The position numbers were made by a program, and so were the translations under genes. A DNA stretch of 64,000 nucleotides, from the NCBI RefSeq assembly GCF_058153355.1, contig NZ_CM177019.1; one strand, written 5' to 3'. This document shows positions 1-64,000 of this stretch, one piece after another. A model generated the notes under the pieces. The model saw only the letters and a list, made by a program, of their open reading frames with translations. It was not told the origin of the DNA and searched no databases. Every line of letters begins with the position of its first letter. Positions within the stretch are counted from its first letter, which is position 1.

Positions 1-289
1 TTGGAATGTTAACGCCTGCAATGACTTCATAATGCTCTTTGTCGACGACAATGCGGCTGGCAGCATTGAACGGGCTGCCTCCCCATGTATCAACGAGAAA
101 CAGCACGCCTTTAGTGGTGTCGAGTTTTGCCAACTGAGCGTTGTACTTTTCAATCAGCGTTTCGGCATTTTCACCTGGAACGAAATCGATCCAGCCGACG
201 TTTTCCTGCTCGCCTAACAGCATTTCTGCCGTTTTAAGCAACTGCTCTGCAGCCCAACCATGTGTGCCTATAACAATAGCAATGGTCAC
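1..289 (-). CDS. manX: PTS mannose-specific EIIAB component, N-terminal part (gene runs off the window start)
   Basis: Minus-strand translation from GTG at 287-289 reads (M)TIAIVIGTHGWAAEQLLKTAEMLLGEQENVGWIDFVPGENAETLIEKYNAQL..., the recognisable ManX N-terminus; divergent from yoaE as in K-12. Confidence 0.85.
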   Translation of the reverse strand, partial: MTIAIVIGTHGWAAEQLLKTAEMLLGEQENVGWIDFVPGENAETLIEKYNAQLAKLDTTKGVLFLVDTWGGSPFNAASRIVVDKEHYEVIAGVNIP

Positions 290-751
290 TTGCTACCTCC
301 TTTATTATCGTTAACACCTCAACGTGCCAGATGTATTTTTGAATCGTCGTCCACAATCGAATCGATTCAGATAAGGGCTACAACAAAAAACCCCTGCGTT
401 TCGCGATTTATTTTAGATATCGAAAAAATTATTTTATGTGATGAAGATCCGTAATTTAACTTTCGATTAGCAGAAATTTCGAAAGGTAAAATATCCTTGT
501 CACATTCGTTTGCAAAGGAAGGTAAATCTTTGCCAAATCAGATGTGTCTCTGATATGTTTAACTCCCGTTTAACAACCATGGAGTATAGGGCAGTAGCCC
601 GCAGTATGGATCGTCACCGACGTCATTTCAGCATCAGGCCTTTTAACGCCTGCCTTTCTGGCACTCTATGCCGCACCTTTCGTTTGCATTTTGTCGTTAC
701 GCCTGCATTATTTCTGGCGTCGAATAGCTATTCCTTAAGCAGGAGCTTGTC

Positions 752-2308
752 ATGGAATTCTTAATGGACCCCTCAATTTGGGCGGGGCTACTCACGCTTG
801 TTGTTCTCGAAATTGTGCTGGGTATCGATAACCTGGTCTTCATCGCCATTCTTGCTGACAAACTGCCGCCAAAACAACGCGATAAAGCGCGTTTGCTGGG
901 ATTATCACTGGCGCTGATTATGCGTCTGGGGCTGCTGTCGCTGATTTCATGGATGGTCACGCTGACCAAACCGCTCTTTACCGTCATGGATTTCTCCTTC
1001 TCCGGACGCGACCTGATTATGTTGTTCGGGGGGATATTCTTGCTGTTCAAAGCAACAACCGAACTGCATGAACGGCTGGAAAACCGCGATCATGATTCCG
1101 GCCACGGTAAAGGCTACGCCAGTTTCTGGGTGGTCGTCACACAGATCGTCATCCTTGACGCCGTCTTCTCGTTGGATGCGGTGATTACTGCTGTAGGGAT
1201 GGTTAACCATCTACCGGTGATGATGGCTGCGGTGGTGATTGCGATGGCGGTTATGCTGCTGGCATCGAAACCGCTGACGCGATTTGTTAACCAGCATCCA
1301 ACGGTGGTGGTGCTCTGTCTGAGCTTCCTGTTAATGATAGGTCTGAGTCTGGTGGCAGAAGGTTTCGGTTTCCACATTCCGAAAGGTTACCTGTATGCCG
1401 CGATTGGCTTCTCGATCATCATCGAAGTGTTTAACCAAATTGCGCGTCGCAACTTTATTCGTCACCAGTCGACTTTGCCGCTGCGAGCGCGTACTGCCGA
1501 TGCCATCCTGCGTTTGATGGGCGGGAAACGTCAGGCCAATGTTCAGCACGATGCCGATAACCCGATACCGATGCCGATCCCGGAAGGCGCGTTTGCCGAA
1601 GAAGAACGTTACATGATTAACGGTGTATTGACGCTGGCGTCGCGTTCTCTGCGCGGGATCATGACGCCGCGCGGTGAAATAAGTTGGGTTGACGCTAATC
1701 TCGGGGTGGATGAAATCCGCGAGCAGCTGCTCTCTTCACCGCACAGTCTGTTCCCGGTATGTCGCGGTGAACTGGATGAAATTATCGGTATCGTGCGTGC
1801 CAAAGAACTGCTGGTGGCGCTGGAAGAGGGCGTTGATGTGGCGGCGATTGCTTCGGCGTCTCCGGCAATTATCGTTCCGGAAACCCTCGACCCGATCAAC
1901 CTGCTGGGCGTGCTGCGTCGTGCTCGCGGGAGCTTCGTTATCGTGACCAACGAGTTTGGTGTGGTACAAGGCCTGGTCACGCCGCTGGATGTGCTGGAAG
2001 CCATTGCGGGTGAATTCCCGGACGCTGACGAAACGCCGGAAATCATTACCGATGGTGACGGCTGGCTGGTAAAAGGCGGTACAGATTTGCATGCCTTGCA
2101 GCAGGCGCTTGATGTTGAGCACCTTGCCGATGACGATGATATCGCGACGGTCGCGGGCCTCGTGATCTCGGCAAATGGTCACATTCCCCGTGTGGGCGAT
2201 GTGATTGATGTAGGGCCACTGCATATCACCATCATTGAAGCCAATGATTATCGTGTTGATCTGGTTCGCATTGTTAAAGAGCAACCGGCGCACGATGAAG
2301 ATGAGTAA
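752..2308 (+). CDS. yoaE: UPF0053 inner membrane protein (TerC-like membrane domain + CBS/CorC domains)
   Basis: 518-aa [37 protein letters not shown]...; length and sequence match my recollection of YoaE; position next to manX. Confidence 0.92.
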
Positions 2309-2311
2309 GCG

Positions 2312-3910
2312 TTAACGTAACGGCATAACGGGCGTGATATGTCCATTATGCCGGGCGGGCGGCGGTTGGCTGCCCGCCAGCCATTTGGGAAAATCATGTA
2401 GCGGCATCGGCTGTGCGTACAAATACCCTTGCAAAATATGCACGCCATGACGGCGCAAATACTTCGCCTGTTCTTGTGTTTCCACACCCTCCGCCACCAG
2501 TTCAATATTCAGTCTTTGCCCCAGTGCGATGATGATATCGGTCACCGTCGAGTTAACCGCGTCAGAACCTATAGCTGCGGTAAATGACTTATCAATTTTC
2601 AGCACGTCAGGACGTAATGTTTCAAGCCAGGAAAATGAACTGTTGCCGGTGCCGAAGTCATCAATCGCCAGTTTGACGTTTTTACGATGCAGCTCGCGGG
2701 CAATCCGATAATCAACATCCAGTAAGGCATCGCGTTCGGTGATTTCGAGGATCAGTTGCTGAATCGGGTGAGCGCTAAACCAGTACTGATTGAGATCTTT
2801 TATCAGCACACCACGGCGAAAATGGCTGGGTGCGACGTTAATGCCAACATGAAACTGACTACTCATTGGGAAAACATGCCGCTGACGGATGGTTTCTGCC
2901 ATCACATAGCGGGTCAGTGGCACAATTAAATGATGTTCTTCCGCGATAGGAATAAACACATCCGGTGAAATCCAGCCCTGACGTGGATTGTTCCAGCGCA
3001 GCAAAATCTCTACACCAATACATTGCTGGCTGCGCGCATTAAGCAAAGGCTGGCAGAACAATTCGAACTCATGTTGCGCCAGGCCCAGATTGATTTCACG
3101 GGAAAAACTCATCCGGTAAGCGGTCGCCAGCCAGGCGATATAGCCCACAAGTAAACTTAGCAGCACCGCCAGCGGTAATTGTGTTGGAAGATAGTGCCAT
3201 GCCAGCGCCGTAGCCCCCGGACCATTAACGTTAATGGTAAAAGGAAAGCGTTGCGAAGAAACATGATAGTTTTCATTGACTTCAGGTTGCGGAAGGGAAT
3301 CTACCAGCCCATTACCATAGAGCAAATGCCGATCGTCCACCGTCAGGCTGGCGCTACTGATTTGCGGCAGTTGTGGCTCAAGCAGCATTGCCGCCAGTAA
3401 GTCGATGTTGATCATCTCCATGACCCCAGCATTGCTACTGCCCGCTGCAGGCGTCCATTGAATCAAAACCGGACTGCCTTTAATCAGGGCATGGTCGGTC
3501 GTCAGTCGTAAAAGTGGTTGCGGTGCAGGAAGTTCAGCCAGAATGTCCACGACGGGCACATTGCGATAACCAAAAATGCTGGAGCAATAAAGTGTGCCGT
3601 CTTGCACCAGGCCAATGGATCGCACAGTTTGGAGTTTTGCCGCCTGTTTACGTAATGGCAAATGGGCGACAGAGCAGGGCAGACCAATTAGCGGAAGTAA
3701 GACTTCGCTACCTGCCTGTAGGGGAAGCAGTACTTTATCTAATTCCTCTACAGCGTGATTGGCGAATTGTACTACCCGTTGTTGATTTAAGTTACGCTGT
3801 GAAATAAATCGCACGCTCAGGGTCGAAGCGAGCGTAACGAGTGCGCAAATCGTACAAACAATCATTCGATTACGGCGATAGGTTTTAATGATCCGTTGTG
3901 CTTTTTGCAT
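2312..3910 (-). CDS. pdeD: c-di-GMP phosphodiesterase, EAL domain with N-terminal membrane/periplasmic sensor
   Basis: ORF 2312-3940; EAL-domain signatures (ELHRKNVKLAIDDFGTGNSSFSWL); start trimmed to ATG at 3908-3910 (MQKAQRII...) giving 532 aa; convergent with yoaE. Confidence 0.85.
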   Translation of the reverse strand: MQKAQRIIKTYRRNRMIVCTICALVTLASTLSVRFISQRNLNQQRVVQFANHAVEELDKVLLPLQAGSEVLLPLIGLPCSVAHLPLRKQAAKLQTVRSIGLVQDGTLYCSSIFGYRNVPVVDILAELPAPQPLLRLTTDHALIKGSPVLIQWTPAAGSSNAGVMEMINIDLLAAMLLEPQLPQISSASLTVDDRHLLYGNGLVDSLPQPEVNENYHVSSQRFPFTINVNGPGATALAWHYLPTQLPLAVLLSLLVGYIAWLATAYRMSFSREINLGLAQHEFELFCQPLLNARSQQCIGVEILLRWNNPRQGWISPDVFIPIAEEHHLIVPLTRYVMAETIRQRHVFPMSSQFHVGINVAPSHFRRGVLIKDLNQYWFSAHPIQQLILEITERDALLDVDYRIARELHRKNVKLAIDDFGTGNSSFSWLETLRPDVLKIDKSFTAAIGSDAVNSTVTDIIIALGQRLNIELVAEGVETQEQAKYLRRHGVHILQGYLYAQPMPLHDFPKWLAGSQPPPARHNGHITPVMPLR

Positions 3911-4040
3911 GCGGGCCACCCTGTAAGCGTATGGCGACAAACGCCTGACGCAACAGTGGAAGTGTAGTGGGGAAAATTACAGCAGACGAGAAAGCAGGGA
4001 TAAATTCGCCCATCCGTTGCAGATGGGCGAGGATAAAGTA

Positions 4041-5405
4041 TTAGTCACACTGGACTTTAATTGCCAGACCACCACGAGACGTTTCGCGGTACTTGGCGTT
4101 CATGTCTTTACCGGTTTCGTACATCGTTTCGATGACTTTATCCAGCGAGACGCGCGGCGCACTGGTGCGACGCAGGGCCATCCGCGCGGCGTTAATCGCC
4201 TTGACTGACGCAATGGCGTTACGTTCAATGCACGGCACCTGAACTTGCCCTGCAACAGGGTCACAGGTCAGACCGAGGTTGTGCTCCATGCCAATTTCCG
4301 CCGCCACACAAACCTGTTCCGGGCTACCGCCCAACAGCTCGGCAAGGCCCGCAGCAGCCATTGAACAGGCAACACCCACTTCGCCCTGGCAACCGACTTC
4401 CGCACCGGAAATAGAGGCGTTCATTTTATACAGTGCACCAATCGCGCCCGCAGCCATAAAGTAACGGGTATAGATGTCCGGGCTAACCGATTCAATAAAG
4501 TGGTCATAATAAGCCAGCACTGCCGGAACAATGCCACAAGCACCGTTGGTTGGCGCAGTTACCACACGACCACCGGCGGCGTTTTCTTCGTTAACTGCCA
4601 GCGCAAACATGTTTACCCAGTCAATGACATTCATCGGATCGTTAGACAGTTTATCGCTGGAAACCAGCATCCGGCGCAGGGCCGACGCACGACGCGGCAC
4701 GCGCAGCGGGCCTGGCAGCACGCCTTCGGTGTTCATTCCGTGATCGATACATGCCTGCATGGTTTGCCAGACATGCGCGAAATACTCGTCGATCTCTTTC
4801 TTGCTGTGCAGCGCCAGTTCGTTCTGCATAGCGAGACCAGACAGCGAATAGCCGCTTTCATTACAGTACGCGAGCAGTTCGGTGGCAGATTTGAACGGAT
4901 ACGGCACGCTCAATTCGTTAGCGGCATCCTGACCAAAGTGTTCTTCATCGACGATAAAACCGCCGCCGATGGAATAATAAGTTTTGCTGTAGACGACTTC
5001 ATCGCCGTTATAGGCGTGGATTTGCATACCGTTTTCATGCAGCGGCAGGTTGCCGTTATGAAAACGCATCCCGTTGTCGCGCGGGAAATCCACTTCATGC
5101 CGTCCCTGTGCCAGCAGCAGACGTTCGCGCTCTTCTACGTCGCGAATAAAACCGGGAATACTGTCGATATCCACGGTGGCAGGTTCGTTACCTGCAAGAC
5201 CCATAATAATGGCGATATCGGTGTGGTGGCCTTTACCCGTCAGCGACAGTGAACCATAAACGTCCACGGCAACGCGAGTAACGCTATCCAGTAAGCCTTT
5301 TTCGACCAGATCATCGACGAACTGTTTACCCGCCTTCATAGGCCCTACGGTATGGGAAGATGAGGGACCAATCCCCACCTTAAACATGTCGAATAGACTA
5401 ATCAC
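4041..5405 (-). CDS. sdaA: L-serine dehydratase 1 (4Fe-4S)
   Basis: 454-aa [29 protein letters not shown]...; full-length match to SdaA by recollection; synteny. Confidence 0.95.
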
Positions 5406-5588
5406 GATAATACTCCTGACAAGGTGACTGGACTTCCAGTAACGAACTAATAACAGCGCATAGTGTAAGAGGGAACGCGGCGACTGGCTTAACTATTCAC
5501 ATGAATTAAACTAATCAAAAACCGCGATTTAACTAATATTGCGATGATTGTCTCAAGTAGTGTTTTGTAGATGTAAAGATAAGTATAG

Positions 5589-6167
5589 TCAGGGTTTCAC
5601 ACCAATTTGCAGCGCCAGCTCACGAATTATGCCTGCGGTCATTCCCCATACAAAATACTGTTCATACCAGGACAGCCATACCCGATGTGAATCGCCACGG
5701 CGGTAGATATCTAAAGGGTGATAACGACCCAGATGTAATGCCTGGGCGAGCGGCATTTCAAACACAGCGGAGACTTCATCTTCACTGGCGCGATACGGTA
5801 GATCGGGCGGGATAATGCCGACCACCGGGGTTACCTGGTAGCCAGTTACGCTATCGACGGGCGGCAGCACGCCGATAACTTCAACGGCGGAAGGCGGTAT
5901 AGCGACCTCTTCTTCAGCTTCGCGCAGCGCAGCGGCGATAACTGACGCGTCCGTATCATCCACTGCGCCGCCTGGAAACGCCACCTGTCCGGCGTGTTTA
6001 CGCAGATGAATGGAGCGTTGGGTAAGCAATAACCCTGGCTGTGGTCGGCGTACAATGGGGATCAACACGGCAGCCTGACGATGATTTAACGTTTCCCGGT
6101 TAATTTGCGGGCGCAAAAGTTGAAAGCGCGATAAAAAATCATCAAGCGTCAGGCTACGGTATTCCAC
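5589..6167 (-). CDS. nudL: CoA pyrophosphohydrolase (Nudix family)
   Basis: 192-aa ORF with Nudix box ([25 protein letters not shown]); synteny sdaA-nudL-pabB. Confidence 0.9.
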
Positions 6168-6169
6168 GT

Positions 6170-7531
6170 TTATTTCTCCAGTTGCTTCAGGATACGATTA
6201 ACTTTATCAAAAGTTTCCTGATATTCCGCTTCTTCCTGGCTATCAGCGACAATACCACCCCCAGCGGAACAGTAAATTTGCCCGTTATACGCAGTCAGCG
6301 TGCGGATAGTAATGCTGGTATCCATGTTGCCGCAAAAGCTCAAATAGCCAATGCTGCCGCACCAGGCATTGCGTCGCTGCGGTTCCAGTTCGTCGATAAT
6401 TTCCATAGCCCGTACTTTCGGTGCTCCAGTTATTGAGCCACCAGGAAAAGCTGCGCGCAGCAGATCGCTGGTGTGTAACTGTTCTGGTAGTTGCGCCGTT
6501 ATGGTGCTGACCAGATGATGCACGGCAGGGAAGGGTTCCACCACGAACAGCTCTGGTACTTTTACCGAACCTGCTACGGCAACACGACCGATATCATTAC
6601 GCATTAAATCGACAATCATCAGATTTTCGGCACGATCTTTCGCTGAGTTCGCCAGTTTTTCTGCTTGTTTGCTATCTTCCTGAGGATCGGGCAGGCGTGG
6701 TAGCGTGCCTTTAATCGGGCGGGTCTGGATTTCACTATTATCACAAAGAATAAACCGCTCTGGCGAAAGGCTTAAAATCGCGCCCTGTTCAAGACGTAAA
6801 TAAGCGCTAAATGGCGCGCGGTTGGCCTGATTAAGCTGAAGGAATGCCTGCCATTCATCGCCAGAATAGGTCGCATGGAAACGCTGGGCGAGATTCACCT
6901 GATAGCAATCACCGCTGTGCAGATATTCCTGTACCTGGCGAAATTTTTCGCCGTACAGCTCGCGGGTCATATTGGATTGCCAGTCGGAAGTGAGCGTGAA
7001 ATCTTCCTGCGGCGAGAATTGCTGGCTTTCCAGCCAGGCCCGACGGGCATTGACATCATTATGACTCAGCAAAGAAACTGTTTGACGCTGGTGGTCGACA
7101 ATGAGCGCCCAGTCGTAGATACCCACAGCCATATCCGGCAGAACGATATCTTGCTGCGCAATTTCTGGCAGTGACTCAAAACGGCGGCCCAGATCGTAGC
7201 CAAACAACCCCAGCGCGCCGCCCTGAAATGGCAAATCTTCGTTATGCGCTGGGCGAATGTCTGCGCGATCCAGCACCTGCTGGAGCACCTGTAGCGGGTC
7301 ATCAGTGGTCGTTGTGCGTTTTTCGCTTTCACTAACAACGGTTTCTTTACCGAAAGTGGTTAAAGTGCAAATCGGCTCGGCGACCACAATATCAAAGCGG
7401 CTATATGGATGATCGGCATAGCCGGAGTGTAAAAGCATCGCCCACGGCAGGTGACTTAAGCGGGAGAAATAAAATTCAGCGGCGTCCTGACGCCAGGGTA
7501 AAGTAATCACAGCGGGAGATAACGTCTTCAT
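6170..7531 (-). CDS. pabB: aminodeoxychorismate synthase component I
   Basis: 453-aa [40 protein letters not shown]...; chorismate-binding fold motifs; synteny. Confidence 0.95.
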
Positions 7532-7604
7532 CAGTCCTGACTCTACTGGCTATGTGCCGGGTAGCATGAAATAATTAGCGCCAACAATTTAGCAGGAGTT
7601 AACA

Positions 7605-7784
7605 ATGTTTGCAGGTTTACCTTCACTCACCCATGAACAGCAGCAAAAAGCCGTTGAGCGGATCCAGGAACTGATGGCACAGGGGATGAGCAGCGGCCAG
7701 GCAATCGCGCTGGTGGCAGAAGAGTTGCGTGCTAACCATTCCGGTGAGCGGATTGTGGCGCGATTTGAGGATGAAGACGAGTAA
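7605..7784 (+). CDS. yoaH: UPF0181 small protein
   Basis: 59-aa ORF below the track cut-off: ATG at 7605, [62 protein letters not shown] at 7782-7784; SD-like AGGAG upstream. Confidence 0.85.
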
Positions 7785-7790
7785 CACAAA

Positions 7791-8243
7791 ATGATCCGTA
7801 TCGATTTCGTCACGGATGACGCCCTGTATCTTGATACGGATAGCCTCATCGGCTGGGATTTTTCCGGCATGAACTTACATCGTGCCATTTTTGACGGTAC
7901 GTGCCTGGACGGCGCGCGGTTTAATCATGCGCATCTGCGTAATATCAGTTTTATCAACGCGTCCCTGATTGGGGCCGACCTCTCGTCCAGCGCACTGATG
8001 TGTGCCTGGTTCAACAGCGCCGATCTGACCAATTGTAATTTTGCTCAGTCACGACCCATTGATGCTGATTTTAGGCATGCACGACTTTGTGGGGCAGATT
8101 TTACCGACACCGATTTAAGAGGTGCTAATTTTTCATCGACACATCTTCAGAATGTTTGTTTTAACGGGGCGCATTATGACAAACGAACTGTCTGGCCCGC
8201 AGAGTTTTATCCAAGGATTAACGGGGCTGTGTTGGTTGATTGA
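7791..8243 (+). CDS. pentapeptide-repeat protein (uncharacterized)
   Basis: 150-aa ORF with tandem A(D/N)LXX pentapeptide repeats (ADLSSSALMCAWFNSADLTNCNFAQS...GADFTDTDLRGANFSSTHLQNV); ATG only 6 bp after the yoaH stop, suggesting co-transcription. Confidence 0.7.
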   Translation: MIRIDFVTDDALYLDTDSLIGWDFSGMNLHRAIFDGTCLDGARFNHAHLRNISFINASLIGADLSSSALMCAWFNSADLTNCNFAQSRPIDADFRHARLCGADFTDTDLRGANFSSTHLQNVCFNGAHYDKRTVWPAEFYPRINGAVLVD

Positions 8244-8332
8244 ATTTGGCGGGGTTTATGATGGCAAGAAAAAGACGCTTTTATGTGGTCAACAAAAGCG
8301 CCCTGGTCAATTTTTGCTGATAGAGAATTAAC

Positions 8333-8632
8333 TCAAACCAGTGCTTTGAGTTCTTCCTGCATGTACGACGAAAAGTATTCTGGGTTTTTAATCACAATAC
8401 GTTCACCAGACTCCATTTTTTTTGCCCATCCCACCATTTTTTCCGTGAATCCAGGATTCCAGCCTTCCTGATCGGCTCGCGCAGTAATATCGGCGGAACT
8501 GGCGGGTACACCCAGGTCATGCAAATATTTAAATATTCCCTTCGCCGTACTTTCATTCATAGAACTTGGTGTTGATGCTGATACATCCATGGCACCAATA
8601 AAATCCAGAGCTTTATCTATTACTGCAGGCAT
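8333..8632 (-). CDS. yoaC: DUF1889-family protein
   Basis: ORF 8333-8656; start placed at ATG 8630-8632 (MPAVIDKALDFIGAMDVSASTPSSMNESTAKGIFKYLHDLG...) giving 99 aa, the length I recall for YoaC. Confidence 0.8.
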   Translation of the reverse strand: MPAVIDKALDFIGAMDVSASTPSSMNESTAKGIFKYLHDLGVPASSADITARADQEGWNPGFTEKMVGWAKKMESGERIVIKNPEYFSSYMQEELKALV

Positions 8633-8984
8633 ATTCTTTTCCTTAAAATTAACCATGTGAACAATAAGGCTATATATGACCTTAAATTGCGTCCAATATC
8701 AAAGGGATTATAACGATATCTCATTAGTTAACCTATTGACATTCAGGTGTTTTAAAGGTAGCAGGTCATAGTCTGTTATGTAGTGATGTACCGCAAATTA
8801 ACTGTAAATAGAAACGCTTCAGCCCAGGTTTTCAAGCAAGAAAGATAGCAAGAAGAAAACCAAAGTAGGCTAATCAGGGAGTTAGCATAATAATTTGATT
8901 TTGCTGATTAATATCAATTGTGTATAAATAACAACGAATCGATAAAAATAAAGAATAAATGACCTGAAGGGGTATTACACATCT

Positions 8985-9016
8985 AAAACACTGACCGTTT
9001 TATTCAAAGTCGGCCA
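8985..9016 (-). terminator. stem-loop downstream of yoaB (possible bidirectional terminator)
   Basis: cactgaccg...cggccagtg inverted repeat followed on the minus strand by a short U-run; sits about 60 bp 3' of the yoaB stop. Confidence 0.3.
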
Positions 9017-9072
9017 GTGTTTTCGATAAATTATTGTGCGACTTTTGCCGTGACAGAATTCTTTTTCTGAAA

Positions 9073-9417
9073 TTAAACCGCCGCGATAATCTTAATTTCA
9101 ACCTTGTACTTCGGGTTCATCAAACCCGCTTGTACCGTGCAGCGCACCGGCGCATGACCCGCGACAACCCAGGCATCCCACGCTTTATTCATCGCCGCGA
9201 AGTCGTTTTTATCAGCCAGGAAAATGGTGGCATCCAGAATGCTCGATTTATTGCTGCCCTGTTTTTCCAGCACGGCGTCAATCTGCGCCAGCGTGTTGGC
9301 GGTTTGCTCAAAGGCATTGGCGTCGAGGTTTTCCGGTACACCAGTGTAGTAGAGCGTGTTGTTGTGGATTACTACATCAGACCAGCGGGCTTCAGCATCG
9401 ATACGAACGATAGTCAT
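9073..9417 (-). CDS. yoaB: RidA/YjgF/TdcF-family protein
   Basis: ORF 9073-9465; start at ATG 9415-9417 (MTIVRIDAEARWSDVVIHNNTLYYTGVPENLDANAFEQTANTLAQIDAVLEKQGS...) giving 114 aa. Confidence 0.85.
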   Translation of the reverse strand: MTIVRIDAEARWSDVVIHNNTLYYTGVPENLDANAFEQTANTLAQIDAVLEKQGSNKSSILDATIFLADKNDFAAMNKAWDAWVVAGHAPVRCTVQAGLMNPKYKVEIKIIAAV

Positions 9418-9524
9418 CATTTTGTCCTCATTATCCTTCCATTTTCGTGCTGCAAAGACTGCCACAATGTGAGGTCGCCGTCACCACTTCAACTGGCGAA
9501 AGCGCCCTCATCCTGACATAATCC

Positions 9525-9540
9525 CTGTTCAAATCAACAG
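9525..9540 (+). promoter_or_regulatory. LexA (SOS) box immediately upstream of yoaA
   Basis: CTGTTCAAATCAACAG fits the CTGT-N8-ACAG LexA consensus, 9 bp upstream of the yoaA start; yoaA is a known SOS-regulon gene. Confidence 0.6.
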
Positions 9541-9548
9541 GGGGTAGT

Positions 9549-11459
9549 GTGACGGACGATTTTGCACCAGACGGTCAGCTGGCGAAAGCGATACCAGGCT
9601 TTAAGCCGCGAGAACCACAGCGTCAGATGGCGGTAGCCGTCGCCGGGGCGATAGATAAAAGCCAGCCGCTGGTGGTGGAGGCCGGAACCGGTACGGGCAA
9701 AACCTACGCTTACCTGGCCCCTGCGCTGCGGGCGAAAAAGAAAGTCATTATCTCGACCGGTTCAAAAGCGTTGCAGGATCAGCTCTACAGCCGCGATTTG
9801 CCAACGGTTTCAAAGGCGTTGAAATATACGGGCAACGTGGCGTTGCTGAAAGGGCGCTCTAACTACCTCTGCCTCGAACGTCTCGAACAGCAGGCGCTGG
9901 CGGGTGGCGATCTACCGGTACAAATTTTAAGCGATGTGATCCTGCTGCGCTCCTGGTCTAATCAAACAGTCGATGGTGATATCAGCACCTGCGTCAGCGT
10001 GGCGGAAGATTCACAGGCGTGGCCGCTGGTCACCAGCACCAACGACAACTGCCTTGGCAGCGACTGCCCGATGTATAAAGATTGCTTTGTGGTCAAAGCA
10101 CGCAAAAAAGCGATGGACGCCGATGTGGTGGTGGTAAACCATCATCTCTTTCTGGCGGATATGGTGGTGAAAGAGAGTGGATTTGGCGAACTGATCCCGG
10201 AAGCTGACGTCATGATCTTCGACGAAGCCCACCAGTTGCCGGATATCGCCAGCCAGTATTTTGGTCAGTCACTCTCCAGTCGACAACTGCTCGACCTGGC
10301 AAAAGACATCACCATCGCCTACCGCACCGAATTAAAAGACACCCAGCAGTTACAAAAGTGCGCCGACCGCCTTGCCCAGAGCGCGCAGGATTTTCGCCTG
10401 CAATTAGGTGAGCCAGGTTATCGTGGCAACCTGCGCGAACTGTTAGCTAATCCGCAAATTCAGCGGGCATTTTTACTGCTCGATGACACCCTTGAACTCT
10501 GTTATGACGTAGCGAAATTGTCGCTGGGGCGTTCCGCCTTGCTGGATGCAGCATTTGAACGCGCCACACTTTATCGTACGCGGCTTAAACGGCTGAAAGA
10601 GATCAATCAGCCGGGTTACAGCTACTGGTATGAATGCACTTCGCGCCATTTTACTCTGGCGCTCACGCCGCTTAGCGTGGCGGATAAATTCAAAGAGTTA
10701 ATGGCGCAAAAACCAGGTAGCTGGATCTTCACCTCAGCAACGCTGTCGGTGAACGACGATCTGCATCATTTTACCTCGCGGCTTGGGATAGAACAGGCGG
10801 AGTCGTTGCTATTGCCAAGCCCCTTTGATTACAGCCGCCAGGCATTACTCTGTGTGCCGCGCAACCTGCCGCAAACCAATCAACCGGGTTCCGCTCGGCA
10901 GCTGGCGGCAATGCTGCGACCGATCATCGAAGCCAATAATGGTCGTTGTTTCATGCTTTGTACCTCGCATGCCATGATGCGCGATCTGGCCGAGCAGTTC
11001 CGCGCCACCATGACGCTTCCCGTTTTATTGCAGGGAGAAACCAGCAAAGGCCAACTGTTGCAGCAGTTTGTCAGTGCCGGTAATGCGCTTCTTGTGGCAA
11101 CCAGCAGCTTCTGGGAAGGGGTGGATGTGCGTGGCGATACATTGTCATTGGTGATTATCGACAAGTTGCCGTTTACCTCACCGGATGATCCACTATTAAA
11201 AGCGCGCATGGAAGATTGCCGTTTGCGTGGAGGCGACCCGTTCGATGAAGTACAGCTGCCGGATGCGGTCATTACTCTCAAGCAGGGGGTAGGGCGACTG
11301 ATTCGCGACGCCGACGATCGAGGGGTTTTGGTGATTTGCGACAATCGGCTGGTGATGCGCCCTTACGGCGCGACGTTTCTCGCCAGTCTGCCGCCAGCGC
11401 CGCGCACCCGTGACATTGCCCGTGCGGTTCGTTTCCTTGCGATACCATCCTCCAGGTAA
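9549..11459 (+). CDS. yoaA: DinG-family ATP-dependent DNA helicase (SOS-inducible)
   Basis: 636-aa ORF with Walker A (AGTGTGKT), DEAH box (FDEAHQL) and Fe-S Cys cluster (CLGSDCPMYKDC); GTG start. Confidence 0.93.
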   Translation: MTDDFAPDGQLAKAIPGFKPREPQRQMAVAVAGAIDKSQPLVVEAGTGTGKTYAYLAPALRAKKKVIISTGSKALQDQLYSRDLPTVSKALKYTGNVALLKGRSNYLCLERLEQQALAGGDLPVQILSDVILLRSWSNQTVDGDISTCVSVAEDSQAWPLVTSTNDNCLGSDCPMYKDCFVVKARKKAMDADVVVVNHHLFLADMVVKESGFGELIPEADVMIFDEAHQLPDIASQYFGQSLSSRQLLDLAKDITIAYRTELKDTQQLQKCADRLAQSAQDFRLQLGEPGYRGNLRELLANPQIQRAFLLLDDTLELCYDVAKLSLGRSALLDAAFERATLYRTRLKRLKEINQPGYSYWYECTSRHFTLALTPLSVADKFKELMAQKPGSWIFTSATLSVNDDLHHFTSRLGIEQAESLLLPSPFDYSRQALLCVPRNLPQTNQPGSARQLAAMLRPIIEANNGRCFMLCTSHAMMRDLAEQFRATMTLPVLLQGETSKGQLLQQFVSAGNALLVATSSFWEGVDVRGDTLSLVIIDKLPFTSPDDPLLKARMEDCRLRGGDPFDEVQLPDAVITLKQGVGRLIRDADDRGVLVICDNRLVMRPYGATFLASLPPAPRTRDIARAVRFLAIPSSR

Positions 11460-11516
11460 TTTGTGATGGAGTATGGTATGATGCGCGCCTTTTTATTGAT
11501 CTAAGCACGAAGACCC

Positions 11517-12212
11517 ATGCGAATTCTGGCTATCGATACCGCGACAGAGGCCTGCTCTGTCGCCCTGTGGAACGACGGTACTGTCAACGCTCATTTTGAG
11601 CTTTGCCCTCGTGAACATACTCAACGAATCTTACCGATGGTGCAGGATATCCTGACCACCAGCGGAACTTCCCTGACGGACATAAATGCTCTGGCTTACG
11701 GGCGCGGCCCCGGTAGCTTTACCGGCGTGCGCATTGGTATTGGCATTGCGCAAGGGCTGGCGCTTGGCGCGGAATTACCGATGATTGGCGTCTCCACGCT
11801 AATGACGATGGCTCAAGGGGCGTGGCGCAAAAACGGCGCAACCCGCGTGCTGGCAGCCATTGACGCGCGAATGGGCGAAGTTTACTGGGCCGAATATCAG
11901 CGTGATGAAAATGGTATCTGGCACGGTGAAGAAACCGAAGCCGTACTCAAACCTGAACTCGTTCATGAACGGATGCAACAGCTTTCCGGCGAATGGGTGA
12001 CGGTAGGGACGGGCTGGCAAGCCTGGCCGGATCTCGGTAAAGAGAGCGGTTTGGCCCTGCGCGATGGCGAAGTGTTACTGCCCGCTGCAGAAGATATGCT
12101 GCCGATTGCTTGTCAGATGTTTGCCGAGGGTAAAACGGTGGCGGTGGAACATGCCGAACCGGTTTATTTACGTAACAACGTCGCGTGGAAGAAACTTCCT
12201 GGCAAAGAATGA
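11517..12212 (+). CDS. tsaB: tRNA threonylcarbamoyladenosine (t6A) biosynthesis protein TsaB
   Basis: 231-aa [26 protein letters not shown]...; YeaZ/TsaB family; synteny. Confidence 0.93.
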
Positions 12213-12250
12213 ATCTTAAGAGTATGCCCTGAGAAAAAAGGAGTCGCATC

Positions 12251-12832
12251 ATGGCGGTTCAAAAGAATGTTATCAAAGGCATACTGGCAGGTACGTTTGC
12301 GCTAATGCTCAGCGGTTGTGTTACTGTGCCGGACGCCATTAAAGGCAGCAGTCCCACGCCGCAACAAGATTTAGTTCGGGTAATGAGTGCGCCGCAGCTG
12401 TACGTTGGTCAGGAGGCACGCTTTGGCGGCAAAGTGGTTGCGGTACAAAACCAGCAAGGGAAAACCCGCCTGGAAATTGCCACCGTACCACTGGACAGCG
12501 GAGCCAGACCGACGCTGGGAGAACCTTCTCGCGGTCGCATTTATGCTGATGTGAACGGTTTTCTGGACCCGGTAGATTTCCGTGGACAACTGGTTACGGT
12601 AGTTGGGCCAATCACCGGTGCGGTTGACGGCAAAATCGGCAACACGCCCTATAAATTTATGGTGATGCAGATAACGGGTTACAAACGTTGGCATTTAACC
12701 CAGCAGGTGATTATGCCGCCTCAGCCGATTGATCCATGGTTTTATGGCGGTCGTGGCTGGCCCTATGGCTACGGTGGATGGGGCTGGTATAATCCCGGCC
12801 CCGCGAGAGTACAAACTGTTGTAACTGAATAA
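12251..12832 (+). CDS. yeaY: Slp-family outer-membrane lipoprotein
   Basis: 193-aa ORF with lipoprotein signal peptide and lipobox (FALMLSGC); synteny between tsaB and fadD. Confidence 0.88.
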
Positions 12833-12947
12833 TTGCTTGTTTTTAAAGAAAAAGAAACAGCGGCTGGTCCGCTGTTTCTGCATTCTTACGGTAAAGATAA
12901 AAATAAATAGTGACGCGCTTCGCAACCTTTTCGTTGGGTAATTATCA

Positions 12948-12964
12948 AGCTGGTATGATGAGTT
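12948..12964 (+). promoter_or_regulatory. FadR operator in the fadD promoter
   Basis: AGCTGGTATGATGAGTT resembles the FadR consensus (ANCTGGTCNGACCNGTT), about 70 bp upstream of the fadD start. Confidence 0.5.
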
Positions 12965-13036
12965 AATATTATGTTAACGGCATGTATATCATTTGGGGTT
13001 GCGATGACGACGAACACGCATTTTAGAGGTGAAGAA

Positions 13037-14722
13037 TTGAAGAAGGTTTGGCTTAACCGTTATCCCGCGGACGTTCCGACGGAGATCAACCCTGACCGTT
13101 ATCAATCTCTGGTAGATATGTTTGAGCAGTCGGTCGCGCGCTACGCCGATCAACCCGCGTTTGTGAATATGGGGGAGGTGATGACCTTCCGCAAACTGGA
13201 AGAACGCAGTCGCGCGTTTGCCGCTTATTTGCAACAAGGGTTGGGACTGAAGAAAGGCGATCGCGTTGCGTTGATGATGCCTAATTTATTGCAATATCCG
13301 GTGGCGCTGTTTGGCATTTTGCGTGCCGGGATGATTGTCGTAAACGTTAACCCGTTGTATACCCCGCGTGAACTTGAGCATCAGCTTAACGATAGCGGCG
13401 CATCGGCGATTGTTATCGTGTCTAACTTTGCCCACACTCTGGAAAAAGTGGTTGATAAAACCGCCGTTCAGCACGTAATTCTGACCCGTATGGGCGATCA
13501 GCTATCCACGGCAAAAGGCACGGTAGTCAACTTCGTTGTTAAATACATCAAGCGTCTGGTGCCGAAATACCATCTGCCAGATGCCATCTCATTTCGCAGC
13601 GCACTGCATAACGGCTACCGGATGCAGTACGTCAAACCCGAACTGGTGCCAGAAGATTTAGCTTTCCTGCAATATACCGGCGGTACCACTGGTGTGGCGA
13701 AGGGCGCGATGCTGACTCACCGCAATATGCTGGCGAATCTGGAACAAGTTAACGCGACTTATGGGCCGCTGTTGCATCCGGGCAAAGAGCTGGTGGTGAC
13801 GGCACTGCCGCTGTATCACATTTTTGCGCTGACCATTAACTGCCTGCTGTTTATTGAACTGGGTGGGCAGAACTTGCTTATCACTAACCCGCGCGATATT
13901 CCGGGGTTGGTAAAAGAGTTAGCGAAATATCCGTTTACCGCGATAACCGGCGTTAACACCTTGTTCAATGCGTTGCTGAACAATAAAGAGTTCCAGCAGC
14001 TGGATTTCTCCAGTCTGCATCTTTCTGCAGGCGGTGGTATGCCTGTTCAACAAGTGGTGGCTGAACGTTGGGTGAAACTGACCGGACAGTATCTGCTGGA
14101 AGGTTATGGCCTGACCGAGTGTGCGCCGCTGGTCAGCGTTAACCCGTATGATATTGATTATCATAGTGGTAGCATCGGTTTGCCGGTGCCGTCGACGGAA
14201 GCCAAACTGGTGGATGATGATGATAACGAAGTACCACCGGGTCAACCGGGTGAGCTTTGTGTCAAAGGACCGCAGGTGATGCTGGGCTACTGGCAGCGTC
14301 CGGATGCTACCGATGAAATCATCAAAAATGGCTGGTTACACACCGGCGACATCGCGGTGATGGATGAAGAAGGATTCCTGCGCATTGTCGATCGTAAAAA
14401 AGACATGATTCTGGTTTCCGGTTTTAACGTCTATCCCAACGAGATTGAAGATGTCGTCATGCAGCATCCTGGCGTACAGGAAGTCGCGGCTGTTGGCGTA
14501 CCTTCCGGCTCCAGTGGTGAAGCGGTGAAAATCTTCGTTGTGAAAAAAGATCCATCGCTTACCGAAGAGTCACTGGTGACTTTTTGCCGCCGTCAGCTCA
14601 CGGGCTACAAAGTACCGAAGCTGGTAGAGTTTCGTGATGAGTTACCGAAATCTAACGTCGGCAAAATTTTGCGACGAGAATTACGTGACGAAGCGCGCGG
14701 CAAAGTGGACAATAAAGCCTGA
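13037..14722 (+). CDS. fadD: long-chain fatty acyl-CoA ligase
   Basis: ORF 12971-14722; start placed at TTG 13037 after SD GAGGTGAAG, giving 561 aa (M)[30 protein letters not shown]...; AMP-binding motif [18 protein letters not shown]. Confidence 0.93.
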
Positions 14723-14741
14723 GCGTTAAGTCAGTCGTCAG

Positions 14742-14767
14742 ACGCCGGTTAATCCGGCGTTTTTTTT
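14742..14767 (+). terminator. rho-independent terminator after fadD
   Basis: Hairpin ACGCCGG-TTAAT-CCGGCGT followed by T7 run, about 20 bp after the fadD stop. This may correspond to the SroD sRNA region of K-12, which I cannot confirm. Confidence 0.7.
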
Positions 14768-14791
14768 GACGCCCACTAAAGAGAATACAAT

Positions 14792-15919
14792 TTGAATTAC
14801 CAAATGATTACCACGGACGATGCGCTGGCTTCTTTGTGTGAAGCTGTCCGTGCCTTTCCGGCGATAGCCCTGGATACTGAATTTGTTCGTACGCGCACCT
14901 ATTACCCGCAGCTGGGTCTAATTCAACTTTTCGATGGCGAGCATCTGGCGCTAATTGATCCTCTCGGGATCTCCGACTGGTCACCGCTGAAAGCGATCCT
15001 GCGCGATCCGTCCATCACAAAATTTCTCCATGCAGGCAGTGAAGATCTGGAAGTGTTCCTCAATGTCTTTGGCGAATTACCACAACCCCTGATTGACACG
15101 CAAATCCTTGCTGCCTTCTGCGGACGCCCGATGTCATGGGGTTTTGCTTCCATGGTGGAAGAGTATTCCGGCGTTACGCTGGACAAGAGTGAATCGCGCA
15201 CCGACTGGCTGGCCAGACCGCTGACTGAACGTCAGTGTGAATACGCAGCGGCGGATGTCTGGTATCTGTTACCGATCACCGCAAAGCTTATGGTAGAAAC
15301 GGAGGCCTCCGGCTGGCTACCTGCGGCGCTGGATGAATGCCGCCTGATGCAAATGCGTCGTCAGGAAGTCGTTGCACCGGAAGATGCCTGGCGTGATATC
15401 ACCAATGCCTGGCAGTTACGCACACGCCAACTGGCCTGTCTGCAACTGTTAGCCGACTGGCGACTGCGCAAGGCGCGGGAGCGCGATCTGGCGGTGAACT
15501 TTGTCGTGCGTGAAGAGCATTTGTGGTCGGTAGCGCGTTATATGCCGGGAAGTTTAGGCGAACTGGACAGCCTGGGCTTATCCGGTAGCGAAATCCGCTT
15601 TCACGGTAAAACGCTGCTGGCGCTGGTGGAAAAAGCGCAGACATTGCCGGAAGAGGCCTTACCGCAGCCGATGCTTAACCTGATGGACATGCCGGGTTAT
15701 CGTAAAGCGTTTAAAGCGATTAAGTCGCTGATTACTGACGTGAGCGAAACACACAAGATCAGCGCCGAATTGCTGGCATCGCGTCGGCAAATCAACCAAC
15801 TGCTGAACTGGCACTGGAAACTGAAACCGCAGAACAATTTACCCGAGCTGATTTCCGGCTGGCGTGGTGAGTTGATGGCGGATTCATTACACAATTTATT
15901 GCAGGATTATCCACAGTAA
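14792..15919 (+). CDS. rnd: ribonuclease D
   Basis: 375-aa ORF starting at TTG 14792, (M)NYQMITTDDALASLCEAVRAFPAIALDTEFVRT...; 3'-5' exonuclease and HRDC domains. Confidence 0.93.
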   Translation: MNYQMITTDDALASLCEAVRAFPAIALDTEFVRTRTYYPQLGLIQLFDGEHLALIDPLGISDWSPLKAILRDPSITKFLHAGSEDLEVFLNVFGELPQPLIDTQILAAFCGRPMSWGFASMVEEYSGVTLDKSESRTDWLARPLTERQCEYAAADVWYLLPITAKLMVETEASGWLPAALDECRLMQMRRQEVVAPEDAWRDITNAWQLRTRQLACLQLLADWRLRKARERDLAVNFVVREEHLWSVARYMPGSLGELDSLGLSGSEIRFHGKTLLALVEKAQTLPEEALPQPMLNLMDMPGYRKAFKAIKSLITDVSETHKISAELLASRRQINQLLNWHWKLKPQNNLPELISGWRGELMADSLHNLLQDYPQ

Positions 15920-15925
15920 AATCTT

Positions 15926-15968
15926 CCGAAGCCGGACTGGGCGCACTCAGCGCTCAGTCCGGCTTCGG
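15926..15968. terminator. stem-loop between convergent rnd and yeaX (likely bidirectional terminator)
   Basis: CCGAAGCCGGACTG...CAGTCCGGCTTCGG, a 14-bp inverted repeat directly after the rnd stop. Confidence 0.55.
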
Positions 15969-15972
15969 CAAA

Positions 15973-16938
15973 CTACAAATCCAACACCAGGCGTTTACCC
16001 TTCGCACGCGAACAACAGATCAACATACTTTGCTGGCTGGCACGCTCTTCATCGCTAAAATACTGATCCCGATGGTCAGCTTCACCTTCCAGTATTGCCG
16101 TTTCGCAGGTTCCGCATACCCCTTCACGACATAAACATTCCACTTTCGCTGCTTTACTATTTTCAATAACCTGCAAAATAGTCATCTCTTCCGGCACCAC
16201 AAACTCTTTTCCGGAACGGGCAAGCACCAGCGTAAATGCATCGCCGGTTTTGTCTTCGATAGCAAATTGCTCAAAGTGCAGCGTATCGGTGGCGATGTCC
16301 AGACGCGCAGCTTCACTTCTTACCGCCTCATTTAGCGCCTCGGGGCCACAGGTATAAACATGTGTGCCAGGTTCGATATCCGCCAACAATCGCGCTAATT
16401 CCAGTCGTGTTCCGGTTGATGAATGATGCAAATGGACTTTCTCGGCCTGCGGATGCTGGACTAGCTCATCACGAAATGCGCAACTTTCTGGATTTCGCGA
16501 GCAGTAATGTAACTGCCAGTCGACGTCGCTGTATTGCAACTCTGCCATGTGCGACAGGAAAGGGGTGATACCAATACCGCCCGCGATAAACAGATGCTTT
16601 CTGGCCGAGGGAATTAGCGCAAACAGATTATTAGGCGTCGAAATGGTCAACCGATCGCCTGCTTTCACCTGCTGATGCAAAAAGCGCGAACCACCGCGCG
16701 AGTTTTCTTCCAGCCGAACGGCAATCTGATAACGAGACGTATCGAGTGGCGAACTCAGCAGTGAGTACGCATTGCTGTACTGGTTATCACCATCGCTCAT
16801 CTGCACAATGATGTGACTTCCTCCAGTAAACGCAGGTAATGGTTTGCCATCGGTTGCCACCAGCGTGAAGCGTTTCACCTGTTCGGTAAGCGGTTCAATT
16901 TGGCTCACCTGTACTTCAAACATTTGATAGTCTGACAT
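15973..16938 (-). CDS. yeaX: carnitine monooxygenase reductase subunit (FNR-like flavin/NAD domains + 2Fe-2S ferredoxin)
   Basis: 321-aa ORF; C-terminal 2Fe-2S Cys motif (CREGVCGTCET); operon partner of the Rieske oxygenase yeaW. Confidence 0.9.
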   Translation of the reverse strand: MSDYQMFEVQVSQIEPLTEQVKRFTLVATDGKPLPAFTGGSHIIVQMSDGDNQYSNAYSLLSSPLDTSRYQIAVRLEENSRGGSRFLHQQVKAGDRLTISTPNNLFALIPSARKHLFIAGGIGITPFLSHMAELQYSDVDWQLHYCSRNPESCAFRDELVQHPQAEKVHLHHSSTGTRLELARLLADIEPGTHVYTCGPEALNEAVRSEAARLDIATDTLHFEQFAIEDKTGDAFTLVLARSGKEFVVPEEMTILQVIENSKAAKVECLCREGVCGTCETAILEGEADHRDQYFSDEERASQQSMLICCSRAKGKRLVLDL

Positions 16939-16993
16939 TGCTGTACTCCATCAAAAATCAGCCCAGCGGCGGAAAATACCGCCGCCGATGTCA

Positions 16994-18118
16994 TTAGTCC
17001 TTAAACACCTGCGCCAGCAGATTATGAAAATGGGCGATACCATGTTCGGAAATTCCGCTACCGCTACTGTCGGCCATGATGCGCCCCTGACCACGATAGC
17101 CACGCGATTTCAGCCCTTTCTGTACGCTTTCAACCAGACGTAAATCTTCCGGACGGAACACATCGCGATACCACTCAATCAGCGATTTTTGCTCGTCGGT
17201 TAACTCTTCATTGGTGAAGTAAATATCGTAGTTTTGCAGGGTAGTTTCAGAATCCACCGGGAATTCATAAATGACCGTCATCATGCCTTTGATCGGGGTG
17301 ACGTTCAGCATCGTGCACGGCCACAGCCAGAAACCATGGAATGCCGCATCCGTGCCCTCTTCGAATTTGAAAGACTGTTCGGACGGTTTGGCGAAACCGT
17401 ACTGCAGCGTCCAGTTACCGTGCATGGTGTGCCAGTAACGATCAACCTGAACGGAGTCGGAGAAACCTGGATGCGCCGGACCACAGTGATAGCACTCGAG
17501 ATAGTTATCGACAATGTTCTTCCAGTTGGCAGGCGTGCGGGTGGTAAAGCGGGCCGCCAGTTTCAGGTTGTGGACTTCCGGGCAGGCTTCCAGCACTTTC
17601 GCCCCCAGACCGGGTAACTGATCTTCTACGCTGGTGGCGTTGGGGTCCATGTTGATGAAGACGAATCCGGCATATTCTTCCAGACATACTGGAACCAGTT
17701 GCGCTTTGTCGCTATCGAAATTGGCAACGTTTTCGCAGTTACGCGCATGGGCCAGGTTGCCATCGAGTTTGAATGCCCAGGCGTGATACGGGCAGGTAAT
17801 CACATTTTTCGCTTTCCCTTCGCCGCTCAATAACTGATGACCACGGTGCGGGCAAACGTTATAGAACGCGCGCAAAACCTTATCACGACCGCGTACCAGC
17901 ACGATGCTTTCGCCAATGATCTCACGCGTCACATAATCATTGGTATTCGCCAGTTCGCTGCTGTGAGCGACGCAAATCCAGCTTTTGGCGAAGACGTTCT
18001 CTTTTTCGTGTTCAAACGCGTTCTGATCGGTATAAAAACGGGCAGGAATGGTCCACGCCTCTTGCGGGTTAGCGCAAAAATTTTCGGGTAGTACAAAGTC
18101 AGGGCTCAGATTGCTCAT
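16994..18118 (-). CDS. yeaW: carnitine monooxygenase oxygenase subunit (Rieske 2Fe-2S)
   Basis: ORF 16994-18238; start at ATG 18116-18118 (MSNLSPDFVLPENF...) giving 374 aa; Rieske motif CPHRGH...CPYHAW. Confidence 0.9.
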   Translation of the reverse strand: MSNLSPDFVLPENFCANPQEAWTIPARFYTDQNAFEHEKENVFAKSWICVAHSSELANTNDYVTREIIGESIVLVRGRDKVLRAFYNVCPHRGHQLLSGEGKAKNVITCPYHAWAFKLDGNLAHARNCENVANFDSDKAQLVPVCLEEYAGFVFINMDPNATSVEDQLPGLGAKVLEACPEVHNLKLAARFTTRTPANWKNIVDNYLECYHCGPAHPGFSDSVQVDRYWHTMHGNWTLQYGFAKPSEQSFKFEEGTDAAFHGFWLWPCTMLNVTPIKGMMTVIYEFPVDSETTLQNYDIYFTNEELTDEQKSLIEWYRDVFRPEDLRLVESVQKGLKSRGYRGQGRIMADSSGSGISEHGIAHFHNLLAQVFKD

Positions 18119-18149
18119 AGGGATACCTTTATCGTTAGGATGATGGCGT

Positions 18150-19760
18150 TCAGTTGTCGCCTTTGAATACGGTTCCAGCAGGAAGCACTGGCGTTTTTTC
18201 CAGGGCTTCAACCGGTGTCTGCGGGAGATAATGTTCAACTTGATGAGCCGGAATGTCGGCGTAATCCTGTTTCAGCCAGCGAATAAATCCGCCGACTTTC
18301 ACCAGTAAAATGACGAGGAAGGGAAGGGCTGTGAGCACGACAGTAGTTTTCATCGTTTCCAGCGACGCGCCAGTGAAAAGAATTGAAAGCGGGATCAGGG
18401 TAATTACCACGCACCAGAAAAGACGCAGCCCACGGTCAGGATCGTCACCTTCCTGGAGATTACGCGTACTGGTTGCCGCCATGGTGTAGGCCACCGCATC
18501 CATATGCGAGGCAAGGAAAATAATCATCACGCCCAGGTATGCAGCGAGGAACAATTTACCGGCTGGCAACGACATCAGAACTTGTTGCACAGCTGTTTCG
18601 CCGCCCAGTGTTTCCAGCACCTGTGGGACGTTGATTACGCCATTGATAAACTGATGAATGGCATAGCTTTCCATTACGCCGAAGAAGAACCAGCAACCGA
18701 CGGTGCTGCCGAGGATCAGTCCCCAGATAACTTCTTTAATCTTACGACCGCGCGAAACTCGGGTGACAAACATTGCTACGCCAGGGGTGTATGAGATCCA
18801 CCACAGCCAGTAGAAAACTGTCCAGTTGCGGGTAAATGAACCATCGCCAAGCGGATCGGTGAATAAGCTCATTTGCAGGAAGTTTTGCGTGGTCAGGCCG
18901 ATGGCATTGATGATGCTGTTGGTAATAAATTCGGTTGGACCGACAATCAGCACCAGCAATGGCAGCAGGAACGCGCCCCAGCCAACCATTTTGCTTAGAC
19001 GTTGCAAACCATTGTTGATACCAATCCACGAGCTTAGGCAAAAAATGCCGCCGGAAAGCAGGATCACAAATGCCTGTACGGTAAAGTTATCGGGTAAACC
19101 GGTCAGCGCGGAAAGCCCACGGGTAAAGGTTGCTGCGGTGACAACAAGGGAAATGGTCAGTGCGCCGACAGTGGCGATCAGGAACATCAAATCGACCAGT
19201 TTCCCCCACGGGCCTTGCGGGCGAACGCCGGTAATAGCAGCAATAATGCCGGAAAGGCTCAGCCCTTTATTTTTCCGCACATGAAAGTGATAAGCCATGA
19301 TTAATGAGGCCAGCGTATAAGTTGCCCAGGCGCTGATGCCCCAGTGGAAGAAGGAGTAGGGAACGCTAAATTCGAGTGCCTGTTGTGAACGCGGTGCGAT
19401 ATTTAATCCAGGCGTTTGATAATAATAGGCCCATTCAGCAACCCCCCAATAAAGCGTAGAAGAACCTAAACCTGCACAAATAAACATAAACAGCCAGGAG
19501 AGCGTGCTGTATTCCGGTTTTCCTTCGCCAAGACGAATATTGCCGTATTTACTGGTGGCTAAATAAATCACCAGTCCCATTGCCAGCAAAACCAATACCT
19601 GTACGGCGGAACCTAACGTACGCGTAACAAAAGTGTATATTGCGTTGGCCGCGTCGGCCGATTGTTGTGGGAAAAGGCTTAATGCAGCTGCGATGAAAAG
19701 AATGGCCACCAGGCTGATGCTTATCAACGGCACATCTTTTTTCTTAACATTGCTCATCAT
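18150..19760 (-). CDS. yeaV: BCCT-family transporter
   Basis: 536-aa ORF, multi-pass membrane protein aligning with CaiT/BetT-type N-termini; exact start (19760 vs 19757) uncertain. Confidence 0.85.
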
Positions 19761-19963
19761 GAGTCATCTCCTGGGCATAAAAGCCCGCCTCTGGCTTTTG
19801 CCAGTTGTAATTATTTGCAGGGTATGAGTTGTATGTTGTGTTTAACAAATTGATTATTTACATGTTACATAAATTAAACAATTAAGAATACGGAAAGCCA
19901 TAAAACACGAAACGGAAACAATAAAAGGTGAAATGACGCAGGTTATTTACTGCAAAGAACGAA

Positions 19964-19990
19964 TAAAAAAACCGCGTCAGTGACGCGGTT
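19964..19990 (-). terminator. rho-independent terminator after dmlA
   Basis: CCGCGTCA/TGACGCGG hairpin flanked by an A8 run on the plus strand (U-run on the minus-strand transcript), 20 bp downstream of the dmlA stop. Confidence 0.7.
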
Positions 19991-20009
19991 CAAATAAACT
20001 GGTTTGACC

Positions 20010-21095
20010 TTAACGCAAAATAATTTTGCAAATCGCGTCGGCAACCTGTGGCGTGGTGGCATTGCCTTTCATATCAGGTGTTTTCGGCCCGTGAGCAATC
20101 ACTTCTTCAATCGCGGCCAGAATACCGTTATGCGCTTGCTGGAAACGCTCATCGCCATTGCCGAGAAAATCGAGCATCATTGCACCGGCCCAAATCGTGG
20201 CGATAGGGTTAGCAATATTTTTCCCGTAGATATCCGGCGCGGAACCGTGGACTGGCTCGAAGAGCGACGGGAAAGTGCGTTCCGGATTCAGGTTGGCGGA
20301 TGGGGCAATGCCAATGGTGCCGGTGCAGGCCGGGCCAAGATCGGAAAGGATATCGCCAAACAAATTGGACGCCACTACCACATCGAAGCGTTCCGGCTGC
20401 ATCACAAAACGTGCGCAGAGAATGTCAATATGCTGCTTGTCCCAGCGGATCTCCGGGTAATTCTCAGCCATTGCTTCCACTCGCTCATCCCAGTACGGCA
20501 TGCTGATGGCTAAACCGTTCGATTTAGTGGCAGAAGTTAGCGTCTTACGTGGGCGGCTTTGCGCAAGTTCAAAGGCATAGCGCAAAATACGATCGACACC
20601 ACGACGAGTAAATACCGATTCCTGAATGACGACTTCATGCTCTGTACCTTCATTCACTCTACCGCCGAGCGAGGAATATTCGCCTTCGGTGTTTTCCCTG
20701 ACCACGTAAAAATCGATGTCGCCAGGCTGTTTTCCCGCCAGCGGGCAGGGAACGCCAGGAAAGAGACGAACCGGGCGCAGGTTGACGTACTGGTCGAACT
20801 CACGACGAAATTTCAGCAGCGAACCCCACAACGAAATATGGTCCGGAACGGTATCCGGCCAGCCGACGGCACCAAAATAGATGGCGTCGAAACGACTAAG
20901 TTGCTTATGCCAGTCGTCCGGCATCATTTTACCGTGATGGCTGTAATACTCGCAGCTCGCCCACTCCATTTGCTCAAAACTCAAGGCGAAGCCCCAGCGC
21001 TCAGCGGCAGCCTGTAACACGCGAATCCCTTCAGGAAGGACTTCTTTGCCAATCCCGTCTCCCGGGATCGCAGCAATACGCATCGTTTTCATCAT
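20010..21095 (-). CDS. dmlA: D-malate dehydrogenase (decarboxylating) / tartrate dehydrogenase family
   Basis: 361-aa ORF MMKTMRIAAIPGDGIGKEVLPEGIRVLQAAAERW...; isocitrate/isopropylmalate dehydrogenase fold; divergent from dmlR. Confidence 0.92.
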   Translation of the reverse strand: MMKTMRIAAIPGDGIGKEVLPEGIRVLQAAAERWGFALSFEQMEWASCEYYSHHGKMMPDDWHKQLSRFDAIYFGAVGWPDTVPDHISLWGSLLKFRREFDQYVNLRPVRLFPGVPCPLAGKQPGDIDFYVVRENTEGEYSSLGGRVNEGTEHEVVIQESVFTRRGVDRILRYAFELAQSRPRKTLTSATKSNGLAISMPYWDERVEAMAENYPEIRWDKQHIDILCARFVMQPERFDVVVASNLFGDILSDLGPACTGTIGIAPSANLNPERTFPSLFEPVHGSAPDIYGKNIANPIATIWAGAMMLDFLGNGDERFQQAHNGILAAIEEVIAHGPKTPDMKGNATTPQVADAICKIILR

Positions 21096-21197
21096 TGGGT
21101 TCTCACTTCCTGACCATCAAAATTGACAATACCCTCATCCTATAATTGACTGAAAAGGAATTAATCCCCGTAACTGGTGAAACATAAAACACGAATC

Positions 21198-22121
21198 ATG
21201 AATAATTTACCGCTGCTGAACGATTTGCGCGTCTTTATGCTGGTGGCTCGCCGGGCTGGTTTTGCCTCCGTGGCAGAAGAATTGGGCGTTTCACCGGCGT
21301 TCGTCAGCAAGCGCATCGCCTTGCTGGAGCAAACGCTAAACGTGGTGTTGTTACACCGCACCACCCGCCGCGTCACCATTACCGAAGAAGGAGAGCGGAT
21401 TTATGAATGGGCGCAGCGGATTTTGCAGGATGTCGGTCAAATGATGGACGAACTTTCTGACGTGCGTCAGGTGCCGCAGGGGATGCTGCGTATTATCAGC
21501 AGCTTTGGTTTTGGACGACAGGTAGTGGCTCCGGCGTTATCAGCGCTGGCGAAAGCGTATCCGCAACTGGAATTACGTTTTGATGTGGAAGACCGGTTGG
21601 TCGATTTGGTCAATGAAGGTGTCGATCTCGATATTCGCATTGGCGATGACATCGCCCCTAATTTAATCGCCCGCAAACTGGCGACCAATTATCGCATTCT
21701 CTGCGCTTCGCCGGAATTTATTGCGCAACATGGCACGCCGAAACATTTAACCGATCTTTCTGCACTGCCATGTCTGGTCATTAAAGAGCGCGATCATCCT
21801 TTTGGTGTCTGGCAATTACGCAATAAAGAAGGCCACCATGCGATTAAAGTCACCGGCCCGCTGTCGTCTAATCATGGAGAAATTGTCCATCAGTGGTGTC
21901 TCGATGGGCAGGGGATTGCTCTGCGCTCCTGGTGGGATGTTAGCGAAAATATTGCCAGTGGACATTTAGTGCAAGTGCTACCGGAGTATTACCAGCCAGC
22001 AAATGTCTGGGCCGTTTATGTTTCAAGGCTGGCGACGTCAGCGAAAGTGCGGATAACGGTAGAATTTTTACGCCAGTATTTTGCCGAGCACTACCCGAAT
22101 TTTTCACTGGACCACGCCTGA
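21198..22121 (+). CDS. dmlR: LysR-family transcriptional regulator of dmlA
   Basis: ORF 21177-22121; start at ATG 21198 (MNNLPLLNDLRVFMLVARRAGFASVAEELGVSPAFVSKRIALLE...) giving 307 aa; HTH LysR N-terminus. Confidence 0.9.
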   Translation: MNNLPLLNDLRVFMLVARRAGFASVAEELGVSPAFVSKRIALLEQTLNVVLLHRTTRRVTITEEGERIYEWAQRILQDVGQMMDELSDVRQVPQGMLRIISSFGFGRQVVAPALSALAKAYPQLELRFDVEDRLVDLVNEGVDLDIRIGDDIAPNLIARKLATNYRILCASPEFIAQHGTPKHLTDLSALPCLVIKERDHPFGVWQLRNKEGHHAIKVTGPLSSNHGEIVHQWCLDGQGIALRSWWDVSENIASGHLVQVLPEYYQPANVWAVYVSRLATSAKVRITVEFLRQYFAEHYPNFSLDHA

Positions 22122-22229
22122 TTAATGATTCAATTATCGGGTTGATATCAGGTTAAACCCTGATTTTCTCCTTTCTAAGCCGCTAGAGATTGGTTAGCAT
22201 ATTCACCTTTAATCGCGCATGATCGATAG

Positions 22230-22886
<657 letters not shown>

Positions 22887-22893
22887 TGCTTTC

Positions 22894-22922
22894 AGCCCGC
22901 GTTATCGCGGGCTTCCTGCCTG
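22894..22922 (+). terminator. possible terminator after leuE
   Basis: AGCCCGCG-TTAT-CGCGGGCT hairpin 8 bp after the leuE stop; downstream U-tract is weak. Confidence 0.4.
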
Positions 22923-22968
22923 TAATCTTTCCTTATTCATCGCTGATACGGTGCTAAAGAGTAACCAA

Positions 22969-22991
22969 TAAATGGTATTTAAAATGCAAAT
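22969..22991 (+). promoter_or_regulatory. NsrR-type operator upstream of yeaR-yoaG
   Basis: TAAATGGTATTTAAAATGCAAAT resembles the NsrR consensus AAGATGCATTTAAAATGCATCTT; yeaR-yoaG is a known NsrR-repressed operon. Confidence 0.45.
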
Positions 22992-23058
22992 TATCAGGCG
23001 TACCCTGAAACGGCTGAAATAAACTGTTTTCAGCACATTCATCGAAGGAGGGAAAAGG

Positions 23059-23418
23059 ATGCTGCAAATCCCACAGAATTATATTCATACGCGCTCAACG
23101 CCTTTCTGGAATAAACAAACTGCGCCTGCCGGAATATTCGAACGTCATCTTGATAAAGGAACGCGCCCGGGGGTTTACCCACGCCTTTCCGTTATGCATG
23201 GGGCGGTCAAATATCTCGGCTACGCTGATGAACACAGTGCAGAGCCTGATCAGGTGATCCTTATCGAAGCGGGGCAGTTTGCGGTGTTTCCGCCAGAAAA
23301 GTGGCACAACATAGAAACCATGACTGACGATACTTATTTCAACATTGACTTCTTCGTTGCTCCTGAAGTCCTGATGGAAGGCGCGCAACAACGGAAAGTC
23401 ATTCATAACGGGAAATGA
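23059..23418 (+). CDS. yeaR: DUF1971-family protein, nitrate/NO-inducible
   Basis: 119-aa ORF MLQIPQNYIHTRSTPFWNKQTAPAGIFERHLDKGTRPGVYPRLSVMHGAVKYLGY...; synteny. Confidence 0.9.
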   Translation: MLQIPQNYIHTRSTPFWNKQTAPAGIFERHLDKGTRPGVYPRLSVMHGAVKYLGYADEHSAEPDQVILIEAGQFAVFPPEKWHNIETMTDDTYFNIDFFVAPEVLMEGAQQRKVIHNGK

Positions 23419-23421
23419 ATC

Positions 23422-23604
23422 ATGGGCAAAGCAACGTATACCGTGACCGTTACCAATAACAGCAATGGTGTTTCTGTTGATTACGAAACAGAGACGCCGA
23501 TGACTTTGCTGGTGCCAGAAGTGGCGGCTGAAGTGATAAAAGATCTGGTGAATACCGTGCGTTCTTATGACACGGAAAACGAACATGATGTTTGTGGTTG
23601 GTAA
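23422..23604 (+). CDS. yoaG: DUF1869-family small protein
   Basis: 60-aa ORF MGKATYTVTVTNNSNGVSVDYETETPMTLLVPEVAAEVIKDLVNTVRSYDTENEHDVCGW, 4 bp after yeaR. Confidence 0.88.
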   Translation: MGKATYTVTVTNNSNGVSVDYETETPMTLLVPEVAAEVIKDLVNTVRSYDTENEHDVCGW

Positions 23605-23737
23605 TTATCACTGATCGTTGATGGCGCAATTTCTGCGCCATCGCAAAAAAATCCTCCGTGATGCTTGTCACAAATCTTGCCCTCCTGATGTTGTGCTATG
23701 CTTTTTATCAGCGACTAACCCGCTAATGCAAAACAGA

Positions 23738-23986
23738 TTGGGCATTCTGTCATGGATTATTTTTGGGCTTATTGCCGGTATTCTGGCGAAGTGGATCATG
23801 CCAGGTAAAGATGGTGGTGGATTCTTTATGACTATCCTGCTGGGGATAGTCGGTGCCGTAGTCGGCGGATGGATCAGCACGCTGTTTGGCTTTGGTAAAG
23901 TCGATGGCTTCAATTTTGGCAGCTTCGTGGTTGCCGTTATTGGTGCGATTGTCGTGCTGTTTATCTACAGAAAGATCAAAAGTTAA
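23738..23986 (+). CDS. yeaQ: GlsB/YeaQ/YmgE-family small membrane protein
   Basis: ORF 23618-23986; start placed at TTG 23738 giving 82 aa (M)GILSWIIFGLIAGILAKWIMPGKDGGGFFMTILLGIVGAVVGGWISTLFGFGKV... Confidence 0.85.
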   Translation: MGILSWIIFGLIAGILAKWIMPGKDGGGFFMTILLGIVGAVVGGWISTLFGFGKVDGFNFGSFVVAVIGAIVVLFIYRKIKS

Positions 23987-24001
23987 CGCGTAAATTGCAC
24001 A

Positions 24002-24034
24002 AAGGCTGCACACAGGCAGCCTTTGCTATTTTTT
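24002..24034. terminator. rho-independent terminator after yeaQ (probably bidirectional, also 3' of yoaJ)
   Basis: AAGGCTGC-ACACAG-GCAGCCTT hairpin followed by T6; A-rich on the other side. Confidence 0.7.
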
Positions 24035-24044
24035 AGATGTGACG

Positions 24045-24119
24045 TTACCACCATCCCAACTCAGTGCCGAGTACGACAATAATCGCCACACCCATCATAA
24101 TAATCGTTGTTTTTTTCAT
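24045..24119 (-). CDS. yoaJ: small membrane protein (24 aa)
   Basis: Minus strand ATG...TAA encoding MKKTTIIMMGVAIIVVLGTELGWW; matches the known K-12 small protein YoaJ; not in the ORF track (under 60 aa). Confidence 0.75.
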   Translation of the reverse strand: MKKTTIIMMGVAIIVVLGTELGWW

Positions 24120-24121
24120 CT

Positions 24122-24220
24122 TTATGCTCCCGGGGCAGCATAGCCGCCAATAAAAAACCATGCTAAAAATACGACCGCTGTAATAAAGATTACAACCGGA
24201 AAAATAATACCGATTCGCAT
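24122..24220 (-). CDS. yoaK: small membrane protein (32 aa)
   Basis: Minus strand encoding MRIGIIFPVVIFITAVVFLAWFFIGGYAAPGA; matches the known small protein YoaK; 2 bp upstream of yoaJ. Confidence 0.75.
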   Translation of the reverse strand: MRIGIIFPVVIFITAVVFLAWFFIGGYAAPGA

Positions 24221-24252
24221 GTTATCACCAATCAAAAGGATGTGAATACGCC

Positions 24253-25278
24253 TCAGGAATGTAGCGCTGGATGCGCGACAAAAGGGGTTTTCTGTTTGTG
24301 TTTTTTCTCCTGATACATCGCGATATCGGCAGCATGCAGGGCGCTGTCTGCATCGGTCGTTTCAGGATCGACTTCTACTATGCCAAGACTGGCACCAGGA
24401 TAATACAAATCAACATCACCTAGGTGATATTCTCCACGTATTTGCTGTTGAATACGTTCTCGCAGCGATGGAATATCCGCATTCTCATTGTTCAGTGAAA
24501 CAACTAAAAACTCATCACCGCCGAGACGACCAATAACTTCGCCATTTTGCTGGAGTGTATTAAGGCGCTCGCCAACCTGAATAAGAAACAGATCGCCACT
24601 ATTATGACCAAAACGATCATTGATTAATTTGAAGTTATCCAGATCGATAAATGCGATCATTATCTTATGGTTAAGATGCCTCGCAAGAGAAAACAGCGTC
24701 GTCAGGTTTTCAAAAATCGCCCGCCGATTCGGTAGCCCGGTTAACGAGTCGGTATACGATTGCGCAATCAGCGCAGCATTAGCTTCGCGCAACTGTTCAA
24801 CCAGCGCCTCTTTTTGAATATATTGTGCAATCAGCCCGGCGAATAACTGCAAAACCTGTTCCGCGTGTTCACTCCACTGGCGCTTCTCACTGCTGGCGGC
24901 GCAAAGCGTGCCATAGAATGATCCATCCGGTAAGTGAATTGGCGTGCTCAGAAATGTGGTGATGCCAAGATTGCGTGCCGCAATACAGTCGCCCCAACGG
25001 TCGGGGACTTCATCGCTGAAAAAGCAGTTTTCATCAATGGCGCGTTTGCATAACGAGTAATCCCACGAGACGGTAAAATTCTCCGGGATGTGCATTTTCT
25101 GGCTATTACGGGCAAACATAATATGCTGCAGGCGCGCTTCGACATCCACTTTGGTCAGGTAGGTTGACTCCATATCAGTGACTATTTCCAGCATCTCCAG
25201 AAGCTGTCGGACCAGACTTTCCAGTGACTGTTCTTTGGCAAGGGATTGCGAGACACGGGCGATAATCTGATCTGACAC
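24253..25278 (-). CDS. dgcP: diguanylate cyclase (GAF-like sensor + GGDEF)
   Basis: ORF 24253-25407; start at GTG 25276-25278 ((M)SDQIIARVSQSLAKEQ...) giving 341 aa; intact GGDEF motif (RLGGDEFLVV). Confidence 0.88.
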   Translation of the reverse strand: MSDQIIARVSQSLAKEQSLESLVRQLLEMLEIVTDMESTYLTKVDVEARLQHIMFARNSQKMHIPENFTVSWDYSLCKRAIDENCFFSDEVPDRWGDCIAARNLGITTFLSTPIHLPDGSFYGTLCAASSEKRQWSEHAEQVLQLFAGLIAQYIQKEALVEQLREANAALIAQSYTDSLTGLPNRRAIFENLTTLFSLARHLNHKIMIAFIDLDNFKLINDRFGHNSGDLFLIQVGERLNTLQQNGEVIGRLGGDEFLVVSLNNENADIPSLRERIQQQIRGEYHLGDVDLYYPGASLGIVEVDPETTDADSALHAADIAMYQEKKHKQKTPFVAHPALHS

Positions 25279-25460
25279 GAAACAACTCCAGGATACGGCG
25301 GGTAAATGCTGATTATTTAATCTTTGCAGGCATGATAAAACATCATCAACAAAGATGAAACAAGACGTAATATGTTTTGAGTGAATGTAATAAAAATAGT
25401 GCTGCAAAACAAAACGATACCGCGATACTCTAAGCTTGGATAAATGTGTGAGATCAATAA

Positions 25461-25715
25461 ATGAAAATTATCAGTTTTGCTCTGCCTTGCTTGCTGGTCC
25501 TGGCTGGCTGTTCAACCCCTTCTCAGCCTGAAGCACCTAAACCGCCGCAGATTGGTATGGCGAATCCGGCGTCGGTCTATTGCCAGCAGAAGGGCGGGAC
25601 GCTCATTCCTGTGCAGACAGCACAAGGGGTCAGCAATAATTGCAAATTACCGGGCGGTGAAACGATTGATGAATGGGCATTGTGGCGACGGGACCATCCG
25701 GCTGGTGAAAAATAA
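25461..25715 (+). CDS. yoaF: DUF333 lipoprotein
   Basis: 84-aa ORF MKIISFALPCLLVLAGCSTPSQPEAPKPPQIGMANPASVYCQQKGG...; lipobox LAGC. Confidence 0.88.
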   Translation: MKIISFALPCLLVLAGCSTPSQPEAPKPPQIGMANPASVYCQQKGGTLIPVQTAQGVSNNCKLPGGETIDEWALWRRDHPAGEK

Positions 25716-25736
25716 CCGCCGGATGCTGCACTAAAA

Positions 25737-26093
25737 TCACAAGCTACGTAGCCAGTCTGCCAGCACCAGCGCATGGTTCTGCGTGGTGTTTTTTGCTGAG
25801 TAGAGCAGGGTTAGCGGCTGTTTTTTGGCGATGTCTGCCAGCCGCTTTCCTGCTTGCTCGTGTTGCGCCAGTTCTGCAAGATATTGCTCGCGAAAGGTTG
25901 CAAAATCGACGACTTCGCCGACTTCGCCGTGAAAGGCTTTGCGCAGTTCCGTTGACGGCGTGATTTCTTTATCCCACTCATCAAGGGCTAAATCGGTTTT
26001 TTTGATACCACGCGGCCAGAGGCGGTCGACCAGTACGCGATAACCATCGCTCTGTTCTGCCGGATCATAAACGCGTTTGCACTGAATATTCAT
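25737..26093 (-). CDS. yeaO: DUF488-family protein
   Basis: ORF 25737-26114; start at ATG 26091-26093 (MNIQCKRVYDPAEQSDGYRVLVDRLWPRGIKK...). Confidence 0.85.
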   Translation of the reverse strand: MNIQCKRVYDPAEQSDGYRVLVDRLWPRGIKKTDLALDEWDKEITPSTELRKAFHGEVGEVVDFATFREQYLAELAQHEQAGKRLADIAKKQPLTLLYSAKNTTQNHALVLADWLRSL

Positions 26094-26147
26094 CGTGTTT
26101 GTTCTCCCTTCCACGCATGATTGGTCACGTCACTATAGCACCGGATA

Positions 26148-27329
26148 TTAGCGAATTTCTTTGTCTCTCCCGGCGCAAAGTCCGAAAATCGCCATCAGTA
26201 GTGAAAGTATGGCAACACCCATCAATGGTATGGACCAGTCACCGTTAGCATCGTGTATTTTACCCATCAGTGGCGGCCCACAGGCTGCCAGCAAATACCC
26301 GACGGATTGTGCCATCCCCGAGAGTGCCGCCGCCTGATGCGCAGAACTTGCCCGCAGACCAATGAACGTCAACCCCAGTATCATTGTTGCGCCGGAACCA
26401 AAACCGAAAAGCAGAGTCCAGGTTATCGCGTGTGCTGGCATAAAGCAGAGCCCAACCGCGCCCACTGCGCACATCAAGGCAACGAACGCTGCAATACCAC
26501 GCTGATCTTTCACATGATGTAAGAAAAGTGGGATCAGCAAACCGGGAGCTGCTGTGGCTAGTTGCAGCAAACCATGCAGTGAACCCGCCTGTGCTTCGCT
26601 ATAGCCGTGACTGATGAGGATCGCCGGAAGCCAGCCAATAATCACGTAATAGACGAGTGAGTTGATCCCAAGAAACAATGTTACCTGCCAAGCAAGCGGC
26701 GAACGCCAGATACCCCGAGTATGTAAGGCGCGTGAGGTACTCAAATTTGCATGTTGTTGACTTCGCCACTGTGGCAGCCATAAAAAAAGAGCCAGCAGAG
26801 GAAAACACATCAGCATGAGCAACGCGCCTTGCCAGCCAAAACCGTTCAAAGCCAGCGGCACGACCATAGCCGATCCCAGTGCCGCCGCAGCTCCCATTGT
26901 CAGGGAATATGCGCCGGTAAGTCTGGCGACGGAATGAGGGAAATCGCGTTTAATTAATCCTGGCAGTAAGACATTGCCTAATGCAATCCCACCGCCAATG
27001 ACCGCTGTACCGCCAAATAATAAGTAAGGCGAAGGGAGAGAGCGAATTGCAATACCAGCACAGATCAAAAGTAACGCGGCAAACAGGCTACGTTCCATAC
27101 CAAAACGTCGCGCCACCGGGGCGGCCAGCGGTGAGATTAGCGCAAAGGCTAATAATGGCAGGGTGGTCAATAAGCCGGTTTGCGCCGTCGTTAGCGAGTA
27201 AGCGGAACGAATCGTATCCAGTAACGGTGCTGCGCCGGTAAAGGTGACGCGTAATGTTGTGGCAATCATCAGAATGCCAGCGATAAGGACAATCCTGTTT
27301 TTACCGCTTAATGAAGTTGAACAGGTCAT
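26148..27329 (-). CDS. nimT: MFS transporter (2-nitroimidazole exporter)
   Basis: 393-aa 12-TM ORF; divergent from the AraC-family gene nimR, as for K-12 yeaN/yeaM. Confidence 0.88.
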   Translation of the reverse strand: MTCSTSLSGKNRIVLIAGILMIATTLRVTFTGAAPLLDTIRSAYSLTTAQTGLLTTLPLLAFALISPLAAPVARRFGMERSLFAALLLICAGIAIRSLPSPYLLFGGTAVIGGGIALGNVLLPGLIKRDFPHSVARLTGAYSLTMGAAAALGSAMVVPLALNGFGWQGALLMLMCFPLLALFLWLPQWRSQQHANLSTSRALHTRGIWRSPLAWQVTLFLGINSLVYYVIIGWLPAILISHGYSEAQAGSLHGLLQLATAAPGLLIPLFLHHVKDQRGIAAFVALMCAVGAVGLCFMPAHAITWTLLFGFGSGATMILGLTFIGLRASSAHQAAALSGMAQSVGYLLAACGPPLMGKIHDANGDWSIPLMGVAILSLLMAIFGLCAGRDKEIR

Positions 27330-27425
27330 ATGCTTCTCATTGTTACAAACGAGGCTGTACCTTACCGTTTTTATTGTTATGTTGAATCAAGCTAAAATGA
27401 CAAAATATCGCTAAATTCGGACAAA

Positions 27426-28247
27426 ATGATGCACAGGTTGAATCTCAATGGCTATGAACCCGACCGACACCATGAAGCCGCGGTCGCATTTTGTATTCAC
27501 GCCGGAACGGATGAGTTAACCAGTCCTGTACATCAGCACCGCAAAGGGCAGTTGATACTGGCACTACATGGTGCAATTACCTGTACGGTGGAAAATGCGT
27601 TGTGGATGGTGCCGCCACAATATGCGGTTTGGATACCGGGCGGGGTGAAACATAGCAATCAAGTGACAGCTAACGCTGAACTCTGTTTTCTGTTTATAGA
27701 GCCCAGCGCAGTGACAATGCCGACAACATGTTGCACATTGAAAATATCGCCCTTATGCCGGGAATTAATTTTAACCCTGGCAAACAGGACGACGACTCAG
27801 CGTGCTGAGCCGATGACCCGCAGATTAATTCAGGTCCTGTTTGATGAACTGCCTCAGCAGCCACAACAACAGCTGCACCTGCCCGTTTCTTCTCATCCTA
27901 AAATCCGCACGATGGTGGAGATGATGGCGAAAGAGCCCGTCGAGTGGGGGTCATTGGGCCAATGGGCTCGCTTTTTCGCGATGAGTGAACGCAATCTTGC
28001 CCGGCTGATAGTGAAAGAGACGGGGTTGAGTTTTCGCCAGTGGCGTCAGCAGTTACAGTTGATTATGGCGCTTCAGGGATTAGTGAAAGGCGATACAGTA
28101 CAGAAAGTTGCACATACGCTGGGGTATGATTCAACAACGGCCTTTATTACTATGTTTAAGAAAGGCCTGGGGCAAACGCCAGGCCGATATATTGCGGGAT
28201 TAACTACTGTTTCCCCACAATCAGCGAAACCAGACCCGCGGCAATAA
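27426..28247 (+). CDS. nimR: AraC-family transcriptional regulator
   Basis: 273-aa ORF with cupin-like N-terminus and C-terminal AraC HTH ([28 protein letters not shown]). Confidence 0.88.
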
Positions 28248-28650
28248 GCGGGCCAACCGGTACGCCGCGAAACAGCGCCACGCCCAAAACAGTGCCCACC
28301 AGCAGCCCGGCGACCAGTTGCGGCTAGCTGCCCATTAACGTCACGCCGCGCCCACCTAGCCAGGAGACAATAACGCCTACTGCAATTGCCACCAGCGATT
28401 TCCAGTTCAGAAACGAGTGAATCAGGGGTGAGGGCGGTAGCGTCCCGCTGGCGATGGGGGCCATAACGCCAATAGTCAGAATGATTATCCCGATACTTAG
28501 CCCCTGTTTTTCAATCCACGGGAAAAAGGTGCTTAACGGTGTGACGCGGACAATGATCAACACCAGAATTGAAACGGCGACAGTGGTGTTATGACTGATA
28601 AAGCCCAGCGCAGCTAACCCGAGCAGGATCAGCAAAGTGACATCAAACAT
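28204..28650 (-). pseudogene. yeaL: UPF0756/DUF441 membrane protein gene interrupted by an in-frame amber codon
   Basis: Frame opens at ATG 28648-28650 ([23 protein letters not shown]...) and hits TAG at 28324-28326 after 108 codons; the same frame continues [39 protein letters not shown] to a stop at 28204-28206, which would give the 148-aa length I recall for K-12 YeaL. Confidence 0.55.
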
Positions 28651-28749
28651 CGTGGTTTCCTTGCCAAAAAAAAATAAGCCTGCTTACTTTACGCTTGCTG
28701 CAGGAAGGAGGTACAAAATCTTTATGTTTTTTGCATAAATTCAGGCGTA

Positions 28750-28767
28750 CTGTCATCAAACTGCCAT
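28750..28767 (+). promoter_or_regulatory. Pho box (PhoB binding site) upstream of yoaI
   Basis: CTGTCAT-CAAA-CTGCCAT matches the direct-repeat Pho-box consensus (CTGTCAT-N4-CTGTCAT), about 50 bp upstream of the yoaI ATG. Confidence 0.45.
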
Positions 28768-28816
28768 TTGTACACGCTATCAATAACGTGAAAACAGTTA
28801 TCTCCCGGGGCATACC

Positions 28817-28921
28817 ATGAACGATCAAATGTTCGTTGAGACACTGATTATCACGTCATCGTTTTTTGTTATTGCTGTTGTGCTAGTTTTGTCCGTTCTG
28901 CTTATTGAACGGACAGGCTAG
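28817..28921 (+). CDS. yoaI: small membrane protein (34 aa)
   Basis: ATG 28817 to TAG 28919-28921 encodes [34 protein letters not shown], matching the known small protein YoaI; under the 60-aa track cut-off. Confidence 0.75.
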
Positions 28922-29425
28922 TTACGCAGTGCGGCGGAAATTCACCAGTTCTGGTTGCGCAATGCGCAGATAATCCGCAGTTTTCAAAATAACGGATTTA
29001 TTCAGCATGCCTGCATTAAAGGCGATTTCATCGAATCGCTCGAAGAGCAATGGGTCGGCGACCAGTTTGAGTTTTGGATGGAAGCTGAAAGGGGGGATCG
29101 CGCCAAAGACACAGCCTGTCAGTTCATCGACTTCCGCAGGACTGGCCAACGAAGCGCGTAATCCGCCTATATGACTGGCGAGTTGGCTCAGATCGGCCTG
29201 TTGATCGGCAGCGAGGATCGCCAGAACATGTTGATTCACGCCATTGCCTTTGACTTTACATACCAGCGCTTTTGCACCCTGGCCTAAAGCGGTGCCACGA
29301 ATTTCTGACACCGCTTCACATTTACCTACCGCTTCGTGGGTAACGACGCGGAAGTCAGCACCTTCTTGTGATAATAAAGCGATTAACCGCTGATGCGTCA
29401 CGCTTCCTTTAGCCATTTCAGTCAT
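28922..29425 (-). CDS. yeaK: YbaK/ProX-like aminoacyl-tRNA deacylase
   Basis: 167-aa ORF MTEMAKGSVTHQRLIALLSQEGADFRVVTHEAVGKCEAVSEIRGTALGQGAKALVCKV... Confidence 0.88.
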   Translation of the reverse strand: MTEMAKGSVTHQRLIALLSQEGADFRVVTHEAVGKCEAVSEIRGTALGQGAKALVCKVKGNGVNQHVLAILAADQQADLSQLASHIGGLRASLASPAEVDELTGCVFGAIPPFSFHPKLKLVADPLLFERFDEIAFNAGMLNKSVILKTADYLRIAQPELVNFRRTA

Positions 29426-29463
29426 TTCACGCTCCTGAGATTACAAACAACCACAGAAGATTA

Positions 29464-30954
29464 TCATGAACGGCTGTTTTTGTTCTGCTTATTGACATAT
29501 AAACGCTCATCGGAAGCTTTATACGCATCATGTAACGTATCGTTTTCTTTCATCGCATAAATACCGGAAGAAAAGCCGATCTCTTTTTGCGGCGCGATAT
29601 GTTGCAGACGTTTTTCGATACGTTCAGGCAGTTGTGCTGCAATTTGCGGCGTCGAATCGACAAGAATGATGCAGAATTCATCGCCACCGAGTCGGATGGC
29701 ATAATCACTTTTACGAATCGACTGTTTAATCGCCTGAGCTAATAACGTAATCGCTAAATCTCCTTCCTGATGACCGAGCGTGTCATTTATTTGCTTTAAC
29801 TTGTCCATGTCAATTGCAATAAACATCACCGAAGAACCAGATTGCACCAGTTTTTGCAACCGCTGCTCCAGTTCAGGGGTTAATATTTTGCGATTATACA
29901 GTCCGGTCATCGCATCACTAATATTTTCTCGCGACACGTTTTGGTATAAACGGAAGTGCATCCGGACCATATTCAGCAAAATTAACGCCGTCAAAATCCA
30001 GAACAGAACGCTTTTCCACGAAGACGTGATAAAGTAAAGAATATCAATGGATAACGAGACACGAATACCGCCCGGTAAGTCATGGACGTAACTGACATAC
30101 TGGAACAGATTATCTTCGCTCTGGTTGATGATAATGTCGCGCCCTGAATCTGTATCAGTTAGCGTGACATTGAGAAAACGCCAGAGGAGAGGGCGGTCAT
30201 GAGTGTAAAAGATATTCCGCAGATTGTTTTTGTTAATATCCAGCAGCACAATCCCTTTTAGCTGCCCTGCGACATATACCGGCGTCAGCAAACTCATCAC
30301 GTTCTGTTTAGTACGCTGATCCTGGTAAATGCTCGATAATACGGTACGCCCGGTAAATACCTTTTCAATATCTTTGCGATCGATGCCAATACTTCCTGAC
30401 TGCAGGAAGGACCAGTTATTCATCGCAAAGTACTCAACATTAACCGGCTCATAAAAATAGACATAGCGGTCATTGAGATCGAGATAATAGTGAAATTTCT
30501 CTTCGGCCATTCCAAGACCTGAACCGTAATCATCCTGGTGGCGGTTGCCTTCCACTGCCTGATCAAAAGCGGGTAATAGTGCTGCAGCTTCCACAATTGT
30601 GTCGCAGTCAGTGGATGCGGTTTGTAGTGTGCCGCGTAAGCCCGGGTATTTATGGGCAGTCAGGTTTAAGCCATGGGTATTATTGGCAGACTCAAAAGCC
30701 TCGCAGATGGCGCGCCGCTGTTCTGGCGACACTTCCGACTGCTCAGCAGCGAGAGCGCGCATCACATGCGCGGCAATACTCTGATTCTGATACTTATCAT
30801 AAAGAAAGGAGGAATCTGCTCTCTGCACGATATAGCGCAGATAGGCACTCATTGCTCTGTCGCTGGCGACAAGTTCAAAAATAAGGAAGGAAGATGTCAG
30901 CACAATGACACTTGCGGCGATAAAATGCCGGAGCATTCTATGGTGCAATTTCAT
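29464..30954 (-). CDS. dgcJ: diguanylate cyclase (membrane-anchored, periplasmic sensor + GGDEF)
   Basis: ORF 29464-31134; start at ATG 30952-30954 (MKLHHRMLRHFIAASVIVL...) giving 496 aa; intact GGDEF (RLGGDEFCIIL). Confidence 0.88.
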   Translation of the reverse strand: MKLHHRMLRHFIAASVIVLTSSFLIFELVASDRAMSAYLRYIVQRADSSFLYDKYQNQSIAAHVMRALAAEQSEVSPEQRRAICEAFESANNTHGLNLTAHKYPGLRGTLQTASTDCDTIVEAAALLPAFDQAVEGNRHQDDYGSGLGMAEEKFHYYLDLNDRYVYFYEPVNVEYFAMNNWSFLQSGSIGIDRKDIEKVFTGRTVLSSIYQDQRTKQNVMSLLTPVYVAGQLKGIVLLDINKNNLRNIFYTHDRPLLWRFLNVTLTDTDSGRDIIINQSEDNLFQYVSYVHDLPGGIRVSLSIDILYFITSSWKSVLFWILTALILLNMVRMHFRLYQNVSRENISDAMTGLYNRKILTPELEQRLQKLVQSGSSVMFIAIDMDKLKQINDTLGHQEGDLAITLLAQAIKQSIRKSDYAIRLGGDEFCIILVDSTPQIAAQLPERIEKRLQHIAPQKEIGFSSGIYAMKENDTLHDAYKASDERLYVNKQNKNSRS

Positions 30955-31134
30955 GATAAATGGCACTCCTTCGGTTAGTGAAACGAGAAAACCAGATAAA
31001 GTTCGATTGCGGCCTGGCACAGGGGCGCTAATTATACTCATCTCTGCGCCGCTGGGGAGGGGAAATTTAGGGGTAATAGTAATAAATTGTATGCAAAAGC
31101 CACGCAAAAAGCATGGCTCTGAATATTTTTGCAC

Positions 31135-32610
31135 TTAAATATGATGAATAATCACTTTGTTGCCCCCCTCGCTTTTCGCTTCGCGTAAGGCTTTATCTGC
31201 TTCCGTCATGACAAGCGAGATATTACGCGTGTCACCCGTTGAAAAAACCGTGCCAATACTGATGGTCATTTGTTCAGGAACATCATATCTGTTACTAAAA
31301 CCGGTCAGGAGTTCGACATTTTTACGCATACGTTCCGCAATGATTTTTGCCTGGGCACTATTGAGTTCGGTAAATAGCAAGCCAAACACCTCACCCTCCA
31401 GTCGCGCTAAAATATCATCGGGGCGGATGCTTTGCTGGATAATATCGACAATTGAAACCAGCACTTTATCACCCACACGATGTCCCCATTGGGCATTGAT
31501 GCGCTTGAACTGATTAATATCAACCAGCATGACACAAAAGTCCTTAACAACAGGTCGCGACAATAATGACTCTACGCTGTTGAAAAAGTAGCGCCGATTA
31601 TAAATATTGGTCAGTACATCATGAACTGCCAGTTTGCTGGAGAGTTGCAGTTCCTGAAAAATGTTATAAATCAGAAAAGACACAACAAACAGTTTACTGG
31701 AAACTTCAATCCCGCGACTGATATACCAGATGGTGTAATTATACTCATCCAGAGTCAGTAGAAGTAAGTTGCAGCATAGCGATGCCAGACATAATAATGC
31801 TATTAACGGCCATAGTTCGCTGGCTAATCGTGTACGCATGATAATAAAGAACAGTAAAAATGCCCACAAACAAACCAATATTTTTGTATAGTTGATTCCC
31901 CAGGTCGCAGTATGGTTGTCCGGACAGTAATCGACGACATACAAAGAATAGTCAGCGTTATAACTGCTCAGATTGTGTGCCAGAAGGGGGAAAACTAAAA
32001 AAGGAATCAGCGCCAGCAACAGAATGCCAGTTTTTTTCTTATTGTTGTCAAGGATGTTGTCTTTCCCATAACAAAAGAGCGCCAGCGAGGTTAAACAAAT
32101 GAAACTGAGTTGGCGGAAAATATAGAAAATAGAAACATCATTCGACTTTGTCTGGATCAGTGTACTGCCGTTGATTGGTTTATGGATAATTACAATGGTT
32201 TCAACTAAATAGATAAGGCCACTTAAAAATGCAAGGCTTAAAATGAGTGTTGGTAAAATTTGTTTGTTAGTGAAATACTTCATTAACATGAAAAGAAAAA
32301 TGACGGCGTTAAGGAAAAACAAAGCCACAACAACCATCAGGTAATTCATCTGTGGAATGAGTTTTACATTCGTGTTTTCGTTATATAAGGTGGTGATGCA
32401 AAATAAAATTAACGTCAGCAATAAGCTGAAAATAAAAAAGCCTTGAGCTTTTAATTTTTGTGTACCCATAGAAACCATAAAAAGGAGAGCAATGTGAGTG
32501 CTGGATTTTATTGATGGCAGAGATATATGGTTTTGACCAGGATCAATTTTCGTTGACGATAAAAAATAATTAAAGAATAACCCCAGGGAAATACGTGTTG
32601 ACCGAATCAT
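31135..32610 (-). CDS. dgcI: GGDEF-domain protein with degenerate active-site motif (EGEVF)
   Basis: 491-aa ORF, multi-TM N-terminus plus GGDEF domain in which the GG(D/E)EF motif reads EGEVF (ARLEGEVFGLLF); paralog of the adjacent dgcJ. Confidence 0.88.
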   Translation of the reverse strand: MIRSTRISLGLFFNYFLSSTKIDPGQNHISLPSIKSSTHIALLFMVSMGTQKLKAQGFFIFSLLLTLILFCITTLYNENTNVKLIPQMNYLMVVVALFFLNAVIFLFMLMKYFTNKQILPTLILSLAFLSGLIYLVETIVIIHKPINGSTLIQTKSNDVSIFYIFRQLSFICLTSLALFCYGKDNILDNNKKKTGILLLALIPFLVFPLLAHNLSSYNADYSLYVVDYCPDNHTATWGINYTKILVCLWAFLLFFIIMRTRLASELWPLIALLCLASLCCNLLLLTLDEYNYTIWYISRGIEVSSKLFVVSFLIYNIFQELQLSSKLAVHDVLTNIYNRRYFFNSVESLLSRPVVKDFCVMLVDINQFKRINAQWGHRVGDKVLVSIVDIIQQSIRPDDILARLEGEVFGLLFTELNSAQAKIIAERMRKNVELLTGFSNRYDVPEQMTISIGTVFSTGDTRNISLVMTEADKALREAKSEGGNKVIIHHI

Positions 32611-32756
32611 TTTTCCGAATGATTGTTTTCTGAAACTAAATTGTGTAAAGGTTATGCTGTCATATTTAAAGCGATTGTAAGCTAATGTATGTAATAAATG
32701 AGATAATTTACAGTGAGCTAAAAATCAGCCAGGCGATAATGACCCGGCTGACAGTT

Positions 32757-34052
<1,296 letters not shown>

Positions 34053-34152
34053 CTACATTTGCCAACTGTTTGCTACGCCTGTGTTGCCGCTTCTCTGGCC
34101 CACGGTTCGCTGTCGTTGTAGGCCCGGTAGCATGCGTACCGGGCCATGGTTG

Positions 34153-36087
34153 TTAAGACGATTTACGTACGCGCAAATACCATTCGCACAGTAAACGCAC
34201 CTGTTTACGGGTGTAGCCTTTTTCCATCATACGGTCGACAAAATCGTCGTGTTTCTTCTGCTCGTCGGTTGACGTTTTGGCGTTAAACGAAATAACTGGC
34301 AACAGCTCCTCGGTATTAGAGAACATTTTCTTCTCAATAACCGTGCGCAGTTTTTCATAGCTGGTCCAGTTCGGATTGCGTCCGCTGTTATTCGCTCTGG
34401 CGCGCAGTACGAAGTTGACAATCTCGTTGCGGAAATCTTTTGGATTACTGATCCCCGCCGGTTTCTCAATTTTCTCTAGCTCAGCGTTGAGAGATTCGCG
34501 GTCAAATAGCTGCCCGGTATCCGGGTCGCGATACTCCTGATCCTGAATCCAGAAATCTGCATACGTGACATAACGGTCAAAAATGTTTTGTCCATATTCA
34601 GAATAGGATTCAAGATACGCAGTCTGAATCTCTTTACCGATAAACTCGGCATATTTCGGAATCAAGTAACCTTTCAGGAACTCGAGATAACGCTCAGCCT
34701 GCTCCTGAGGGAACTGCTCGCGCTCGATCTGCTGTTCCAGGACGTAGAACAGATGAACAGGGTTTGCTGCCACTTCCACGTGGTCGAAGTTGAACACGCG
34801 AGAGAGGATCTTAAACGCAAAACGCGTGGACAGACCGTTCATCCCTTCATCAACGCCTGCGTAGTCTCGATATTCCTGATACGACTTGGCTTTCGGATCG
34901 GTGTCTTTCAGACTTTCGCCATCATAAACCCGCATCTTCGAATAAATGCTGGAGTTTTCCGGCTCTTTCAGACGCGAAAGAATGGAAAAACGAGACAGCG
35001 TTTCCAGCGTGCCAGGTGCGCATGGGGCGTGAGTCAGTTCACTGTGATTAAGCAATTTCTCGTAGATTTTGATCTCTTCGGAAATACGCAAGCAATATGG
35101 CACCTTCACGATATAAACACGATCGAGGAAGGCTTCGTTGTTCTTGTTATTACGGAAAGTGACCCATTCGGATTCGTTCGAATGGGCGAGAATAATCCCG
35201 TTAAACGGCAGGGCGGAGATACCTTCCGTCCCGTTGTAGTTACCTTCCTGAGTGGCGGTTAACAGGGGATGCAGCACTTTAATCGGTGCTTTAAACATCT
35301 CGACAAACTCCATGATCCCCTGGTTGGCGCGGCATAGTGCACCGGAATATCCGTAGGCGTCCGGATCGTTCTGCGCGTAGTGTTCGAGTTTACGGATATC
35401 GACTTTCCCTACCAGCGCTGAGATGTCCTGGTTGTTCTCATCGCCAGGTTCCGTTTTGGCGATAGCAATTTGTTGCAGAATTGACGGCCAGACCTTTACC
35501 ACCCGGAACTTAGTAATATCGCCACCAAATTCATGCAGGCGTTTTGCTGCCCACGGCGACATGATGGTGCCAAGATAGCGTCGAGGAATGCCATACTCTT
35601 TTTCCAGAATCTGCGCATCTTCTTGCGGATTGAAAAGACAGAACGGATGATCGTTGACCGGGCTCCGCTCACCGTTAGCGCTTAATACATAGATCGGCAC
35701 GAGCTGCATTAATGATTTCAGTCGCTCAGCAAGCGATGATTTACCCCCACCCACAGGCCCCAGCAGATACAGGATTTGTTTCTTCTCCTCCAGCCCCTGA
35801 GCCGCGTGTTTCAGATAAGAGACAATCTGTTCAATCGCGTCTTCCATGCCGTAAAACTCTTCAAAGGCCGGGTAACGTGCAATGACCCGGTTAGAAAAGA
35901 GTCGAGAAAGTCTGGGTTCCTGGGCTGTATCGACCATGACAGGCTCACCGATAGCCATCAATAGCCGCTCAGCCGCGTTGGCATAAGCACTGCGATCTTG
36001 CCGACAAGTGGTAAGAAACTCCTGCAGTGTGAACTCTTCGTCCTTGGCAGCTTCATATCGCTGGCGATAGTGATCGAATATATTCAT
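34153..36087 (-). CDS. yeaG: PrkA-family serine protein kinase
   Basis: 644-aa ORF with Walker A (GPVGGGKSS) and PrkA AAA/kinase architecture; long 435-bp upstream region consistent with a complex promoter. Confidence 0.93.
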   Translation of the reverse strand: MNIFDHYRQRYEAAKDEEFTLQEFLTTCRQDRSAYANAAERLLMAIGEPVMVDTAQEPRLSRLFSNRVIARYPAFEEFYGMEDAIEQIVSYLKHAAQGLEEKKQILYLLGPVGGGKSSLAERLKSLMQLVPIYVLSANGERSPVNDHPFCLFNPQEDAQILEKEYGIPRRYLGTIMSPWAAKRLHEFGGDITKFRVVKVWPSILQQIAIAKTEPGDENNQDISALVGKVDIRKLEHYAQNDPDAYGYSGALCRANQGIMEFVEMFKAPIKVLHPLLTATQEGNYNGTEGISALPFNGIILAHSNESEWVTFRNNKNNEAFLDRVYIVKVPYCLRISEEIKIYEKLLNHSELTHAPCAPGTLETLSRFSILSRLKEPENSSIYSKMRVYDGESLKDTDPKAKSYQEYRDYAGVDEGMNGLSTRFAFKILSRVFNFDHVEVAANPVHLFYVLEQQIEREQFPQEQAERYLEFLKGYLIPKYAEFIGKEIQTAYLESYSEYGQNIFDRYVTYADFWIQDQEYRDPDTGQLFDRESLNAELEKIEKPAGISNPKDFRNEIVNFVLRARANNSGRNPNWTSYEKLRTVIEKKMFSNTEELLPVISFNAKTSTDEQKKHDDFVDRMMEKGYTRKQVRLLCEWYLRVRKSS

Positions 36088-36522
36088 GGTATGCCGTCCT
36101 TTCGTTTTTTAGCACAGGTTAAGAGCCGTTCATATGAATAGTAGAGGCTCCCGGAAGAGGTAAACTGAACGACGTCTCTTGCTAAAACACAGCAACTCTC
36201 ATGCCATTTTAACGACGATGAGAACAACGTGCCCGGTGATACACCTTCAAAATTAAGCGTAGATGGCAAATGGAAAACTTGCCTGCACGGCTTTCTTAAT
36301 TTCAATGGCATATCAACAACTCATCCATAAAATTTGCATAATTAATGTAAAGACCAGGGTCGCCAGTAACGCGTAATTCATTTGGCTGTAAGCGTGGTGT
36401 CATCTGCGTCAGGAAAATTAAACAGTTACTTTAAAAAATGAAAACGTAAAAAGGTTGGGTTTCGATGTATTGACGGGTAAACTTTGTCGCCCGCTAAACA
36501 TTTGTTTAAGGAATGATTAATT

Positions 36523-37269
36523 GTGACCAAACTCAAACTTCTGGCACTTGGAGTGCTTATCGCAACGTCTGCAGGCGTAGCGCACGCTGAAGGTAAATTT
36601 TCCCTGGGCGCAGGCGTAGGTGTCGTTGAACACCCATATAAAGATTACGATACCGATGTTTACCCAGTACCGGTAATCAACTATGAAGGCGATAACTTCT
36701 GGTTCCGTGGCTTAGGTGGTGGTTACTACCTGTGGAATGACGCAACGGATAAACTTTCAATTACCGCTTACTGGTCGCCGCTTTACTTCAAAGCTAAAGA
36801 CAGTGGCGATCACCAAATGCGTCACCTGGATGACCGTAAGAGCACCATGATGGCTGGTCTGTCTTATGCTCACTTTACCCAGTACGGTTACCTGCGTACC
36901 ACCCTGGCTGGCGATACCCTGGATAACAGCAACGGCATCGTCTGGGATATGGCCTGGTTGTATCGTTACACCAACGGTGGCCTGACCGTGACTCCGGGTA
37001 TTGGTGTGCAGTGGAACAGCGAAAACCAGAACGAATACTATTATGGCGTATCGCGCAAAGAGTCCACTCGCAGCGGTCTGCGTGGCTATAACCCGAACGA
37101 CAGCTGGAGCCCTTACCTGGAGCTGAGTGCCAGCTACAACTTCCTCGGTGACTGGAGTGTTTACGGTACCGCGCGCTACACCCGTCTGTCTGATGAAGTT
37201 ACTGACAGCCCAATGGTGGATAAATCCTGGACTGGCCTGATTTCTACCGGGATCACCTACAAATTCTGA
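36523..37269 (+). CDS. mipA: MltA-interacting outer-membrane protein
   Basis: 248-aa ORF, GTG start, signal peptide (MTKLKLLALGVLIATSAGVAHA) and C-terminal aromatic beta-barrel signature (ITYKF). Confidence 0.92.
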   Translation: MTKLKLLALGVLIATSAGVAHAEGKFSLGAGVGVVEHPYKDYDTDVYPVPVINYEGDNFWFRGLGGGYYLWNDATDKLSITAYWSPLYFKAKDSGDHQMRHLDDRKSTMMAGLSYAHFTQYGYLRTTLAGDTLDNSNGIVWDMAWLYRYTNGGLTVTPGIGVQWNSENQNEYYYGVSRKESTRSGLRGYNPNDSWSPYLELSASYNFLGDWSVYGTARYTRLSDEVTDSPMVDKSWTGLISTGITYKF

Positions 37270-37302
37270 TAATGCATCTTTCCAGGGCATTTTGTGCATA
37301 AA

Positions 37303-37326
37303 AACAGGGCGTAATGCCCTGTTTTG
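37303..37326 (+). terminator. rho-independent terminator after mipA
   Basis: AACAGGGC-GTAAT-GCCCTGTT hairpin followed by TTTT, about 35 bp after the mipA stop. Confidence 0.65.
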
Positions 37327-37358
37327 CATTACGGTGGTGCAATACCTGGGAGGAAACA

Positions 37359-38213
37359 ATGCAACAAAAAATGATTCAATTTAGTGGCGATGTCTCACTG
37401 CCAGCCATAGGGCAGGGAACATGGTATATGGGCGAAGATGCCAGTCAGCGTAAAACAGAAGTTGCTGCACTACGCGCGGGCATTGAACTCGGTTTAACCC
37501 TCATTGATACCGCCGAAATGTATGCCGATGGCGGTGCCGAAAAAGTGGTTGGGGAAGCATTAACCGGTCTGCGTGAGAACGTCTTTCTCGTCTCTAAAGT
37601 CTATCCGTGGAATGCTGGCGGGCAAAAAGCGATAAATGCATGCGAAGCCAGTTTACGCCGTCTCAATACTGATTATCTCGATCTCTACTTATTACACTGG
37701 TCTGGCAGTTTCGCTCTCGAAGAGACTGTCGCAGCGATGGAAAAATTGATCGCCCAGGGAAAAATCCGCCGCTGGGGCGTTTCTAACCTTGATTATGCCG
37801 ATATGCAGGAACTCTGGCAGCTGCCGGGGGGAAATCAGTGTGCCACTAATCAGGTGCTTTACCATCTCGGTTCACGAGGGATTGAGTATGATCTACTCCC
37901 CTGGTGCCAGAAACAGCAGATGCCGGTGATGGCTTACAGTCCATTAGCCCAGGCCGGGCGGTTGCGCAATGGACTGTTAAAAAATGCGGTAGTCAACGAA
38001 ATTGCACATGCTCACAATATCAGTGCGGCACAAGTATTGTTGGCGTGGGTAATCAGCCATCAGGGTGTGATGGCGATTCCAAAAGCGGCAACTGTCGCAC
38101 ATGTCCAACAAAATGCGGCTGTGCTTGAGGTTGAACTTTCGTCAGCGGAATTAGTTATGCTGGATAAAGCGTATCCGGCACCAAAAGGAAAAACTGCGCT
38201 GGATATGGTGTGA
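37359..38213 (+). CDS. yeaE: aldo-keto reductase (methylglyoxal reductase)
   Basis: ORF 37314-38213; start at ATG 37359 after SD GGGAGG (MQQKMIQFSGDVSLPAIGQGTWYMGED...) giving 284 aa. Confidence 0.9.
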   Translation: MQQKMIQFSGDVSLPAIGQGTWYMGEDASQRKTEVAALRAGIELGLTLIDTAEMYADGGAEKVVGEALTGLRENVFLVSKVYPWNAGGQKAINACEASLRRLNTDYLDLYLLHWSGSFALEETVAAMEKLIAQGKIRRWGVSNLDYADMQELWQLPGGNQCATNQVLYHLGSRGIEYDLLPWCQKQQMPVMAYSPLAQAGRLRNGLLKNAVVNEIAHAHNISAAQVLLAWVISHQGVMAIPKAATVAHVQQNAAVLEVELSSAELVMLDKAYPAPKGKTALDMV

Positions 38214-38263
38214 TGTTGATACGTGCCGGATGCATCGCACCCGGCACACAATATTAACGCAAA

Positions 38264-39148
38264 TTAACGTTTCGCAACGCGAATGGATTGCGCCAGATGT
38301 GCAGGTTTCTCTTTGGTGACTTTTTGCGTTTCTGAAGCGTATGCCGTTTCTACACAAACAAAGGTCTTGTAGCCATCATCCGGCATATCGCCCATGCTAA
38401 CTGAAAGCGCCGGTCCTGGGTTCCAGCCTACAACGTTCAGATGATGCTGGTGGCCTACGGCGATAATACGATTCAGCGCTTCGTCATTAATTACGCTGCA
38501 ATCTTGCGGATTCAGATACACGCGATCGGTACGGTCAGGGAAGGTCTGAATACCGTCGGTCAGTACATCTTCTTTCGCGTCATTTACTTTATCAATGAAG
38601 CGATCGCCTAGTCCACTGACGCTTACCTTAGCGATATCACCCACGTTAAAGTAGGTATGCAGAGCAGAGGTAGTTTCAAATTCGCCGTGTGCTTCAAGAT
38701 CGATTTCACAGGCTTTACCTACGCGGAAATGCGCTAACAGCGTAAAGTCGTGCGGCCAGAATTTTTTCGTCTCTTCGCTTTGTGTCAATTCAAAAGTCAG
38801 CGCTACACCATCAGCATCTTCACGATGTGATTTCAGCGTCCACGGCAGGTTGCGGGCAAAACCGTGCGCAGGCAGACCTTGTTGTGCAGCCGGACCAAAC
38901 CACGGCCAGCAAACCGGTATGCCACCGCGAATGGCGACGCCATTTTTGAACGGTGTGTTGTTACTCAACCACAGAACTTCTTCTTCACCCGCAGGTTTCC
39001 ACGAGAGAAGGTGTGCGCCCTGTAATGCAAAAGAGGCTTTTACCTGGGGATGATCGACCACAATGAGGTCCAGTTCATCCAGTTTACGACGGGAGAGGAC
39101 AGGGGAGATTTGTTCGATGACCGGAAGGGCAAAAATTTTCTTAATCAT
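38264..39148 (-). CDS. yeaD: glucose-6-phosphate 1-epimerase (aldose 1-epimerase family)
   Basis: ORF 38264-39169; start at ATG 39146-39148 (MIKKIFALPVIEQISPVLSRRKLDEL...) giving 294 aa. Confidence 0.9.
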   Translation of the reverse strand: MIKKIFALPVIEQISPVLSRRKLDELDLIVVDHPQVKASFALQGAHLLSWKPAGEEEVLWLSNNTPFKNGVAIRGGIPVCWPWFGPAAQQGLPAHGFARNLPWTLKSHREDADGVALTFELTQSEETKKFWPHDFTLLAHFRVGKACEIDLEAHGEFETTSALHTYFNVGDIAKVSVSGLGDRFIDKVNDAKEDVLTDGIQTFPDRTDRVYLNPQDCSVINDEALNRIIAVGHQHHLNVVGWNPGPALSVSMGDMPDDGYKTFVCVETAYASETQKVTKEKPAHLAQSIRVAKR

Positions 39149-39178
39149 GACGCAGTCCTTTAACTTCATTTTATCAGG

Positions 39179-39210
39179 TAAAAAAAAGAGCGACCGAAGT
39201 CGCTCTTTTT
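39179..39210 (-). terminator. rho-independent terminator after gapA
   Basis: AGAGCGAC-CGAA-GTCGCTCT hairpin flanked by A8 (plus strand) and T5; on the minus-strand gapA transcript the stem is followed by a U-run. Confidence 0.8.
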
Positions 39211-39231
39211 AGATCACAGAGTCATCTCAAC

Positions 39232-40239
<1,008 letters not shown>

Positions 40240-40568
40240 CTATTTGTTAGTGAATAAAAGGTTGCCTGTAAAATTACAAAAACCTTACGCAGCGTCAAGC
40301 GGAATCGTGTCAATCATTGCGACAAATCAATCCTGTGCCTAAGCATTATGCGACTGACTCGCCTCACTCTTCCTTTGGGCTTGAGACCACATGGGGTCGG
40401 CGCCCCGAATTTTAAAGGGCAATTACGATAAAAATGTGATTTTCATCACGATTTAGGTGCAGCCATTTCGTCGAGATCAAGTTTAGGACAAAATTTTGCC
40501 AGTTGGTGTTAATGTTTTGTTGGAATCAGTCACGTAATGTGAGTACGATTAAAGTGAGATGTGAGCAA

Positions 40569-40982
40569 ATGGCTAATAAACCTTCGGCAGAAGAACTGAA
40601 AAAAAATTTGTCCGAGATGCAGTTCTACGTGACGCAGAATCATGGGACAGAGCCGCCATTTACGGGTCGTTTACTGCATAACAAGCGTGACGGCGTATAT
40701 CACTGTTTGATCTGCGATGCCCCGCTGTTTCATTCCCAAACCAAGTATGATTCCGGCTGTGGTTGGCCCAGTTTCTACGAACCGGTGAGTGAAGAATCCA
40801 TTCGTTATATCAAAGACTTGTCACATGGAATGCAGCGCATAGAAATTCGTTGCGGTAACTGTGATGCCCATCTGGGGCATGTCTTCCCCGACGGGCCGCA
40901 GCCAACGGGTGAACGTTATTGTGTTAACTCAGCCTCTTTACGCTTTACCGATGGCGAAAACGGCGAAGAAATCAACGGTTGA
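40569..40982 (+). CDS. msrB: peptide methionine-(R)-sulfoxide reductase
   Basis: ORF 40503-40982; start at ATG 40569 ([33 protein letters not shown]...) giving 137 aa; zinc-binding CxxC pairs (CLICDAP, CGNCDAH). Confidence 0.93.
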
Positions 40983-41023
40983 AAAAACGATTCAGCAACT
41001 TATTCCACAGGAGCGGAAAAATT

Positions 41024-41296
41024 ATGAATCTTGATGACATTATCAACAGCATGACGCCTGATGTATACCAGCGTTTGTCGACTGCCGTTGAGCTGGGGAA
41101 ATGGCCCGATGGCGTTGCGCTGACCGAGGAACAAAAAGAGAACTGCCTACAGCTGGTGATGCTGTGGCAAGCCCGCCATAATACCGAAGCACAGCATATG
41201 ACAATTGACACACATGGTCAGATGGTTATGAAGAGCAAACAACAGTTAAAAGAAGATTTTGGTATCTCAGCAAAGCCTATTGCCATGTTTAAATGA
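41024..41296 (+). CDS. yeaC: DUF1315-family protein
   Basis: ORF 40979-41296; start at ATG 41024 after SD GGAGCGG (MNLDDIINSMTPDVYQRLSTAVELGKWPDG...) giving 90 aa. Confidence 0.85.
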   Translation: MNLDDIINSMTPDVYQRLSTAVELGKWPDGVALTEEQKENCLQLVMLWQARHNTEAQHMTIDTHGQMVMKSKQQLKEDFGISAKPIAMFK

Positions 41297-41464
41297 TTGA
41301 ATTATTCAGCTTTTTGAGTCTGTTATTAAGTGCGAACAAAAATACTTGTTTGACGTCTTGATTGTTCGATTTAGCGGTTGATAGGTTAAATGCAACACTG
41401 ACGAGTATAACCTGGCCTACGATGTCAATGAGGAAATGTAGGCCAGAGATGTATTCAACTAATA

Positions 41465-42106
41465 TTACTCCTGCGTCTCTTCCCAGTCTGCCAGCGTATA
41501 TAGCGTTGCCCCAGCTGCTGACATCTCCATAAACGCGTGCGCACTGTCCTGTGGCTGGATATTCACGCCACGACAACCATCGGTAATCACATTAACCTTA
41601 TAACCTAACTGTAACGCGTCCAGCACGGTAAACTTCACGCAATAGTCAGTAGCCAGGCCCATAATGATCAATTCATCGATTTCATGATCGCGTAACCAGT
41701 CATCGAGCGTGGTTTTCTGCCGACGGCCGTTATCAAAAAAGGCACTGTAACTGTCAACTAAAGGATTTTCGCCTTTATGGAACACCGCTGCGATCGCTTT
41801 TTGGTTCAGTAACGGATGTAATTGTGCGCCTTCACTGTTCTGCACACAGTGATCTGGCCAGAAGGTTTGTGGCAAACCGTCGAGTTGGCCTGGCGTATAA
41901 GGCTCTACACCGTGCTGACTGGCAAAACTGCCGTGATTCGCCGGGTGCCAGTCTTGACTGGCGATAACCGCTTCACCGCGCGACTGGCACCAGTCAATCA
42001 GGCGGTTAGCGACATCCACCGTACTGTCACCTTCCGGCACGGCGAGCGCGCCACCAGCACAGAAATCATTTTGTAAATCGACCAGTAACAGGGCGCGAGG
42101 GGGCAT
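41465..42106 (-). CDS. pncA: nicotinamidase / pyrazinamidase
   Basis: ORF 41465-42124; start at ATG 42104-42106 (MPPRALLLVDLQNDFCAGGALAV...) giving 213 aa. Confidence 0.93.
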   Translation of the reverse strand: MPPRALLLVDLQNDFCAGGALAVPEGDSTVDVANRLIDWCQSRGEAVIASQDWHPANHGSFASQHGVEPYTPGQLDGLPQTFWPDHCVQNSEGAQLHPLLNQKAIAAVFHKGENPLVDSYSAFFDNGRRQKTTLDDWLRDHEIDELIIMGLATDYCVKFTVLDALQLGYKVNVITDGCRGVNIQPQDSAHAFMEMSAAGATLYTLADWEETQE

Positions 42107-42116
42107 TGCAGTCTCC

Positions 42117-43133
42117 TTAATCATCCGGCGTCAGTTCGCCGCGCAGGTTTTGGCTCATGGCCTTGCGAATGGTTTCAGTATCCAGTTCCTGGCTAAGCAG
42201 GTAATGCAGTTTGGTTAGCGTGGCTTCTACAGTCATATCTGCACCGCCAATAACGCCGGCATGGGCGAGGGCGTTACCGGTGGCATAACCCCCCATGTTC
42301 ACTTTACCGGACATACATTGTGTCAGGTTGACTACCACAATTCCGCGATCGCTGGCTTCTTGTAATTCTTGCAGGAAGGCTTTGTTTTGTGGCGCATTAC
42401 CCACGCCATATGAGCGCAGAATCAATGCTTTCACCGGTTGGCGCAGAAAATTGCGCACGACGTCAGCAGAAATCCCCGGATAAATCGTCACTACGCCAAT
42501 TGGTTGTGGGGTGATTGGATGAACGATCAATTCCCCTTCACCGTGCGGGGCTGGGGGGGTATTCAAACGACGAATGTGGATACCTGCTTCCAGTAACGGA
42601 GGAAGGTTTGGAGAGGCAAACGCATCAAAACCATCGGCATGGGCTTTGGTGGTACGGTTGCCACGATAAAGTCGATTATTAAAAAAGAGAGTTACTTCGT
42701 TGATAGGATAATTCGCCGCAACGTACAACGCATTCAGCAGATTAATTTGTCCGTCAGAGCGTAACTCAGCCAGCGGGATTTGTGACCCTGTCACAATGAC
42801 CGGTTTACCGAGATTCTCGAGCATGAACGACAGCGCAGAGGCGGTATACGCCATCGTGTCGGTGCCGTGCAGAATGACAAAACCATCATAGTCGTCATAA
42901 TGCGCTTTAATATCTTCAGCAATATGCTGCCAGTCTTCTGGCGTCATATCTGAAGAGTCCATCAGCGGCGTATATTCATGAATGGTGAAATCTGGCATCT
43001 CCGGGCGATGGAATTCCGGCATCAGCGCCAGTTGGCGTTGTAGATGACCTGACACCGGAATATAACCCTGCTCGGAACGCTGCATCCCGATGGTCCCGCC
43101 CGTGTAGGCGACGTAAATTGATTTCTTTTGCAT
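42117..43133 (-). CDS. ansA: cytoplasmic L-asparaginase I
   Basis: 338-aa ORF MQKKSIYVAYTGGTIGMQRSEQGYIPVSGHLQRQLALMPEFHRPEMPDF...; asparaginase TGGTIG motif. Confidence 0.95.
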   Translation of the reverse strand: MQKKSIYVAYTGGTIGMQRSEQGYIPVSGHLQRQLALMPEFHRPEMPDFTIHEYTPLMDSSDMTPEDWQHIAEDIKAHYDDYDGFVILHGTDTMAYTASALSFMLENLGKPVIVTGSQIPLAELRSDGQINLLNALYVAANYPINEVTLFFNNRLYRGNRTTKAHADGFDAFASPNLPPLLEAGIHIRRLNTPPAPHGEGELIVHPITPQPIGVVTIYPGISADVVRNFLRQPVKALILRSYGVGNAPQNKAFLQELQEASDRGIVVVNLTQCMSGKVNMGGYATGNALAHAGVIGGADMTVEATLTKLHYLLSQELDTETIRKAMSQNLRGELTPDD

Positions 43134-43264
43134 GATATTGATATGAATGATATCGAAAGAGCAAAAGTATATACGTGAGGGGCAGCGAGCGCACCTGGTT
43201 ACTCTGTGGATATGAGAAAAGTCCGGCAGAACGGAGGGATTAGTGTCCCGCCGGAGAAAAGTGG

Positions 43265-43987
43265 TTAATCCTGCAACGCATAGGTTACGGTGGTGACTAC
43301 GCGTACCGTTTTATTAATCGCCGTAGGATCATCTTCATCACTGCCACTGGCGAAGATCTGGAACACGCCTTGTGAGGCATCGCTAATTGACCCCACCTGG
43401 CTACCTGAGTCCGTTGCAAATTGTAATGCTGCGTTGCGTGCATCTTTGGTGGCGGCGGCAATCATCTCAGCGCGCAGTGCGCCAATACCATTAAAGCGAT
43501 AGGCGACTTTGCTCTCAGCGATAGCGCCCTCCGTAGCGACTTGCAGTTCGTTTAATTTCGCGACGACTTTTTCGACAGCAGCAACATTATGGGTTTTTAT
43601 CGTCACTGACCCGTCTGCGTTATAGCGTGGCATTGTGGGATCATCTTTCAGATAAAAGGAATCTGTTCGCTTGCTTTTCCATTGGCCCAGGGTTATCTCT
43701 TTCTCGTTAATCCCCTGAGCATTGAGTTCGGCAACAATTTTTTTCTGCGCGTCTTCCAGTTTCGGGAACAGTTCGCCGGGAATATTACCCTTAAAGTTAA
43801 TCGCAATTGTTAATTCTGCCGTATCTGCGCGAACTTCTTTTTCAGAAAGCCCACGCACATTTACATAACGGTTATTGGTTTTTAAATGTTTAACACCATC
43901 GCCAACAAAATAACCACAGGCGCTAATCCCCAGTCCGAGGACGATAGCGGCAATTAAAGAGGGGGCCTTATTCACTGATAACTCCAT
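43265..43987 (-). CDS. SIMPL-domain (DUF541, YggE/BP26-like) protein with N-terminal signal anchor
   Basis: ORF 43265-44077 (270 aa from GTG); the more plausible start is ATG 43985-43987 (MELSVNKAPSLIAAIVLGLGISACGYFVGD...), 240 aa, a hydrophobic N-terminus followed by a SIMPL-like domain; sits between sppA and ansA. Confidence 0.7.
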   Translation of the reverse strand: MELSVNKAPSLIAAIVLGLGISACGYFVGDGVKHLKTNNRYVNVRGLSEKEVRADTAELTIAINFKGNIPGELFPKLEDAQKKIVAELNAQGINEKEITLGQWKSKRTDSFYLKDDPTMPRYNADGSVTIKTHNVAAVEKVVAKLNELQVATEGAIAESKVAYRFNGIGALRAEMIAAATKDARNAALQFATDSGSQVGSISDASQGVFQIFASGSDEDDPTAINKTVRVVTTVTYALQD

Positions 43988-44090
43988 ATCAGATGCTAAA
44001 TGAGCAAGGGAATGTAGTGGAGAGAGGGAGTGAAAGACAGTCCGATTCAGGAGTGTGGCCGACAGCATATCGGCCACATTTTTGCAGGAT

Positions 44091-45947
44091 TTAACGCACG
44101 TTGGCGCAGGTCAGGCAAAACGCATAACGGTTTTGTGGGTCGTTAAACGCTGCCAGCTTGTCGCTTTCACTTTTAACGGTAGAGGCTACCGAGGCCAGCG
44201 GTGCAGGTAACATGGCCTGGAACGCATCTGGCAACATTGCCCGGACAGAACCAGACATATTGTCCATCACTTTGTCGAAGATGGTCGGTTCATCAACGTA
44301 GTATTCCAGATGCCACTGTTTCACTTTTGCCAGCTCTGCTGCTTTGGCAACCGCATCATCGAAATCCCCGAGACTATCGACCAGCCCGTTAGCTTTTGCA
44401 TCCTGACCGGTCCAGACGTGGCCCTGGGCGATTTTATCAATCTGCTCCGGCGTCGAATGACGCGCATCAGCAACCAGCGTGATAAAGCGTTTATAGCCAT
44501 TCTCAATGCTTAACTGCATCATCTGCTGCGCTTCCGGCGGCAGTGCCTTGGTGATAGAAACATCCGCCAGCGGTGAAGTTGAGACGCCATCGGTATGAAC
44601 ACCAATCGAATCCAAACTATTTTCTACGGTAGTGATCACGCCGAAGATACCGATAGAACCGGTCAGGGTGCTGGGGTTAGCCACAATGTAATTAGCTGGC
44701 GTGGAAATCCAGTAACCACCAGATGCCGCCATGCCGCCCATCGATACAACCACAGGCTTACCCGCTGCCCTGGCGGCTGCCAGTTCAGCGCGAATCACTT
44801 CAGAGGCGGTAACGCTGCCGCCAGGGCTATTAACACGCAGAACAATCGCTTTCACTTTCGGGTCAAGGCGAGCGTCGCGGATTTGTGCCGCAGTGGTATC
44901 ACCGCCAACATTCCCCTGAGTTTCCTCGCCATCCATAATTGCGCCATTCGCGAAGACGACACCGATGCTGTCACCGGTATCTGCCGGCGTTTTCAATGCG
45001 TAATCGTAATAACTGATGGCGCGATAATTTTTATCAGTCTTACTCCAGCCGAACTCTTTGGTCAGAGCTTTTTCGATTTCGGCACTTGATGCCAGTGCAT
45101 CGACCAGCTTGTTTTCCAGCGCATATTTCGCGGTATCGCCACCTGTTTTGGTTAAACCCTCAAGCAACCCTTGCGCACCAGGGAATACCTGCTGAGCAGG
45201 GATCTGCCGGTTAGCGGCAACAGTATTCAGATAGTTTTGCCACAGCTCACCGATCCAGCGGCTGTTAGCTTCGCGGGCTGCCGGTGACATATCATCACGA
45301 ATAAACGGTTCAACGGCAGATTTATACGTACCCACGCGGAACACATGGGTGGAGACTTTCAGCTTATCCAGTAACGATTTGTAGTACAGACCGTTGGTAG
45401 CAAAACCGTGCAGATCCACCACGCCTTGTGGAGATAGCCAAATTTTGTTGGCGAAACTGGCGAGATAATATTGCCCCTGGCTGTAGTTCTCGCCTATGGC
45501 ATAAACTGGTTTCCCGCTGTCACGAAACTCTTTCAGGGCTTTGCCGATGTACTGCATAGACGGCTGGTCGCCGCCTGCGAAGTTTTTCAGATCCATCACG
45601 ATACCGGTGATATTGCGGTCGTCCTTTGCCTGGCGAATGGTGTTGACGATATCAAACAGTGAGTTTTCCTGCAGACGATCGGAACTGGCACCAAGGAGCT
45701 GGCGGCTTAGCTTACTAAACCGCTGAGAACTGTCGGGTTTATCGACGATTACACCAGATATGTCCAGCAGCAGCGCGCCACGACTGGCCGTTTCTTTCGA
45801 ATCACCACCACTGACCTGCATCCAGATCCCCACACCAACCAGTACGAGAAAAATAAAGAACAGGTTAAGTACCATTTCACGGACGAAATTCAGCAGACGC
45901 CACGTCCATTTAAAAAATCCGGCAATAAATCGCCAAAGGGTTCGCAT
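44091..45947 (-). CDS. sppA: signal peptide peptidase A (protease IV)
   Basis: ORF 44091-46091; start at ATG 45945-45947 ([38 protein letters not shown]...) giving 618 aa; tandem S49 peptidase domains. Confidence 0.93.
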
Positions 45948-46107
45948 GTATTCTCCCAACTTAAGGTCACACCTGTCACAGGCGCAATAGATGTGGTTAT
46001 CGTAATGACCCAACCGGCACTTGTCAGCAGGAATTGCGGACTGTGCTGTAACAAAATCCACTCTCGTGTTAATTTTGTGAATAAATATCATGACAGGAGT
46101 TAATCAA

Positions 46108-46659
46108 ATGGATGCACTCGAACTATTGATCAATCGCCGTAGCGCCTCCCGCCTGGCTGAACCTGCGCCAACGGGTGAACAACTGCAAAACATACTGCGA
46201 GCGGGTATGCGTGCCCCGGACCATAAGTCCATGCAACCGTGGCATTTTTTTGTGATTGAAGGGGAAGGACGCGAGCGTTTCAGCGCATTATTGGAACAGG
46301 GGGCGATTGCTGCCGGTAGTGATGACAAAGCTATCGTCAAAGCGCGTAATGCGCCGTTCCGCGCACCGCTCATCATAACGGTGGTGGCAAAATGCGAAGA
46401 AAATCATAAAGTCCCGCGCTGGGAACAGGAAATGTCTGCGGGATGTGCGGTCATGGCGATGCAAATGGCAGCAGTTGCCCAGGGGTTTGGCGGCATCTGG
46501 CGCAGTGGCGCATTAACTGAAAGTCCGGTAGTGCGTGAAGCATTCGGTTGCCGTGAGCAGGATAAAATGGTCGGTTTTCTCTACCTTGGTACGCCGCAGT
46601 TGAAAGCATCTACATCGATAAACGTTCCGGACCCGACGCCGTTTGTGACTTATTTCTGA
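46108..46659 (+). CDS. ydjA: nitroreductase-family protein
   Basis: ORF 46090-46659; start at ATG 46108 ([39 protein letters not shown]...) giving 183 aa. Confidence 0.9.
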
Positions 46660-46775
46660 TAATTGTCGCGAAACTGTCTGGATTGTGAGCAAAGGCGCAG
46701 GAATTCAGACACTCTCACTTATCACTTCATGGAATGAGGGTTACCATACCCGGATTGCATTGACAGGAGATGTCC

Positions 46776-47819
46776 ATGAGCGAGAACTCGATTCGTTTGA
46801 CCCAATACAGCCACGGTGCAGGTTGCGGCTGTAAAATTTCCCCAAAAGTGTTGGAAACCATCCTGCACAGTGAGCAGGCGAAGTTTGTTGATCCGAATTT
46901 GCTTGTGGGTAATGAAACCCGCGACGATGCGGCGGTGTACGATCTGGGCAATGGCACCAGCGTTATCAGTACCACCGACTTCTTTATGCCGATCGTTGAT
47001 AATCCTTTCGATTTTGGCCGCATTGCGGCGACTAACGCCATCAGCGATATCTTCGCGATGGGTGGCAAACCGATTATGGCGATTGCGATCCTCGGCTGGC
47101 CTATTAACAAACTTTCCCCTGAAATTGCCCGCGAAGTAACCGAAGGTGGACGCTATGCATGCCGTCAGGCGGGTATTGCGCTGGCTGGCGGTCACTCCAT
47201 CGATGCGCCGGAGCCGATTTTTGGTCTGGCGGTAACGGGGATCGTACCGACCGAGCGGGTGAAGAAAAACAGTACTGCACAAGCCGGATGCAAACTGTTC
47301 CTGACGAAACCGCTGGGAATTGGCGTTCTTACTACGGCTGAGAAAAAATCACTGCTGAAACCAGAACATCAGGGACTAGCGACGGAAGTGATGTGCCGGA
47401 TGAACATCGCAGGCGCGTCCTTTGCCAACATCGAAGGCGTAAAAGCGATGACTGACGTGACTGGTTTTGGTCTGCTGGGGCATTTGAGCGAAATGTGTCA
47501 GGGTGCTGGTGTGCAGGCGCGAGTCGACTATGAAGCGATCCCGAAACTGCCGGGGGTTGAAGAGTACATTAAGTTGGGCGCAGTGCCTGGCGGCACCGAA
47601 CGTAACTTTGCCAGCTATGGGCATCTGATGGGTGAAATGCCGCGTGAAGTGCGCGATCTGCTGTGCGATCCGCAAACTTCTGGCGGTCTGCTGCTGGCGG
47701 TCATGCCGGAAGCAGAAAATGAGGTCAAAGCTACAGCCGCCGAGTTTGGCATTGAACTGACGGCGATTGGCGAACTGGTGCCAGCGCGCGGCGGTCGTGC
47801 CATGGTTGAGATCCGTTAA
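46776..47819 (+). CDS. selD: selenide, water dikinase (selenophosphate synthetase)
   Basis: ORF 46770-47819; start at ATG 46776 ([30 protein letters not shown]...) giving 347 aa; Cys17 in the glycine-rich loop. Confidence 0.95.
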
Positions 47820-47823
47820 TTCA

Positions 47824-49779
47824 ATGCGGTTGTTTATTGCCGAAAAACCGAGTCTGGCGCGCGCCATTGCTGATGTCCTGCCCAAACCGCACCGGAAAGG
47901 CGATGGCTTTATCGAGTGCGGTAATGGCCAGGTGGTGACCTGGTGTATCGGTCACCTGCTTGAGCAGGCGCAGCCAGACGCCTACGACAGTCGCTATGCG
48001 CGCTGGAACCTGGCCGATCTCCCCATTGTCCCGGAAAAGTGGCAATTACAGCCACGACCCTCCGTGACCAAACAACTTAACGTCATCAAACGCTTTCTGC
48101 ATGAAGCCAGCGAAATCGTTCACGCCGGTGACCCGGACCGTGAAGGGCAATTGCTGGTAGATGAAGTGCTGGACTACCTGCAACTGGCACCAGAAAAGCG
48201 CCAGCAGGTACAGCGTTGTTTGATAAACGACCTGAACCCGCAGGCGGTTGAGCGGGCTATCGATCGTCTTCGCTCCAATAGCGAGTTTGTACCACTGTGC
48301 GTTTCTGCGCTGGCGCGAGCACGAGCCGACTGGTTATACGGCATCAATATGACCCGCGCGTACACCATTCTCGGTCGTAATGCGGGTTATCAGGGCGTGC
48401 TTTCCGTGGGACGCGTGCAGACGCCCGTGCTCGGGCTGGTGGTGCGCCGCGATGAAGAAATTGAAAACTTCGTGGCGAAAGACTTCTTTGAAGTCAAAGC
48501 GCATATCGTGACACCTGCCGATGAGCGGTTTACCGCTATCTGGCAACCGAGCGAAGCGTGTGAACCGTACCAGGATGAAGAAGGGCGCTTGTTACATCGT
48601 CCGCTGGCGGAGCATGTGGTCAACCGCATCAGCGGCCAACCGGCTATTGTCACCAGCTATAACGATAAACGGGAATCAGAATCCGCACCGCTGCCGTTTT
48701 CGCTTTCGGCGTTGCAGATTGAAGCGGCTAAACGCTTTGGTCTGAGTGCGCAGAACGTGCTTGATATCTGCCAGAAGTTGTACGAAACGCACAAGCTAAT
48801 CACTTATCCGCGTTCCGATTGTCGCTATCTGCCAGAAGAGCATTTTGCCGGACGCCACGCGGTGATGAATGCTATCGGCGTCCATGCGCCGGATCTGTTG
48901 CCGCAACCAGTGGTAGATCCAGATATACGCAACCGCTGTTGGGATGACAAAAAGGTCGATGCGCACCACGCCATCATCCCGACCGCGAGGAGTTCTGCCA
49001 TCAACCTGACGGAAAACGAGGCGAAGGTCTATAACCTGATTGCTCGTCAGTATTTGATGCAGTTCTGTCCGGACGCGGTGTTCCGCAAGTGTGTTATCGA
49101 ACTGGAAATAGCCAAAGGCAAATTTGTCGCTAAAGCCCGTTTTCTTGCTGAAGCAGGCTGGCGCACACTGTTAGGCAGCAAAGAGCGCGATGAAGAAAAC
49201 GACGGCACGCCACTGCCTGTGGTGGCGAAAGGCGATGAGTTGCTGTGTGAAAAAGGTGAAGTGGTAGAGCGGCAAACCCAGCCGCCGCGCCATTTTACCG
49301 ATGCAACACTGCTTTCGGCGATGACCGGGATCGCGCGCTTTGTGCAGGATAAAGATCTGAAAAAGATCCTTCGTGCCACCGATGGTCTGGGGACAGAAGC
49401 AACCCGTGCCGGGATTATTGAACTGCTGTTCAAGCGTGGCTTTCTGACCAAAAAAGGGCGCTATATCCACTCCACCGACGCCGGAAAAGCGTTATTCCAT
49501 TCACTGCCAGAAATGGCTACGCGACCGGACATGACCGCGCACTGGGAATCGGTGCTGACGCAAATCAGCGAAAAGCAGTGCCGCTATCAGGACTTTATGC
49601 AACCGTTGGTGGGGACGCTGTATCAGTTGATTGATCAGGCCAAACGTACGCCGGTGCGGCAGTTTCGCGGCATAGTGGCTCCAGATGGCGGAGAAGGAAA
49701 TAAGAAGACTTCACCCCGTAAGCGAGCAGCGAAAAAAAGCCCGCCATCAGCAGAGGCGGGCAGTGGAGTGATAATGTAA
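47824..49779 (+). CDS. topB: DNA topoisomerase III
   Basis: ORF 47767-49779; start at ATG 47824 ([47 protein letters not shown]...); Toprim and topoisomerase IA domains; 4 bp after the selD stop. Confidence 0.95.
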
Positions 49780-49799
49780 TGCTCTGATGCAGTCAGTTT

Positions 49800-52158
49800 G
49801 TCGGGTAGCAGCGATTCATTACTGTCTCGCCGCCCCCTAAGAACGGTACGTGCGAGTTTCCCCGCATACCGCTCAAGCCTTTATAAGCCTCCACCTTGTG
49901 GGAGACCAGCGTCATTACTATGTAGTTGTCGATGGCAGTTGGGATGGAGTAGGACTAAATTGCTCACATCATCGCTACCGCCAAGAGATTTCTTGAGCAA
50001 ATGATGAACATTCCATCCTGTATCGCGATTAATCGGTTGCTCACATAAAGGGCAGCGCGATCCTTGCCTTTTCCATATAGCGAGAATCCTTTTCTGCCCC
50101 TGTTGGGATTTCTTCCATGAGTAGTCCAGCCTTCTTTCGAAGTATGTTTCCCACTCGGGATCATATGGATTTGCCGTTCCCTTTATTTTTATATAGCGAT
50201 TAATATGGATGTCGCTGGCCCGGGACAGAACATATTTCCTACCCTCCGGATCGACTCCATAAAATCGACCATGACACATTTTTATTGTCGTGTGGTACTT
50301 TCGGAAGATCCATCTCCGGCCTTTGCCGGGATGTCTCCTTCTGCACCACTGCCAGATTTTGCGCCAGATTTGGTTGTCGACATAGTTAAATGTCTCTGCC
50401 GATGCTACATGTTGGTGATAGTTTGCCCACCCGGTGATGATTGGATTAAGCAGATTTATTAGCACCCATGCAGGAACCGTTCGGTTACCTTCAATAGTCT
50501 CTCTGATCTTGCTAAGAAATTGTTTAACGTTTTTCTTGGCTGGTCTGATTATGAGTTTTCTACCGAAGCGTCGGACGTGCTGCCCAAGGAAATCAAATCC
50601 GTCAGTAATGTGAGTGATGACCGTTTTCTCTTCGGATAACGTCAGCCCTCTTTCTGCAAGAAATGATTTCACCAACGGAAGAACATTCTCCTCCAGAAGT
50701 TCTTTCGACTTTCCGGAAATGATGAAATCATCAGCATACCGGACGAAGTGAACCTGATGTTTCCTGAATGTTTTTGAGCGTTTCGGACCAAAGCGATTTT
50801 GCAGCAGTCTTTCCAGTCCATCCAGGGCCATGTTTGCCAGAACTGGAGATATGATTCCTCCCTGGGGTGTACCCGAGAGAGTTTTGCTGAATATGCTTTT
50901 TTCGATGATCCCGGCTTTCAACCAATTACGGAGTATTTGCTTGTCCATAGGAATATTTTCAAGCAGCCACTCGTGGCTAATGTGTTCAAAGCATCCTTTA
51001 ATATCGCCTTCCAGAACCCATTTCGAGGCGTTCCGGGAACTATACATATTACATACCTGTTGAATGGCGTCAGCCGTACATCGCGCTGGTCTGAAACCAT
51101 AACTGTTGTGATCTGCATTAGTTTCCGATACAGGCTCCAATCCCAGCAGATGCAGGGCCTGCATTGCCCTGTCAAGCATGACGGGGATTCCTAATGGTCT
51201 TTTCTTGCCATTAGATTTGGGTATAAAAACTCTTTTTAGCGGTAGGGGCTTGTACCCTTTTCGCCTGAGTTTGAATATCGCTTCCCATTTTGATTCTGGA
51301 GTACTCCAGATTTGACCATCAACTCCGGGGGTTTTACGCCCGCTATTTTCCGTAACTCGTTTCACCGCCAGTGCTCTGGCGCTGAATGAGCGAACCAGCA
51401 ATCGTTGCAATCTACCGACTGTACGCCATTGCTGGTTACATGCCGCCTTTGCGATTCTTGTCTGTATGGTTTTAACGTGTTGATGGCATTTCTTCCAGTT
51501 AATGGAATGCCAACCTTTTCCGTTGATGACCGCAGTTACATTGTTAGATGTAATTTTCATACATGTCATCCAAAGAAACCTTCGCAGATGTTTCGCAATT
51601 AAAGACCAGATGGAAGTCAGCACGGTTTCCCGTTAAGGCAAATATTGAACCTCTATCCGCACGATTACAGTCCGGCTTTCGCTTTTTCCATCCTCCTTTA
51701 CCCGCATTCTCATCAGTTTGCCTTACGGTGCCCCTGCCACTAGGGCGAGAATTCGGGCTTACCAAGTTCCGACCAACATACAAAGAACGGGTTAGGTTCT
51801 GTCTATCCGCCGGGGGAGTTATTGTCCATGTATTCCCACTACGAACAGGAATAGCCTTACCCCTTACCTTTTGGTGCAAGCCTATCAGCATCTTTGGCTC
51901 GTTCTCTGTTACGACGTTTAACGACAGTTCACTATGTTAACCATACCGCCCAGCCTAGCGCTCTCGCCGCATGATGCTTGTAGCGATCAGGTTTTCTCAC
52001 GATTAACTGAAGCAATATTTGCTAAGCTACATTGTCCCAAGGGCTTCAGACAGAGCCGTTACCAGCTTTGCCTGCCTCAGTAGGCTACAACTAATGGAAT
52101 AGTTGGTTTTATATAAATAATTTATCAAAACAATATGTTGGACGACTTCTTGTCGCAC
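49800..52158 (-). mobile_element. group II intron, full length with intact intron-encoded protein (boundaries approximate, +/- 10 bp)
   Basis: Minus strand: 5' end GTGCGACAAG... at 52158; about 535 nt of domains I-III; ORF in domain IV (49881-51560); canonical 34-nt domain V GAGCGGTATGCGGGGAAACTCGCACGTACCGTTC at 49842-49875 (AGC triad, GAAA tetraloop) 6 nt after the ORF stop; short domain VI ending about 49800. Confidence 0.85.
49881..51560 (-). CDS. group II intron reverse transcriptase/maturase with C-terminal HNH endonuclease domain
   Basis: ORF 49881-51623; likely start MKITSNNV... at ATG 51558-51560; RT block with YADD catalytic motif (VHFVRYADDFIISG), maturase X region, and HNH/En motif (CPLCEQP...WNVHHLLKKSLGGSDDVSNLVLLHPNCHRQLH). 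Confidence 0.88.
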   Translation of the reverse strand: MKITSNNVTAVINGKGWHSINWKKCHQHVKTIQTRIAKAACNQQWRTVGRLQRLLVRSFSARALAVKRVTENSGRKTPGVDGQIWSTPESKWEAIFKLRRKGYKPLPLKRVFIPKSNGKKRPLGIPVMLDRAMQALHLLGLEPVSETNADHNSYGFRPARCTADAIQQVCNMYSSRNASKWVLEGDIKGCFEHISHEWLLENIPMDKQILRNWLKAGIIEKSIFSKTLSGTPQGGIISPVLANMALDGLERLLQNRFGPKRSKTFRKHQVHFVRYADDFIISGKSKELLEENVLPLVKSFLAERGLTLSEEKTVITHITDGFDFLGQHVRRFGRKLIIRPAKKNVKQFLSKIRETIEGNRTVPAWVLINLLNPIITGWANYHQHVASAETFNYVDNQIWRKIWQWCRRRHPGKGRRWIFRKYHTTIKMCHGRFYGVDPEGRKYVLSRASDIHINRYIKIKGTANPYDPEWETYFERRLDYSWKKSQQGQKRILAIWKRQGSRCPLCEQPINRDTGWNVHHLLKKSLGGSDDVSNLVLLHPNCHRQLHSNDAGLPQGGGL

Positions 52159-52160
52159 TC

Positions 52161-52195
52161 GTAGGCCAGATAAGGCGTTCACGCCGCATCTGGCA
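52161..52195. repeat. REP (repetitive extragenic palindrome) element downstream of gdhA
   Basis: GTAGGCCAGATAAGGCGTTCACGCCGCATCTGGCA matches the E. coli REP consensus family (GCCGGATGCGGCGTGAACGCCTTATCCGGCCTAC) with a G-to-A variant in each arm. Confidence 0.75.
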
Positions 52196-52221
52196 TAAAC
52201 GCCTGAAACGGCGCTAATGAC

Positions 52222-53565
52222 TTAAATCACCCCCTGCGCCAGCATCGCATCGGCAACCTTCACAAAACCGGCAATGTTCGCGCCCTGCACGTAGTTGGTT
52301 TGCTCACCTTCACCACCATGCTCAACACAGGCATGGTGGATATCCAGCATGATGTGATGCAAACGTGCGTCAACTTTCTCGGCTTTCCAGCCCAGGCGCG
52401 CAGCGTTTTGCGCCATTTCCAGGCCGGATGTAGCTACGCCACCAGCATTAGCCGCTTTACCCGGTGCAAACAGTACGCCTGCCTGCTGGAACAGTTCAGT
52501 CGCTTCGATGGTGGTCGGCATATTTGCCCCTTCGGCGACGGCTTTAACGCCATTGGCGATAAGCTGATGCGCGGCGTCTACATCCAGTTCGTTCTGGGTG
52601 GCGCAAGGCAGGGCGATATCAACCGGTACAGACCACGGCTGTTGGCCTTCGAGATAGACCAGGCCAAATTCTTTGGCGTAATCTGCCACTCGACCATCGC
52701 GGCTGGCTTTGATTTCGATAAGACGTGCCAGTTTCTCTTTAGTGAATCCGCTTTCATCAACGACAGTGCCACTGGAATCTGACGCAGTAATCACACGGGC
52801 ACCAAATTCCATCGCTTTTTCGATAGCGTACTGAGCGACGTTGCCGGAGCCAGAAACGGAAACGCGCATCCCTTCAAAACCCATACCGTGGCGTTTTAGC
52901 ATTGCTTCTGTGAAATAAACCAGACCGTAGCCGGTTGCTTCCGGGCGAATAAGACTGCCGCCAAAAGAAAGCCCCTTACCGGTGAAGACGCAGGCGGTAT
53001 TGTTGGAGAGCTTTTTCATCATCCCCGCCATAAAGCCGACTTCACGACCACCAACGCCGATATCGCCCGCCGGAACGTCGGTATCTGCGCCCAGGTGGCG
53101 ATACAGTTCAGTCATTAGCGCCTGGCAGAACCGCATCACTTCGCCTTCGCTTTTCCCTTTCGGGTCGAAATCGCTGCCGCCTTTACCACCGCCCATTGGC
53201 AGAGTTGTCAGGGCATTTTTGAAGGTTTGTTCAAAGCCGAGGAATTTGAGAATGGAGAGGTTTACCGACGGATGGAAGCGCATACCACCTTTGTACGGGC
53301 CGATGGCGGAGCTGAACTGCACGCGCCATGCACGGTTGACCTGCACCTGGTTGCGATCGTCAACCCATACCACGCGAAACTGGATCACGCGCTCCGGCTC
53401 AACCAAGCGCTCCAGTAATGACATTTGGCGATATTTTGGATTTTGTTCAAGAAAAGGCCAGAGTGTGGTCATTACTTCACGAACGGCTTGCGCGAACTCG
53501 GTTTGATTCGGGTCGCGCTTTTGGACATGGTTGAGGAATGACTCCAGAGAATATGTCTGATCCAT
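52222..53565 (-). CDS. gdhA: NADP-specific glutamate dehydrogenase
   Basis: 447-aa ORF MDQTYSLESFLNHVQKRDPNQTEFAQAVREVMTTLWPFLEQNPKYRQ...; matches E. coli GdhA. Confidence 0.97.
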   Translation of the reverse strand: MDQTYSLESFLNHVQKRDPNQTEFAQAVREVMTTLWPFLEQNPKYRQMSLLERLVEPERVIQFRVVWVDDRNQVQVNRAWRVQFSSAIGPYKGGMRFHPSVNLSILKFLGFEQTFKNALTTLPMGGGKGGSDFDPKGKSEGEVMRFCQALMTELYRHLGADTDVPAGDIGVGGREVGFMAGMMKKLSNNTACVFTGKGLSFGGSLIRPEATGYGLVYFTEAMLKRHGMGFEGMRVSVSGSGNVAQYAIEKAMEFGARVITASDSSGTVVDESGFTKEKLARLIEIKASRDGRVADYAKEFGLVYLEGQQPWSVPVDIALPCATQNELDVDAAHQLIANGVKAVAEGANMPTTIEATELFQQAGVLFAPGKAANAGGVATSGLEMAQNAARLGWKAEKVDARLHHIMLDIHHACVEHGGEGEQTNYVQGANIAGFVKVADAMLAQGVI

Positions 53566-53800
53566 AGATATAAAACCCTTATATATTAATACGATTATGC
53601 TTATGTTGTTTATGTCATGTGCTTTTGCAGTTTTCGACTATACCATCAAGAATGTGACGGTAAGCAAGAAAAAAATGACTCACGAAAGCAAATTAATAAC
53701 GGGAGAAATCTCATAACCAAAAGCGATAACTCAGACGCTAAAGTTTTGCCGCCAGGCTACCGTTATCAGTAGCAGAGACAAAAACGTTAAGGAGTTCCCT

Positions 53801-54073
53801 GTGAGTCGAGCATTGTTCGCCCTAGCATTGGCATTTCCATTCATTGCACTGGCTAACCCGCATTATCGTCCGGACGTGGAGGTGAACGTACCGCCAGAAG
53901 TGTTCAGTTCAGGCGGGCAGTCAGCGCAGCCCTGTACTCAGTGCTGCGTTTATCAGGATAAAAATTATTCTGAAGGGGCGGTAATTAAAGCCGAAGGAAT
54001 ACTCCTGCAATGCCAGCGGGATGACAAAACCCTTAGCACTAATCCGCTGGTCTGGCGGCGCGTAAAGCCATAA
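53801..54073 (+). CDS. ynjH: DUF1496 secreted protein
   Basis: 90-aa ORF with signal peptide (MSRALFALALAFPFIALA); divergent from gdhA; 3' end overlaps nudG by 35 bp. Confidence 0.85.
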   Translation: MSRALFALALAFPFIALANPHYRPDVEVNVPPEVFSSGGQSAQPCTQCCVYQDKNYSEGAVIKAEGILLQCQRDDKTLSTNPLVWRRVKP

Positions 54074-54446
54074 ACGCCTCTAATAGTGGAATGTCAGCAG
54101 GGGCCAGCGGATATTGCAGCGCCTCTTCAGGTGAGCACCAGACTAGCGCCTGATGTTCATGTGCCTGTAACGTCCCGTGGAAGTCGGGTACGTGCCAGGC
54201 ATGAAGATGGATAATCCGCCCCGACACTTCTCGTTGATGGCTGGCAACATACTCACCCACAGTTGCTTCGATGCCCAATTCTTCGCGTAACTCACGCACC
54301 AGCGCCTGCCGCTGGCTTTCATCCGGCTCGACTTTACCACCGGCAAACTCCCATAATCCCGCCTGATCGCTATGGGCGGGGCGTTGAGCGAGTAAAATTT
54401 TGCCATCACGTTCGATGATGGCGGCAACAACTTCAATCATATTCAT
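54039..54446 (-). CDS. nudG: CTP/dCTP pyrophosphohydrolase (Nudix)
   Basis: 135-aa ORF with Nudix box (GGKVEPDESQRQALVRELREELGI). Confidence 0.9.
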   Translation of the reverse strand: MNMIEVVAAIIERDGKILLAQRPAHSDQAGLWEFAGGKVEPDESQRQALVRELREELGIEATVGEYVASHQREVSGRIIHLHAWHVPDFHGTLQAHEHQALVWCSPEEALQYPLAPADIPLLEAFMALRAARPAD

Positions 54447-54532
54447 AAATTACACACGGGCAGATAAGCGAAAAATGCCATAATATCCGCACTGTTGCTC
54501 AATCAGAAAGGCTTTATATTTAAGGAGTGCCT

Positions 54533-55153
54533 GTGTTAGACCGCCATCTTCATCCCCGAATTAAACCTTTGTTGCATCAGTGTGTGAAGGTGCTGGATAA
54601 ACCCGGCATTACGCCAGATGGTTTAACATTAGTGGGATTTGCCATCGGCGTGCTGGCACTGCCGTTTCTGGCGCTGGGCTGGTATCTGGCGGCGCTAATC
54701 GTCATTTTGTTGAACAGGCTGCTGGATGGTCTGGACGGCGCGTTGGCGCGGCGAAGAGGACTTACCGACGCGGGTGGCTTTCTCGATATTTCTCTCGATT
54801 TTCTTTTTTACGCACTGGTGCCTTTTGGGTTTATCCTCGCCGCACCGGAGCAAAACGCGCTGGCAGGCGGCTGGCTGCTGTTTGCGTTTATCGGCACGGG
54901 CAGCAGTTTTCTCGCTTTTGCTGCGCTGGCGGCGAAACATCAGATTGATAATCCCGGTTATGCGCATAAATCGTTTTATTATCTGGGCGGGTTAACCGAA
55001 GGCAGCGAGACGATTTTGCTGTTTGTTCTGAGTTGCCTCTTGCCAGCTTATTTTCCGTGGTTTGCGTGGGTATTTGGTGCGTTGTGCTGGATGACGACCT
55101 TTACGCGGGTGTGGAGTGGGTATCTGACGCTGAAGTCGCTCCAGCGCCAGTAA
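54533..55153 (+). CDS. ynjF: CDP-alcohol phosphatidyltransferase-family membrane protein
   Basis: ORF 54527-55153; start placed at second GTG 54533 (5 nt after SD AAGGAG) giving 206 aa; D-G-x2-A-R...G-x3-D motif region (LDGLDGALARRRGLTDAGGFLD). Confidence 0.85.
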   Translation: MLDRHLHPRIKPLLHQCVKVLDKPGITPDGLTLVGFAIGVLALPFLALGWYLAALIVILLNRLLDGLDGALARRRGLTDAGGFLDISLDFLFYALVPFGFILAAPEQNALAGGWLLFAFIGTGSSFLAFAALAAKHQIDNPGYAHKSFYYLGGLTEGSETILLFVLSCLLPAYFPWFAWVFGALCWMTTFTRVWSGYLTLKSLQRQ

Positions 55154-55161
55154 TTGCAATG

Positions 55162-56469
55162 TTATTTGCTGCTGTCCGGGCCGCGCTCACCGGTTGCTAC
55201 GGGATTTTTCGGATCGCTGCTCCATTCGTACCAGCCGCCGTCGTAAACGGAGACGTTATTCCAGCCCATTGCTCGTGCGTACATAAAGGTTTCGGACGCG
55301 CGCCAGCCGGTGCCGCAGTAGAATGAAACTTGCTGATCTGGTTTGATATTCCATGCTTTCCACATAGCGGCAATATCATCGGCGCTACGCATGGTGCCAT
55401 CCGGGTTATGGAAATCCTCCATATGCGTCGAGTCGCTACCAGCGTGTCCCCAACGGGCTCCGGCTATTTCACCTTTTGGCTTAATATAGCTGTAACCACT
55501 GGTCGTACCGATAAATTCTGGCCACGAACGAATGCTCACCAGCGATGCATCCTGGCGATGCAGCAGCCCACGGGCCTGTTCCATATCAAGCATCAACTGC
55601 GGTTGCGCCGGGATCTTCACGCCGAAATCCGGTTCAGCTTTCACTTTCGGTGGCGTTCCGCGCTCAACAGGCAGTCCCGCGTCGGACCAGGTTTGCCAGC
55701 CGCCGTCCAGCAGGCGCACATCTTTCACCCCTGCATAGAGCATAATCTGTGCTACACGCGCTGCTGCGTATACATCACGACCATATAGAATCACCGTGGT
55801 GTCATGACGAATGCCATGCTTTGCCAGCATCGCTTTCAGTTGTTCATCAGAGACTTTATTCCACAGCGGTTCGCTTTCCACTTCATTGGTATCGATGTAA
55901 TCCGCGCCGGGAATATGGCTGATAAGGTAAAGCTTAGGAGCGCCCCAGGCCGCTTCAATGACTTTCCAGTCACCGGCAGGTTTCGCCGTAACCTCTTTAC
56001 CCTGTTGCAGGTCATGCAGCCATTGCGGATAAACCAGCTGCTCAAAGTGCGGCAGTTTTTGCAGACGGGAAGGTTCGCTTAGCGCGTCACTCAGGATGGA
56101 GATATGCGTAAAACCTGCTTTTTGCAGTCGCGTTTTGACGGCGTCGACATCTTTGTCATTACCGTACAGCGCCACCGGAGCGTCGGTTTTCAGGTTATGT
56201 TGCTTGATCCACGCGTTGAGCTGTTCGGTGCTCATTTTGTCGAGCCAGCTAGCAGAGAGGTTTAAGGCGGCAGGTTCATGACCAGAAGGGCCATTTAAGG
56301 TTTGTGGCCAGCCGTTATAAAACGCGCTGGGGCGAGTATCTATCGCTTTGCCATTTTGTTGTTGAAGCTGGTCAAGTGTAAGAGGCTTCGCCAGTTCAGC
56401 GGCCCACGAAGAAGCGCAAGCCAGCCCTAAAGCCATTGCCAGCGCGGTCATTTGAGAAACACGTTTCAT
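55162..56469 (-). CDS. ynjE: periplasmic sulfurtransferase with tandem rhodanese domains
   Basis: ORF 55162-56484; start at ATG 56467-56469 (MKRVSQMTALAMALGLACASSWA...) giving 435 aa with signal peptide; active-site Cys loop (CGTGWRAS). Confidence 0.88.
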   Translation of the reverse strand: MKRVSQMTALAMALGLACASSWAAELAKPLTLDQLQQQNGKAIDTRPSAFYNGWPQTLNGPSGHEPAALNLSASWLDKMSTEQLNAWIKQHNLKTDAPVALYGNDKDVDAVKTRLQKAGFTHISILSDALSEPSRLQKLPHFEQLVYPQWLHDLQQGKEVTAKPAGDWKVIEAAWGAPKLYLISHIPGADYIDTNEVESEPLWNKVSDEQLKAMLAKHGIRHDTTVILYGRDVYAAARVAQIMLYAGVKDVRLLDGGWQTWSDAGLPVERGTPPKVKAEPDFGVKIPAQPQLMLDMEQARGLLHRQDASLVSIRSWPEFIGTTSGYSYIKPKGEIAGARWGHAGSDSTHMEDFHNPDGTMRSADDIAAMWKAWNIKPDQQVSFYCGTGWRASETFMYARAMGWNNVSVYDGGWYEWSSDPKNPVATGERGPDSSK

Positions 56470-56535
56470 CGAAAATCCCGACATTGTAGTTTTGAGTGCG
56501 CCATTCTGAACTGACGCATTGGGAAAAACTTTGCG

Positions 56536-57189
56536 TTATCGCAGTTTGTTGTAATTTTCTGACCACTGCGCCATATCCAGAACAGAACTATCAGCAGGAA
56601 CATCCTGGAGATCGTGCGTTACCTGAACGACGGGGATCGCCAGTTCGCGAACTTCGCTGAACACCCACTGGCGAAAATTATCGCGCAGAGCTACATCAAG
56701 ACGGCTGAACGGCTCATCCAGGAGTAACGCTTTTGGCTGGGCGAGAAGGGCGCGTAGCAGAGCAACGCGCGCTCGCTGACCACCAGACAAAGTGGCAGGA
56801 TCCTGATGGAAAGCTCCGTCAAGGCCTGAACGCTCAAGTGCATCATTCACGGCATTACGTCGGGCATTCCCCTTAAGTGTCTCCGGTAGCGCCAGCAATA
56901 AATTTTGCCCGACGCTGAACTGGTCAAATAACAGCGCATCCTGGAAAAGAATGCCAATCTGACGCTGTGCGGTGGGTAGCATGTCAATCCGTTGCTCATT
57001 GAGCCATAGCTCACCTGTACAAGAAAACTGTCCTGCCAGCGCACCAATCATCCATGAAAACAGAGAAGATTTACCACAGCCTGAGGGACCCATTAACGTG
57101 ACAATGTCACCTTTATTGACCGTAAAGTTAACGTTTGTCAGCAAAGGCCTTTCAGGCAAACGTAGCGAAACATCTTTCACGCAGAGCAT
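56536..57189 (-). CDS. ynjD: ABC transporter ATP-binding protein
   Basis: ORF 56536-57276; start at ATG 57187-57189 (MLCVKDVSLRLPERPLLTNVNFTVNKGDIVTLMGPSGCGKSSLF...) giving 217 aa; Walker A, signature LSGGQRARVAL, Walker B LLLDEPFS; 1-nt overlap with ynjC stop. Confidence 0.9.
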   Translation of the reverse strand: MLCVKDVSLRLPERPLLTNVNFTVNKGDIVTLMGPSGCGKSSLFSWMIGALAGQFSCTGELWLNEQRIDMLPTAQRQIGILFQDALLFDQFSVGQNLLLALPETLKGNARRNAVNDALERSGLDGAFHQDPATLSGGQRARVALLRALLAQPKALLLDEPFSRLDVALRDNFRQWVFSEVRELAIPVVQVTHDLQDVPADSSVLDMAQWSENYNKLR

Positions 57190-58724
57190 TAGCGGAGTCC
57201 TTGTCTGACATAACCTACCCATTTTGCAAGCAGGGCGGTCAGGGCAAAAATAATAAGCGGTAATAGCAGTTGCCAAAGGGCCTGGGCAGCGAGAATACCG
57301 TTACTGCCGCCGCTGCTTAATGCCACCGCTTCAGTGGTGAGCGTCGGAAAACGCCCCGCGCCCAGCCACAGCGTCGGCATATACTGCGCAATACTGACTG
57401 AAAATCCCACCGCGAAGGTAATCAGCGCAGGGCGCAACATGAGTGGGCATTTCACGTAAAAGAAGATTTTAGCCCGCGACCAGCCCAGTGTTTGCGCAAT
57501 CAAAATTAACCGTGAATCAATGCGCTGCCAGGCGGGTTGCAGGATAAACAGCATCCACGGCATTACCCACAGCAGATGCCCCCAGACCACCGCTGTCCAG
57601 CTCCCATCTATGTTCAGCCATAGCGCCAGCATGTACTGGCCCGCCACCAGCGGCAGAGCGGGTAACAATATGGGCAACCATAGCCAGAATTGCCTCCGTA
57701 GTGATCCCCATTCCAGCCAGGCCAGTAACAGGATTAAAGCGAGAAACGTCGCGGTAAGTCCCATCGTCAGGCTGTTGATGAGCGCTTCACTATTGATCGT
57801 CGACTGATCCGCGAGGATCGCCAGCAGAGCCACACAGAGCACACCGGTTAAGGGTAAAAAAATCGCCAGTGTATTACCGGGTAATAAAGGCGTGGCGTGC
57901 TTACGAACGCCATCTTCCTGGGGGATCGTGCGTCGCCAGGCGCGCCATAACAGATAACCCAGCAAAACGTAGGCGGCGAGTAACAGCATCAGCAGCAGGC
58001 TGGCAAGCGCGCCTTTTGTCTGTTGGTCAATGCCACCCTGGGTTAGCCACTGCCAGCTAATTACCGCCAGCGTCGGTGGATTACCCGGCCCGAGAATAAT
58101 TGCCACATCCACGACCGACAACGACCATGCCACAATAGCCAGCATCGCCATTGCCAGTGCAGGCGCGACGGAGGGCAACAACAACCAGTTCAGACATTGC
58201 CAGCGGCTGTAGCCCAGCGAATCCAGTACAATAACCTGCTGCAACAGCCGTTTCTCGCTCAATACTGCCGCTAAGATCCACAGCAGAAATGCGCTTTCTT
58301 TCACCGCCAGGGTAAGGCCCAGCCCAATACCCAATTTATCCATCGGCGGAGTGAGAAAAGGAAAAAACTGATAAACCAGGCCACCTTCAGCAAACAGCAA
58401 CAGGGCGCTGGTGGCAAAAGCCACATGGGGAATGGCGAGCAGCCACGGCAGACGGGCGCACATACGCTGCCATTTCGGCCCAGGCCACAGCGCCATAATT
58501 ACCAGCAGGGCAATCGTCAATGCGCCGAGCGCCGCGATGGTTGTTGACACCAGCGTCGCCAGTAATGCCTGCGGTAGCTGCGGATCGGCAAATAACGCCT
58601 GCCAGTGTGCCAACGACAAAGCAGGCGATATCAGCGTGAACGCCGCCGGAATCAGCGGTGCGTAAATCACCGCCATCAGTGACCACAGCAGAAAGATTAA
58701 TGCGTACCGTAACGGCGTAGCCAT
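57189..58724 (-). CDS. ynjC: ABC transporter permease (fused two-domain)
   Basis: 511-aa multi-TM ORF; overlaps upstream ynjB by 28 bp and ends 1 nt into the ynjD start. Confidence 0.88.
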   Translation of the reverse strand: MATPLRYALIFLLWSLMAVIYAPLIPAAFTLISPALSLAHWQALFADPQLPQALLATLVSTTIAALGALTIALLVIMALWPGPKWQRMCARLPWLLAIPHVAFATSALLLFAEGGLVYQFFPFLTPPMDKLGIGLGLTLAVKESAFLLWILAAVLSEKRLLQQVIVLDSLGYSRWQCLNWLLLPSVAPALAMAMLAIVAWSLSVVDVAIILGPGNPPTLAVISWQWLTQGGIDQQTKGALASLLLMLLLAAYVLLGYLLWRAWRRTIPQEDGVRKHATPLLPGNTLAIFLPLTGVLCVALLAILADQSTINSEALINSLTMGLTATFLALILLLAWLEWGSLRRQFWLWLPILLPALPLVAGQYMLALWLNIDGSWTAVVWGHLLWVMPWMLFILQPAWQRIDSRLILIAQTLGWSRAKIFFYVKCPLMLRPALITFAVGFSVSIAQYMPTLWLGAGRFPTLTTEAVALSSGGSNGILAAQALWQLLLPLIIFALTALLAKWVGYVRQGLR

Positions 58725-59863
58725 TCTTGTTCCAGCGCATTTACCCAGCCAGCATGCGGTTCCGCCAGTACCGGCGGCAGATCCTGCGGCATTCTTGATT
58801 GTAAAGTTTCACGCTGCCCGGCAGGCAGTTTTTGTGGATCGAGAACCGATGGATCACCCCAGACAGCAGGATCTGCCTTACGTAGCTGTGCATCAGGTGA
58901 GAGCAGGAAATTGGCAACCACCTTCGCCGCAGCACTGGCATTCGCGTTGGCAGGAACGGTGACGAAATGCACGTTGCCAATCATCCCCTCGCGAAAGCCA
59001 AAACTGTAACTGCTTGCTGGCAATTCGCCACTGGCGATTTTTTGCTGGGCATGTGCAGGATTAAAGGTCAGCGACAGGCGCAATGTGCCAGTTTTCAGCA
59101 GAGCATCCATCCGCGCGGGCGAAGGTGGGAAATCCTTTCCTTCGCGCCATAGATACGGATGCAGCGCATCAAGATATTGCCACAAGGGCGCAGTGATACG
59201 GGCGAAAGTCGCATCGTTCGGCGCTTTCTTTAATGCTGCGGGATCTGGCGTCAGCATAATCAGTAACTGTTCAAGAAATGCGGTGCCAGTAAAGTCTGGC
59301 GGGCGCGGATAGGTAACCGTGCCAGGATTGGCTTTAGCGAATTCCAGTAAGGCTTGCGGTGTTTGTGGTGGCAGTGGCGTAACATCGCGGCGGGCGATAA
59401 ACGTCAGTTGTGCGCCGCCCCACGGCGATTCTGCGCCTTCGACAGGTACAGAAAAATCTTCCCGTACCGGCAGTTGTGTATCGACATAACGCCAGTTTGG
59501 CAGAGTCTCAGCCCAGCCGGTTTGCAGTAAATTGGCCTCTTTTAAGGTGCGGAAGTTTTCGCCGTTCACCCAGAGCAGATCCACCGAACCGCCTGTCTCG
59601 CGCCCGGCTGCGGCTTCGGTCTGAATGCGCTTCACCGCGTCTGCGGCATCCGCCAGGCGGACAATCTTCAGGTTTATATCATAATGGGTTTTCATCTCGC
59701 CGCTAACCCAGTCGAGATAGCGGTTAATTGCGGTATCGCCGCCCCAGGCGTTAAACCAGACGGTTTGCCCTTTGGCCTCATTTTTAACTTCCTGCCAGTC
59801 ACTGGCATGTGTTGCCAGAGAAAACAGCGATAACAATCCCAGCAACCACCCACAATGGCGCAT
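58697..59863 (-). CDS. ynjB: ABC transporter periplasmic substrate-binding protein
   Basis: ORF 58697-59866; signal peptide MRHCGWLLGLLSLFSLATHA; start at either of two adjacent ATGs (59863 or 59866). Confidence 0.88.
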   Translation of the reverse strand: MRHCGWLLGLLSLFSLATHASDWQEVKNEAKGQTVWFNAWGGDTAINRYLDWVSGEMKTHYDINLKIVRLADAADAVKRIQTEAAAGRETGGSVDLLWVNGENFRTLKEANLLQTGWAETLPNWRYVDTQLPVREDFSVPVEGAESPWGGAQLTFIARRDVTPLPPQTPQALLEFAKANPGTVTYPRPPDFTGTAFLEQLLIMLTPDPAALKKAPNDATFARITAPLWQYLDALHPYLWREGKDFPPSPARMDALLKTGTLRLSLTFNPAHAQQKIASGELPASSYSFGFREGMIGNVHFVTVPANANASAAAKVVANFLLSPDAQLRKADPAVWGDPSVLDPQKLPAGQRETLQSRMPQDLPPVLAEPHAGWVNALEQEWLRRYGTH

Positions 59864-59872
59864 CATCTCTCC

Positions 59873-60421
59873 TTAAGAACGTTTTTCAGGAATACGGCAC
59901 AGCCCCTGAGCGGGAATGTCCATGGCAGAATTAAAACGGGCTGACAGGTTTTGCAGGCCGATCAATGCCGTCAGTTCGGTGAGCGCCTGGGCGTCAAAAT
60001 GCGCAGCCAGTCGGGTACGCAGGGCATCATCGACCGTTGGCGGCGTTACGCTTGCGGCTTCGGCGTACTCCAGCGCCAGCCGTTCTTCATCGCTAAAGAG
60101 CGGGCTTTGCCGCCAGTCAGCCACTGCCAGCAGTTTATCGGTGCTGCCAGTGCGCTCGGCGACTTTCATACTGGTGATATCCACGCAAAATTCACACAGG
60201 CACATTTGCGCAATGCGTGCGCTGACAAGCGATCGCACTACCGGATCGAGCGGTGAGCGTTTACGCTCCAGCCAACCGACAAACATCGACACCAGATAAA
60301 AGATAAACGGGATCCGTCCCCACCAGCGAATTGGACTTAGCACCTCGCCGTAATGGCGACGATGCAGCCACGCCTGCGGACGTAAACTTAAAGGAATTTT
60401 GCTAAGCGGTGGTAAACCCAT
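59873..60421 (-). CDS. ynjA: carboxymuconolactone decarboxylase-family (AhpD-like) protein
   Basis: 182-aa ORF; AhpD-like Cys pair (QMCLCEFCVDI); start overlaps the ydjZ stop. Confidence 0.88.
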   Translation of the reverse strand: MGLPPLSKIPLSLRPQAWLHRRHYGEVLSPIRWWGRIPFIFYLVSMFVGWLERKRSPLDPVVRSLVSARIAQMCLCEFCVDITSMKVAERTGSTDKLLAVADWRQSPLFSDEERLALEYAEAASVTPPTVDDALRTRLAAHFDAQALTELTALIGLQNLSARFNSAMDIPAQGLCRIPEKRS

Positions 60422-61128
60422 CAGGCATTCCTCTTCTGGCGTTCAAGCCATATTTTTTTCGCCATAAAAATCACCACGGTCAGGGCAAACAGAATAAACA
60501 GTCCGGTGACAAACCAGAAGGTACCGCCCGTTAACATACTGCCCGCCCAGGAATAAACAATAGTCGCCGGTAATTGACCAAGCCCGGTGGCGATAAAAAA
60601 CGAGCGAAAACGTATTGACGTCAAACCGGCAGCATAGCTGATTGGATCGAAAGGGACAAAAGGCAATAACCGGCATACCAGGATAGTGTGTTTGCCGTAG
60701 CGAGTGAAAAAGCCGTCCATACTGTCAAGCACGGTTTTACCGGTTAATTTTTCCACCACTTCGCGGCCCATCACTCTGGCGATAAAAAAGCATAGCGCCG
60801 CGCCTGCCATAGAACTGGTCCACGACAGCAAGCCCCCCCAGAACGCGCCAAACAACGACGCATTAGCAAAGGTAATTAAAAACGCAGGCAGCGGTGCAGC
60901 AATGGCCTGTAAAATCATCAAAATGAACGAGACAACGGCTGCCAGTGCGCCGTAAGACTGAATAAAGCGCTCTATACCCTGTTGGTCCACGGCGGCAAAC
61001 GCCGCAACGCTGCGATTGATAAACTGATGGACGCCGGGAAGCAGTGCCCATGCCAGCAGCATAGCGAACAACAGGATGATGAGGGTTATACGGTAGTACC
61101 AGATTTTACGCGATTGCATCTTCATCAT
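60421..61128 (-). CDS. ydjZ: TVP38/TMEM64 (DedA-related) inner membrane protein
   Basis: 235-aa multi-TM ORF MMKMQSRKIWYYRITLIILLFAMLLAWALLPG... Confidence 0.88.
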   Translation of the reverse strand: MMKMQSRKIWYYRITLIILLFAMLLAWALLPGVHQFINRSVAAFAAVDQQGIERFIQSYGALAAVVSFILMILQAIAAPLPAFLITFANASLFGAFWGGLLSWTSSMAGAALCFFIARVMGREVVEKLTGKTVLDSMDGFFTRYGKHTILVCRLLPFVPFDPISYAAGLTSIRFRSFFIATGLGQLPATIVYSWAGSMLTGGTFWFVTGLFILFALTVVIFMAKKIWLERQKRNA

Positions 61129-61142
61129 CCTTTATCGTGGCT

Positions 61143-61820
61143 TTATTCGGTGATTTTAAAGGTAACCGTAGCCAGCGTGTTATCTGCCGGGAGAACCGAG
61201 GCATTGCCTTTGAATTGCACTTCACCACGTTTTTCCACCGCACCATAAGTGTATGTTGCATTGCTGACGATGCCGACCGGGCAGCTATCCAGACATACCA
61301 GGCAGCCCGTTTTCTTCTCTTCTGCGGCGGCTAAATTACCGCCAAAGCGCATGTCCAGTTTTTTACCGTTATTGTCGACAATCACCTCATCGAATGAATA
61401 CGCTTTTGCTGCCCCTTGCCAGTTGACCGAAATATCCAGTTTGCTGCCCGCTACATGAGTCGTTTCTTTATTATCCATCGTCATGTTTTCGCCCGGGATA
61501 CCACCGGCTTGTTTCAGTGCTTCATAAAATGCTTTCGGGGTCGCATAACCCATAAACAGCGATTTATGTCCGTTGGAGCCATCTTTAAACACTATGCCGT
61601 GTCGAGTGTCGTCTGTCAGGAAACGGCCATTAATTTGTACCAGCATGGTGACCGTATGGTTATTGGTATCGACACGCAGTGGTTGGCTGTCTGAAAGACC
61701 GTCGTATTCCACTTTTGCTGCCGCATTCTCTTTTTGATCGCAGCCACTAAGCCCCGCAACGGCCAGTAAACACAGTGCAGCCAGTCCTTTTTTCCATGAC
61801 GCTGAATAATGTTGCAACAT
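61143..61820 (-). CDS. ydjY: exported lipoprotein-like protein with C-terminal CxxCxxxC motif
   Basis: ORF 61143-61982; start at ATG 61818-61820 (MLQHYSASWKKGLAALCLLAVAGLSGCDQ...) giving 225 aa; lipobox LSGC; C-terminal CLVCLDSCP. Confidence 0.85.
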   Translation of the reverse strand: MLQHYSASWKKGLAALCLLAVAGLSGCDQKENAAAKVEYDGLSDSQPLRVDTNNHTVTMLVQINGRFLTDDTRHGIVFKDGSNGHKSLFMGYATPKAFYEALKQAGGIPGENMTMDNKETTHVAGSKLDISVNWQGAAKAYSFDEVIVDNNGKKLDMRFGGNLAAAEEKKTGCLVCLDSCPVGIVSNATYTYGAVEKRGEVQFKGNASVLPADNTLATVTFKITE

Positions 61821-61824
61821 CGTT

Positions 61825-62535
61825 CTATCCTTCTTTTTTTGGGTGAGTAAGTGGGCTGCGGCGCGAAGCAGACAGATCCACGTGTTTGTGTCGGGCGTAG
61901 AGTTTGGCAAGCTGGACGAGAATAAACAGTGCAAGGCCCGCCAGACAGAGTTGTAAAATAAAGCGCAGCGTAATGCCTTCACTGGCGAGATCGCTGGCCA
62001 TCACGGTATAAATAACGATACCGGGCAGGGTAGTGAGTGCCGAAATAAAGGTATAAGGCCAGAAGGCGATAGTGGTTAATCCGTAGGCGTAATTTTGAAT
62101 ATTGTAAGGAAACAGCGGGATTAAGCGGGTAAGAATTAAAAAATCGATACCGTTATGTGCAATGCCTTTTTCAATGGCCTGGAAGGTATGGCTGTGACCA
62201 ACGTATTTCAGCAATAAATCGCGCCCCAAAAAGCGTGCCAACAGGAATGAACTCGAGGAGGCCAGCGTAGCGGCAATTAATGAGAGTAGTGTCCCTAAGA
62301 TCGGGCCAAAAACTATGCCTCCAGTGATCACCAGTATGCTTCCTGGTAACAGAAAGAGGGTGGCAATGATGAATAACACAATATAAAGGCAATAACCGAA
62401 CAATCCGCTCTGGCGAATGAGAGTTTGTAAGTGGGGTAAATCGGTGAGCAGATCGAATAAACCGCAAGCGTGGATAGCGTAAATGACCAGCGCAAAAATA
62501 AAACAGGCAAAAAGAAATTTACGCTCAGCGTTCAT
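61825..62535 (-). CDS. ydjX: TVP38/TMEM64 (DedA-related) inner membrane protein
   Basis: ORF 61825-62583; start at ATG 62533-62535 (MNAERKFLFACFIFALVIYAIHA...) giving 236 aa; paralog of ydjZ. Confidence 0.88.
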   Translation of the reverse strand: MNAERKFLFACFIFALVIYAIHACGLFDLLTDLPHLQTLIRQSGLFGYCLYIVLFIIATLFLLPGSILVITGGIVFGPILGTLLSLIAATLASSSSFLLARFLGRDLLLKYVGHSHTFQAIEKGIAHNGIDFLILTRLIPLFPYNIQNYAYGLTTIAFWPYTFISALTTLPGIVIYTVMASDLASEGITLRFILQLCLAGLALFILVQLAKLYARHKHVDLSASRRSPLTHPKKEG

Positions 62536-62701
62536 TGTGGAGTTTCCTATATCAAACTTGATAATAGAGAAGTGGTCAGACAACTAAAAACGCTGTGACG
62601 GTATAACAAAGGACGACAAGCAACAAATCATTACTGACAGTTTGTTGATTTTTCTCAAGGTTAATTCTCCTGACTCCGTTTGAGCCAGGAGAGCAGCTAA
62701 A

Positions 62702-63508
62702 TTAGCGGCGGAAGGTCGCCCACACAGGCGCGTGATCGGACGGTTTTTCCATGCTGCGGATTTCATAGTCGATGCCGGTTTCTACGCAACAGTCTGCCAG
62801 CGGTTGGCTGGCGAGCAGCAGGTCGATACGCAGACCACGGTTATCGTCAAAACCTTTTGAGCGGTAATCAAACCATGAGAAACGATCTGCTGTTTCCGGA
62901 TTCGCATGGCGGAAGGTATCCACCAGCCCCCAACTTATCAGCCTGTCCATCCATTCACGTTCTTCAGGCAGGAAAGAACATTTACCAGTACGCAGCCAGC
63001 GTTTGCGGTTCTCTTCGCCAATGCCGATATCCAGGTCGGTGGGGCTGATATTCATATCGCCCATAATCAGCACCGGATTTTCGCGCTTAAGTTCGGTTTC
63101 GAGATAGTTTTGCAGGTTCTGATAAAACTGCGCTTTCGCCGGGAATTTAATCGGATGGTCGCGACTTTCGCCCTGTGGGAAGTAACCGTTGATCACGGTG
63201 ACATTACCCAGCGGCGAGGGGATTTCCGCCATAATAATTCGCCGTTGTGCCTCTTCGCCGTCGTCAGGGAAGCCGCGACGCACAGCAATCGGCGTCTCTT
63301 TGGTCAACAATGCCACGCCGTAATGGCCTTTCTGCCCGTGATAAAACACGTTGTAGCCGAGCTTTGCCACCTCTTCGAGCGGAAACATATCGTCATGAAC
63401 TTTTGTCTCCTGCAGGCCAATCACATCTGGTTGGTGCTTTTCGACGATGGCTTCAAGCTGGTGAGGTCTGGCGCGCAGGCCGTTGATATTAAAAGAGACA
63501 AATTTCAT
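62702..63508 (-). CDS. xthA: exodeoxyribonuclease III (AP endonuclease)
   Basis: ORF 62702-63691; start at ATG 63506-63508 ([47 protein letters not shown]...) giving 268 aa, matching E. coli XthA. Confidence 0.96.
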
Positions 63509-63865
63509 AGTCGCTGCCATTAATTCAGATAAAGAATGCGTGGATGGTAGCAGAATTTCGCTTTGCTTACCGCCTGTTGTTAAGTGATTTGATCGATGGT
63601 TGTTAATGATGTCAACGATGGCGCAAAAAATGCCCGCTTTTGGTGCGCGCTGCGTCAGAATGGCGCAGTAATTTCCAGTAAATTTCGTCAATGATCACAA
63701 TTCCAGAATTATATTTTACTTCTGCATAACATTGCGTTTTTTATTCTTTTTATTCACCTACATCGCAAACGTATTCACTTTATATGCACTTTAAATGCAT
63801 ATGGTTTGGTTATAACTCCTTGATTTCCAGTTAGCCACCGCGGTTTATGCACTTTTATCACTGGC

Positions 63866-63882
63866 TGGCACGAACCCTGCAA
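63866..63882 (+). promoter_or_regulatory. sigma-54 (-24/-12) promoter of astC
   Basis: TGGCACGAACCCTGCAA fits TGGCAC-N5-TTGCA (one mismatch in the -12 element), about 70 bp upstream of the astC ATG; the ast operon is known to have a sigma-54 promoter. Confidence 0.55.
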
Positions 63883-63953
63883 TCTACATTTACAGCGCAA
63901 ACATTACTTATTATTAACATATAAATAACTAATTATTTACTGTAGAGGTCGCT

Positions 63954-64000
63954 ATGTCTCAGCCAATTACGCGTGAAAACTTTGATGAATGGATGATACC
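63954..64000 (+). CDS. astC: succinylornithine transaminase, N-terminal 15 codons (gene runs off the window end)
   Basis: ATG at 63954 after SD GAGGTC; MSQPITRENFDEWMIP matches the AstC N-terminus; position next to xthA as in K-12. Confidence 0.8.
   Translation, partial: MSQPITRENFDEWMI

What the first reader, a model, noticed from the sequence alone, without database searches (positions are those of the whole stretch)
7605..8243. Pentapeptide-repeat protein gene tightly coupled to yoaH
A 150-aa ORF made almost entirely of A(D/N)LXX pentapeptide repeats starts 6 bp after the yoaH stop with no SD of its own, suggesting translational coupling in a two-gene unit. I do not recall a pentapeptide-repeat gene at this position in K-12 (yoaH and yoaC are neighbours there), so it may be strain-variable. 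Pentapeptide-repeat proteins such as Qnr and MfpA are DNA mimics that interact with gyrase/topoisomerases; an unstudied member fused to a conserved small protein is a reasonable target.
Basis: partly seen in the sequence, partly recalled or inferred. Interest (0 to 1): 0.4.

Follow-up and report, generated by a model that had tools for sequence, protein, structure and literature searches.

The report
Orphan pentapeptide-repeat toxin-immunity gene after yoaH
A real 150-residue pentapeptide-repeat gene sits right after yoaH in this rare E. coli lineage; its relatives sit next to bacterial contact-delivered toxin genes, so it is most likely a stand-alone antidote rather than a Qnr-like gyrase protector.

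Summary
ORF 7791-8243 (+) encodes 150 aa with 22 uninterrupted pentapeptide repeats (Pfam PF00805, E 6.7e-22). It starts 6 nt after the yoaH stop and has no Shine-Dalgarno above background. Only 3 of 5,426 complete E. coli genomes carry it. K-12 and nearly all E. coli keep about 32 nt of its 5' end with the ATG destroyed, so they lost about 430 bp. Intact orthologues (85-91% aa, same junction, dN/dS 0.12-0.37) occur in Escherichia sp. E1V33, sp. E4742 and E. whittamii.

The Qnr/MfpA reading is not supported. The protein scores 42 bits against a 240-bit Qnr cut-off and 25.5 against 360 for MfpA, and it lacks Qnr's length and loops.

Its true family (31-51% identity, shared N- and C-caps) lies directly downstream of one conserved toxin C-terminal domain. 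That domain is predicted to have a ParB/sulfiredoxin fold with a DGNHR motif. The pairing occurs on CdiA in Achromobacter and Pseudomonas viridiflava, and on Rhs in Salmonella and Hafnia (reciprocal, 3 of 3 from the toxin side). A decayed paralogue sits in the E. coli rhsB immunity array.

Best reading: an orphan immunity gene riding on the yoaH transcript, ancestral in Escherichia and lost from most E. coli. The immunity function is inferred, not tested.

The parts
7605..7784 (+). yoaH (59 aa, UPF0181). It has its own strong SD (AGGAG) and is the upstream gene of the two-gene unit.
   Evidence: PF03701, E 2.8e-29; anti-SD -6.9 kcal/mol. The protein is identical to K-12 YoaH, WP_000457334.1.
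7785..7790 (+). 6-nt spacer CACAAA between the yoaH stop (TAA) and the ATG of the pentapeptide-repeat gene. Both ORFs are in the same frame.
   Evidence: The spacing is conserved in Escherichia sp. E1V33, sp. E4742 and E. whittamii.
7791..8243 (+). Pentapeptide-repeat protein gene (150 aa plus stop), the predicted orphan immunity gene.
   Evidence: The AlphaFold2 model has pLDDT 97.2 and pTM 0.91. dN/dS against orthologues is 0.12-0.37. Family alignment is A5.
7791..7847 (+). N-terminal cap (residues 1-19), predicted as a beta-hairpin. It is shared with the toxin-linked family members (MI.I.F.T.. L.L....L).
7848..8177 (+). 22 uninterrupted pentapeptide repeats (residues 20-129, about 5.5 coils). 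Family-specific conserved residues H30/R31, R50/N51 and L69/M70 are spaced 20 residues apart (one coil), so they form one stripe down the helix.
   Evidence: (invariant and near-invariant columns).
8178..8240 (+). C-terminal cap (residues 130-150) with the conserved Y-D-x-x-T-x-W-P-x-x-F-x-P motif.
8272..8304 (.). 13-bp-stem hairpin with T-runs between the convergent pentapeptide-repeat gene and yoaC. It is a probable bidirectional terminator and is conserved in K-12.
8333..8632 (-). yoaC (DUF1889), the convergent neighbour. It is not part of the unit but marks its boundary.
7822..8261 (.). Segment missing from K-12 and from about 99.9% of complete E. coli genomes (a net deletion of about 430 bp that removes all but the first ~32 nt of the gene).
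7500..9300 (.). Locally divergent haplotype. It is 68-95% identical to K-12 but 92-98% identical to Escherichia sp. E1V33, inside a window that is otherwise about 97-99% K-12-like.

Best explanation
The ORF is an intact, expressed-by-position gene for a small acidic cytoplasmic pentapeptide-repeat protein. It belongs to a family of immunity proteins for one type of contact-delivered polymorphic toxin. That toxin is a roughly 100-aa C-terminal domain with a predicted ParB/sulfiredoxin fold and an invariant GNHRY core inside a DGNHR-type motif (EGNHR in some), carried by CdiA (type V secretion) or Rhs (type VI secretion) proteins. In Escherichia the gene is an orphan: no toxin gene is nearby. 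It sits 6 nt after yoaH with no promoter or SD of its own. It would therefore be transcribed with yoaH and translated by ribosomes that terminate at the yoaH stop and restart at the ATG. The protein would bind an incoming toxin domain injected by a competitor such as Salmonella, Hafnia, Proteus or Providencia carrying this Rhs tip. It would block the toxin's active cleft, plausibly by offering its DNA-like beta-helix as a pseudo-substrate. The gene was present in the common ancestor of several Escherichia lineages and was deleted in the main E. coli lineage. The window's strain either retained the ancestral haplotype or regained it by recombination. What is shown: gene integrity, fold class, family membership, the reciprocal toxin-gene association, the predicted toxin fold, distribution, and the K-12 relic. 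What is inferred: immunity activity, binding mode, co-transcription and coupling, and ecological benefit.
For: (1) Family. The 20-sequence alignment A5 shows full-length homology at 31-51% identity. It includes the non-repeat N- and C-caps and the family-specific residues NLHR(28-31), LRN(49-51) and LM.A(69-72).

(2) Context found starting from the pentapeptide-repeat protein. In Achromobacter insolitus, P0243 overlaps by 16 nt the end of a contig-truncated filamentous-haemagglutinin ORF (at least 1,429 aa; L019). P0005 overlaps by 4 nt the end of a CdiA-type ORF that carries an ETENN pre-toxin motif (L007). P0246 is preceded by the last 28 codons of the same toxin, cut off by an IS200-type insertion, at the end of an orphan array behind a 3,604-aa protein (L021/L022). 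P0004 follows a CdiI_N gene (L006). P0241 lies between a Fil_haemagg_2 fragment and a MafI2 gene (L020).

(3) Context found starting from the toxin. The toxin domain has 196 homologues, named RHS repeat-associated or filamentous hemagglutinin by their sources. In 3 of 3 genera examined (Salmonella enterica, Pseudomonas viridiflava, Hafnia paralvei), the next gene overlaps the toxin stop by 1-4 nt. In each case it translates to a family member, and the Hafnia protein is 49% identical to the window protein.

(5) In a neighbour-joining tree of the A5 identity matrix, the Escherichia clade groups with the Hafnia Rhs-linked and Superficieibacter proteins, inside the toxin-linked family.

(6) In Superficieibacter the same yoaH-downstream slot holds a protein that NCBI names SMI1/KNR4 family (an immunity-type superfamily), followed by a 51%-identical pentapeptide-repeat protein.

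(7) E. coli itself carries a decayed paralogue in the rhsB orphan array, beside 'NTF2 fold immunity protein' genes.

(8) The gene is under purifying selection between Escherichia species, with dN/dS 0.12-0.37.

(9) The protein has pI 5.1 and net charge -7, and 18 of 20 family members are acidic (pI 4.3-5.3; the other two are pI 6.4 and 6.8).

(10) The junction with yoaH is conserved in four lineages, and the upstream region shows no SD or promoter-like signal.
Against: No experiment supports immunity for any member of this family; the inference is guilt by association. No toxin gene or toxin remnant lies within 6 kb in any Escherichia or Superficieibacter locus. The function there could therefore have changed.

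The Escherichia orthologues lack 10-11 residues (two pentads) that every toxin-linked member has. The toxin domains are not consistently basic, so there is no simple charge-complementarity argument for DNA mimicry.

Confidence: 0.6

Rival explanations
1. Qnr/MfpA-like DNA mimic. The protein binds the cell's own DNA gyrase or topoisomerase IV, and modulates it or protects it from quinolone-type poisons.
For: It has a pentapeptide-repeat beta-helix fold and an acidic surface charge. It shows sequence similarity to QnrB1 (E 1e-11) and MfpA (E 8e-6) in the PDB search. Foldseek also finds Qnr, MfpA and AlbG at E about 1e-7.
Against: The similarity is generic repeat similarity. Synthetic solenoids, DotG and cyanobacterial Rfr proteins score better than Qnr. 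The curated family thresholds are missed by 5- to 14-fold (Qnr 42 against 240 bits, MfpA 25.5 against 360). The protein is 150 aa and has no loop insertions in its 22 repeats. The model has only a 3-residue helical turn at the C-terminus, not the dimerisation helix known for MfpA and Qnr. No MfpB-type GTPase gene and no antibiotic-biosynthesis cluster is adjacent. The closest relatives are toxin-linked.
Confidence: 0.08
2. Domesticated gene with a new, YoaH-linked housekeeping or stress role. An ex-immunity gene was captured behind yoaH and now works with or under YoaH, not against toxins.
For: The 6-nt in-frame junction with yoaH is conserved across four Escherichia lineages. Purifying selection has persisted for as long as these species have been diverging. 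The Escherichia proteins share a derived 10-11-residue deletion. In Superficieibacter the homologue is also downstream of yoaH and has gained an extra C-terminal domain.
Against: yoaH is conserved and functions without it in almost all E. coli and in the ten K-12-like contexts sampled. The family-specific conserved stripe (H30/R31, R50/N51, L69/M70) is intact. In Superficieibacter an immunity-type (SMI1/KNR4-named) gene is inserted between yoaH and the pentapeptide-repeat gene, which argues that the site is a landing pad for immunity genes rather than a YoaH partnership.
Confidence: 0.15
3. A functionless relic in E. coli: an intact-looking ORF on a rare haplotype that is drifting towards loss, as has already happened in the main lineage.
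For: Only 3 of 5,426 genomes carry it. Truncated or frameshifted variants exist in public data (P0003 at 108 aa, P0002 partial). Two non-synonymous and no synonymous differences separate the two E. coli alleles, and dN/dS against E1V33 is 0.76. The rhsB-array paralogue is already a pseudogene.
Against: The ORF is full length in all four E. coli copies and in three other Escherichia species. Interspecies dN/dS is well below 1. All family-invariant residues are kept. The model is very confident, with pLDDT 97.
Confidence: 0.15

Closest known systems
Orphan cdiI / rhsI immunity genes of CDI and Rhs systems in Enterobacteriaceae (general knowledge of the field; Zhang et al. 2012, PMC3482391, for the polymorphic-toxin framework)
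   Same: It is a small cytoplasmic protein. Its homologues are encoded immediately after, and overlap, the variable C-terminal toxin domain of CdiA or Rhs. Copies occur without a toxin in orphan arrays, and distribution is strain-variable.
   Different: The window copy is not in a cdi or rhs locus at all. It is embedded in a core-genome operon behind yoaH, and it is vertically inherited across Escherichia species. Zhang et al. 2012 list Imm20, Imm27 and Imm-SuFu as the partners of Tox-ParB. The held part of that paper (the first 300,000 of 357,715 characters) never mentions pentapeptide repeats.
Qnr (QnrB1, PDB 2xtw) and MfpA (PDB 2bm4, 6zt4)
   Same: Both are right-handed quadrilateral beta-helices of pentapeptide repeats with an acidic surface. 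Both are protective proteins thought to act by mimicking DNA (mechanism from established literature).
   Different: The protein fails the curated HMM cut-offs. It is 150 aa rather than 183-218 aa, has no Qnr loops and no predicted C-terminal dimerisation helix. Its genomic company is different. Its likely target is an injected toxin, not gyrase.
McbG and AlbG (pentapeptide-repeat self-immunity factors for microcin B17 and albicidin; AlbG is PDB 2xt2)
   Same: A pentapeptide-repeat protein used as an immunity factor against a weapon of bacterial warfare (for structural similarity; roles from the PDB descriptions and established literature).
   Different: McbG and AlbG protect gyrase from small-molecule or peptide poisons and are encoded in the producer's biosynthetic cluster. 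Here the partner is a protein toxin domain with a ParB/Srx-like fold, and the window gene has no producer genes nearby.
Tsi6a of Stenotrophomonas rhizophila and DYE20_11255 of Mycobacterium chelonae (bioRxiv 10.64898/2026.07.13.738213)
   Same: This is a recent report in which the putative immunity protein of an Rhs C-terminal toxin structurally resembles a protein annotated as pentapeptide repeat-containing.
   Different: That toxin (Tse6) is a different domain of unknown function. Homology to the present family was not tested. There is no orphan copy in a housekeeping operon.
Acquired orphan immunity islands in gut bacteria (for example the interbacterial defence gene clusters of Bacteroidales; from general knowledge, not checked in the library)
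   Same: The concept is the same: immunity genes kept without the toxin, protecting against other species' contact-dependent weapons in the gut.
   Different: Those are mobile multi-gene islands. This is a single gene fixed at one chromosomal site.

Membership tests
Pentapeptide repeat protein family (Pfam PF00805) | Tandem five-residue repeats of type A(D/N)LXX that score above the Pfam gathering threshold | tested here: met
   77.1 bits against a 20.2-bit cut-off, E 6.7e-22. 22 consecutive pentads.
Pentapeptide repeat protein family (Pfam PF00805) | Right-handed quadrilateral beta-helix fold | tested here: met
   The AF2 model has pLDDT 97.2, with a beta-bridge every 5 residues. All top Foldseek PDB hits are pentapeptide-repeat structures. 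This rests on a predicted, not a solved, structure.
Qnr family | Scores above the NCBIfam Qnr model (NF033086) cut-off | tested here: not met
   42.2 bits against a 240-bit cut-off. All allele-specific Qnr models score 26-36 bits against cut-offs of 425-500.
Qnr family | About 214-218 aa, with two loops interrupting the repeats and a C-terminal dimerisation helix (known from the QnrB1 structure) | tested here: not met
   150 aa with 22 uninterrupted pentads. The model has only a 3-residue helical turn at residues 142-144.
Qnr family | Protects gyrase or topoisomerase IV from quinolones | not testable with these tools
   Needs MIC and gyrase assays.
MfpA family | Scores above the NCBIfam MfpA model (NF000349) cut-off; encoded with an MfpB-type GTPase operon (from established knowledge) | tested here: not met
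   25.5 bits against a 360-bit cut-off. The neighbours are yoaH and yoaC, with no GTPase.
McbG/AlbG-type self-immunity | Encoded inside the biosynthetic gene cluster of a gyrase poison | tested here: not met
   The flanks are pabB, yoaH, yoaC, yoaB and yoaA.
Polymorphic-toxin immunity protein (CdiI/RhsI type), family level | Homologues encoded immediately downstream of the variable C-terminal toxin domain of CdiA or Rhs, typically overlapping its stop codon | tested here: met
   L019 (16-nt overlap), L007 (4 nt), L023-25 (1 nt), L026-28 (4 nt), L029-31 (4 nt) and L021/22 (toxin remnant directly abutting).
Polymorphic-toxin immunity protein (CdiI/RhsI type), family level | Consistent pairing with one toxin domain family | tested here: met
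   The same ParB/Srx-like domain with a DGNHR-type motif (EGNHR in some) is present in all six toxin-adjacent cases. Starting from the toxin side, 3 of 3 genera have a family member as the next gene.
Polymorphic-toxin immunity protein (CdiI/RhsI type), this gene | Cognate toxin gene adjacent | tested here: not met
   tblastn finds no toxin domain in the 64-kb window or within 6 kb in L001, L005, L008, L009 or L018. It is therefore classed as an orphan, not as part of a toxin-immunity pair.
Polymorphic-toxin immunity protein (CdiI/RhsI type), this gene | Binds and neutralises the toxin | not testable with these tools
   Needs co-expression, binding or competition assays.
Tox-ParB (Zhang et al. 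2012), for the partner toxin | ParB fold with a conserved DGHHR-type motif at the C-terminus of RHS or filamentous-haemagglutinin proteins | tested here: inconclusive

The most novel reading that the evidence does not exclude
This pentapeptide-repeat family is a previously undescribed immunity family that neutralises ParB/sulfiredoxin-fold polymorphic toxins of both CDI and Rhs/T6SS systems, by presenting a DNA-like beta-helix to the toxin's substrate cleft. The Escherichia copy is a domesticated orphan, hard-wired into the yoaH operon by termination-reinitiation coupling. It gives cross-genus protection against Salmonella, Hafnia, Proteus or Providencia Rhs attack, and its loss in the main E. 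coli lineage changed that lineage's susceptibility.
Probability: 0.35. Interest if true: 0.6.

Novelty: new member of a known kind. Interest (0 to 1): 0.45.

Why it matters
If the reading is right, it links two well-studied ideas that have been kept apart: pentapeptide-repeat proteins as DNA mimics, and immunity proteins of contact-dependent toxins. It also gives pentapeptide-repeat proteins, most of which have no known role, a concrete and testable function. It would supply a missing immunity partner for a widespread toxin tip with a predicted ParB/Srx fold, found on Rhs and CdiA proteins of Salmonella, Hafnia, Proteus, Providencia and Pseudomonas. The activity of that toxin tip is itself unknown.

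For E. coli biology it is a clean natural presence/absence polymorphism. There is an intact gene in 3 of 5,426 genomes and in the cryptic Escherichia clades, and a 32-nt relic everywhere else. That polymorphism could be used to test whether orphan immunity genes shape competition among enteric bacteria.

It does not appear to be a quinolone-resistance determinant, which matters for resistance-gene screening that flags any pentapeptide-repeat protein.

Tried and rejected
(1) The exhaustive HMMER search over 1.84 billion representative proteins was swamped by giant multi-repeat proteins: 56,915 hits, with the top ranks taken by 1,000-7,000-aa proteins. Only P0188 (Superficieibacter) was a useful new homologue. 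The alignment-based word-index search was far more productive.

(3) I suspected that the 117-aa C-terminal extension of the Superficieibacter protein is a SUKH (SMI1/KNR4) domain. Pfam at E 10, BLASTP against its SMI1/KNR4-named neighbour, and a PDB sequence search all gave nothing. The idea is dropped and the extension remains unassigned.

(4) Charge complementarity between immunity protein and toxin: the immunity proteins are mostly acidic, but the toxin domains range from pI 4.9 to 10.0. This gives no support either way.

(5) I searched 5,426 E. coli genomes for nucleotide-level homologues of the Hafnia or Salmonella toxin-immunity module. There was no match for Hafnia, and for Salmonella only the conserved Rhs-core part matched.

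(6) Rfam on 7000-9800 at E <= 1 gave no RNA family. PADLOC gave no defence-system model for the pentapeptide-repeat protein, YoaH or YoaC.

(7) Ten alternative contexts of the identical YoaH protein were all K-12-like, so no further variants of the locus were found that way.

(8) Literature searches for yoaH, for pentapeptide repeat with CdiI, Rhs or polymorphic toxin, and for Tox-ParB found no description of this gene or of the pairing. The library is not exhaustive.
Full report
**1. The observation**

The ORF listing gives an ATG-initiated ORF at 7791..8243 (+) of 150 aa, immediately after yoaH at 7605..7784. The six bases between them are CACAAA.

Pfam places the product in Pentapeptide (PF00805, E 6.7e-22, 77 bits against a 20-bit cut-off). 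YoaH falls in UPF0181 and the convergent downstream gene in DUF1889, which is yoaC. Written in register, residues 20-129 are 22 uninterrupted pentads, with L, F or Y at the central position in 21 of them.

The best pairing of the 16S anti-SD with the 22 nt upstream of the ATG is -3.1 kcal/mol. That is no better than the window-wide background of -2.56 +/- 2.36. The values for yoaH and yoaA are -6.9 and -10.7. The scan found no promoter-like site between or inside the two genes. It did find a 13-bp hairpin at 8272-8304 between the convergent ends of this gene and yoaC. The only correction is that the two ORFs are separate, not fused, although they are in the same frame.

**2. Where the window comes from and how common the gene is**

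The window is E. coli. It is collinear with K-12 MC4100 at 95-97% identity overall, and 97-100% in most 300-nt bins.

Of 5,426 complete E. coli genomes, 5,424 match the yoaH side, but only three contain the ORF: NZ_AP027764, NZ_CP027579 and NZ_CP128613. All three have it at the same locus and 99.6% identical to the window. RefSeq calls it 'pentapeptide repeat-containing protein', WP_000618093.1.

In K-12, yoaH is followed after 119 nt by yoaC. The alignment shows that K-12 still has about 32 nt homologous to the start of the ORF. Compare TAACAC--ACTAATCCGTATCGATTTCGTTATAGAAGCCG in K-12 with TAACACAAAATGATCCGTATCGATTTCGTCACGGATGACG in the window. K-12 also keeps the downstream hairpin. Nearly all other genomes match the query up to the same point, window 7810. 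The common E. coli state is therefore a deletion of about 430 bp, not the absence of an insertion.

**3. Orthologues and history**

Intact orthologues occur in the same pabB-yoaH-X-yoaC-yoaB-yoaA synteny with the same 6-nt junction. They are in Escherichia sp. E1V33 (91% aa), Escherichia sp. E4742 (85%) and E. whittamii (85%).

Nei-Gojobori dN/dS between species is 0.12-0.37, which indicates purifying selection.

Between about 7500 and 9300 the window is 68-95% identical to K-12 but 92-98% identical to E1V33. Outside that stretch it is K-12-like and only 83-92% identical to the cryptic clades. The gene thus sits on a roughly 1.8-kb haplotype shared with cryptic Escherichia lineages. Either this haplotype was retained from the ancestor or it was re-imported by recombination; I cannot tell which. 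The gene's GC content (48.6%, GC3 49.7%) is close to the window mean of 50%, so it is not a recent foreign arrival.

**4. Not a Qnr or MfpA**

Sequence hits to QnrB1 and MfpA exist, but they rank below DotG, designed solenoids and cyanobacterial proteins.

Against NCBI's curated models the protein scores 42.2 bits for Qnr (cut-off 240), 26-36 bits for the individual Qnr alleles (cut-offs 425-500) and 25.5 bits for MfpA (cut-off 360).

The AlphaFold2 model is very confident (pLDDT 97.2, pTM 0.91). It shows an N-terminal hairpin, a regular beta-helix and only a three-residue helical turn near the C-terminus. Foldseek against the PDB returns every kind of pentapeptide-repeat structure with no preference for Qnr, MfpA or AlbG. 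The best TM-score, 0.66, is to Rfr23. No gyrase-poison biosynthesis genes and no MfpB-like GTPase are nearby.

**5. The real family and its company**

Below the Escherichia orthologues the next relatives drop to 51-31% identity. They align end to end, including the non-repeat caps and unusual conserved residues: NLHR at 28-31, LRN at 49-51, LM.A at 69-72 and Y-D-x-x-T-x-W-P at 129-136.

I looked up every one of these relatives that sits on a contig long enough to be informative.

- In Achromobacter insolitus the gene overlaps by 16 nt the end of a contig-truncated filamentous-haemagglutinin ORF (at least 1,429 aa), the CdiA position (L019).
- In L007 it overlaps by 4 nt a CdiA-type ORF with an ETENN pre-toxin motif.
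- In L006 it follows a CdiI_N gene.
- In L020 it lies between a Fil_haemagg_2 fragment and a MafI2 immunity gene.
- In L021/L022 it ends an orphan array behind a 3,604-aa protein and is preceded by the last 28 codons of the toxin, which an IS200-type insertion has truncated.

The two complete toxin tips are 66% identical over the 119-120-aa C-terminal stretch aligned.

**6. The reciprocal test**

Searching with that toxin tip found 196 homologues. Their sources name them RHS repeat-associated core domain proteins (Salmonella, Pectobacterium, Proteus, Lonsdalea, P. aeruginosa), filamentous hemagglutinins, or, in one UniRef entry, 'ParB/Sulfiredoxin domain-containing protein'. Gram-positive versions also exist.

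I examined three genera chosen from the toxin side: Salmonella enterica, Pseudomonas viridiflava and Hafnia paralvei. In all three, the next gene overlaps the toxin stop by 1-4 nt. It had no precomputed Pfam hit on record. On translation, each turns out to be a member of the pentapeptide-repeat family. The Hafnia protein is 49% identical to the window protein.

In a neighbour-joining tree of the identity matrix, the Escherichia proteins group with Hafnia and Superficieibacter, inside the toxin-linked family. Finally, 21 E. coli genomes carry a fragmented paralogue in the rhsB locus, downstream of an 'RHS element core protein' and beside 'NTF2 fold immunity protein' genes.

**7. The toxin**

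Zhang et al. 2012 describe 'Tox-ParB' domains with a DGHHR motif on RHS and filamentous-haemagglutinin proteins, and list Imm20, Imm27 and Imm-SuFu as their immunity partners. The held text of that paper, the first 300,000 of 357,715 characters, never mentions pentapeptide repeats (PMC3482391). Whether the present domain is their Tox-ParB or a sister family could not be checked.

**8. How it most likely works**

Shown:
- The gene is intact and conserved.
- The protein is predicted to fold as a beta-helix.
- It belongs to a family whose members are the immediate downstream partners of one toxin domain in both CDI and Rhs systems.
- No such toxin is present in the window or within 6 kb in any Escherichia or Superficieibacter locus.

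Inferred:
- It is an orphan immunity protein.
- It is made from the yoaH transcript by termination-reinitiation.
- It binds the incoming toxin and blocks its cleft.

The conserved residues H30/R31, R50/N51 and L69/M70 are spaced exactly 20 residues apart, which is one turn of the helix. They should therefore line up as a stripe on coils 1-3 and are a candidate interface. The 10-11-residue deletion peculiar to Escherichia lies later, after residue 119. A DNA-mimic mechanism is attractive because the partner has a predicted ParB-like fold and 18 of 20 family members are acidic. The toxins are not uniformly basic, however, so this step is weakly supported.

**9. Rivals**

- A Qnr-like gyrase role is unlikely for the reasons in section 4.
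- A domesticated, YoaH-linked role cannot be excluded. The junction is conserved, the Escherichia proteins share a derived deletion, and Superficieibacter also keeps a homologue behind yoaH. However, Superficieibacter has an SMI1/KNR4-named, DUF7716-containing gene inserted between the two. That looks more like a landing site for immunity genes.
- A drifting relic is possible in E. coli specifically. Loss is near-universal, truncated variants exist, and the two E. coli alleles differ by two non-synonymous and no synonymous changes.

**10. Novelty and verdict**

The gene itself is already annotated generically in RefSeq, and the concept of orphan immunity genes is established. Two things appear to be new, as far as the searchable literature shows. 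One is the assignment of this pentapeptide-repeat family as the partner of a toxin tip with a predicted ParB/Srx fold. The other is the finding that one copy is fixed behind yoaH in several Escherichia lineages and reduced to a 32-nt scar in ordinary E. coli. A 2026 preprint notes a pentapeptide-repeat-like immunity protein for a different Rhs toxin, so the general idea is emerging. I rate it a new member of a known kind, of moderate interest, with the function still to be tested.

Noticed in passing
window 7605-8243: yoaH and the pentapeptide-repeat ORF are in the same reading frame, separated only by TAA CAC AAA. The spacing is conserved in E1V33, E4742 and E. whittamii. Stop-codon read-through would produce a YoaH-pentapeptide-repeat fusion protein.
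   Followed up: partly
window 8333-9072: yoaC is AT-rich (GC 43.7%, GC3 37%). It is only about 88-90% identical to K-12 yoaC but 97-98% identical to yoaC of the cryptic clades. The yoaC-yoaB spacer (8700-9000) is only 68.7% identical to K-12, by far the most divergent bin in the 28 kb compared.
   Followed up: partly
window 8272-8304: A 13-bp-stem hairpin flanked by T-runs lies between the convergent pentapeptide-repeat gene and yoaC. It is conserved in K-12, where it follows yoaH directly, and is a probable bidirectional terminator.
   Followed up: partly
L018 6717-8855 (Superficieibacter, Logan SRR1749577): The same yoaH-downstream slot holds a 353-aa protein (DUF7716 above cut-off; SMI1_KNR4 weak; NCBI name 'SMI1/KNR4 family protein'). 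It is followed by a 284-aa pentapeptide-repeat protein, 51% identical to the window protein, with a 117-aa C-terminal extension of no recognisable family. yoaC is absent.
   Followed up: partly
L044 9505-9870 (E. coli NZ_AP021935, rhsB locus between nikR and yhhJ): 21 complete E. coli genomes carry a fragmented paralogue of the same pentapeptide-repeat family (46% identity over residues 1-95). It lies in the Rhs orphan array next to 'NTF2 fold immunity protein' and DUF6258 genes and an IS3 element. The same piece appears as a 10-kb 'plasmid' record, CP088628.1.
   Followed up: partly
L021 6337-7651 / L022 7166-8480: An IS200-type (Y1_Tnp) transposase has replaced most of the ParB-like toxin gene. 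The toxin's last 28 codons remain directly in front of an intact pentapeptide-repeat immunity gene. This is a natural example of how an orphan copy arises.
   Followed up: yes
window 7899 and 8010-8012 (codons 37 and 74 of the ORF): The window allele (T37, F74) differs from every other orthologue (M or I at 37, L at 74). This exact protein sequence is absent from the 15-billion-protein collection.
   Followed up: partly
window 19633-19855: About 223 bases have no counterpart in K-12 MC4100 at the join of two collinear BLAST blocks. MC4100 annotates yeaV there as an N-terminally truncated pseudogene.
   Followed up: no

Follow-up and report, generated by a model that had tools for sequence, protein, structure and literature searches.

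The AT-rich spacer between yoaB and yoaC in Escherichia coli: a probable regulatory region combining the yoaB 3' hairpin with the yoaC promoter and leader

Why two small genes of Escherichia coli, yoaB and yoaC, should be separated by 440 bp of markedly AT-rich DNA was the question raised by positions 8633-9072 of the window, that is, of the 64,000-nucleotide stretch of DNA that was analysed as a whole. An earlier note had regarded the spacer as large for a divergent promoter region and had proposed that it might host an unannotated sRNA, a small protein or a nucleoid-protein binding region. Gene boundaries were set using the ORFs of the window and the RefSeq annotation of E. coli 2013C-4282 (99.5% identical). 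The upstream gene, yoaB, encodes a RidA-family protein (98% amino-acid identity to K-12 YoaB) and occupies 9073..9417 on the minus strand, with its stop codon at 9075..9073; yoaC, the gene served by the spacer, encodes a 99-aa DUF1889 protein and occupies 8333..8632, likewise on the minus strand. Since yoaB and yoaC are co-directional, the spacer is not a divergent promoter region, and that part of the earlier description was wrong; the divergent partner of yoaB is yoaA (9549..11459, plus strand). Read along the minus strand, the spacer presents in turn the yoaB stop codon, the yoaB 3' region and the yoaC 5' region, and it is regarded, with good but not full confidence, as an intergenic regulatory region between two separately transcribed genes, made up of the yoaB 3' hairpin and the promoter and leader of yoaC.

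The descriptive part of the note largely held. The GC content of the spacer is 0.33 against 0.50 for the window, and equal AT-richness was reached by only 0.33% of the 440-bp windows when the 64 kb were scanned; the spacer is indeed large, the longest of the 52 gaps that separate genes in the window's first 50 kb. No ORF of at least 60 aa lies within it, the longest internal ORFs being 34 and 31 aa. AT-richness well above background, the property looked for in an H-NS or Fis region, was thus found, and no mention of H-NS together with yoaC was found in the literature searched. The sole other stretch of the window that is equally AT-rich (440-bp windows with GC ≤0.36) was located at about 31971-32900, mostly within the diguanylate cyclase gene cdgI (31147-32622), from where it crosses the gap between cdgI and yeaH and enters the first part of yeaH.

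Downstream of the yoaB stop codon, a 3' untranslated region read from the sequence (9024..9072, minus strand), in which the window-type and K-12-type alleles start to diverge, leads into a conserved stem-loop at 8985..9023 on the same strand. This is the terminator-like hairpin placed by the earlier note at 8985-9016; it is real and extends to 9023. The structure was recovered by folding, as an inverted repeat with arms at 8981-8997 and 9011-9027, and by RNAalifold; it begins 49 nt past the stop codon and consists of a 13-bp stem, with a 9-bp conserved core, and a 13-nt loop. Folding of 113 nt around the hairpin gave z = -3.1, and across seven Escherichia spacers nine consensus pairs were kept, with compensatory double changes at three of the nine. 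In K-12, Term-seq (Adams et al. 2021, PMC7815308) placed a 3' end at 1893787 (plus strand) in two data sets, about 4 nt past the orthologous stem and 76 nt after the K-12 yoaB stop codon. In the K-12 orthologue the yoaB mRNA has its 3' end at the hairpin, and we infer the same for the window allele, in which the yoaB transcript would end at this stem-loop some 50-90 nt past the stop codon.

How the end is formed may differ between alleles. UUUUAG comes after the stem on the minus strand, and an A-tract on the 5' side of the stem makes the hairpin terminator-like on the plus strand too. Given the short U-tract that follows the stem in the window sequence (UUUUAGAUGU), whose four U residues can pair in part with the 5' A-tract, the hairpin probably acts as an intrinsic terminator in the window allele. 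The K-12 (AGAAUAAG) and E. albertii sequences have no U-tract after the hairpin, so that Rho-dependent termination followed by trimming may generate the 3' end there instead of intrinsic termination. Intrinsic terminators and 3'-stabilising stem-loops are resembled in the stable stem soon after a stop codon, the UUUU present here, the covariation and the mapped orthologous 3' end; the hairpin departs from intrinsic terminators in its long loop (13 nt) and in a short U-tract that K-12 and E. albertii do not share. A consensus terminator scan did not call it, the loop being longer than 8 nt.

A further terminator-like hairpin was noted at 8272-8304, between yoaC and a convergent pentapeptide-repeat gene. 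In K-12, the corresponding hairpin between yoaC and yoaH has Term-seq 3' ends on both strands, at 1894457 (minus) and 1894498 (plus) (PMC7815308), and is therefore a bidirectional terminator.

Beside the yoaB hairpin, within the K-12 spacer, a weak TSS supported by 12 reads was reported by Kim et al. 2012 (PMC3415461) at 1891768 (minus strand, NC_000913.2), where it points into yoaB in antisense orientation and was assigned to yoaA with a 509-nt leader. The orthologous position in the window is about 9020-9040 (plus strand). As the K-12 -10 element TATTAT reads TGTTTT in the window, this antisense start is probably not conserved there.

The comparison of the seven Escherichia spacers divided the remainder of the region into two parts that evolve very differently. 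The K-12 yoaB-yoaC region (NC_000913.3 1893712-1894132) lies at the orthologous position, is 421 bp long as against 440 bp, and has co-directional flanks, the hairpin after yoaB, and a proximal 170 bp that is about 90% identical and contains the TSS, the TATAAT element and the Shine-Dalgarno sequence. It differs in its distal ~290 bp, which are about 60-65% identical and carry indels, and in that the proposed YhaJ box and the antisense -10 of K-12 are not conserved in the window; unlike the K-12 allele, the window-type allele is then accompanied by the extra pentapeptide-repeat gene.

The variable DNA next to the hairpin was delimited on the seven-spacer alignment as 8801..8984 (GC 0.32, assigned to neither strand). 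Its identity to K-12 is 0.59-0.67, with indels, and that of the four-fold sites of yoaC is 0.64; within the window-type group the corresponding values are 0.83-0.92 and 0.87-0.89. Because the distal identity matches that of the four-fold sites, this stretch appears to be close to unconstrained and to change at a roughly neutral rate. In the Escherichia lineage represented by MOD1-EC7003 the whole spacer is 271 bp long. Partial conservation was seen for a short block, TGATTAGC..CTCTGGTTT, and searches of the yoaC upstream regions of other genera and of the rest of the window gave no homologue of the distal spacer beyond the proximal ~30-90 bp. These ~185 bp would thus be fast-evolving AT-rich DNA with no conserved sequence, structure or ORF, and the distal DNA appears not to encode a product.

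The proposal of an unannotated sRNA found no support in these data. A search of Rfam over 7400-9700 with E values up to 10 returned only a chance-level match to IS128 (score 14.4 bits, gathering score 80, E = 8.9). In K-12, the post-hairpin end is the only 3' end that Term-seq (PMC7815308) gives inside the gap, after which none is listed until the end of yoaC, and the current K-12 RefSeq annotation has nothing in the spacer. Neither a family match nor conserved sequence and structure with a promoter and terminator of its own was found, as would be looked for in an sRNA gene. That the distal stretch is nevertheless an independent small RNA, or else holds a far-upstream yoaC promoter or a YhaJ-dependent long leader, is considered very unlikely. 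In its favour are the position of the YhaJ peak described below, about 290 bp from the yoaC ATG and too distant for classical LysR activation at the proximal promoters, the partly conserved distal block, and one promoter-like site in the window allele, TTGATA-16-AATTAT (8917..8890, minus strand). The last is absent from K-12 and E. whittamii, and sites of this kind do not exceed shuffled expectation; a distal part that diverges at the synonymous rate, with indels, and the lack of an Rfam match, an additional K-12 Term-seq 3' end or a K-12 annotation likewise argue against such a transcript.

The ~170 bp adjoining yoaC behave in the opposite way, their identity to K-12 being about 0.9 against 0.64 at the yoaC four-fold sites. 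Conservation above the neutral rate was thus found in the yoaC promoter region among the seven Escherichia spacers, and for its core across three genera. An upstream promoter region conserved in Escherichia was assigned to 8716..8800 (minus strand) on the basis of this conservation and of the TSS mapped in K-12, and a yoaC-proximal core to 8633..8715 (minus strand) on the basis of cross-genus conservation. The yoaC-proximal part includes the conserved block CTGCTACCTTTAAAAyACCTGAATGTCAAyAGGTTAAC. The K-12 yoaC TSS, for which a single study (Kim et al. 2012, PMC3415461) gives 21 reads at 1892041 (plus strand, NC_000913.2), corresponds to -116 from the current ATG and to position 8748 of the window, inside the conserved block CTGCTACCTTTAAAACA. 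A -10-like TACCTT (8760..8755, minus strand) lies ahead of this position, and a palindrome-like element, CCTGAATGTCAATAGG, which occurs once in the window, lies at 8747..8732 (minus strand).

Closer to yoaC, a perfect -10-like TATAAT (8712..8707, minus strand) lies within TTATAATCCCTTTGAT, which is common to six of the seven Escherichia spacers; E. whittamii has GATAAT instead, with A2 and T6 retained. From its conservation across genera, this element is put forward as a second, putative yoaC -10. Both the TACCTT and the TATAAT candidate have poor -35 hexamers (~2-3 of 6), and neither was called by a consensus promoter scan. That scan, run over 8200-9600, returned just two sites, each of them on the minus strand; shuffled sequences gave 3.5 ± 1.7. 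Promoter-like hexamers had been described on both strands, and the TTGACA cited as an example does exist at 8736-8741, as the opposite strand of the palindrome-like element; there is no enrichment of such sites, and a reading of the sequence gave no acceptable -10 hexamer 16-18 bp downstream of the plus-strand TTGACA.

Translation of yoaC would be served by the Shine-Dalgarno sequence AAGGA at 8644..8640 (minus strand), followed by the ATG at 8632. The alignment indicates that this ATG is the true start; an in-frame ATG at 8656 is out of frame in E. albertii and Pseudocitrobacter owing to a 1-nt deletion. The ~170 bp would accordingly hold one or two promoters, a leader of about 70-116 nt and a ribosome-binding site. 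The published Cappable-seq table has no coordinate within range of the K-12 spacer. A structured leader, or a switch that sequesters the Shine-Dalgarno sequence (AAGG/CCUU/AAGG), was considered and rejected, the folds being no better than those of shuffled sequences (z = -0.64 and +0.20) and a 12-sequence alignment showing no covariation. For designers of yoaC reporters, the analysis marks out the ~170 bp that are under constraint.

The conserved part of the spacer also contains the best candidate for a small protein, a 34-aa ORF at 8724..8620 that overlaps the yoaC start. A coding role for this or any other ORF of the spacer, whether as small protein or as leader peptide, is held to be extremely improbable. 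The ORF lies in the conserved block and is intact in four of the six other Escherichia spacers; it is frameshifted in E. albertii and MOD1-EC7003, and in the alignment with K-12 all eight codon differences are non-synonymous, which indicates that its conservation reflects the promoter and leader and not coding. None of the 13 ORFs of at least 10 codons is intact in all seven Escherichia spacers, so that no intact ORF under purifying selection in relatives was found. A ribosome-profiling study of sORFs (Stringer 2021) has no entry at K-12 1893700-1894099, which covers most but not all of the gap. The suggestion of a small protein was dropped on these grounds.

What the long upstream DNA does for yoaC is indicated by regulator-binding data from the orthologous region. 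The gene is listed among known YhaJ-regulated genes by Connolly et al. 2019 (PMC6765310), and the ChIP-seq peaks for YhaJ in the yoaB-yoaC intergenic region are centred at -305 in EHEC (peak-shape scores 10.4 and 21.1), where the peak is among the strongest, and at 283 in UPEC (PMC6765310). The YhaJ motif proposed at yoaC in the same study is TTATAGATAAAATTGA (PMC6765310). It lies at -294..-279 in K-12, in the fast-evolving distal part, the peak centres being ~283-305 bp from the yoaC start. At yoaC in K-12, ChIP-exo showed YeiE bound upstream of the site occupied by RNA polymerase (Gao et al. 2018, PMC6237786), and this served in that paper as the example of an upstream, commonly activating binding mode (PMC6237786). 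The expression of yoaC in E. coli would thus depend on LysR-type activators, YhaJ bound about 290 bp upstream of the ATG (EHEC, UPEC) and YeiE (K-12), and the AT-rich upstream DNA would most likely offer such regulators, and possibly nucleoid proteins too, a binding platform under loose constraint. Of the suggested nucleoid-protein binding region, what stands is a protein-binding regulatory region; the published occupants are YhaJ and YeiE, both of the LysR type. Deletion of yoaC is reported to sensitise E. coli to boric acid.

A position-weight matrix for YhaJ was built from 14 other published YhaJ sites and applied to the seven spacers. The training sites scored 1.9-17.8 bits, 13 of them above 10, and the K-12 yoaC box scored 4.0 bits; no match above shuffled expectation was obtained in any of the seven spacers, the best spacer score (5.4 bits) being reached by 78% of shuffles, and a T-N11-A box with the TCA-N7-TGA dyad was not found in the window spacer. 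With no significant match in any spacer, conservation of YhaJ binding cannot be judged from the sequence. Like the YhaJ promoters yqjF, yhaK, yhhW and ybiJ, yoaC is a YhaJ target with upstream ChIP-seq peaks in EHEC and UPEC, and the -35 hexamers of its candidate core promoters are poor, a feature expected of promoters that depend on an activator. It differs from these canonical targets, which have a clear TCA-N7-TGA box, mostly of 14-18 bits, near the promoter, in that its site, some 290 bp from the ATG, matches only weakly (4 bits), with no significant match in the window allele. The peak lies ~170-210 bp upstream of either candidate yoaC promoter, a long distance for a LysR activator of the classical type. 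All transcript ends and ChIP peaks were mapped in K-12, EHEC or UPEC, in which the distal spacer is only ~60-65% identical to that of the window allele; YhaJ and YeiE are presumed by analogy to bind the divergent allele as well.

Genome-wide maps from K-12, EHEC and UPEC thus already cover the orthologue with respect to the 3' end, the TSS, YhaJ and YeiE. The spacer is a conventional but long terminator-plus-promoter spacer of an activator-dependent orphan gene, mildly unusual only in its rare haplotype and in the far-upstream position of the YhaJ peak. The modest practical value of the analysis lies in correcting the assumed gene orientation, in marking out the constrained DNA next to yoaC, a YhaJ target of unknown function, and in drawing attention to the rare haplotype.

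Outside Escherichia, yoaC adjoins fis-dusB in Buttiauxella and fimbrial genes in Pseudocitrobacter, in both cases without yoaB. Across Buttiauxella, Pseudocitrobacter and Escherichia the alignable part is confined to ~90 bp that begin at the -10-like element and end at the ATG; since this block aligns in unrelated genomic contexts, it belongs to yoaC itself. The upstream gaps in the other two genera are also AT-rich, with 344 bp of GC 0.395 in Buttiauxella (locus L008, 2657-3000) and 444 bp of GC 0.36 in Pseudocitrobacter (locus L012, 2557-3000), and in most loci of the three genera the gap measures 344-470 bp, the 271 bp of one Escherichia lineage excepted. E. coli PT62 gained mcr-1 when Tn6330 and IS1 inserted between yoaB and yoaC (PMC9045152), from which it follows that the AT-rich spacer tolerates large insertions and can attract them.

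These observations bear on a further explanation, by which the distal stretch is inert filler, either a relic of a mobile yoaC cassette that inserted downstream of yoaB or what is left of a decayed gene, and regulators are drawn to it only incidentally, by its AT-richness. Divergence at the neutral rate is as this would predict, the presence of yoaC in three unrelated contexts in three genera, each time with a long AT-rich upstream gap, agrees with it, the 271-bp spacer shows that much of the DNA is dispensable, and a Tn6330/IS1 insertion was tolerated in one isolate. It is nevertheless judged unlikely: a K-12-type spacer of full length and 95-100% identity is kept in 5,357 of 5,426 complete E. 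coli genomes, the EHEC YhaJ peak there is among the strongest, and the recurrence of a long AT-rich upstream region in three genera could equally indicate function.

The same recurrence allows a functional version of the cassette, which is distinctly unlikely, in which yoaC is a small mobile cassette that always brings a long AT-rich upstream 'landing pad' and is wired by the host into the YhaJ and YeiE regulons, perhaps by counter-silencing of H-NS at a far-upstream position, or else by way of an unmapped distal promoter or long leader. The sequence of the pad would drift freely, and its length and AT content would be retained. If this were true, the rare haplotype of the window would offer a natural experiment on whether regulation persists once the pad has been replaced.

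An imperfect direct repeat of 22 nt (18/22 matches) was also noted at the exact ends of the spacer (8633-8654 and 9058-9079), a level reached in 1.3% of dinucleotide shuffles and seen only in the window-type allele. Its interpretation as an insertion footprint was judged unlikely, the copy on the yoaC side being the Shine-Dalgarno region shared across genera, that on the yoaB side spanning the stop codon and so being partly coding, and K-12 having no such repeat.

The window-type spacer was found in three of the 5,426 complete E. coli genomes, and a sliding-window comparison showed the window to be a mosaic, with pabB and yoaB 97-99% identical to K-12 and the segment from about 7700 to 9100, comprising the spacer, yoaC and the pentapeptide gene, closest to Escherichia sp. 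E1V33 (cryptic clade; 90-99%) and E. whittamii. The pattern suggests an introgressed or anciently retained haplotype, one that resembles those of cryptic Escherichia clades and in which different sequence stands in place of the far-upstream DNA bound by regulators. The pentapeptide-repeat protein gene itself (7791-8243, plus strand, 150 aa) lies between yoaH and yoaC; it is absent from K-12 and E. albertii, is present as remnants in two Escherichia lineages, and is intact in E. whittamii, Escherichia sp. E1V33 and a few E. coli. Elsewhere in the window, yoaE (752-2307, plus strand) is annotated as a frameshifted pseudogene in the near-identical strain 2013C-4282.

Follow-up and report, generated by a model that had tools for sequence, protein, structure and literature searches.

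A probable nonsense pseudogene: an in-frame amber codon at position 109 of Escherichia coli yeaL

Results

The yeaL gene lies on the minus strand of the window (the whole 64-kb stretch of DNA analyzed here), in a neighborhood that has kept the gene order yeaK-yoaI-yeaL-nimR-nimT. From the ATG at 28650, the frame runs through 108 sense codons (28327..28650, minus strand) to an amber codon, TAG, at 28324..28326, which appears as CTA on the plus strand at 28324-28326. Past this stop, the same frame continues for another 39 sense codons (28207..28323, minus strand; PQLVAG...IVGKQ, residues 110 to 148) and reaches a second TAG at 28206-28204 (feature 28204..28206, minus strand), the natural stop of yeaL. 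The whole ancestral frame (28204..28650, minus strand) totals 148 codons, belongs to the DUF441/UPF0756 family and is colinear with the annotated yeaL genes of NZ_CP169309, NZ_CP062811 and K-12 (b1789). Across the 39 orphaned codons we observed no additional stops or frameshifts, and strain Res13-Sevr-PER07-33, in which yeaL is intact, has exactly the same sequence there.

We compared the two possible products with the DUF441 profile PF04284, for which the gathering cutoff is 26.5 bits. The 108-aa product matched positions 1 to 101 of the 139 HMM positions with a score of 96.9 bits, and the 148-aa read-through product matched positions 1 to 139 with 150.7 bits. The translated product does not comprise the full DUF441 domain (HMM positions 1 to 139, including G133-P134). 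yeaL has an in-frame stop at a position where its orthologues have a sense codon, with the remainder of the frame colinear and syntenic, which is the definition of an "internal stop" pseudogene. A preliminary description of this DNA had given the yeaL coordinates, the counts of 108, 39 and 148 codons and the DUF441/UPF0756 assignment, all of which were confirmed by our reading of the frame and by the PF04284 match.

On its 3' side, yeaL is convergent with an intact nimR gene (27426..28247, plus strand), which shares 44 bp with the 3' end of yeaL and ends 77 bp short of the amber codon. This convergent overlapping pair has been listed as an excludon (PMC12288877). On its 5' side, yeaL is separated from the divergent yoaI gene by an intergenic region (28651..28816) that holds a PhoB box, TGTCATCAAACTGCCATT (28751-28768); yoaI is reported to be activated by PhoB (PMC10294691). 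yeaL itself has been described as a hypothetical gene repressed by the small RNA UhpU (PMC12704781). The intergenic region also contains seven lineage-specific changes at 28672-28748, i.e., 22 to 98 bp before the yeaL ATG, which consist of five substitutions and a 2-bp deletion with an adjacent substitution and leave the PhoB box unaffected. The affected sites are identical in K-12, in MFDS1019527, in two other E. coli lineages and in E. albertii, and the best identity found for the 191-bp upstream region among 5,408 genomes was 95.9%. Import of this upstream haplotype from another species was not indicated, as the changes are absent in E. albertii and the variant upstream 29-mer was not found in the GTDB species representatives. 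Conceivable causes of the changes are a relaxation of constraint, mutations that arose together in one event, and transfer from a lineage that has not been sampled.

To establish the ancestral state of codon 109, we aligned the locus with yeaL from K-12 (b1789) and from eight other E. coli loci, and all of them carried CAG (Gln). We then searched 5,426 complete RefSeq E. coli genomes by megablast with a 30-base query in a CAG version and a TAG version, each 28-mer word of which spans the variable base. The CAG 30-mer was present in 3,995 of these genomes and the TAG 30-mer in none. Likewise, a 24-mer with the TAG was not found in the GTDB species representatives or in JGI metagenome contigs. 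Among the best 120 homologues listed, most are about 148 aa long and cover 99 to 100% of the query, and distant full-length relatives, down to 27% identity, align to residue ~145. Thus, the TAG in yeaL is a derived nonsense mutation, given the CAG in orthologues and the full length of the relatives. The mutation lies at base 28326, where the plus strand now has A in place of the ancestral G; it is a C:G-to-T:A transition in the first position of codon 109, in the context GCAGC[C>T]AGCCG. This context (GCCAGC) contains no CCWGG Dcm site, and the mutated C is not the inner cytosine of a CCAGG or CCTGG. A programmed read-through or recoding site was not indicated either, since the stop is not conserved in the orthologues and the frame runs unbroken at this position in the family across bacteria. 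The preliminary description had proposed a CAG-to-TAG nonsense mutation in a protein with a natural length of 148 aa rather than a natural end after residue 108, and the E. coli alignment and the homologue lengths agree with it on both counts.

We then investigated which parts of YeaL are removed by the stop. In an alignment of 68 family members with 27 to 97% identity to E. coli YeaL, the only invariant columns were G133 and P134, and the near-invariant columns were G54, P65, G92, G102, P110, G119, G123, G129, L135 and G139. Both invariant columns and 6 of the 10 near-invariant ones (P110, G119, G123, G129, L135 and G139) lie after the stop, within the 40 removed residues. An AlphaFold model of YeaL built on this 68-sequence alignment (mean pLDDT, 87.9; pTM, 0.70) predicted helices at residues 4-18, 22-36, 38-68, 73-79, 83-108, 110-127 and 134-145, the first five of which fall in the retained 108-codon open reading frame. 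According to this model, the stop removes the short helices 110-127 and 134-145 together with the G-x-P-V-G-P-L connector, and residues 112-141 are hydrophobic on the Kyte-Doolittle scale. The earlier suggestion that the truncation deletes the last transmembrane segment thus holds insofar as the C-terminal hydrophobic part is gone, but the model places two short helices there and not one. A fold search of the YeaL model against the PDB returned no match. Conservation within the family is highest in this lost segment, so that YeaL function is very probably lost with it and the 108-aa protein is most probably nonfunctional or unstable.

Over the tested 22 kb (18000-40000), the window was at most 98.7% identical to any of the 5,426 complete RefSeq E. 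coli genomes, which indicates a deep-branching, poorly sampled E. coli lineage, as judged from sequence identity. To find closer relatives, we used as a clade marker the yeaO gene (25737-26093, minus strand), which carries a 9-nt in-frame insertion (118 aa versus 115 aa) and whose exact protein is encoded by just five public contigs. Two of these five contigs, from GCA_043012465.1 and Logan SRR28786219, carry the same yeaL TAG as the window, from which they differ at 2 sites in 12,357 to 20,327 bases. Overall, the near-identical assemblies with this TAG (L014, L015 and L017) showed 99.98 to 99.99% identity to the window over 12 to 20 kb. As these near-identical assemblies were made independently, an error of base calling is ruled out: the TAG is a genuine sequence feature and has become fixed in a small clade within this lineage.

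One of the two differences lies in yeaL itself, where codon 75 (28426..28428, minus strand) is CCC (Pro) in the window and ACC (Thr) in the near-identical relatives (T75P, window position 28428). Since the relatives have the TAG but retain T75, the window strain gained T75P after the amber mutation. T75P also occurs in the intact 148-aa YeaL of other E. coli (one protein variant on 115 contigs), and T75P alone is therefore no sign of decay. We considered this T75P lineage as the source of the window allele and rejected it, because it shows only 97.3 to 97.7% identity to the window and the true relatives have T75; the T75P of the window is thus independent and later. The other difference, and the only one besides T75P over 20 kb, is a missense change in yoaF (25504) that affects codon 15, in the signal-peptide region.

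The low identity to complete genomes raised the suspicion of a Shigella-like genome decay, for which we checked the other genes of the window. Of the 53 window genes that aligned over their full length to NZ_CP169309 and in which the frame could be checked, yeaL was the only one with an internal stop, which argues against genome-wide decay and against a changed genetic code. A Shigella-like decay was rejected on these grounds, and the only mobile element met in the window was a group II intron. This intron occupies the topB-gdhA intergenic region (49800-52106, minus strand), which measures 84 bp in NZ_CP169309. It is delimited by Rfam matches to Intron_gpII (domains V/VI; 49800-49876) and to group-II-D1D4-7 (51959-52106) and contains an open reading frame for a 580-aa reverse transcriptase/maturase (49881-51623). 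The window is also a mosaic with respect to the nearest genome, as the per-gene identity ranges from 90% (yoaC) and 93 to 94% (ynjF and ynjC) to 100% (gapA and pncA). At 41292-41465, the window lacks eight genes that form a cluster in the reference strain (ydjL-ydjK-ydjJ-ydjI-ydjH-ydjG-ydjF-ydjE), and pncA comes ~170 bp after yeaC. The small RNA sroD (14681-14766, plus strand; Rfam RF00370, 115 bits) was found at its expected and ordinary site, at the 3' end of fadD before rnd.

We also looked for the Q109* allele outside the clade, by an exact look-up of the 108-aa product, which returns a mix of true TAG contigs and genes running off a contig end. The true Q109 TAG was present on two further backgrounds, L016 (Logan ERR2192287) and L018/L019 (GCA_014807465.1 and GCA_958305345.1). 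These backgrounds differ from the window at ~306 to 308 sites per 10 kb (1 to 3% divergence) and from each other at 111. Each TAG haplotype has closer relatives that carry CAG, and the three haplotypes share a common tract of only 26 to 44 bp around codon 109. Recombinational spread of a single TAG allele was rejected on these two observations, which speak much more strongly for separate mutations than for transfer; the Q109 CAG-to-TAG change thus arose three times or more, each time on a different E. coli background.

Two local mechanisms that might have favored codon 109 were considered and rejected. A hot spot for a mobile element or an att site was suspected from six long contigs, belonging to several lineages, that all stop precisely at ...GGGCAGCCA, with partner contigs starting 0 to 2 nt before codon 109. 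Partial products of 107, 108 and 109 aa were found in 197, 165 and 172 blocks, respectively; such similar counts imply that contig breaks are evenly spread and that an exact look-up picks out those falling in one codon. The apparent hot spot was thus a selection bias of the product look-up, and no complete genome has the region twice. Templating of the mutation by a quasi-palindrome or direct repeat, from the nearby GGCTAG (CTA at codon 98), was discarded since codon 98 reads CTG in the L016 and L018 lineages.

Other nonsense alleles of yeaL are found in public data as well. Truncated products were looked up for five other single-transition nonsense changes (W45*, Q49*, W83*, W97* and Q111*) and were all present, on 59 to 253 contigs each, counts that include genes cut by contig ends; W97* is the one that we checked at the DNA level. 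W97* proved to be a true internal stop, found as TAG on at least five haplotypes and once as TGA. The W97 codon, TGG, sits within CCTGG, which is a Dcm site, and the 5-methylcytosine of Dcm CCWGG sites is a classical deamination hot spot. One W97* haplotype occurs in six complete RefSeq genomes, where PGAP has annotated the gene as a pseudogene with an "internal stop" (NZ_AP045171.1, 2236488-2236934). For the neighboring non-essential gene yeaK, taken as a control in the same collection, the nonsense alleles Q76* and Q81* were true stops in a few public contigs. Codon 109 is thus not special compared with the other single-transition nonsense sites of yeaL that we looked up, and repeated C-to-T nonsense mutation in a dispensable gene is the baseline at this data set size. 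In a different kind of variant, E. coli MS15047 (NZ_CP082100.1, 2020424-2020618), the match was confined to the initial 34% of the yeaL query, in a region annotated over the DUF441 gene and nimR, which suggests an internal deletion in yeaL of that strain.

Discussion

We propose that yeaL in the window is a nonsense pseudogene, an explanation to which we assign a probability of about 0.9. A spontaneous C:G-to-T:A transition at base 28326 would have converted codon 109 from CAG to TAG, and translation would then end after Ser108, with the first ~70% of the DUF441 domain retained. The product, deprived of the last two helices and of the G-x-P-V-G-P-L motif, would most probably be a nonfunctional or unstable membrane protein, and the nonsense allele would have become fixed in the small clade. 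No polar effect is expected, as only the convergent nimR lies downstream, with its coding end 77 bp from the mutation. The mutation is likely to be evolutionarily young because nothing downstream of it has decayed, and the preliminary description, which had called it recent, was right to the extent that undecayed downstream codons point to a fairly recent event.

Three readings that would leave a working YeaL were weighed against the nonsense pseudogene. An error of sequencing or assembly, with the gene itself intact, might be suspected from the rarity of the TAG, given that the TAG 30-mer occurs in no complete RefSeq E. coli genome and the TAG pattern is absent from the GTDB representatives and JGI metagenomes; however, at least two independently made assemblies of near-identical strains (GCA_043012465.1 and Logan SRR28786219) carry it, as do the two unrelated lineages L016 and L018/L019, and such an error is hardly credible. 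A genuine TAG might still be read through, by a supE or supF suppressor tRNA or by a near-cognate tRNA-Gln, in amounts that yield useful levels of functional full-length YeaL. The 39 downstream codons are perfectly intact, Gln inserted at the UAG would recreate wild-type YeaL, and the base next to the stop is a C, in general a relatively leaky context for UAG, in which near-cognate insertion of Gln would give a low level of wild-type protein. Yet intact downstream codons are equally expected of a young mutation, and part of the downstream stretch overlaps nimR and is constrained regardless. Moreover, no tRNA gene was found within the 64-kb window, and 4 of the ~53 checked window genes end in TAG, a normal rate (yeaX, yoaI, nudG and yeaL itself use it as an ordinary terminator), so that a strong suppressor would be costly; we thus regard substantial read-through as very unlikely. 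A split gene, in which translation restarts to give a C-terminal peptide that reassembles in the membrane with the 108-aa N-terminal part, would draw on the in-frame 31-codon open reading frame that starts with GTG at codon 118 (31 aa, 28299-28204), and gene callers do predict a comparable C-terminal piece of 43 to 46 aa for the W97* allele. By eye, however, no Shine-Dalgarno-like motif precedes this GTG (GCCGGGCTGCTG GTG), the restart would omit P110 and most of helix 110-127, and all family members are single chains, so that the arrangement is not conserved; reassembly of this kind can be given next to no credence.

A further possibility concerns not the state of the gene but the reason for its loss, namely that yeaL is repeatedly inactivated because its loss is beneficial in some niches, the recurrence at codon 109 then being a product of selection. 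Consistent with this notion, Q109* occurs on at least three backgrounds that share a 26- to 44-bp tract, W97 amber or opal alleles are found on six or more haplotypes (one of them with TGA), products of 44, 48, 82 and 110 aa (codons 45, 49, 83 and 111) are present in public data, and seven derived, lineage-specific changes lie directly upstream of yeaL in the window, within 80 bp that are otherwise invariant. Against it, the W97 codon lies in a CCTGG Dcm hot spot, and mutation bias thus accounts for the frequency of W97*; the counts of truncated products mix true stops with cuts at contig ends; and the true stops Q76* and Q81* of yeaK occur in the same collection. Among E. coli assemblies that number in the hundreds of thousands, any C-to-T site in a dispensable gene is expected to show homoplasy, and the intact yeaL allele is overwhelmingly dominant. 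Adaptive parallel loss is compatible with yeaL being a nonsense pseudogene but is not required by the data, and we consider it unlikely, although less so than read-through. If inactivation were indeed selected in parallel, loss of YeaL would be beneficial in some habitats, which might offer a handle on its function. In any case, several wild lineages can do without yeaL, as the recurrence data show.

In practical terms, the locus should be annotated as a pseudogene with an internal stop and not as a 108-aa gene, and its importance beyond annotation is small. The strain and its clade are natural yeaL-null (or severely truncated) variants and as such a possible comparison for studies of this widely conserved DUF441 protein.

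One point of reference is the intact YeaL (K-12 b1789; WP_000460707.1; PF04284), whose first 108 residues differ from those of the window only by T75P, whose 39 C-terminal residues are identical to those encoded by the codons after the stop in the window, and whose neighbors yoaI and nimR are conserved. The intact protein has 148 residues, in contrast to the 108 of the window product, which lacks the conserved C-terminal helical pair. With respect to the type of mutation, the window allele resembles the classical amber mutations of the lacI type, in which cytosine deamination converts CAG to TAG and termination is dependent on RF1 and suppressible by supE (Gln). The base change and its consequence are the same; in contrast to the lacI-type ambers, the yeaL mutation occurs naturally, as a polymorphism that a wild lineage has fixed, at a site that is not a 5-methylcytosine (CCWGG) hot spot. 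A further close match is provided by the yeaL alleles that PGAP has annotated with an "internal stop" (W97*; NZ_AP045171.1, AC0JZ5_RS10880; mouse strains M6, M9, M11, M15 and M19), which concern the same gene in the same synteny. As in the window, a single-base transition created a TAG within the frame, past the midpoint of the gene, and left the downstream codons intact, whereas the codon affected is 97 instead of 109 and lies in a CCTGG Dcm site instead of the non-Dcm context GCCAGC. Q109* is thus an ordinary gene-inactivating mutation, of a kind that is already annotated in other E. coli genomes.

Follow-up and report, generated by a model that had tools for sequence, protein, structure and literature searches.

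PelD and PopA are receptors with degenerate GGDEF domains that bind c-di-GMP via the I-site. Among the GGDEF proteins of Escherichia coli, CdgI (YeaI) has been grouped with DgcT and DgcX as one family (PMC10459773; also PMC5635695), and two papers describe it as catalytically non-functional (PMC5635695, PMC10459773). The purified CdgI GGDEF domain binds c-di-GMP (PMC5635695, Fig. S4), and published work reports both that the ligand is bound through the I-site and that CdgI makes heteromeric contacts. In a survey that detected 25 of 29 GGDEF/EAL proteins, CdgI was undetectable in standard culture, while the product of the neighboring gene, DgcJ (YeaJ), was not listed as undetectable (PMC5635695). 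The GAPES1 domain of YeaJ binds AI-2 through Y210 and D239, and the homologue from EHEC binds it too (PMC9637222). In addition, DgcJ acts on NfrB (PMC8669469).

We analyzed a 64,000-nucleotide stretch of contig NZ_CM177019.1 (here, the window) that contains this gene pair within the conserved Escherichia locus yeaG-yeaH-cdgI-dgcJ-yeaK. Both genes lie on the minus strand and are separated by 180 bp (positions 30955 to 31134), the same distance as in K-12. The cdgI-dgcJ locus was found in 5,424 of 5,426 complete E. coli genomes, with a match over its full length in 5,388 of them, and the order yeaH-[MASE4-GGDEF]-dgcJ-yeaK is common to E. albertii, other Escherichia species and clades, and Citrobacter-like contigs. 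Among these 5,426 genomes, the best agreement with the window is only 98.9 to 99.2%, and S. flexneri 2457T, in which cdgI is lacking, is not its source. A sequence-only reading of the region had recognized the arrangement as one known from K-12, which the identity of the locus, the RefSeq names, and the K-12 comparison bear out. That reading misnamed the degenerate gene dgcI, as it is called cdgI in every RefSeq genome listed and in the 2016 nomenclature; DgcI is YliF and CdgI is YeaI (Sarenko et al. 2017, PMC5635695), and yliF is located elsewhere in the genome. The pair is already known and well studied, and the observation that drew attention to it is correct, if ordinary. An Rfam scan of positions 28800 to 33000 returned no known RNA element, its sole match being a chance snoRNA hit (E = 0.5).

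The intact member of the pair, dgcJ (29464 to 30954, minus strand), encodes a 496-aa protein with a GAPES1 domain and a canonical GGDEF domain, as indicated by its open reading frame, Pfam, and NCBIfam. A mechanically called frame (29464 to 31134) begins with a GTG, a start that we rejected in favor of the ATG at 30954, which gives the K-12 length. With this start the spacer, counted from the cdgI stop at 31135, is therefore exactly 180 bp, as had been claimed. DgcJ equals K-12 DgcJ (b1786) in length, differs from it by one substitution (K45R), and scores 747 bits against the NCBIfam equivalog NF040885 (cutoff, 500; profile positions 1 to 492 of 493). The periplasmic GAPES1 domain spans aa 31 to 304 (30043 to 30864; PF17155, 7e-151), and the GGDEF domain spans aa 346 to 494 (137.9 bits to PF00990; cutoff, 23.8; positions 3 to 160 of 161). 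Within the latter, the I-site RKSD (aa 414 to 417; 29704 to 29715), identified by motif and alignment, is followed by YAIRL and the A-site GGDEF (aa 423 to 427; 29674 to 29688). This A-site motif is the same in all orthologues examined, as are the AI-2-binding residues Y210 and D239. K-12 DgcJ and the YeaJ proteins of Salmonella and EHEC share the GAPES1-plus-GGDEF architecture, the GGDEF and RKSD motifs, Y210, and D239, and nothing notable appears to differ at the sequence level. By its A-site, which has the GG[D/E]EF form of competent diguanylate cyclases, DgcJ is predicted to be active. We envision a cyclase whose periplasmic GAPES1 domain would sense AI-2 and whose c-di-GMP would locally activate the glycosyltransferase NfrB; its activity, AI-2 sensing, and link to NfrB come from the literature, and our analysis contributes the sequence prerequisites.

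The neighboring cdgI gene, as annotated (31135 to 32610, minus strand), encodes 491 aa comprising a MASE4 domain and a degenerate GGDEF domain, in keeping with its open reading frame, Pfam, and RefSeq name. The integral-membrane MASE4 sensor domain occupies aa 88 to 319 (31654 to 32349; PF17158, 165.6 bits, 1.6e-48), and the GGDEF domain, at aa 328 to 485 (31156 to 31629), aligns with the complete PF00990 profile (152.7 bits, 9.1e-45; positions 1 to 161 of 161; cutoff, 23.8). Its I-site RPDD (aa 396 to 399; 31414 to 31425) lies five residues, ILARL, before the A-site EGEVF (aa 405 to 409; 31384 to 31398). Compared with K-12 CdgI (b1785), 6 of 491 residues differ, five of them in codons 1 to 44 and the sixth at residue 57, whereas MASE4, GGDEF, EGEVF, and RPDD are identical. 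The sequence-only reading had described two adjacent, co-oriented GGDEF genes with unlike A-sites, and this description held: Pfam GGDEF domains are present in both proteins, the A-site is canonical in DgcJ and reads EGEVF in its neighbor, and the RxxD motif is intact in each. An offset in the reading of the motif was also checked, and EGEVF aligns exactly onto the GGEEF of solved active cyclases. Where these cyclases and DgcT have GGEEF, DID, and GRN, CdgI has EGEVF, DIN, and GGN. Together with the classification in the literature, these substitutions suggest that CdgI has lost catalysis.

Describing the two genes as tandem paralogs, as had been done, is misleading. Their N-terminal domains, MASE4 and GAPES1, are unrelated, and their GGDEF domains share just 28% identity across 153 aa. 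By contrast, the whole of CdgI can be aligned with MG1655 DgcT (YcdT), at 37% identity over 445 aa (E = 2e-100); this end-to-end similarity, together with the N-terminal MASE4 domain, places CdgI in the MASE4-GGDEF family. CdgI shares this architecture with the active cyclases DgcT and DgcX, and with DgcT it also shares the I-site context RPDD-x5, but DgcT carries GGEEF, DIDHFK..ND, and GRN where CdgI carries EGEVF, DINQFK..NA, and GGN. Had a single GGDEF gene been duplicated in tandem, with one of the copies later decaying, this would account for the adjacency and common orientation of the genes and for the GGDEF domain at the end of both, yet in view of these alignments we consider such an origin scarcely credible. 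The distribution of the two genes also speaks against it: when one genome of each bacterial species was scanned, no cdgI orthologues turned up outside Escherichia and three species of Citrobacter, whereas GAPES1-GGDEF YeaJ homologues are reported across Enterobacterales (PMC9637222). This narrow range of cdgI against the wide range of YeaJ fits an insertion next to dgcJ, and we propose that cdgI may have been inserted there before Escherichia and some Citrobacter split. Citrobacter sp. R56, Awk 4, and NCU1 entered our comparison via the species-representative scan and not via synteny.

The orthologues in the three Citrobacter species retain GGEEF, DID, and GRN. Among Escherichia orthologues we observed six A-site variants (EGEVF, EGDVF, EGEEF, DGEVF, EGNVF, and EGKRF), and while the A-site varies, R396, D399, G406, and F409 are fixed. 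R396 and D399 are invariant in a 21-sequence alignment, and RxxD is nearly constant in Escherichia orthologues, the exception being R396H in one O157:H7 strain and in Escherichia sp. MOD1-EC7003. Within E. coli, a 60-nucleotide segment covering the I-site and A-site is present in 5,411 of 5,426 genomes, is identical to that of the window in 3,546, and encodes EGEVF in all four sampled variants. In the Escherichia lineage, the A-site needed for catalysis appears to have gone (GGEEF to E/D-G-x-x-F, DID to DIN, and GRN to GGN), but RxxD was kept.

These comparisons bear on whether CdgI might, in spite of EGEVF, still have some weak diguanylate cyclase activity. The RefSeq product name is "sensor domain-containing diguanylate cyclase," some substrate-contact residues are left (the first D of DIN, the N of FKRIN, and the D of VGD), and, as cited in PMC9637222, deletion of yeaI is reported to raise early biofilm formation and motility like deletion of true cyclases (Sanchez-Torres et al. 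2011). We nevertheless judge residual cyclase activity to be very unlikely. Gly is missing from the first position of the A-site and Glu from the fourth, the arginine of GRN is replaced by Gly, and DID has become DIN. Moreover, positions 1, 3, and 4 of the A-site differ without constraint from one Escherichia orthologue to another, a freedom that a working active site would not permit. The MG1655 annotation, "putative c-di-GMP binding protein," likewise agrees with the two papers that consider the protein catalytically non-functional.

The spacer between the genes had been taken to suggest separate promoters, and its conservation makes this likely. Directly after the cdgI stop lies a hairpin of 11 pairs with a short U-run (31096 to 31120, minus strand), a probable terminator in which, across Escherichia and Citrobacter-like loci, 6 of the 11 pairs have changed on both sides with pairing kept. 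Further on, about 70 nucleotides before the dgcJ ATG, a perfect TATAAT (31031 to 31036) is a candidate dgcJ -10 element on the basis of its conservation, being invariant, as GTATAAT, in 8 of 8 aligned spacers. A Shine-Dalgarno sequence, AGGAG (30966 to 30970), is also invariant in the aligned spacers. On the other side of cdgI, a terminator-like hairpin and T-run (32724 to 32752, minus strand), whose arms are conserved with changes, immediately follows the yeaH stop and divides yeaGH from cdgI. Additional support for separate promoters comes from the protein survey mentioned above, in which CdgI, and not DgcJ, was listed as undetectable. A promoter and terminator scan of positions 29300 to 32900 was uninformative alone: it gave 8 promoter-like sites, the number expected (8.0), and neither the spacer TATAAT nor the candidate FNR promoter described below was among them. 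Both of these elements came from phylogenetic footprinting. Taken at the level of sequence, cdgI and dgcJ are likely to be separate transcription units.

Several observations indicate that translation of cdgI probably begins 47 codons later than annotated, at Met48, which would give a CDS of 444 aa (31135 to 32469, minus strand); an alternative is the ATG at codon 45 (32478). The codon-48 ATG does not vary across 11 aligned loci, orthologues are annotated at 445 to 448 aa, and the alignment with DgcT starts at Met48. Stops interrupt the frame upstream of Met48 in E. albertii as well as in three Escherichia clade genomes. Codons 1 to 44 have accumulated 5 nonsynonymous and 0 synonymous changes, compared to 1 and 23, respectively, in the rest of the gene, and because the amino acid substitutions are concentrated in this way, we think that the first 44 to 47 annotated codons are non-coding. 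No Shine-Dalgarno sequence is recognizable before Met45 or Met48 in Escherichia. Since the upstream frame is open in E. coli sensu stricto, a 491-aa form could be made there from an upstream promoter; a sigma70 peak has been placed a little before the annotated cdgI ATG, at approximately 80 bp after genome-version conversion (PMC3688515).

The same annotated codons contain a conserved FNR box, TTGATCCTGGTCAA (32533 to 32546, minus strand; codons 22 to 26). Of the 10 positions that TTGAT-N4-ATCAA specifies, 9 match; the box is perfect in the orthologous Citrobacter loci and is conserved in 17 loci. Although it is the only match in the window, the count itself is unremarkable (one against 0.35 expected in 64 kb, with at least one in 21% of shuffles), and for this reason the case for the box rests on conservation and published ChIP. 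A published FNR ChIP peak labeled "within yeaI" carries the identical 14-mer (Myers 2013, Tables S5, S6, and S9, PMC3688515). A conserved -10-like hexamer, TAAAAT (TAGAAT in other loci; 32505 to 32510), lies 22 nucleotides downstream of the box, a spacing found in 16 of 17 loci. Given this spacing and a start 7 nucleotides after the hexamer, the box would be centered at -41.5, with transcription predicted to start near 32498, which corresponds to about 1870497 in MG1655. In its box and its occupancy by FNR in vivo, the site resembles class II FNR-activated promoters, as it would in its centering if the predicted start is correct, but unlike them it was placed among sites without an FNR-dependent expression change in the medium of that one published data set (Table S9, PMC3688515). 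We suggest that cdgI may be silent in standard aerobic growth and is most likely switched on by an FNR-type promoter of class II located within codons 1 to 47 of the annotation, as conservation of the elements implies. The later start behind a conserved FNR promoter, which we regard as probable on sequence grounds, is the only fresh point in this analysis.

Another possibility is that cdgI serves no function today, being what is left of a gene that was acquired horizontally and is now silent and decaying. The gene is AT-rich (GC content of 0.39, compared to 0.50 for the window, and 0.365 over aa 48 to 320), its 5' part has been listed as a "promoter island" (PMC3661553), and its protein escaped detection in standard culture. 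Alleles exist that are truncated, IS-interrupted, or fused as cdgI'-'dgcJ, and cdgI is deleted in S. flexneri 2457T. However, the degenerate CdgI domain is under purifying selection. Its dN/dS is 0.084 to 0.094, and the whole gene, degenerate domain included, gives 0.08 to 0.10 across Escherichia species; the corresponding values for dgcJ are 0.015 to 0.03. With a dN/dS of approximately 0.09, the degenerate copy is evidently selected. A remnant would also be hard to square with the full-length match of the locus in nearly all complete genomes, a nearly invariant I-site, an FNR box and -10 element kept as far as Citrobacter, and a published log2 increase of 5.1 in the cdgI transcript on AppY overproduction. 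We therefore regard decay without function as very improbable.

Because its A-site is lost and its RxxD I-site is kept, CdgI is most likely a receptor or decoy. It would bind c-di-GMP and might sequester other cyclases by pairing with their GGDEF domains as inactive heterodimers, which would perhaps make it an inhibitor. PelD and PopA share with CdgI a degenerate A-site and RxxD; their partner domains differ, so the resemblance is a functional one only. That the degenerate copy was kept for regulatory binding, as proposed earlier, is probable, given that CdgI binds c-di-GMP (PMC5635695) and given the low dN/dS. Overall, we are confident, on the evidence assembled here, in a picture of two inner-membrane GGDEF proteins that differ in origin and are transcribed independently, in which DgcJ would be the active cyclase and CdgI a receptor or decoy expressed from an FNR-type promoter and translated from Met48. 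A more specific scenario is tentative and, as a whole, rather doubtful: codons 1 to 47 would be non-coding and hold the class II FNR promoter, and a 444-aa CdgI, induced anaerobically or by AppY, would act in the gut as a c-di-GMP-sensing brake on cyclases.

As first stated, the observation adds nothing to what is known of a textbook E. coli locus; its by-products are of modest practical value. A shorter cdgI model (444 to 447 aa, with the promoter within the annotation) affects expression constructs, fusions, and "intragenic" ChIP peaks. It also provides a testable expression condition for CdgI, whose trigger has been called "still unknown," namely, anaerobiosis and FNR, alongside published AppY binding. 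The presence of GGEEF in Citrobacter and E-G-x-x-F in Escherichia at one chromosomal position constitutes a natural experiment in the conversion of a cyclase into a receptor. If the more specific scenario is true, the published FNR peak "within yeaI" would really be the cdgI promoter, and CdgI may brake its neighbor DgcJ, and through it the NfrB-dependent production of glycan as well as sensitivity to phage N4.

The interval from 29464 to 32610 holds two minus-strand genes, cdgI (yeaI) upstream and dgcJ (yeaJ) downstream. As annotated, cdgI is an ORF of 491 aa (31135-32610, minus strand), in which a domain search placed a MASE4 membrane domain at aa 88 to 319 and a GGDEF domain at aa 328 to 485. 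A mechanical ORF call runs dgcJ across 29464-31134 from a GTG start; guided by K-12 and the sequence itself, we took the ATG at 30954, which is preceded by AGGAG, as the start codon. The resulting 496-aa protein carries a periplasmic GAPES1 domain (aa 31 to 304) and a GGDEF domain (aa 346 to 494), and scores 747 bits against the NCBIfam DgcJ equivalog model (cutoff, 500). From the cdgI stop to this ATG is exactly 180 bp, the spacer given in the sequence-only reading. That reading also had the motifs right: the c-di-GMP-binding I-site (RxxD) and the catalytic A-site read RPDD-ILARL-EGEVF in CdgI (aa 396 to 409) and RKSD-YAIRL-GGDEF in DgcJ (aa 414 to 427). Since EGEVF falls on the GGEEF of solved active cyclases when aligned, the frame is not offset, and the observation of adjacent, co-oriented GGDEF genes with EGEVF in one and GGDEF in the other is confirmed. 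The biochemical side of its interpretation held as well. The name "dgcI" was wrong: in the standard nomenclature it belongs to YliF, whereas YeaI is named CdgI (Sarenko et al. 2017, PMC5635695), and RefSeq names the two genes here cdgI and dgcJ.

The yeaG-yeaH-cdgI-dgcJ-yeaK locus was matched in 5424 of 5426 complete Escherichia coli genomes at 95 to 99% identity, the closest reaching 99.2% over the locus and 98.9% over the 24 kb compared (20000-44000), so the window comes from a lineage that this set does not include, possibly a Shigella or an unusual E. coli. Relative to K-12, DgcJ differs at 1 residue and CdgI at 6, five of them within the first 44 and the sixth at residue 57. The gap between dgcJ and yeaK (29426-29463) is 38 bp compared to 42 bp in K-12, which would explain a 4-bp length difference in the BLAST match. 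Nearby, codon 109 of yeaL has changed from CAG to TAG (28324-28326, minus strand), cutting a 148-aa DUF441 membrane protein to 108 aa; yeaL is full length in K-12 and in the closest E. coli genome.

The description of the pair as tandem paralogs proved overstated. Both proteins do end in a GGDEF domain, but BLASTP aligned only 153 residues at 28% identity. CdgI aligns with DgcT of MG1655 at 37% identity across 445 residues (E = 2e-100), and together with DgcT and DgcX it makes up the MASE4-GGDEF family (PMC5635695, PMC10459773). When one representative genome of each bacterial species was scanned, cdgI orthologues turned up in Escherichia and in three species of Citrobacter and nowhere else, whereas GAPES1-GGDEF homologues of YeaJ are reported across the Enterobacterales (PMC9637222). 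Moreover, cdgI is AT rich, with a GC content of 0.39 overall and 0.365 in its MASE4 part, against 0.45 for dgcJ, 0.49 for yeaH, and 0.50 for the window. The narrow distribution and AT richness of cdgI argue against tandem paralogy and, with the alignments, make a duplication that gave rise to both genes unlikely; the simplest reading of these sequences is that a MASE4-GGDEF gene was inserted beside dgcJ.

We examined the gene calls at this locus in E. albertii and several Escherichia clades, in two contigs from metagenome or SRA data, and in a further two that are Citrobacter-like. In every one a MASE4-GGDEF gene lies between yeaH and dgcJ, and these constant flanks identify the genes as positional orthologues. 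This flank comparison covered the loci just listed; the species-representative scan added sequences from more Escherichia genomes and from Citrobacter sp. R56, Awk 4, and NCU1. The Citrobacter orthologues (57 to 62% identity) have GGEEF, along with DIDHFK..ND and GRN. Elsewhere the A-site reads EGEVF (E. coli, E. whittamii, Escherichia sp. E1V33, and contig L006), EGEEF (contig L008), DGEVF (strain E69), EGDVF (loci L009 and L014), EGNVF (E. albertii), or EGKRF (contig L007). The other catalytic-type residues are DIN or DVN with GGN in Escherichia proper, and DID with GGN in L006 and L007. Across a 21-sequence alignment, the Arg and last Asp of RxxD and the second Gly and Phe of the A-site are invariant.

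Judged by its substitutions, the degenerate CdgI domain is not decaying: its dN/dS of 0.084 to 0.094, relative to E. albertii and two Escherichia clades, is far below neutrality, with the dgcJ GGDEF domain lower still at 0.015 to 0.020. A 60-nt segment spanning both sites was present in 5411 of the 5426 E. coli genomes and identical to the window in 3546. Four one-mismatch variants were sampled; all retain EGEVF, three are synonymous, and the fourth is R396H. A freely drifting A-site, a fixed I-site, and purifying selection together fit a CdgI that no longer makes c-di-GMP and still binds it. The R396H allele turns RPDD into HPDD in at least two genomes, those of E. coli O157:H7 F8797 and Escherichia sp. 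MOD1-EC7003, and would provide a natural test of the importance of c-di-GMP binding.

The locus also varies in other ways. Contig L006 has the closer cdgI (77% identity) and the farther dgcJ (dN 0.25), whereas L007 has the farther cdgI (64%) and the closer dgcJ (dN 0.10), a mosaic suggesting that some lineage has recombined between cdgI and dgcJ. Two protein-database entries (P0026 and P0035) represent rare alleles with a deletion that has left the 5' portion of cdgI fused, in frame, with dgcJ. E. coli EFF60 carries an IS3 element within cdgI and an internal stop in dgcJ, and shortened cdgI products, 281, 295, or 345 aa long, make up sizeable clusters in the protein database.

Separate promoters, proposed earlier from the spacer, find support in both sequence features and published data. 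A terminator-like hairpin follows the yeaH stop (32724-32752, minus strand), and an 11-pair hairpin directly follows that of cdgI (31096-31120, minus strand); in 6 of the 11 pairs of the latter, both sides have changed with pairing kept among Escherichia and Citrobacter-like loci. Farther into the spacer, an alignment of eight such spacers shows two invariant elements: GTATAAT (TATAAT at 31031-31036, minus strand), around which the sequence diverges, and the AGGAG ahead of the dgcJ ATG. A simple consensus promoter scan performed at chance level, missing both this TATAAT and the putative FNR promoter described below. In a survey that detected 25 of 29 GGDEF/EAL proteins, CdgI was undetectable and DgcJ was not listed as such (PMC5635695).

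The 491-aa model of CdgI is probably 44 to 47 residues too long. Between the window and K-12, codons 1 to 44 show five nonsynonymous and no synonymous substitutions, compared to 1 and 23 in codons 45 to 491 (Fisher p = 5e-5). The upstream frame, open in E. coli proper, contains stop codons in E. albertii and three other Escherichia lineages, and orthologues are called at 445 to 448 aa. All eleven loci compared share the ATG at codon 48 (32469-32467), the Met at which the alignment with DgcT begins; codon 45, by contrast, reads GTG in E. albertii and is missing from Citrobacter. Taken together, these observations imply that codons 1 to 44, or 1 to 47 (32470-32610, minus strand), behave as noncoding sequence, although neither Met in Escherichia is preceded by a clear Shine-Dalgarno sequence.

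Within this part of the annotated ORF lies an FNR box, TTGATCCTGGTCAA (32533-32546, minus strand), matching 9 of the 10 specified positions of TTGAT-N4-ATCAA. In 16 of 17 loci, a -10-like hexamer, TAAAAT or TAGAAT, follows 22 nt downstream. Both elements, which together span 32505-32546 (minus strand), are conserved out to Citrobacter, and the box is a perfect consensus in all Citrobacter loci and in L007. If transcription starts 7 nt past the hexamer, as predicted, the box would be centered at -41.5, a class II geometry. It is the sole match in the 64-kb window; because one chance match is not rare at this size, we rely on its conservation and the published data. Myers et al. (2013, PMC3688515) reported an FNR ChIP peak at yeaI with the identical 14-mer, labeled "Within yeaI," and increased anaerobic sigma70 occupancy, with no FNR-dependent expression change in their medium. 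FNR binding at yeaI is thus already known, and what is new here is the reading of that site as the probable promoter of a shorter cdgI.

Other signals have been mapped inside the gene. An AppY ChIP-seq summit lies at MG1655 position 1871229, or +845 in cdgI, whose RNA rises by log2 5.1 upon AppY overproduction (PMC10057817), and a sigma70 peak "within yeaI" that is induced by anaerobiosis falls near +889 (converted between genome versions; PMC3688515). Both correspond to approximately 31720-31770 (codons ∼282 to 297), near weak promoter-like matches at 31838-31866 (minus strand) and 31718-31745 (plus strand); they may serve an internal sense transcript or an antisense one, or be spurious. The 5' part of cdgI has also been listed as a "promoter island" (PMC3661553).

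Both proteins have been described in the literature. According to Sarenko and colleagues, the A-site of CdgI is degenerate, its I-site is intact, and the purified GGDEF domain binds c-di-GMP; CdgI is undetectable in standard culture, repressed by CsrA, and toxic when overproduced (PMC5635695). In two-hybrid assays this GGDEF domain interacts strongly with several others, and the authors suggested that CdgI may inhibit cyclases by heterodimerization modulated by c-di-GMP (PMC5635695). Among the cyclases, only DgcJ is needed for phage N4 infection; it directly contacts NfrB, a c-di-GMP-dependent glycosyltransferase, and activates it locally (PMC8669469). The GAPES1 domains of Salmonella YeaJ and its EHEC homologue bind autoinducer-2 (AI-2), for which Y210 and D239 are key (PMC9637222); both residues are present in DgcJ of the window and of all orthologues examined. 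In Shigella flexneri 2457T, cdgI is missing and dgcJ truncated (PMC11327459), whereas both genes are intact here, so the window does not belong to that lineage. Both the locus and the idea of a receptor or decoy are already in the literature, to which our analysis brings small, testable additions: a proposed correction to the cdgI gene model and a probable link to an FNR promoter.

Follow-up and report, generated by a model that had tools for sequence, protein, structure and literature searches.

The GC-rich stem-loop in the spacer between yeaG and yeaH is, as shown by its alignment with related repeats, the surviving and shortened half of a degenerate, GTAG-tagged enterobacterial REP pair, a former BIME, rather than a bespoke regulatory element. 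The most probable role of this remnant, in our view, is to mark the 3′ end of an mRNA of yeaG alone and to shield it by halting 3′→5′ decay, so that yeaG RNA probably outlasts and outnumbers yeaH RNA as a result. The hairpin, to which an earlier sequence-only reading had drawn attention, lies in the window (the whole 64-kb stretch of DNA that was analysed). The window is not from K-12: its identity is 100% with E. coli 2020CK-00188 and ~97.7% with K-12-like genomes over 351 bp, and its exact hairpin haplotype is found in 18 of 5424 E. coli genomes, marking a rare E. coli lineage. The sequence-only reading missed the REP origin of the hairpin, which as a degenerate REP and half of a decayed BIME is not specific to this locus.

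Both genes are encoded on the minus strand. The upstream cistron, yeaG (34153-36087, with its stop codon at 34153-34155), encodes the 644-aa protein kinase YeaG, and the downstream cistron, yeaH (32757-34040), encodes a 427-aa protein of the YeaH/YhbH family; both identities were confirmed by BLAST against E. coli genomes. The gap between them, 34041-34152, is 112 bp, and the perfect 9-bp stem with a 7-nt loop that the sequence-only reading had described within it was borne out. On the plus strand, 34121-34145 reads GGCCCGGTA gcatgcg TACCGGGCC, in which GGCCCGGTA (34121-34129) and TACCGGGCC (34137-34145) are complementary at nine of nine positions with 7 nt between the arms. On the minus strand, that of the mRNA, the spacer starts with CAACCAU and continues through GGCCCGGUA-CGCAUGC-UACCGGGCC into UACAACGACAGCG. 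The 5′ arm therefore occupies 34145-34137, the CGCAUGC loop 34136-34130 and the 3′ arm 34129-34121, with 7 nt separating the yeaG stop codon from the start of the stem. We refer to this REP-derived stem-loop, recognised from its sequence and fold, as REP-1; it can be aligned with complete REPs that read GCCCGGTGGCGC..GCGCTTACCGGGCCTAC.

Folding of the RNA, which had been suggested as a check, gave -18.0 kcal/mol for a 41-nt segment containing the hairpin, against -9.3 ± 2.6 kcal/mol for shuffled sequences (z = -3.4), and none of 200 shuffles folded as well. Over the spacer region as a whole (135 nt), folding does not exceed that of shuffles (z = +0.6), and the hairpin is thus the sole notable structure there. 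Perfect hairpins of at least 9 bp with loops of 3-10 nt give 19 hits at 12 loci in the 64-kb window, against 2.9 ± 2.2 per 64 kb in dinucleotide shuffles, a rate at which ~0.005 such hairpins would be expected by chance in a spacer of 112 bp. Membership of an Rfam RNA family was ruled out: in a permissive scan of 33500-34700 with the curated families nothing reached threshold, the best of these chance matches being RydC at 19.8 bits against 48 (E = 0.83).

The sequence-only reading dismissed an intrinsic terminator on the coding strand, and our results agree with this. The sense strand has no U-tract after the stem (UACAACGACAGCG), the tail that directly follows it being UACAACGAC, and a terminator scan of the minus strand finds nothing. 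Read on the plus strand, the hairpin is followed by ATGGTTGTTA and might instead stop RNA antisense to yeaH, and a consensus scan does flag that strand as terminator-like, with 5 T in 8 nt. However, this T-run is interrupted, it overlaps the yeaG stop and last codons and is therefore constrained by coding, and K-12 has the weaker AGGGTTGTTA in its place. Moreover, the K-12 Term-seq tables, which cover three published conditions, annotate no antisense 3′ end to yeaG. An antisense terminator is accordingly extremely improbable.

A GTAG tetranucleotide located 5′ of a palindrome is the hallmark of enterobacterial REPs (PMC3479197; PMC3733652). Such a tag is present at the foot of REP-1 (34118-34121, plus strand; CTAC on the mRNA strand), which it both abuts and overlaps, its last G being the outermost base of the stem. 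The palindrome is GC-rich and 25 nt long, with its 9-bp stem and a folding energy of -18 kcal/mol; this length is within the 20-40 bp given for REPs in one survey (PMC3733652) and below the 35-40 nt given in another (PMC3479197). Its location is also that of a REP, being extragenic and just after the 3′ end of an open reading frame, 7 nt past the yeaG stop in a spacer of 112 bp. Homology to a dispersed, multi-copy family is seen in the outer 7 + 7 nt and the tag, which are identical to those of REPs of the form GCCCGGT..ACCGGGCCTAC. Furthermore, the window spacer is collinear with intact BIMEs at unrelated loci, namely phnD-phnE and the hpa operon (the spacer before hpaH) of E. coli and a metagenome contig, L092, that has neither yeaG nor yeaH and carries an independent BIME of the same type. 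This contig was the single match in a metagenome pattern scan, which was over-specific in that it allowed one loop length.

A full-length REP of this class has matches at intergenic places that number 3 in the median E. coli genome and 9 at most, and as many as 35 in one Klebsiella record. These fall in Escherichia, Citrobacter, Klebsiella, Salmonella and Enterobacter, a range that agrees with the ‘enterocluster 1’ reported for the GTAG-3 REPs (PMC3733652). The exact 45-nt hairpin was found at one place per E. coli genome by BLAST, which has low sensitivity for short repeats. The MG1655 record has no repeat features of any kind across 42 kb, including at the positions of canonical REPs, and the missing REP annotation at yeaG-yeaH therefore carries no information.

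The partner of REP-1 can still be recognised as a remnant of a second, inverted REP (REP-2; 34085-34103, minus strand), where the window reads GTGGGCCAGAGAAG/CGGCA and Escherichia sp. L005 reads GTAGGCCGGATAAGCGAAGCGCATCCGGCA. When E. coli is aligned to L005 it reads CGTGGGCCAGAGAAG, then a gap of 11 nt, then CGGCA, and it is this 11-nt deletion that removes the REP-2 palindrome. L005 keeps both REPs at yeaG-yeaH, and of the loci examined there are four (L005, L007, L009 and L013) with an intact REP-2 at this site. In several Enterobacteriaceae the first REP is thus followed, beyond a short linker, by an inverted second one (GTAGGCCGGATAAGCG..CGCATCCGGCA), which constitutes a BIME. The window has no inverted second REP behind a short linker but only the remnant, and is thus an ex-BIME.

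Given this ancestry, the site might serve at the level of DNA, recognised as a REP by the RAYT transposase (TnpA-REP), gyrase, IHF or Pol I. All of these proteins are known binding partners of REPs and BIMEs (PMC3479197), and the hairpin has both the tag, GTAG, and a foot of the REP type. REPs, however, have imperfect stems with a mismatch or bulge, correction of which abolishes binding of TnpA-REP in vitro (PMC3479197), and the stem of REP-1 is perfect. In addition the copy has been shortened to 25 nt, and the partner REP is destroyed, so that there is no BIME for the gyrase or IHF modules. We therefore judge a DNA-level role to be very unlikely. The perfect stem bears on recognition by RAYT, of which the hairpin is probably no longer a substrate, and not on descent from a REP.

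That the hairpin instead acts on the mRNA is suggested by published maps of transcript 3′ ends, which had been proposed as a check and gave a positive result. In K-12, Term-seq lists a ‘primary’ yeaG 3′ end at MG1655 position 1868879 in stationary-phase LB at OD 2.0 (1211 reads) and at 1868880 in M63 minimal medium (762 reads) (Adams 2021; PMC7815308, supplementary file 1). No such yeaG end is listed for LB at OD 0.4 (PMC7815308), a pattern in agreement with when yeaG is expressed. We transferred the MG1655 coordinates through the yeaG stop and the alignment of the window with K-12: since the stop ends at 1868842, the stem is 1868850-1868874 and the mapped ends fall 5-6 nt past it, 1868879 being equivalent to 34116 and 1868880 to 34115 (minus strand) in the window. 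Thus in K-12 a steady-state 3′ end lies right after a stem that has no U-tract, as is seen for protective stem-loops. Stem-loops of this type protect transcripts from PNPase and RNase II, and 3′ ends of this kind are usually products of trimming (Dar & Sorek, PMC6061677). The read counts are low, and these ends could be decay intermediates of no consequence.

A step in RNA abundance accompanies the 3′ end. RNA-seq of nitrogen-starved cells gives DESeq2 baseMeans of 5327.6 for yeaG and 1791.6 for yeaH (PMC10954441, supplementary file 7), and after length normalisation, which we applied here, yeaG RNA is ~2-fold as abundant as yeaH RNA per nucleotide, a ratio that could have other causes such as the action of SdsR on yeaH. 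Uniform RNA-seq coverage had been named in advance as a finding that would speak against a role of the hairpin, and the coverage is not uniform. The proposal of the sequence-only reading that the hairpin is a processing barrier or stabiliser setting the expression of yeaG relative to that of yeaH is thus upheld in part: the 3′ end and the RNA ratio support stabilisation and differential expression, while the suggested barrier to RNase E falls away because such hairpins block 3′→5′ exonucleases (PMC6061677).

A model can be drawn from four points that are documented here or in published data: the structure of the hairpin, its descent from a REP, the K-12 3′ end and the ~2-fold RNA ratio. According to the model, the yeaGH mRNA would fold a stem-loop of about -18 kcal/mol without a U-tract. 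Any transcript ending beyond the stem-loop, after cleavage or termination within the spacer or yeaH, would then be trimmed by 3′→5′ exonucleases up to the stem. A stable yeaG-only mRNA would remain, ending 5-6 nt beyond the hairpin, and yeaG RNA would thereby outlast and exceed that of yeaH. In this model the end would be made by stalling of an exonuclease rather than by termination, the ratio of YeaG to YeaH protein would be altered, and the window strain, a loop variant, would behave in the same way as K-12.

It is also conceivable that the 3′ end arises where RNA polymerase stops at or just past the hairpin, through BIME-associated or Rho-dependent attenuation or a weak hairpin-induced stop, with no trimming involved. 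An end 5-6 nt past a strong stem would be compatible with such attenuation, Rho-dependent attenuation has been associated with BIMEs (Espeli 2001, as cited in PMC6061677), and the 112-nt untranslated spacer would expose the RNA to Rho. Nevertheless, the U-tract is absent, ends of this kind are usually made by trimming, as noted above, and the downstream sequence is not C-rich and G-poor in the manner of a rut site (8 C and 9 G in 30 nt; 14 C and 16 G in 50 nt). Furthermore, yeaG is absent from the BCM/Rho table of PMC7815308, which is an exponential-phase table taken when yeaG is barely expressed. Attenuation is on balance unlikely, and a hairpin that halts transcription itself is less likely than one that halts 3′→5′ decay.

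The short distance between the stop codon and the stem raises a further possibility, that of a brake on the translation of yeaG. According to Liang 2015, as cited in PMC12306157, REPs less than 16 nt from a stop codon stall ribosomes and lower upstream translation, and those within 15 nt of the stop down-regulate the upstream gene. At 7 nt REP-1 falls inside this distance rule as it is given there, and in all Enterobacteriaceae orthologues the REP foot is 7-11 nt from the stop. Were the hairpin to act in this way, the terminating ribosome would have to invade the stem and would stall, tmRNA would be recruited and the level of YeaG would fall. Such an effect could operate alongside a 3′-end barrier, and would work against ‘more YeaG’. 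However, the hairpin is shorter than the canonical REPs of the Liang 2015 work as cited, and the mapped 3′ end is downstream of the intact hairpin, not at a site of stalled-ribosome cleavage. We regard a translation brake as possible but doubtful.

In line with protection of the yeaG 3′ end, the reading that we favour, the stem is perfect in essentially all of the 5424 E. coli genomes, with rare variants in 1585m1 (a G-U pair) and GPEC79 (loss of the outermost pair). K-12 has the same stem as the window, with the loop CACAUGU instead of CGCAUGC. Three loop haplotypes are found in E. coli on the mRNA strand: CGCAUGC, the window type, in 18 genomes; CACAUGC in ~38% of the sampled E. coli rows, including O157, EcN and FAH; and CACAUGU, the K-12 type, in ~57% of the sampled rows. 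Loop positions 2 and 7 are thus G..C in the window and A..U in K-12, and a 6-nt palindrome is kept in both. We considered whether this is a compensatory change indicative of selection and rejected it, because the unpaired intermediate CACAUGC is common.

Among ten Escherichia sequences 98.9% of stem cells are paired, and the changes are G-U wobbles or double-sided. Of the nine stem pairs, five are invariant, two show one-sided variation and two have changes in both partners; the covariation count in Escherichia is equalled or surpassed by 13-24 of 500 shuffles. The comparison between genera was made with a foot-anchored table, MAFFT having mis-registered the 5′ arm, and in this table the 6-bp foot is invariant across at least nine genera and only pair 7 switches, between T-A and C-G. 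Cross-genus covariation was set aside as evidence for RNA function, being weak and expected of any REP. REPs as a family keep their pairing regardless of any role in RNA, and pairing therefore does not distinguish a function of the RNA from an origin at the level of DNA.

A protein-guided scan with YeaG provided 80 species, from each of which the yeaG-yeaH spacer was extracted. Spacers of Enterobacteriaceae carry a GC-rich palindrome with a GCCCGG...CCGGGC foot, 7-11 nt past the stop and followed by CTAC. Examples are those of C. youngae (GCCCGGTGGCGCATGCGCTTACCGGGC), Enterobacter MGH24 (GCCCGGTGGCGGTTAGCGCTTGCCGGGCCTAC) and isolate RIT691 (GCCCGGCGGCGCATACGCTTGCCGGGCCTAC), and similar palindromes are present in Pseudescherichia, Pluralibacter, E. 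asburiae and Superficieibacter. The GTAG tag is found in seven of nine orthologous palindromes from outside E. coli, and GTAG together with GCCCGG..CCGGGC has the position and orientation seen in the window in Escherichia sp., Pseudescherichia, Pluralibacter, two species of Enterobacter and RIT691. In 28 of the 80 species the spacer is shorter than 45 nt and the hairpin is absent, indicating that the operon works without one. Across the Gammaproteobacteria, 49 of the 52 spacers of at least 45 nt (94%) have a hairpin of -14 kcal/mol or better, against 40% in shuffles. These hairpins are unrelated in sequence between genera, and two of the spacers have ERIC-like inserts. A spacer that tolerates palindromic mobile elements fits this excess as well as recurrent selection does.

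These observations bear on whether REP-1 is simply leftover selfish REP/BIME DNA with no selected role, in which case its 3′ end would be incidental and the balance between YeaG and YeaH would be set by promoters, SdsR and ribosome-binding sites. Loss of the partner REP by the 11-nt deletion, the absence of any hairpin from 28 of 80 species, and the unrelated palindromes or ERIC-like inserts that other genera have in the same spacer would all be consistent with a relic of this sort. The same is true of the loop, which drifts freely through three haplotypes including the common A..C intermediate, and of the rare stem variants in 1585m1 and GPEC79; invariance of the foot, for its part, corresponds to the REP consensus and need not reflect selection on RNA. 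Conversely, REP-1 has stayed perfect in essentially all 5424 E. coli genomes whereas REP-2 was not kept, and substitutions within the genus preserve RNA pairing, being G-U or double-sided. Moreover, the 3′ end and the step in RNA abundance coincide with the hairpin, and hairpins are strongly over-represented in long spacers (94% against 40% in shuffles). A neutral relic thus has a real chance of being correct, albeit a minor one.

In the remainder of the spacer, the Shine-Dalgarno sequence GGGGGG (34044-34049, minus strand), identified from sequence, is the ribosome-binding site of yeaH itself, and the G-rich run is kept in all Enterobacterales spacers. The final ~30 nt before yeaH, (A)AAGTTGGCAAATGCAG...GGGGGG, are conserved far past the range of the REP. 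Just 5′ of the Shine-Dalgarno sequence is the conserved AGUUGGCAAAUGUAG (34053-34067, minus strand), complementary to approximately nt 17-34 of the sRNA SdsR; pairing was computed with 26-nt windows of the spacer against the first 42 nt of SdsR. The SdsR-complementary segment is within the spacer and outside the hairpin, 54 nt downstream of it. RIL-seq of nitrogen-starved cells recovered SdsR:yeaG.yeaH.IGT chimeras (PMC10954441, supplement), and yeaH is named as an SdsR target in the same study (PMC10954441). A promoter scan found no internal sigma-70 promoter for yeaH within the spacer, and a sigma-54 candidate picked out by eye (TTGGCA...GCA) was rejected since its spacing is wrong.

From 5′ to 3′ on the mRNA the order of elements is therefore stop codon, 7 nt, REP hairpin, dead REP, SdsR site, Shine-Dalgarno sequence and ATG. 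We speculate that the hairpin and the SdsR site could together form a module for sRNA-controlled uncoupling of the two cistrons, though we think this improbable. In stationary phase or long nitrogen starvation, SdsR-Hfq would silence the yeaH ribosome-binding site, decay of the yeaH part would proceed 3′→5′ up to the hairpin and stop there, and the stoichiometry of YeaG to YeaH would shift rather than both proteins falling. One half of the REP pair would then have been domesticated and kept by selection while its partner decayed.

The yeaG-yeaH hairpin belongs to a textbook class, of which it is a new or hitherto unremarked member, and a public table already lists its 3′ end. With a conspicuous hairpin explained as a degenerate REP/BIME, it need not be pursued as a new riboregulator, and an unremarked entry of a published 3′-end table is now tied to a structure. 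The map of the spacer could aid study of the balance between YeaG and YeaH during nitrogen starvation. More generally, shortened relics that continue to shape mRNA ends can escape an annotation of REPs that relies on the canonical consensus.

Comparison with known systems places the hairpin most closely among REPs and the stem-loops that protect 3′ ends. It resembles an intrinsic terminator in being GC-rich and of terminator-like size and energy, but has neither a sense-strand U-tract nor an upstream A-tract. As with the stop-proximal REPs of Liang, Rudd & Deutscher 2015, so far as these are described in the citing source, the stem is 7 nt past the yeaG UAA and inside the reported range, although the hairpin is shorter than a canonical REP and an effect on YeaG is putative. 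With REPs and BIMEs (PUs; the GTAG-3 family of Di Nocera 2013 and the y/z REPs of Messing 2012) it shares the GTAG tag and the GCCCGG...CCGGGC foot, an extragenic but transcribed position a few nucleotides past a stop codon, former pairing with an inverted REP and a range confined to Escherichia, Citrobacter, Enterobacter and their relatives. It differs from them in its palindrome of 23-25 nt rather than 26-31 nt, in a stem that is perfect where REPs usually have a mismatch or G-T pairs, in a diverged centre, in being single-copy as an exact sequence and in the destruction of its partner REP. Among 3′-end protective stem-loops, where the abundance step is modest here (~2-fold) and dependence on PNPase, RNase II or Rho is putative, the yeaG-yeaH hairpin has the features of the class: it is intercistronic, stable and U-less, a 3′ end maps a few nucleotides downstream, and RNA of the upstream cistron, yeaG, exceeds that of the downstream one, yeaH. 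The closest parallel is provided by the REP stabiliser of the malE-malF type, from which the hairpin is taken to descend and as which it would still work.

The window is from an uncommon E. coli lineage. When positions 33950-34300 were compared, strain 2020CK-00188 matched at 100%, and identity of at least 99% over these 351 bp was found in only 18 of 5424 complete genomes. The sequence-only reading had assumed a K-12 origin, an assumption that we set aside, as K-12 is approximately 97.7% identical over the same interval, versus 100% for 2020CK-00188.

In E. albertii, 8 of the 25 nucleotides of the yeaG-yeaH hairpin (L004, 4443-4467) are changed relative to the E. coli sequence, a divergence far above that of the remainder of the spacer, and the CTAC tag has been replaced by TGAC. 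Folding is nevertheless retained as an 11-bp stem containing four G-U pairs, which would be C-A mismatches if read on the opposite strand. This hints at an RNA-level constraint on the sense strand, although it proves little because canonical REPs have the identical strand asymmetry. Read on the plus strand, the E. coli hairpin and its tail (34121-34155) were flagged as terminator-like, with ATGGTTGTTA following the hairpin and overlapping the stop codon and last codons of yeaG; the K-12 Term-seq tables list no antisense 3' end for yeaG.

Adjoining the Shine-Dalgarno sequence of yeaH is a conserved segment, AGUUGGCAAAUGUAG (34044-34067 with the Shine-Dalgarno region, minus strand), that is complementary to nucleotides ~17-34 of the sRNA SdsR and whose core, AAGTTGGCA, is retained across Enterobacteriaceae, Kosakonia, Serratia and Brenneria. 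An SdsR site upstream of yeaH is not new, its existence being already implied by a published study in which RIL-seq detected SdsR:yeaG.yeaH.IGT chimeras (PMC10954441) and which describes one more SdsR site, located in the 5' UTR of yeaG.

Some orthologous yeaG-yeaH spacers carry other inserts and repeats. The 202-nt spacer of Citrobacter sp. FP75 (L006, 4436-4637) and the 179-nt spacer of Serratia grimesii (L021, 4436-4614) both contain an insert, ..GTGAATCCCAGGAGCGTACATAAGTACGTGACTGGGGTGAGCG.., which resembles the ERIC consensus and may be an ERIC/IRU element, suggesting that various kinds of small repeat use the spacer as a landing pad. In the 229-nt spacer of Vibrio sp. UCD-FRSSP16_30 (L058, 4436-4664), an 8-nt unit, TAGTAATT, is repeated in tandem approximately seven times, and a distinct strong hairpin lies after the array.

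Within the window, a canonical Y-type REP, GTAGGCCAGATAAGGCGTTCACGCCGCATCTGGCA (52161-52195, plus strand), served as reference for the layout of GTAG tag plus palindrome. Two short, facing GTAG-tagged feet at 41411-41447 (..CCTGGCCTAC gatgtcaatgaggaaat GTAGGCCAGA..) lack full palindromes and may be a further decayed REP or BIME remnant. Intact BIMEs of the type seen at yeaG-yeaH, laid out as GCCCGGTGGCGCTRCGCTTACCGGGCCTAC, a linker and then GTAGGCCGGATAAGGCG..CATCCGGCA, occur in the E. coli phnD-phnE spacer (L093, 597-665), in an E. coli hpa operon spacer (L094, 600-680) and in a metagenome contig without yeaG or yeaH (L092, 64-138). All three lie a few nucleotides 3' of stop codons, and this placement in other operon spacers suggests that the BIME module recurs as an intercistronic insert.
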